NCBI GenBank assembly: GCA_039802265.1
Contig: JBDRWI010000050.1
Span: forward strand, 1 to 16,413
Direction: 5' to 3'
Source: a candidate division WOR-3 bacterium
GTDB taxonomy: Bacteria > Hydrothermota > Tepidihabitantia > SM23-42 > JAOAFX01
Length of the DNA: 16,413 nt
Made by a program: the position numbers and the translations under genes. This document shows positions 1 to 16,413 of this stretch, piece after piece. Within the stretch, counting starts at the first letter, position 1, and the number at the start of each line of letters is the position of its first letter. The notes under the pieces were generated by a model that saw only the letters and a program-made list of their open reading frames with translations, ran no database searches and was not told the DNA's origin.

Positions 1-422
1 TCGTGCTCCGGGTCATTAAAAATAAATCGCTTGCAACAATAACATTTACTAAAGAAGATGATTTTGAAAAGGCCGCAAAAACTACTCTATCCAATGCAAA
101 AATTATGTCACAAAATAATTGTATACCAGTTGAGTTTAGTTCAGTCCCAATTATAAAAGACAAATTCACGCCCGAACTCAAAGAAGACCCTGAAAAGATT
201 TCTATTGAAGAGAAGATAGAACTAACCCGCCATTATAATGAGTTACCTTACAAAATATCAGGAATAATACATACTGATATCGGTTATAGTGAAACAATAA
301 GAGAAAAATGTTTTGTGAACACCGAAGGAACCGAGCTATTACTTGCAAGGCTGAAGCCTTGCCCTACATTGGTTTTTATCTTACGACAGGAAACGAACAT
401 TTTTAATTTGAAACGGCATTAG
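1..422 (+). pseudogene. Truncated TldD/PmbA-family protein (5' end outside the window; similarity ends near nt 336)
   Basis: The translation resembles the TldD/PmbA N-terminal domain (LRVIK...DPEKISIEEKIEL...Y.E....K.FVNTEGT). Just after NTEGTE the frame enters a REP-like palindrome (345-367) and stops at 422. No C-terminal TldD domain follows. Confidence 0.55.
345..367 (-). repeat. GTAG-type REP-like palindrome
   Basis: Plus strand GCAAGGCT-GA-AGCCTTGC-CCTAC is a perfect 8-bp inverted repeat. The minus strand reads GTAGG-GCAAGGCTTCAGCCTTGC, the GTAG + hairpin layout of RAYT-associated REPs. Confidence 0.65.
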
Positions 423-460
423 CTGAAACTTTTTGGAGATTTTTGCGTAATACATAATAT

Positions 461-662
461 AGAAGGCAATTGAGGGCAATACAAGGCAATAAGGGGCAAT
501 ATAGGGCAATGGAGAAGGCAAGAAAGGGCGATAGAAGCAATTTAAGGCAATCAGGGGCAATAGAAGGGAAGGCTAAAGAGGGCTAAAGAAGGCGATAGAA
601 GGCTAAAAGGCAATAACGGCAAAAAAGGGCGAAGAAGGGATATTAAGGGTGAAGAGGGGAAT
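461..662 (+). repeat. Degenerate tandem array of ~10-bp purine-rich units (core GGCAAT), about 20 units
   Basis: agaaggcaat tgagggcaat acaaggcaat aaggggcaat atagggcaat..., decaying toward the 3' end (ggctaa, ggcgat, ggcgaa variants). Confidence 0.9.
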
Positions 663-751
663 GGAATTGGGGATTTCAAGAAAGATGGTTGTCAGGTTGG
701 GGTTGGGATGCCGGTATTATAAAATCGTAATAGGTAAATTTTCCCAAAAAT

Positions 752-846
752 CCATCTCCCCTTGTGGGAGAGGGTAAGGGTGAGGGGTAAGAAAAAGGTG
801 AAAAATCACCCTCCCCTTTATCCCCTCCCATCAAGGGAGGGGATAA
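752..846. repeat. Inverted pair of CCCTCCC/GGGAGGG hairpin elements (REP-like)
   Basis: Copy 1 (752-788) is CCATCTCCC-CTTGT-GGGAGAGGGTAAGGGTGAGGGG. Copy 2 (806-846) is inverted and has a perfect 12-bp stem TTATCCCCTCCC-ATCAA-GGGAGGGGATAA. Confidence 0.75.
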
Positions 847-900
847 TTGAAGTAAATTTAGAAAAAAACTTAACTGTTAAATAAAATATAAAGGAGTGAC

Positions 901-3000
901 ATGATTTTTCTATTATTAGTGTTAATCACAAATAACAAATCTGTTGAGGTGCGGTTTACAGAAATTGCACCGGTGATTGATGGCAATATCGAAGAAATCT
1001 GGCTCAGGGCAGATTCGGCTTATGATTTTATTCAGTATATGCCTTATGAAAAAGAAAAACCATCGGATAATACCGTAGTATATGTTTTACAGGATGAAAA
1101 CAATCTCTATTTTGCCTTTCGCTGCTGGACAAAGAATTATAAACCAGTGAATCAGATGGGCAGTAATGATGATGCAGTTAGTGTATATCTTGACCCATTT
1201 GGAAGCAAAACTACTGCATATCTATTCAAAGTTTATGTCAGCGGTGTGTATGATGATGGCTGGGTGCTTGATGATGGCCGTTCTACAGATTTGTCCTGGG
1301 ATGGTGTCTGGAATTTTGCAACAAAGATTCATGATGACCGCTATGAGGTAGAGATAAAAATTCCATTCAAATCCATTCGCTATAAAAAGGGACTTTCAGA
1401 ATGGGGGATAAATTTCAGGCGTTATATTCCAGCAAGGCAGGAGACTGATTACTGGACCGAGGTTTCCCAGAAAGAAGGTATGCTGGTGTCAAAATTTGGT
1501 ACTCTAAAAAATATCAACCCTCAGGCAAAGGGATATTATTTTGAGATTTATCCCGAAGGCTTTGTGCGACAGGATAAAGATACTGTGGAGACTACGACTA
1601 AACCCAGCGTTAGTTTGAATCTCAAATGGGATATTACATCACAGACAACATTGAATGCAACCGCATTTCCTGATTTTGCCCAGATTGAATCTGACCCATT
1701 TACCTTGAATCTATCAAGATATGAAACCTATCTGAGTGAGCGTCGGCCTTTTTTTATTGAAGGTTCAGAGATATTCAGAATGCCGGATTTTGGTGAAGGC
1801 ACGGGCTTTTATAAGCCATTGAGAATTTTCTATTCCCGTCGAATTGGGAAGTCAATAAATGGTGAAATTGTGCCGATAATCGGTGGACTGAAATTGACGA
1901 GCAAATCAGAAAAATTAAACTATGGTTTATTTGGTGCCTATACCGATGAGGTTAGAGACAGCAATATTGTGCTTGAGCCGAGGCGTGGGTTTGGTGTGTT
2001 TCGTGCAAGATACGGTGTTTTAGAGAATTCAGACATTGGAATGTTATTCAGCGGCACCGCAGTCAATAAGGATACATACAATTATGCAATTGGTATTGAT
2101 GGGGTATATCGGTCAGGACCGAATCAACTTATCATTCAGGGTACAATGAGTGATAAAATTGGAAAGAGGGATTGGTCAGTATCTTCGGGTTATTTTGGGT
2201 TTATCAAGAACTTTTTGACAATGGGTAGTGTTCAGGTGATTGGTGATTCATTTGATGTTGGGGATATTGGTTATGTGCCCTGGGCAGGGATGAAGAAGTT
2301 TATGTTATTTACCGGTCCTTACAAAACATATCAAAAAGGATTTTTAAGAAACCTCTGGACTGGACTTGGTGGTGCGCTGGTACAGGACCCCGGTGAAGAA
2401 GAATGGTCAAAGATAGGATTATTCAATTTTAATTTCAATTTTAGAAATAATTGGGGTGCAAGTTTGGAATTTGAGGGAGGTCCTTATTATGATGCGGATA
2501 CAAACTTTCTATTCCGCTGTGCAAATCTTTCAATTTGGGGAAATGGACCGGAATACAATATCTGGGCTGGTGGTAATGTAAACTATTCTTATAATTACTA
2601 TCGTGGATTTCTTGCATATCAGGCACAGACCTATCACGGATTTTACTGGACGATAATGCCCAGGTTTTCAATTAATTTTGATTCGTATCTCTGGGTTGAA
2701 TGGGATACGACAAATAGAATTATCTCAATCTGGCCTTCAGCAACCCCAAGGATAGATATTAAAATTATGCCGACAATGACCTTTGGGATATTCAATGAGT
2801 TCGTCTTCAATACACCTGGAACCGATTTTGGTAAAACTGAATATTTGAGAAACCGCTTCGGTTTTCTCTTTTCTTACAACTTCAAACCCAAATCATGGCT
2901 CTATATTGCCCTGAATGACTATCGTACAAATCTGGGTCAGGGTCTTGCACTTCAAAATCAGGTCGGTGCAATAAAGGCGAAGTATTTGATATATTTCTGA
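901..3000 (+). CDS. DUF5916-family outer-membrane protein with N-terminal CBM9/DOMON-like sugar-binding domain
   Basis: 699 aa with AAGGAG RBS and a short hydrophobic N-terminus. Motifs: APVIDGNIEEIW, YEVEIKIPFKSIRY, WGINFRR, and PDFAQIESD..LNLSRYETYLSERRPFFIEG plus FYSRRIG (DUF5916-like). The aromatic-rich beta-strand C-half ends in Phe. Confidence 0.85.
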   Translation: MIFLLLVLITNNKSVEVRFTEIAPVIDGNIEEIWLRADSAYDFIQYMPYEKEKPSDNTVVYVLQDENNLYFAFRCWTKNYKPVNQMGSNDDAVSVYLDPFGSKTTAYLFKVYVSGVYDDGWVLDDGRSTDLSWDGVWNFATKIHDDRYEVEIKIPFKSIRYKKGLSEWGINFRRYIPARQETDYWTEVSQKEGMLVSKFGTLKNINPQAKGYYFEIYPEGFVRQDKDTVETTTKPSVSLNLKWDITSQTTLNATAFPDFAQIESDPFTLNLSRYETYLSERRPFFIEGSEIFRMPDFGEGTGFYKPLRIFYSRRIGKSINGEIVPIIGGLKLTSKSEKLNYGLFGAYTDEVRDSNIVLEPRRGFGVFRARYGVLENSDIGMLFSGTAVNKDTYNYAIGIDGVYRSGPNQLIIQGTMSDKIGKRDWSVSSGYFGFIKNFLTMGSVQVIGDSFDVGDIGYVPWAGMKKFMLFTGPYKTYQKGFLRNLWTGLGGALVQDPGEEEWSKIGLFNFNFNFRNNWGASLEFEGGPYYDADTNFLFRCANLSIWGNGPEYNIWAGGNVNYSYNYYRGFLAYQAQTYHGFYWTIMPRFSINFDSYLWVEWDTTNRIISIWPSATPRIDIKIMPTMTFGIFNEFVFNTPGTDFGKTEYLRNRFGFLFSYNFKPKSWLYIALNDYRTNLGQGLALQNQVGAIKAKYLIYF

Positions 3001-3143
3001 CAGGGCAATACAAGGGAATTTATGGCAATAGGGGGCAATACAAGGCAATAAAGGGCATAATAGGGCGGTGAAGGGCAATTTAGGGCAACCGAAGGCAATA
3101 CAAGGCAATTAAGGGCAATTGAAGGCAATACAGGACAATTTAG
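3001..3143 (+). repeat. Second tandem array of the 10-bp GGCAAT unit, 14 units in exact register
   Basis: cagggcaata caagggaatt tatggcaata gggggcaata caaggcaata ... gaaggcaata caggacaatt. It starts on the base after the TGA at 3000 and has the same orientation as the 461-662 array. Confidence 0.92.
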
Positions 3144-3193
3144 TATAAACGGATTCAAAAGTTTACTCTTTTCAGACCACCTGCAAAAGGGGC

Positions 3194-3221
3194 TTGACTT
3201 ATCCCATTTGCTTATTATAAT
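3194..3221 (+). promoter_or_regulatory. Sigma70-type promoter
   Basis: TTGACT (3194-3199), 16 bp, TATAAT (3216-3221), upstream of the 3246 ORF. Confidence 0.7.
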
Positions 3222-3245
3222 GATTCATATTATGGTCAATTATCA

Positions 3246-5204
3246 ATGAATGGATTTAAATTTTTTCTTATCGGAATGCTTACGCTGGGAAATCTCTCTG
3301 CCAGCGTTAAAATCCAGGTAGCAACAACGGTCCAGCTCCTTGATAACGGCAATATTCTTATTCTTGATGCAGGTAATCCTGCAACCAATATGTTTAGCAA
3401 GATTATTGAAGTTGACTCACGTGGCAGTTTAATCTGGGCATATGTGAATGGTGGACTCCGCTTTGCACATAGTGCTGAGAAACTTACCAATGGCAACATT
3501 TTAATCACTAACACCAATTTAGACCAGGTTATTGAAATAAATCAAGATGGAGAAATTGTCTGGTCATGCCCGGGTTCGTTTGATTATCCCAATGATGCAA
3601 ATCGCTTGAGTAACGGCAATACATTGATAACCGATCGTGACAATGACCGAGTTGTGGAGGTAACTTCGGACGGCACAATAGTCTGGGAATACAATCAACT
3701 TGAGGGACCCCATAATTCTGACCGTCTTTCCAATGGCAATACTCTAATCTGTGACTCAGGGAATAATCGTGTCCTGGAGGTTGATTCCAATGGTAACATA
3801 GTCTGGTCTTACACAACAGGGCTTTACTGGCCTCGTGATGCAGACCGTCTGGCTAATGGCAATACCCTGATAACCGATACCCATAATCACCGGATTATTG
3901 AAGTAACACCCGGTGGAGAAATTGTCTGGAGTTATACAAATTTAATCAGCCCCTATGAGGCGGACCGTCTGCCCGATGGGACAACTTTGATCAGTGATAT
4001 CATTTCCGGTAATAGCCGGATATTGGCAGTTGACTCAAGTGGTGCCATTGTCTGGCGCTATCCATCAACAATTCCGGTGGTGGTTGATACAGTATGGATA
4101 CACAATCCTGCGTCCGGTTGCACACTCAATGTTCATATCCACCGACCAGTTGATGCAAGTCCTACACACCGTTTTCCAGGTGTAATTATTATCCCGGGTG
4201 GCAATGGTACCGGAACAAGTTATGATTCATCCGGTGTTGCCGACCGAATTGCCGATGATGGATTTATTTTAGTCCATTTTGACCCTGACGGCAGGGGTCT
4301 AAGCACCAATCACGGCACATATACCTATGAAGATTATTGCGGCAATATTCAGCAGGACGGGTTATGGGAAATTGCAAAATACTTACGCCAGAATCCATAC
4401 ATTGATACAACTGCACTGGGAATCTATTCTCAGTCATATGGTATCACAATGGCCTCGGGTATGTTAGCGCGCCACCCGGCAGACCCGCCGATAAAATTTT
4501 TGTTAGACTGGGAGGGACCGGCTGACCGAAACCAAACTTCCCAGGATTCAGGTGGACATGTTCCGGTACCGGTTGATTCCGATCTGTTCTGGCTGGAACG
4601 GGAAGCAGGCAGATTTATGAAATCAGCAAATGTATATTATATCCGACATCAGACCCGGGTTGACCATAATCCAAATGTAACCGAGAATGAACATGCGATA
4701 GCACTTATTGATAGCACTACTGCAGTACAATATGGCGGAAAGGGAATTTCTCCTTGGACAAGGGTCAACGATTCCTTTATGAATCCTCCGAATACGGTTT
4801 ATACGATGACTAATCCTCCCCAGTGGGTCCCGGAAACTTTACAGAAATTTACTGATGTACGCAATTTAATATATCTACATGAACTGGCACTTAAACAAGA
4901 ATTGCAGGGAATAGATAAATACCGGGCTGATAACAACTGTACCCCGGTCAAAAATCTTTTGTTAAAAACGATATTTGGTGCCACAAGTTTTTCGGTTCAA
5001 TTAGCCGAAAACCAGTTCTGTTCAATAAGGTTGTTTGATTCCTGTGGTCGGCTATTAAGAGAGTATTATAATGGACTCTTGAATAGAGGGCTTTATACCT
5101 ATTCATTCCGTGAATTGCCCCCTGGTGTCTATTTTATTCAAGTAAAGACACCAAAGAAATATGATACAGCAAAGATTGTTCGGATTAAAAATAACACAGA
5201 ATAG
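3246..5204 (+). CDS. Secreted protein: six-repeat beta-propeller (arylsulfotransferase/PQQ-like) + alpha/beta-hydrolase + T9SS type-A-like C-terminal domain
   Basis: Signal peptide (MNGFKFFLIGMLTLGNLSA). Six ~42-aa repeats of type 'DADRLxNGNTLITD..N.RV.EV...G.IVW.Y'. Hydrolase motifs IIIPGG, HFDPDGRGLS, GIYSQSYG (Ser elbow). The C-terminus IRLFDSCGRLL...LPPGVYFIQV...KIVRIK matches the Por-secretion tail pattern. Confidence 0.8.
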   Translation: MNGFKFFLIGMLTLGNLSASVKIQVATTVQLLDNGNILILDAGNPATNMFSKIIEVDSRGSLIWAYVNGGLRFAHSAEKLTNGNILITNTNLDQVIEINQDGEIVWSCPGSFDYPNDANRLSNGNTLITDRDNDRVVEVTSDGTIVWEYNQLEGPHNSDRLSNGNTLICDSGNNRVLEVDSNGNIVWSYTTGLYWPRDADRLANGNTLITDTHNHRIIEVTPGGEIVWSYTNLISPYEADRLPDGTTLISDIISGNSRILAVDSSGAIVWRYPSTIPVVVDTVWIHNPASGCTLNVHIHRPVDASPTHRFPGVIIIPGGNGTGTSYDSSGVADRIADDGFILVHFDPDGRGLSTNHGTYTYEDYCGNIQQDGLWEIAKYLRQNPYIDTTALGIYSQSYGITMASGMLARHPADPPIKFLLDWEGPADRNQTSQDSGGHVPVPVDSDLFWLEREAGRFMKSANVYYIRHQTRVDHNPNVTENEHAIALIDSTTAVQYGGKGISPWTRVNDSFMNPPNTVYTMTNPPQWVPETLQKFTDVRNLIYLHELALKQELQGIDKYRADNNCTPVKNLLLKTIFGATSFSVQLAENQFCSIRLFDSCGRLLREYYNGLLNRGLYTYSFRELPPGVYFIQVKTPKKYDTAKIVRIKNNTE

Positions 5205-5261
5205 TTCTAAATAAATTTTTAATCGAATAATGGATCTATAAGATGAATGGAGATCGTAATC

Positions 5262-5289
5262 TTGATTTTTCGAGTTATTTTGGTAAAAT
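5262..5289 (+). promoter_or_regulatory. Sigma70-type promoter with extended -10 for the lipoate cluster
   Basis: TTGATT (5262-5267), 16 bp, TAAAAT (5284-5289), preceded by TGn at 5281-5283. Confidence 0.55.
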
Positions 5290-5295
5290 ATTTTT

Positions 5296-5415
5296 ATGAA
5301 GGATTTGTGTTTACAGACCGAACTTCAATACCCATATTCAATGATTTTTTTGCCTTTCTTTTTTGTTTTGATGAAATTACGCAATCTTTCAATTGTCCGG
5401 AGTAAAGATGGATAA
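5296..5415 (+). CDS. Putative leaderless 39-aa upstream ORF overlapping the lipoate ligase start
   Basis: ATG lies 6 nt after the predicted -10. Translation MKDLCLQTELQYPYSMIFLPFFFVLMKLRNLSIVRSKDG*; its TAA overlaps the 5408 ATG (ATGGATAA). No homology evidence. Confidence 0.3.
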   Translation: MKDLCLQTELQYPYSMIFLPFFFVLMKLRNLSIVRSKDG

Positions 5416-6973
5416 CAGAACCTGGCGTCTTCTTGATACCGGTGTTCTAACTGCCGCAGAAAATATGGCCATTGATGAGATGCTGCTTGAATTTCGTGCC
5501 GAGCATAAGATACCGAATACCCTAAGGATACTGCAATTCAACCCGCCCGCCACCCTGGTTGGATTCCATCAATCGGTGGAACAGGAGGTTAGAATTGATT
5601 ACTGTAATAAAATGGGTATTGATATAAACCGGCGTATAACTGGTGGTGGCGCTATATACTTTGATAAAACACAACTGGGATGGGAAATAGTCTGTAGCAA
5701 AAAATTTTTTAATCATTCTATACCCAATGTTGAACTTTTTAAAAGACTTTCTTGGCCCGTGATTGATATGCTCGCTCATCTGGGAATAAGGGCAAATTTC
5801 CGGGGACGGAATGATATAGAGATAAATGGAAGGAAGATATCTGGCACCGGCGGGGCTGAATGGGGAGATGCATTCCTATTTCAGGGGACTCTCCTCGTTG
5901 ATTTTGATGTCGATACAATGTTACGGGCATTACGCATCCCGGTTGAAAAATTGAAACGGCATGAGATTGATTCTCTAAAGGAAAGGGTAACCTGCATTAA
6001 ATGGGAAATTGGTTATACACCCGATATCAGAATCCTTAAGGAATTGATTATAAAGAGTTTTGCAGGGCATTTCGGCGTAAAGTTTATTGAATCAAATTTT
6101 ACCGAACTGGAATTAAAAGCACTCCCGGCATACCTGGAGAAATTTCGCTCAAATAAATGGATATACAAGGTGAGAGCCCCGGTTTCTGAACAGCCCTCTA
6201 TTTATATTACCCGTCTGAGCAAGGCAGGGAAAATAAAGGCATTCTTCACTTTAAACCTACGCCATAAAAGAATTCAAAGTGCCATATTTATCGGTGATTT
6301 TTTTGCCTATCCAGCCAGGGCAATATTTGACCTTGAATCGGGATTTAAAGAAATGCCCCTTGAAAAAGAAGCGATGATTCAGAAAATAAAAGAGCATTTT
6401 CAGAATCAGAAGGACTTATACATACCGGATGCAAAGATTGAGGATTTTATTAAGATAATCGATAGTCTTTTTGAAAAATTGAAGCTTATGGAACTGGGCA
6501 TTCCACCCGAACAGGTGAATCATATCTTCCTTGTGAATGGTGCATACGAAGAGATTCTCCAGCAAAGACCCAATTATCTTCTTCTCCCCTATTGTGCCAA
6601 ATCAACGAGATGTTCTTATCGGTATAAAAACTTATGTGCGATGTGCGATGAATGCACAGTGGGTGATGCATACAGATTAGCACTTGCAACAAAGATTAAA
6701 CCAATTACGATAATAAGTTTTGAAGACCTGAAAGCAAAGCTTATTGCTTTAAGAAAAAACAGGGCACCCGCCTATATTGGATGTTGCTGTGAACAATTTT
6801 ATACCAAACATCAGGATGTATTTGAATCTACCGGTATACCCGCGATACTCCTTGACATAAATAATGAAACCTGCTATGATTTAGGCAAGGCGACTTTTGC
6901 CTATAAGGGCGAATTTGAAAATCAAACTGAACTGAATTTAGGATTACTAAAAAAGGTGCTTGATGGAATATGA
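5408..6973 (+). CDS. lplA: Lipoate-protein ligase (Lpl(AB)-type) fused to a C-terminal Cys-rich DUF116-like domain
   Basis: ENMAIDE, RRITGGGAIYFD, NDIEINGRKISGTG and FQGTLLVDFD are LplA motifs; IGDFF marks the LplB-like accessory domain. The extra tail has LLLPYC, CAMCDEC, GCCCE and TCYD. ATG 5408 has GGAG upstream and is preferred over TTG 5393. Confidence 0.88.
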   Translation: MDNRTWRLLDTGVLTAAENMAIDEMLLEFRAEHKIPNTLRILQFNPPATLVGFHQSVEQEVRIDYCNKMGIDINRRITGGGAIYFDKTQLGWEIVCSKKFFNHSIPNVELFKRLSWPVIDMLAHLGIRANFRGRNDIEINGRKISGTGGAEWGDAFLFQGTLLVDFDVDTMLRALRIPVEKLKRHEIDSLKERVTCIKWEIGYTPDIRILKELIIKSFAGHFGVKFIESNFTELELKALPAYLEKFRSNKWIYKVRAPVSEQPSIYITRLSKAGKIKAFFTLNLRHKRIQSAIFIGDFFAYPARAIFDLESGFKEMPLEKEAMIQKIKEHFQNQKDLYIPDAKIEDFIKIIDSLFEKLKLMELGIPPEQVNHIFLVNGAYEEILQQRPNYLLLPYCAKSTRCSYRYKNLCAMCDECTVGDAYRLALATKIKPITIISFEDLKAKLIALRKNRAPAYIGCCCEQFYTKHQDVFESTGIPAILLDINNETCYDLGKATFAYKGEFENQTELNLGLLKKVLDGI

Positions 6974-8003
6974 TGTTTTGGTAGTTGGTTCCGGACCTGC
7001 GGGTTCAATAACCGGCTGGCATATTGCCCGTGAGGGGTTTAGTGTTTTAATGATAGATAAAAAGAAAGAAGCAGGATCACCGGTGCAATGTGCAGAATAT
7101 GTCCCCGCTGTCCTATCAAGAGAAGTATTAATTCCTGGTGATGCCATAGCAAATGAAATAAAGGGATTGAAGGTATATTTCCCCGATAATCGTTCATATG
7201 AATTTTCTATGCCGGGCTATATCCTGAATCGTGCGGTCTTTGATAAACACCTGACATTGAACGCAATCAAAGCCGGTGCATGTTTATGGTTAAAGACAAA
7301 ATTCCTCGGCTTTGAAAACAGCAGGATTTTTGTTTCCCAAAATGGGCGGATAATAGAAGTAAGTGCAAAAATTATTGTCGGCGCTGATGGGTCCAATTCC
7401 CGCGTAGGGCGCTTGATAAATAGCAGACATAAAGATTATATTATCGCATTTCAACAGGAACTACCGTTAATGGAAAAGATGGAATACACAGAGGTCTATT
7501 TTGATAAAAAAATCTTTGGTGGGTATGCTTGGTTATTCCCCAAGAAGCATAGTGCCAATGTTGGATTGGGTGTGAAGATTGGTTGCAAATTAAAGGTCAA
7601 AGAGCTATTTCTTCAATTTGTTGAAAAGCTTGTAAATGAGAAAAAGATTATTAATACACCTTTGAAGACCGCCACCGGTTTGATTCCGGTAGGAGGACCT
7701 ACCAGCACAGTAAAAAATAATATCCTGCTCGTCGGCGATGCTGCTGGACAGACACATCCAATCACCGGTGCCGGTATTGCCCCGGCAATAGTGTGTGGGA
7801 AATTTGCCGCACGGTCAATAATAAAGGCATTGCAAAAAAATGATTTGAATCTGCTTTTTATGTATGAGAAGGAATGGAAAGATTTCTATCTTAAAGAATT
7901 GAATCGGGCAACCCAAAAAAGAAAAAAGATGGAAGAAAACTGGCACCGATTGGAAGAGATATTAAAAGAATGCTGGGTATCATTTCCTGAATATTATGGA
8001 TGA
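6963..8003 (+). CDS. lipT: Geranylgeranyl-reductase-like NAD(P)/FAD oxidoreductase, LipT-like by context
   Basis: YDVLVVGSGPAG Rossmann motif, IVGADG, GYAWLFPK, LLVGDAAGQTHPITGAGI. It overlaps lplA and lipS1, matching the flavoprotein of LipS1/S2 clusters. The symbol comes from context. Confidence 0.75.
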   Translation: MEYDVLVVGSGPAGSITGWHIAREGFSVLMIDKKKEAGSPVQCAEYVPAVLSREVLIPGDAIANEIKGLKVYFPDNRSYEFSMPGYILNRAVFDKHLTLNAIKAGACLWLKTKFLGFENSRIFVSQNGRIIEVSAKIIVGADGSNSRVGRLINSRHKDYIIAFQQELPLMEKMEYTEVYFDKKIFGGYAWLFPKKHSANVGLGVKIGCKLKVKELFLQFVEKLVNEKKIINTPLKTATGLIPVGGPTSTVKNNILLVGDAAGQTHPITGAGIAPAIVCGKFAARSIIKALQKNDLNLLFMYEKEWKDFYLKELNRATQKRKKMEENWHRLEEILKECWVSFPEYYG

Positions 8004-8910
8004 CCTGAGAGGTCTTGCAAAAAAGGCAAGGGAGCTATCGTATTCTTATCATGGAAGAAAGGTCACATTCTATATACCCGGAATGTTTTATTACAATGGT
8101 ACCCGAGGTGAATTTCCGGCAATATCGCTTACCGGGAAGACCTGCCAACTGAATTGCGACCACTGTCAGGGAAAACTTCTGGAATCTATGATTTCAGTGG
8201 GAAATCCTGAAGAGCTCCTGAAGGTGGCTCTATCGTTCAATAATAATGTCGCGGGATTCCTTTTAAGCGGTGGGTTCAATAAAGACCATACAATCCCTTT
8301 GGAAAGATTTCTACCGGCGATAAAAGAGATAAAAGAGAGAACCAAACTAAAAATAACCCTTCATTGTGGTATCTTGGACCAGAAGACCTGCAATATGCTC
8401 AAAGAGGTAGGAATAGACCAGGCACTCATCGATCTCATTGGCGCTGATGATACAATAAGAAATGTTTATAGAACTGATAAAAGAGTCAGTGATATTGTAG
8501 ATACAATAAAAAATTTATTATATGCTCAAATTCCGGTTATACCACATATTGTAATAGGAATAGATTATGGCAAGATTGTGGGTGAATATCGCGCGGTTGA
8601 AATGATAAAGGAATTCCCAGTTGGTAGGCTCGTCTTTGTTAGCCTAATGCCTCTGCCTGGCACACCAATGGAAGATATCAATACCCCGAGCGCAGAGGAC
8701 ATCGCAAGATTGATGGTCAATGCCCGATTGAAAATGCCTGCTGTTGTCATGGCATTAGGCTGCGCCCGGAAAAGGGGTTATAAGGATATAGACCTGTGGG
8801 CAATTGAATGTGGTGTGAATCGCATTGCCCTGCCAGCGGATGAAGCAGTAGTGAAGGCAAAGGAATATGGACTCTCTATTGAATGGCAGAAGACATGCTG
8901 TTCATTATAG
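7996..8910 (+). CDS. lipS1: Radical SAM lipoyl synthase subunit LipS1
   Basis: CxxxCxxC (CQLNCDHC), plus GCAR and C-terminal CC, which are the LipS1 signatures GC(M/A)R and CC described for Thermococcus LipS1. No LipA CX4CX5C motif. Confidence 0.85.
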   Translation: MDDLRGLAKKARELSYSYHGRKVTFYIPGMFYYNGTRGEFPAISLTGKTCQLNCDHCQGKLLESMISVGNPEELLKVALSFNNNVAGFLLSGGFNKDHTIPLERFLPAIKEIKERTKLKITLHCGILDQKTCNMLKEVGIDQALIDLIGADDTIRNVYRTDKRVSDIVDTIKNLLYAQIPVIPHIVIGIDYGKIVGEYRAVEMIKEFPVGRLVFVSLMPLPGTPMEDINTPSAEDIARLMVNARLKMPAVVMALGCARKRGYKDIDLWAIECGVNRIALPADEAVVKAKEYGLSIEWQKTCCSL

Positions 8911-9091
8911 AAAGACTTATGGTAACGCGAAAAAAAAGAAAAAAATTTTATAGAGTAGGACTTAATAGTCCTTCGATTAAATCAAGGAAATGCAGTTACA
9001 TCGCTTATGGTACCTAAAAATGCTACAAAATTTAATAAGATTATCCGCTCTCCACGGGGAGAGGATTTGATATATAGGGAGGATGGTGTCC

Positions 9092-10120
9092 ATGGAAAGT
9101 CCTGATTATGTTAGAATAAGTCAGGCCGCAGCAATGGTGCTGGGTTTCAAAAACGGTTTGTTTTATAGAAATGCTAAATCGCCCTGTATCAACCTTCTCA
9201 TCACCTATGATCACGGCTGTGCCGGTAATTGTGCGTATTGTGGACTATCTATGAAAAGGCCGGGCAAATACCGGGAAAAAAGTTTCATAAGGGTTGAATG
9301 GGATAATTATCCGCTCAATGAAGTCATACAGAGAATGAGACTAAAGAGTGATTACATTAAAAGGGTCTGTATTTCTATGATTACAAATCGCCGTGCGATA
9401 AATGATACAAAAAAGATAATTCAAATGCTCCATAATGAACTTCCTTATCCGATTTCAGTCCTGGCTGCCCCAACAATCCTCAAACGCGAGGACTTTTTTG
9501 AGATGAAAAAACTTGGTGCAGACCGCTTGGGGATTGCCGTTGATGCCTGCACCCCGCATTTGTTTGAGCAGTTCCGGGGGAAGGGAGTGGGTGGACCCCA
9601 TAAGTGGGAAACCTACTGGTCAGCACTCCGGCAGGCAGTCGTGGCTTTTGGTAAGGGCTATGTTGGCGTTCATCTAATCGTTGGACTGGGCGAGACAGAA
9701 AAAGAAATGGTTGAGACAATCCAGAAGGCACATAACGATGGAATTGAGACACATCTCTTCAGTTTTTTCCCGGAGCCTGACTCAATCCTTTCTAACCACA
9801 GTCCGCCCAACATCGGAGCCTACCGGAGGATTCAACTTGCGCGATATTTAATAAATAAAAATATCTGCACAGTCAGAGAAATTATATTTGATGAAAAGGA
9901 TAGAATTGCAGATTTTGATATTCCTGAATCGGAACTTGAAAGACAGATAAACTCAGGAAAACCTTTTATGACGAGCGGCTGTCCTGATACAGACGGAGAG
10001 GTGGCGTGCAATCGTCCTTATTCTGACTCTTTGCCGGGTGATGAAATAAGAAATTTTCCGTTTTTACCCAACGCGGATGATATCCAAAAAATCAAAAAAG
10101 AGTTAAGATTATATAGATAA
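9092..10120 (+). CDS. lipS2: Radical SAM lipoyl synthase subunit LipS2
   Basis: CAGNCAYC plus TSGCP-DTDGEVA-CNRP, the LipS2 signature TxGCPxC(N/D)RP with a longer spacer. GGAGG at 9078-9082 fits ATG 9092 better than 9083. Confidence 0.85.
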   Translation: MESPDYVRISQAAAMVLGFKNGLFYRNAKSPCINLLITYDHGCAGNCAYCGLSMKRPGKYREKSFIRVEWDNYPLNEVIQRMRLKSDYIKRVCISMITNRRAINDTKKIIQMLHNELPYPISVLAAPTILKREDFFEMKKLGADRLGIAVDACTPHLFEQFRGKGVGGPHKWETYWSALRQAVVAFGKGYVGVHLIVGLGETEKEMVETIQKAHNDGIETHLFSFFPEPDSILSNHSPPNIGAYRRIQLARYLINKNICTVREIIFDEKDRIADFDIPESELERQINSGKPFMTSGCPDTDGEVACNRPYSDSLPGDEIRNFPFLPNADDIQKIKKELRLYR

Positions 10121-10127
10121 CTGATAC

Positions 10128-10155
10128 TTGACTTGACCCCAAATTTTTATATAAT
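10128..10155 (+). promoter_or_regulatory. Sigma70-type promoter for tRNA-Asp
   Basis: TTGACT (10128-10133), 16 bp, TATAAT (10150-10155). Confidence 0.7.
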
Positions 10156-10185
10156 ATTGCCGGACCAAAATTCATTAAGGCAGAC

Positions 10186-10260
10186 GGGGTCGTAGTTCAG
10201 CTTGGTTAGAACGCCTGCCTGTCACGCAGGAGGTCGCGAGTTCAAATCTCGTCGGCCCCG
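10186..10260 (+). tRNA. tRNA-Asp (GTC), CCA not encoded
   Basis: Acceptor stem GGGGTCG/CGGCCCC + G73; anticodon arm CCTGC-CTGTCAC-GCAGG; T arm GCGAG-TTCAAAT-CTCGT. Confidence 0.97.
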
Positions 10261-10268
10261 TCCGTTAG

Positions 10269-11348
10269 TTATCTCCGTACCCCTGCCATCGTAAATATGC
10301 CAATCCCAATGAAAATAAAATTGGGTAGCCAGGCAGCCAGAAAAGGTTCCATTTCACCGGCATAGCCATAGGCACGGCATGATTGTATCAATCCCCAGTA
10401 AACAAATGCGATTACAATACTCATTCCCAGGCCAACGGCAATCCCGCCCCGACGCAGGACAACCGAAATGGGCAGGGCAATCAAAAGAAGAATTAGGGTA
10501 ATGACCGGAAAAGAAAAACGATAGTTCAATTCCACCTGTTCTTTTGCAACATTTTCACCTGCCCTCATTTTTCTCTTAACAAATTTTTGAATCTCAAGGA
10601 AGTTCATTTCTTCAACCGGCTTTATTCGACGTAGAAAGTCCTCCGGTTTTTCCGCAAGTTCCGGCAGGGGGTATTTATCGTAATTCGCAAGCGATTCGTT
10701 CCCCAATGTATCAAACTTGCGAATTGTAACATCCATAAACTCCCATACCCCTTGGTAGTGTGCAGAAACAGCATCAATCCTTTTTTCAATCCTCTGTTCT
10801 TTACCGAATTTCCAGAGGGTTACATTGGCCATTGTTGAATCACGGGCATTCAAATGTTTGATATAGTAGAGCCAATTGTCTTCACCATAGTAGAAGAAAT
10901 TGCGGCGCTGCTTCTCCACAGGCACTTGTCGGCGATCAATTTTCTCCATCTTATGACGATATAATTTCTCCTGCGCCCAGACCCCAATGGTTTCCTGAAA
11001 GACAAAGGTAAAAATAGAAATAAAAATACCAGCAATAATAATCAAAAAAAAGAGACTGTTAATATCCATACCATTGGATCTCAATGCCAACAATTCACGA
11101 TTTTTGGTCATATAGCCGAAGATAAAGAAGACCCCGATTATTGAGGCAATAGGAATTAAAAGAATGGTATAGGAGGGAGTAAGATATAGATAGTATACAA
11201 TAATATCCCAGAAGTGCACATTTTTTGATAGATAACTTCCAAGATTGTCAAAGAGATTGATGATGATATAAATAAATATCAGAACCAAGAGGGAAAGCAC
11301 AAAGTTTCTGAGATAATTACCCAATACATAGTGCTCAATGATCTTCAC
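10269..11348 (-). CDS. lptG: LPS export ABC transporter permease LptG (YjgP/YjgQ family)
   Basis: Three N-terminal TMs, NRELLALRSNG, periplasmic beta domain, PVEEMNFLEI, RFSFPV, three C-terminal TMs ending PFLAAWLPN. GTG start; follows lptF. Confidence 0.9.
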   Translation of the reverse strand: MKIIEHYVLGNYLRNFVLSLLVLIFIYIIINLFDNLGSYLSKNVHFWDIIVYYLYLTPSYTILLIPIASIIGVFFIFGYMTKNRELLALRSNGMDINSLFFLIIIAGIFISIFTFVFQETIGVWAQEKLYRHKMEKIDRRQVPVEKQRRNFFYYGEDNWLYYIKHLNARDSTMANVTLWKFGKEQRIEKRIDAVSAHYQGVWEFMDVTIRKFDTLGNESLANYDKYPLPELAEKPEDFLRRIKPVEEMNFLEIQKFVKRKMRAGENVAKEQVELNYRFSFPVITLILLLIALPISVVLRRGGIAVGLGMSIVIAFVYWGLIQSCRAYGYAGEMEPFLAAWLPNFIFIGIGIFTMAGVRR

Positions 11349-11361
11349 TTATTTTTCCTTT

Positions 11362-12624
11362 TTATCTTTCTCTTCCAATATTAAGGCTGGGGAAATTGAA
11401 TCTCAAATGTCCCTGTTCAGCAAGGATATATAGTATCAAACCAGGGACCACAAGAATAAAATTGGGTAGCCACATTCCTAAGAAAGGAGAGAACCCACGT
11501 TTGGCTGCAAACTCCTCACCGGTAAGTAAAAGGATGTAATAAAGCGAAAAGAGGATTATCCCTAAAAGTATTCCGGCAATCCCTCCCCTTTTGAAGAGAT
11601 ACCCGAGTGGTGCACCAATCAATAGAAAAACCAAAGAGATAAAGGCAAGGGAAAACTTTTTGTGAAACTCAACAAGATAACGAGAAAGATTCTGATTCTT
11701 GCTTTTGATGACGGAATTCTTCTGTTCAATGAGAAACCGGAGATTTGTAAGTTTCTGATGGTTGCCCACTAAAAAGTCATTTATTCCATCTCTGGCCATC
11801 TTGTTTATTTCTTCCTTCAGGCTATTTATTTCAAAAGTTATTTCTTTGATCCTTGCCATAAGCCTTTGCGCATCAAGTTCATCTTCACTTCTTGCCTTCC
11901 TCTCTCTTTTGATAAGTTCGGTATTCATTTTAATATTTAGCAACTGTCGGTCAAACCGTGTCTTCTGGTACTTGGTATTATCAATCAATTGATGGAGCTC
12001 GCCATTAAATAGAACAAACTGCATAATATCCTGTTCCTCAAGGTTATTTAAAATCCCTGTTGGTGCCGTGATGATTAAATTGTTTGCCAGGTCATAGATT
12101 GTAACATTAAATATCTGACCGGTGCGTTCATTCTTTTCGCCAATATAAATTGTATAGCCAGGGAATTCATTGGTAAATACTCCTTCACTTAAACGGACTG
12201 CCGGCCTTTTCCGTGCCACATCAAGCATCAAATTTCTTGCCCGATGATTTGCCTCGGGGAGTACGAAGTTATTGAAAAGTGTTAGGATAATCGTTATTAT
12301 AACAACAACAATGATAGGTGTCTTCATTATAGAAAAAAAAGAAAATCCGCTTACCTTTAATGCAAGAATTTCGTTGTCCTGACCGAATCTTCCAAAACTC
12401 ATCACTATAGCAACGAGAATTGCCATTGGTGTAGTATAAGAAACAATCAGAGGCAGGGTGTAGATAAGAATTTGACCAACAATGTCAAAGGATAAACCCT
12501 TACGAACAAAGAGGTCAATCAATCTGAATAGCTGGTCCATCAAGAGGATAAAGGTAAGGGCAAAGACAGAAAATAGAAAAGGGGGAATAAATTCTTTTAA
12601 AAAATACCGGTCAATAAGGCGCAT
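11362..12624 (-). CDS. lptF: LPS export ABC transporter permease LptF (YjgP/YjgQ family)
   Basis: MRLIDRYFLKEFIPPF, DNEILALKVSG, EGVFTNEFPG, VEFHKKFSLAF..LIGAPLG, GMWLPN. Confidence 0.9.
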   Translation of the reverse strand: MRLIDRYFLKEFIPPFLFSVFALTFILLMDQLFRLIDLFVRKGLSFDIVGQILIYTLPLIVSYTTPMAILVAIVMSFGRFGQDNEILALKVSGFSFFSIMKTPIIVVVIITIILTLFNNFVLPEANHRARNLMLDVARKRPAVRLSEGVFTNEFPGYTIYIGEKNERTGQIFNVTIYDLANNLIITAPTGILNNLEEQDIMQFVLFNGELHQLIDNTKYQKTRFDRQLLNIKMNTELIKRERKARSEDELDAQRLMARIKEITFEINSLKEEINKMARDGINDFLVGNHQKLTNLRFLIEQKNSVIKSKNQNLSRYLVEFHKKFSLAFISLVFLLIGAPLGYLFKRGGIAGILLGIILFSLYYILLLTGEEFAAKRGFSPFLGMWLPNFILVVPGLILYILAEQGHLRFNFPSLNIGRER

Positions 12625-13379
12625 TATTTTAGAAATCTCTTGTTCTTCATTCTATCAATTGCCTGCACAGCGCTGCTTATAGATACAGGTGCTTCTGGAT
12701 TCAATTCCGGTATCGGTTTAAGGATCTCCTGGTCAATCAGCCGCATATAGGGGAGGTAGAGATAGGAATTTGCTGGAATAGATTTTATGACGAAAAACTT
12801 CCTGGGATAGACCGGTGGAATCAGACGGTCTAAAATAGTAATAAAATTCGCCATAGTTATAGTATCTGAACCATAAAATTTCTGGTCTGGCGCACAGGTC
12901 AAATAACCTTTTGCGATGGTGTAACTGACTGGCTCCAAATCCGACCTTAGAGTTGTTGCTCCGGTAATAATCTCGGCGAGCAATGTGCGCGTCAATGGAA
13001 AATGGCAGTCAAGTCTTGAAAGAATTTCTGACTTCAAATTTAATAGCATTTTATATAATTCACTGAATTTACGACTCTGCCTGTAATATTGGAATAGATT
13101 CAAATAGACATTTTCGTCCGGGCTATCCTTTGATGCCAGTTCATTGAGGATTTTAATACATCTTTCAAATTTACCAAGGTGATAATAGCAGGAATAAAGA
13201 TAATAGAGCGTTGAATCTCCGGCTGGTGATTGATTATAAAATCTTTGAAAATACTCAGCCGCGCGCTCAAATTCTCCATTTTTATAGAATCTTATTCCCT
13301 CTTTGTAGTAATTGGGTTTAAAAAGAATGCAGGCAAAGAAGAACAGTATCAGGGGCCAAAGATGATGGCGACGCGGCAT
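12624..13379 (-). CDS. Putative lipoprotein with TPR repeats and SLH-like C-terminal motifs
   Basis: Lipobox-like LILFFFA-C; TPR-like helices (YYKEGIRFYKNGEFERAAEYF; LYYLYSCYYHLGKFERC); SLH-like GYL...DQKFYGSDTITMANFITILDR and LNPEAPVSISSA. Coupled to lptF by TAATG. Confidence 0.65.
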   Translation of the reverse strand: MPRRHHLWPLILFFFACILFKPNYYKEGIRFYKNGEFERAAEYFQRFYNQSPAGDSTLYYLYSCYYHLGKFERCIKILNELASKDSPDENVYLNLFQYYRQSRKFSELYKMLLNLKSEILSRLDCHFPLTRTLLAEIITGATTLRSDLEPVSYTIAKGYLTCAPDQKFYGSDTITMANFITILDRLIPPVYPRKFFVIKSIPANSYLYLPYMRLIDQEILKPIPELNPEAPVSISSAVQAIDRMKNKRFLK

Positions 13380-14065
13380 TCTTTGAGTAGATTCAAATTT
13401 TTCTTTGAACCATGTATCCTGCGGGCGTCATAAGAGGAAATCTGAATATCGTTATACTTCTGCCCCATGGTAGCAAGGGCACGGACTCTTAAAGGATTAT
13501 ATCCAGTTCTTGGATGATTATACAACTCTTCGGTTGTATATAAAACCAGCCCATTATCAACGAGCGAGCTTCGGCTGGCAAAGTTTACTGAATAGACCTC
13601 CTCCAATAATTCATTATAGATCTTTGGGAAGAGAGAGGGGTTGAATTTCAAGCCCCGGCAATCAATGATAATTCCTGTATATTCAATTGATTCAATCTCT
13701 TTTGGAACCAATTCCACACCCGGCGGGATTGGTTTATCCTTTGGCCATTCCTGACCACAGCAGGGACAGAGCATAGAAACAACAGGTTTTACCGAATTCT
13801 GTTCAGGAATGAGGAGGGTGATAATCCTGGAACCGAGTTTAAGGCGGAAGGAATATTCGGTATTCCCATCGGTCAGATAGTGTTGATTTACAATAATATC
13901 GGCATTGATTATCTCCTCAAGGCGCTGGCGGCGCTTTAAATCCATGGCTAAAAAGTCACCAACTGTTTGCCGGGCATCATATTGAATGGCGAAGAACTCC
14001 TTTTTGAGGCTATCCCGGGCATTTATTGAACCGGAGACTTTAAGTGTCATATCCTTCCAGTCCAT
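13349..14065 (-). CDS. LPP20-lipoprotein-like envelope protein (start uncertain: 14065 or leaderless 14200)
   Basis: YTGIIIDCRGL.FNPSLFPKIY...EVY and NPLRVRA...DIQIS..DA resemble the conserved C-terminal domain of proteins annotated as LPP20 family. The frame stays open upstream through tRNA-Gly to 14206. Confidence 0.65.
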   Translation of the reverse strand: MDWKDMTLKVSGSINARDSLKKEFFAIQYDARQTVGDFLAMDLKRRQRLEEIINADIIVNQHYLTDGNTEYSFRLKLGSRIITLLIPEQNSVKPVVSMLCPCCGQEWPKDKPIPPGVELVPKEIESIEYTGIIIDCRGLKFNPSLFPKIYNELLEEVYSVNFASRSSLVDNGLVLYTTEELYNHPRTGYNPLRVRALATMGQKYNDIQISSYDARRIHGSKKNLNLLKECRVAIIFGP

Positions 14066-14110
14066 CTCGGCATGGACAAAAAGATAAAATGCAAGAAAAA
14101 GAAAAGATAG

Positions 14111-14182
14111 AGCGGGCGACGGGATTTGAACCCGCGACCCTCGGCTTGGGAAGCCGATGCTCCACCGCTGAGCTACACCCGC
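14111..14182 (-). tRNA. tRNA-Gly (CCC), CCA not encoded
   Basis: Minus strand GCGGGTGTAGCTCAGCGGTGGAGCATCGGCTTCCCAAGCCGAGGGTCGCGGGTTCAAATCCCGTCGCCCGCT; anticodon arm TCGGC-TTCCCAA-GCCGA; U73. Confidence 0.96.
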
Positions 14183-14206
14183 AGATAGTTGATTTAACAT
14201 TATCAT

Positions 14207-14234
14207 ATTATATTCAAAATACCGATTATGTCAA
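14207..14234 (-). promoter_or_regulatory. Consensus sigma70 promoter for the tRNA-Gly...lptFG unit
   Basis: Minus strand TTGACA (14234-14229), 16 bp, TATAAT (14212-14207). Confidence 0.8.
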
Positions 14235-14453
14235 TCCCCACCTTGCCCGATACAAAAACTCCTGCCGCCGGTGATTAAGTAGCCAAGATATTCCATTGTA
14301 TAAAAGATTCGGAGAATTCCAATACCAATTATAAATCCGAAATTATAAATAAATAGGTACAGAACCAAACCCTATCCCATTTCCGAGTATAAGCCAATTG
14401 CCATAGCTTATTTTTCGGATTATCTTCTCAAGGAGGGCATTTAAATCGCATAG

Positions 14454-14481
14454 TTGACATTTGGCAAAATTTGAATATAAT
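14454..14481 (+). promoter_or_regulatory. Consensus sigma70 promoter for secG-rplU-rpmA
   Basis: TTGACA (14454-14459), 16 bp, TATAAT (14476-14481); AAGGAG RBS follows. Confidence 0.8.
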
Positions 14482-14506
14482 GAGGAAAGGTTAAGGAGAT
14501 ATAGCG

Positions 14507-14851
14507 ATGTATGGCATAATCTTGGTCTTCCATGTCCTTATCTGCATTCTATTGATTATCGTGGTCCTTCTGCAGCAAACAAGGGGTGCCGGAATGTCTA
14601 GTGTTTTTGGTGGTGGAGGTGGCAGTGAGTCAATATTTGGGGGTAAGGGGGCCACTCCATTCTTTATAAAATTGACCTCTGGACTGGCGATCGGCTTTTT
14701 TATTACCTCGCTCTCTCTTGTACTTCTTTCAAAAAGGCCCCTACCTAAGTCTGCGGTGGAAAGGAAGTTGCAGACTGAGATGCCCGTGTCTCCAGTACCG
14801 GCGATCCCTTCTGAAGAACCAAAGATTCCAAAAGAATCCGGGGGTGAATAG
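14507..14851 (+). CDS. secG: Preprotein translocase subunit SecG
   Basis: TM1 ending VVLLQQTRGAGMSSVFGGGG, Gly-rich loop, TM2 KLTSGLAIGFFITSLSL, Pro/Glu-rich tail. Confidence 0.93.
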   Translation: MYGIILVFHVLICILLIIVVLLQQTRGAGMSSVFGGGGGSESIFGGKGATPFFIKLTSGLAIGFFITSLSLVLLSKRPLPKSAVERKLQTEMPVSPVPAIPSEEPKIPKESGGE

Positions 14852-15168
14852 TGTTTGCGGTAATAAAGGCCAGCGGATTTCAGTATGTTGTCAAAAAGGG
14901 CGAAAGGATTATCATTCCTGCCATCTTGGGCACGCCCGGTAAGGAAATTGAGTTTGACCGTGTCCTGATGCTCAAGAGTGAAAAGGGGACGGAGATTGGC
15001 AAACCATATCTTAATGGGGTCAAGATTAAAGGGATAGTAAAAAGAACCGGGAGATTCCCCAAGGCAATTATTTATAAATTCATACGCCGGGAGAATTATC
15101 GTCGTAAAAAGGGGCATCGTCAGTCATTTACCGAGGTGGAGATAACCGATATTACGAAAGGGGGTTAA
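14851..15168 (+). CDS. rplU: 50S ribosomal protein L21 (bL21)
   Basis: MFAVIKASGFQYVVKKG...IGKPY...YRRKKGHRQSFTEVEI. The GTG start overlaps the secG stop (TAGTG). Confidence 0.96.
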   Translation: MFAVIKASGFQYVVKKGERIIIPAILGTPGKEIEFDRVLMLKSEKGTEIGKPYLNGVKIKGIVKRTGRFPKAIIYKFIRRENYRRKKGHRQSFTEVEITDITKGG

Positions 15169-15420
15169 ATGGCACGCAAAAAAGGTGCTGGTGTTGCAAA
15201 GAATGGAAGAGATTCCCCAGGCAAACGACTGGGTGTAAAAAGATTTGATGGCGAATTGGTAAATATTGGCACAATTCTTGTGCGACAACGGGGCACGACT
15301 ATCCACCCTGGACTGAACGTAGGATTGGCAAAGGACTATACCCTATATGCCCTTACGTCGGGCAGGGTAAAGTTTGGTTATCGACAGGGTGGTAAAAGAG
15401 TCGTTTCGGTTTTGCCCTGA
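15169..15420 (+). CDS. rpmA: 50S ribosomal protein L27 (bL27)
   Basis: [52 protein letters not shown]. Confidence 0.97.
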
Positions 15421-15421
15421 C

Positions 15422-15569
15422 CCTTTCAACGGCCGGTTCTGCTTCAAAACATAATAAACCATAATTTAATTCCTGCTGGTTGTTGCCACAGAACCTTCCT
15501 TAATTATAGCGGATTTATTAAGGCATTAGCAGGATTGGGATAACAGGTAAGTTGTCCTTTGTTGAGGGG
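15422..15569 (+). ncRNA. Candidate ~150-nt structured RNA (family unassigned)
   Basis: Nested pairings: CCTTTCAAC(15422-30)/GTTGAGGGG(15561-69), TCCTGCTGG(15471-79)/TTAGCAGGA(15526-34), CCTTAAT(15498-504)/ATTAAGG(15517-23). The G-U pairs favour the plus strand. Folded by hand only. Confidence 0.3.
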
Positions 15570-15589
15570 ATTTTAAAGGAGATAATAAT

Positions 15590-16198
15590 ATGATCTACAA
15601 GAATGTAACTCTGGGTAAGAATATTATCATTCAGGAAGGTGTTTATATTGGTATACCAAGTCGCGAATTTTTGACAAGACCCGAAAAAGAATGGCCCAGA
15701 ACCATTATTGGAGATGATGCAATAATCCGGGTTGGTACCGTTATCTATTGCAATGTAAAGATTGGCAATCGGTTTAAATCCGGACACAATGTCTTGATTC
15801 GGGAGAATACTATCATAGGCAATAATGTCCTTCTGGGAACCAATACCGTGGTTGATGGTTACACTACGATCGGTAGTAATGTCAGCATTCAGTCAATGGT
15901 CTATATACCAACCGATTCAGTGATAGAGGATAATGTATTCATTGCGCCCAATGCCGTCTTTACAAATGATTTCTATCCAATAAGGAAGAAATTAAAACTC
16001 GTTGGACCGATATTAAGAAAGGGTGTAACAATTGGGGCAAACAGTACCGTTCTTCCGGGAATTGAAATTGGCGAAGGGGCTTTTGTCGCCGCCGGTGCGG
16101 TTGTTACCAAAAATGTCCCTCCCTGGACCCTTGCCATCGGTATCCCAGCAAGGATAAAAGACCTGCCCGCCGATCTAAAGACATTAAACATTATTTAA
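15590..16198 (+). CDS. Hexapeptide-repeat (left-handed beta-helix) acyltransferase, WbpD/WxcM-like sugar N-acetyltransferase family
   Basis: Repeated [LIV]-G-xxxx hexapeptides, [43 protein letters not shown]....GIPAR; AAGGAG RBS. Confidence 0.88.
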
Positions 16199-16285
16199 AG
16201 CTACAGGTTCTCACCTAAATCTTCTGGATTGAATCATGGGTTCTTAATGATATATCTCTGTTGATTCTTGGCGAGCCAAATATTT

Positions 16286-16339
16286 CATTGTATAGGAATT
16301 TGAAAAATTCCTATACAATGGTAATGAAATTTTTCATTA
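16286..16339. promoter_or_regulatory. Two adjacent perfect inverted repeats upstream of the next gene
   Basis: CATTGTATAGGAATTT-GAA-AAATTCCTATACAATG (16-bp arms, 16286-16320) and TAATGAAA-TT-TTTCATTA (16322-16339). Confidence 0.55.
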
Positions 16340-16378
16340 TAGTTAAAAAAAACCACAAGATATTCAGGGGAGGATGAT

Positions 16379-16413
16379 ATGAAAATGGTCTCCGCACAAA
16401 GAGACGGTTTGCT
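16379..16413 (+). CDS. Probable 5' fragment of the next gene (unidentifiable)
   Basis: GGAGG at 16369-16373, ATG 16379, frame open to the window end (MKMVSAQRDGL...). Confidence 0.4.
   Translation, partial: MKMVSAQRDGL

Follow-up and report, generated by a model that had tools for sequence, protein, structure and literature searches.

A reading frame through an intact tRNA-Gly(CCC) gene in a candidate division WOR-3 bacterium and its fused and putatively coupled counterparts in related genomes

tRNA genes and coding frames on the same strand are normally treated as exclusive. In a 16,413 nt stretch of DNA from a candidate division WOR-3 bacterium (positions 1 to 16,413 of contig JBDRWI010000050.1, hereafter the window), a frame that opens at a promoter runs through a complete tRNA-Gly(CCC) gene and on into a protein gene, and the question is whether ribosomes follow it. 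Comparison with related genomes makes it likely that they do, starting at +1 and crossing the tRNA to reach the downstream genes. The layout itself is real and conserved, in fused and coupled forms and at three tRNA loci. Fusion proper is known from only two species at the Gly locus; the layout appears to be a wider and older feature of the lineage, often realized by coupling instead of fusion, a point missed by an earlier note on this DNA.

The promoter of the frame is of the sigma70 type (14207..14234, minus strand) and matches TTGACA-16-TATAAT at 12 of 12 consensus positions, as the earlier note had read it. Its 16 nt spacing is the norm of the genome (421 of 483 strong sites, that is, sites matching at 11 or more of 12 positions). 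ATG 14200 lies 6 nt past the −10 element, at the putative +1, and is followed by open codons, 283 in all, up to the stop at 13349. The predicted leaderless start, with its six codons MLNQLS (14183..14200, minus strand), would double as the 5′ leader of the pre-tRNA. Next come the intact tRNA-Gly(CCC) (14110..14182, minus strand; 14182-14110 by ARAGORN, 14182-14111 by Rfam), read in frame as AGVAQRWSIGFPSRGSRVQIPSPA, then LSFLFLAFYLFVHAE and then MDW, so that the stop-free passage through the tRNA into the gene is confirmed along with the position of the ATG. The tRNA scores 69.2 bits against the RF00005 threshold of 29, retains its anticodon, has no encoded CCA end and is identical over 73 nt (100 %) to the copy in the sister genus; no Gly(CCC) gene besides the window copy was found in the assembly. 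A second in-frame ATG, 14206, adjoins the −10 element directly and is probably not transcribed. No in-frame ATG, GTG or TTG lies between 14200 and 14065 and no SD-like motif lies upstream of ATG 14065, both as previously reported, and ATG 14065 is paired within a predicted hairpin. A scan of the window and of the surroundings of the Val and Ala loci treated below against Rfam returned tRNAs only.

Behind the fused gene lie a TPR protein gene (12624..13379, minus strand), which has no SD-like motif and shares its first 31 nt with the end of the upstream gene, and two lptF/G-family permease genes (11362..12624 and 10269..11348, minus strand; both PF03739). On the plus strand, a tRNA-Asp(GTC) with its own promoter (window 10128-10263) ends 5 nt short of the stop codon of the lptG-type gene that converges on it, with no terminator-like sites listed between the two. 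Also on the plus strand (window 14454-15420), a divergent 12/12 promoter precedes secG (PF03840) and two ORFs that we take to resemble rplU and rpmA.

An assembly artefact is unlikely, because contigs from sequencing runs of a second study bridge each junction. Positions 13300-14157 (X3, X6) and 14133-14345 (X3, X6, X8) are covered, the gene-tRNA and tRNA-promoter junctions being bridged separately with no piece spanning both, and each piece has 1–3 differing letters. The open frame across the tRNA was rejected as evidence in itself, since no stop interrupts 52 of the 120 tRNA frames of the genome, a caveat that the earlier note had rightly raised. A TGG in the Gly D-loop, considered as an adaptation to translation, was likewise unsupported, since SD-type loci and the Gly(GCC) paralog have it too.

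Across the genome, 141 of 483 strong promoters (about 29 %) have an ATG 5–8 nt past the −10 element that opens an ORF of at least 100 codons, with 54, 46, 25 and 16 cases at 5, 6, 7 and 8 nt and 0–10 at most other distances. The peak is smaller for GTG and there is none for TTG. ATG 14200 fits this pattern, and the leaderless start suggested in the earlier note for the frame of the protein gene is backed both by the genome-wide peak and by the relatives described below. SD-led genes occur in the genome too, many of them behind tRNAs. The missing SD at the genome's leaderless starts was discarded as evidence; it is trivial because that stretch is promoter. No papers on leaderless translation together with WOR-3 were found in the open-licence PMC and bioRxiv literature.

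The Gly locus was compared over 47 tRNA-holding loci. Each GTDB genome fetched contributed one, and nine came from metagenomes, four of these nine apparently being close kin of included genomes. Excluded were L019, L044, L047 and L048 (cut or without tRNA), L025 and L026 (tRNA missing there) and three unfetched genomes; outside the comparison too was G001, a genome of the window genus whose contig ends inside the TPR gene and in which no Gly(CCC) copy was found. At 35 of the 47 loci the tRNA is followed by an SD-led start and an own signal peptide, one of these loci having a crossing GTG at 5 nt and one more a crossing start at 10 nt with a weak promoter match. At the other 12, an ATG or GTG lies 6–9 nt past the −10 element, the frame crosses the tRNA and no SD-like motif precedes the next gene. 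The same in-frame fusion is present in a second species (L037), with 73 % identity in the mature part. Its ATG lies 7 nt past the −10 element and 21 nt before the tRNA (18 nt in the window), there is no SD, and its tRNA-to-MxW distance is 12 nt longer; these changes of +3 nt before and +12 nt after the tRNA keep the frame, in line with the multiples of three that the earlier note had called for. L037 has no TPR gene, and its fused gene runs into lptF. Stops between promoter and coding sequence in orthologs, which the earlier note had held to speak against its reading, are formally present, between tRNA and gene, at 35 of the 47 loci, but each of these has an SD, a start and a signal peptide of its own and would represent the ancestral state. 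A scan of genome contigs with alignment A1 yielded no relatives, and a search with residues 5-52 no further fused proteins (six candidates, none scored).

In the sister genus the gene has been lost, with no ortholog-level match in 11 genomes. At all ten of its loci an ATG or GTG 7–9 nt past the −10 element opens a frame that crosses the tRNA. Two different frames are used among the ten, and the stop lies 1–2 nt before the TPR start in five, overlaps it in two and lies 21–38 nt before it in three. No SD-like motif was found ahead of the TPR start at these ten loci. A tree of the TPR protein, without L037 (which lacks the gene), places the window genus and the sister genus in one clade (99/96). 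The SD-led state would thus most simply be ancestral, and the fusion would be derived, since at the 35 other loci the tRNA is followed by a separate SD, start and signal peptide. Partial copies of tRNA-Gly(CCC) were observed beside the intact gene at L005/L059 (G003), L211, L214, L219, L046, L223 and L224, as 3′ pieces on its downstream side or 5′ pieces on its upstream side, resembling integration scars. Events of this kind could explain the loss of the spacer with SD and start.

The protein reached by the frame (13349..14065, minus strand; 238 aa in its predicted mature, exported form) has the predicted fold of domains 1 and 2 of Tp0624. A structure model built from a 62-sequence alignment (pLDDT 93.8) matches Tp0624 (PDB 5JIR) with a Foldseek E of 5.6e-16 and TM of 0.73, and with Z 21.6 and rmsd 2.4 over 212 aligned residues. 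The protein aligns end to end with Tp0624 chain 71-319, at 22–27 % identity in structural alignments, and the OmpA-like C-terminal domain is absent from it, domain 3 of Tp0624 beginning only at 332. The 'LPP20-like' label of the earlier note was abandoned: the mature protein has no match to PF02169 at the family threshold, and no family was found for it in Pfam (E≤0.1) or NCBIfam. An Atlas lead of 0.89 points to a cluster with 13 % PF02169; the H. pylori Lpp20 structure matches the first domain weakly (Z 5.4, rmsd 3.6, 79 aligned). A dN/dS of about 0.10 against L037, with dS close to saturation, indicates purifying selection on the gene. The linker between the two Tp0624-like domains carries the motif CPCCGQEW (residues 100-107 of the mature protein, window 13765-13745 region), whose C, P, C and W are invariant over the 62 aligned homologs and which is possibly metal- or disulfide-binding.

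ATG 14065 appears to be a methionine of the mature part, and MxW a mature-part motif, because homologs have signal-peptide-like residues in front of the MxW-like motif. These number at least 11 (median 21.5) in 90 of 117 homologs, ending in AE in 40 and in AD in 26, so that homologs do not as a rule begin at MDW without a signal peptide, a pattern that the earlier note had proposed to look for. The remaining 27 have a different motif (most of them still hydrophobic at the N-terminus) or were called short. Homologs carry names that indicate candidate division WOR-3. In the window, LSFLFLAFYLFVHAE (14066..14110, minus strand), which carries one strain variant (S>F at 14106), may be the remnant h/c-region of the ancestral signal peptide, without SD, start codon or n-region, and the tRNA-encoded residues are predicted to form its basic n-region. 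The 45-residue leader holds 3 K+R and ends in AE, as do those of 40 of the 90 homologs, with VHA|E as the putative cleavage site; its best 11-residue hydropathy is 2.41 against a homolog median of 2.82, and 17 % of shuffles reach 2.41. Hydrophobicity behind the tRNA was rejected as evidence, since all three frames are hydrophobic and shuffles of the spacer are equally so in 17 % of cases for the window and 7 % for L037, which bears out the earlier caveat that T-rich spacers encode such residues by chance. Because stop-free tRNA frames and hydrophobicity are each frequent by chance, the case rests on comparison, and it is comparative evidence, from the second fused species and from the leaders of homologs, that backs the proposal that the tRNA-crossing frame provides the signal peptide.

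The gene might instead be translated from the 3′ fragment left by tRNA cleavage, or simply from ATG 14065, as a cytoplasmic protein to which the upstream ATG and frame are incidental. Databases mostly place the start at MDW or later, four of six calls for the two fused species omitting the leader (P0002, P0122, P0003 and P0123), and open tRNA frames are, as noted, common. Further points of this kind come from 20 hand-picked Gly loci in other families of the class. There are no fusions among them, and five (G057, G200, G246, G228 and G251) have an SD-less start 4–26 nt behind the tRNA with no crossing ORF, which shows that another route to the downstream gene exists. Three have a crossing ATG: in G183 the stop of the ORF overlaps an SD-less start as ATGA, and in G155 and G245 it ends well before any gene start. 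For the window, however, translation from the fragment or from ATG 14065 is judged improbable: the fragment would have a leader of 44 nt with its AUG in the predicted hairpin, the signal peptides on homologs assign MxW to the mature part, and both fused species combine an ATG at +1 with an in-frame hydrophobic stretch ending in xE. SD-less genes 2–13 nt after the tRNA 3′ end, with no crossing ORF, were also observed at L198, L208, L210, L212, L213 and L223; tRNA 3′ processing may itself create near-leaderless messages.

Translation of the tRNA could also be real and yet serve only to deliver ribosomes to the TPR-lptF-lptG genes, the long leader being no working signal peptide and the product an uncleaved anchor or a decaying gene. 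The sister genus, which keeps a short ORF without the gene, is in keeping with this, as are an independent loss of the gene in G023 and a leader hydropathy no higher than that of shuffles; an uncleaved anchor is considered possible for Tp0624 (PMC5104382). Such a role alone is nevertheless improbable, given that the mature part has a dN/dS of about 0.10, that two species keep the frame into the gene and that L037 dropped the TPR gene yet retains the fused gene ahead of lptF. In the G023 locus (L110), which is counted among the 35 SD-led loci, all that is left of the gene is the SD, the start and a remnant of the signal peptide, forming a 28-codon ORF with its stop 5 nt ahead of the TPR start.

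Among 25 promoter-proximal tRNAs in the window genome, three have an ATG at 5–8 nt, namely Gly(CCC), Val(GAC) and Ala(CGC), and in all three the frame crosses the tRNA and then fuses with the next gene or stops 2–4 nt before it. The tRNA-Val(GAC) gene (G000:C68:4691-4900; L076, L141-L190) lies upstream of a CdsZ-like zinc-ribbon gene (below the family cut-off). In the best 30 loci of the order, 29 hold the tRNA and all 29 have a crossing in-frame ATG at 5–10 nt; further hand-picked loci of the class have a crossing frame in 20 of 20 (15 ATG or GTG, five TTG), the five TTG starts being weaker cases, as the window genome has no leaderless peak for TTG. The stop falls within −7 to +28 nt of the next start at 47 of 49 loci, over spacers of 6–218 nt. 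When each genus is represented by a single locus, 28 of 30 stops fall in this interval against 15.3 expected from spacer shuffles; the interval was picked post hoc, and kin loci are non-independent. GAGG motifs precede 11 of 30 Val-locus genes, which might start independently. The gap between G15 and G18 is 4 nt in 48 of 49 Val(GAC) loci and 2 nt in paralogs of the window genome; by hand-reading, 2 or 3 nt there would bring a stop into the common Val frame. In the lone 3 nt case (G018), the start lies one frame over and the downstream frame is unchanged. In other classes of the phylum, 11 of 20 loci hold Val(CAC), and in two of these 11 an ORF crosses the tRNA, falling short of the next start by 45 and 104 nt. 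The Val(GAC) locus is the cleanest example of the layout, with a class-wide crossing frame, an unusually long D-loop and predicted coupling.

The tRNA-Ala(CGC) gene (G000:C40:20987-21096; L075, L111-L140) lies 8–29 nt ahead of a gene for pyruvoyl-dependent arginine decarboxylase (TIGR00286). The tRNA is held by 29 of 30 loci, and 10 of the 29 have a crossing ATG at 6–11 nt (offsets were hand-read where matches begin at residue 2). Six of these ORFs end on or within 4 nt of the start, three overlap it by 29–41 nt and one is fused (G047); in G001, of the window genus, no ORF crosses the tRNA. At a tRNA-Leu(CAG) (G000:C28:3900-4040; L077), a GTG 4 nt past the −10 element opens a 33-codon frame across the tRNA, followed by two tiny ORFs, the last of which overlaps the SD-less start of a 466-codon gene. 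As a background sample, not a survey, GTDB was searched for TATAAT-N5-8-ATG before a tRNA-like start, giving at least 118 stretches. Among the 80 examined, from other lineages, 72 had a tRNA call; 29 of the 72 were crossed, and two or three of the frames ended near the start of a long ORF. Saccharibacteria tRNA(CAT) loci (L237, L244, L251, L252, L266, L272, L274, L286, L288 and L289) have an ATG 21 nt upstream and an open frame of 33–50 codons across the tRNA; no long ORF start was found near the stops of these frames.

The Val loci also bear on whether the crossing ORFs act mainly on the pre-tRNA, by ribosome shielding or by transcription-translation coupling against premature termination, or through a short peptide, with delivery to the next gene secondary. 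Crossing ORFs in G002, G189 and G005 end far from the next start, and the core of the Val peptide is constant over the class sample. That constancy, however, follows from the constancy of the tRNA, two different frames are in use at the Gly locus, and 47 of 49 Val stops track the next start; a role of this kind is very improbable.

With the layout and its conservation as the observations, the remainder, from the start site through translation, export and cleavage to coupling and the order of the evolutionary steps, may be reconstructed as follows. A single transcript would begin at about 14200, on the AUG itself. Either it is cut and tRNA-Gly(CCC) is set free, or a ribosome binds at the leaderless AUG and translates its way through the tRNA sequence, unwinding it and giving a 283-aa preprotein in which the tRNA-encoded residues would act as the long basic n-region of a Sec-type signal peptide. 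From there the ribosome would be passed on, through translational coupling, to the TPR gene, which has no SD, and to the lptFG-type genes. Because excision of the tRNA separates the gene from its start, the two fates would exclude each other in any one molecule. The ancestor would have had a gene with its own SD, start and signal peptide behind the tRNA. In the common ancestor of the window genus and the sister genus, SD and start would have been lost and the +1 start gained; the sister genus would later have lost the gene body, with the frame across the tRNA surviving as a short leader ORF that ends near the TPR start. Past the cloverleaf, a ribosome would thus either continue into the gene (window, L037, G047) or terminate and reinitiate. 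The combination of leaderless start, intact tRNA and fusion or stop/start coupling seems fixed at Val(GAC) in the class sample, and the same device may be used at Ala(CGC) in part of the order.

Several parts of this arrangement are familiar. Leaderless mRNAs carry their AUG at +1 and have no SD; here, in contrast, the first codons double as a pre-tRNA leader. Co-transcripts of tRNA and mRNA are known in E. coli (thrU-tufB, metY-nusA, secG-leuU), where one transcript gives a tRNA and a protein, and the 35 SD-type Gly loci resemble them. In co-transcripts of the thrU-tufB type the coding frame does not include the tRNA and the message can survive its excision, whereas here cutting takes away the start codon. 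Dual-function RNAs such as tmRNA combine a structural and a coding role in one RNA, but the ORF of tmRNA lies outside its tRNA-like domain, whereas here the tRNA itself would be decoded and the two uses would be mutually exclusive in each molecule.

In termination-reinitiation, the stop codon either overlaps the next start or is a few nt away from it (ATGA, TAAnnATG), with a varying contribution of the SD (PMC6728339, PMC12548453). Stops near or overlapping the start at seven of 10 sister-genus Gly loci and 47 of 49 Val loci (−7 to +28 nt) are similar, although some overlaps are long; an intact tRNA gene makes up most of the upstream ORF here, which in the window is fused, not coupled. The passages of a coupling review on this subject mention tRNA just as a translation factor (PMC6728339). 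An E. coli study found no coupling at −25 nt spacing (PMC12548453), a value exceeded by the overlaps of 25–31 nt at 12 Val loci and at the window TPR start. tREPs resemble the present case in that a peptide sequence is read off a tRNA gene, but they were translated in silico and chemically synthesized, with natural translation not claimed in the description given (PMC9178612). Treponema pallidum Tp0624 shares the fold of domains 1 and 2 and a predicted export with an unusually long signal peptide (about 60 residues), and differs in having the OmpA-like third domain that is missing here (PMC5104382). The layout would act much as a leaderless upstream ORF with translational coupling does and, in the window, as an extended signal peptide. 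No described system with a coding frame through a tRNA body was found in the open-licence PMC and bioRxiv literature. Leaderless start, coupling and co-transcription are each known; as far as that literature goes, their combination through a tRNA body is the new element.

At three loci, whether the frame is fused or coupled, selection appears to act on the whole of a tRNA in two capacities, as tRNA and as codons, and annotation mostly truncates genes of the fused type. A single transcript probably acts as either a tRNA precursor or a messenger. The loci offer ready constructs in which 70S initiation, unwinding of the cloverleaf by ribosomes and processing by RNase P and RNase Z compete on one RNA, and they suggest a fresh look at tRNA-adjacent genes in other leaderless-rich lineages. 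Self-decoding, through the GGG codon inside the Gly frame, was set aside as a feedback sensor; it is speculation and is not kept in loci that use the other frame. As a tentative proposal, which we hold possible but somewhat doubtful as a whole, intact tRNA genes would serve this class of bacteria as leaders that are translated: ribosomes loading at the +1 AUG would compete with the tRNA-processing nucleases, the balance of tRNA and message would be a sensor linking the state of translation to the downstream genes, among them the lptFG-type unit for LPS export, and the D-loop of Val(GAC) would have been reshaped for translatability.
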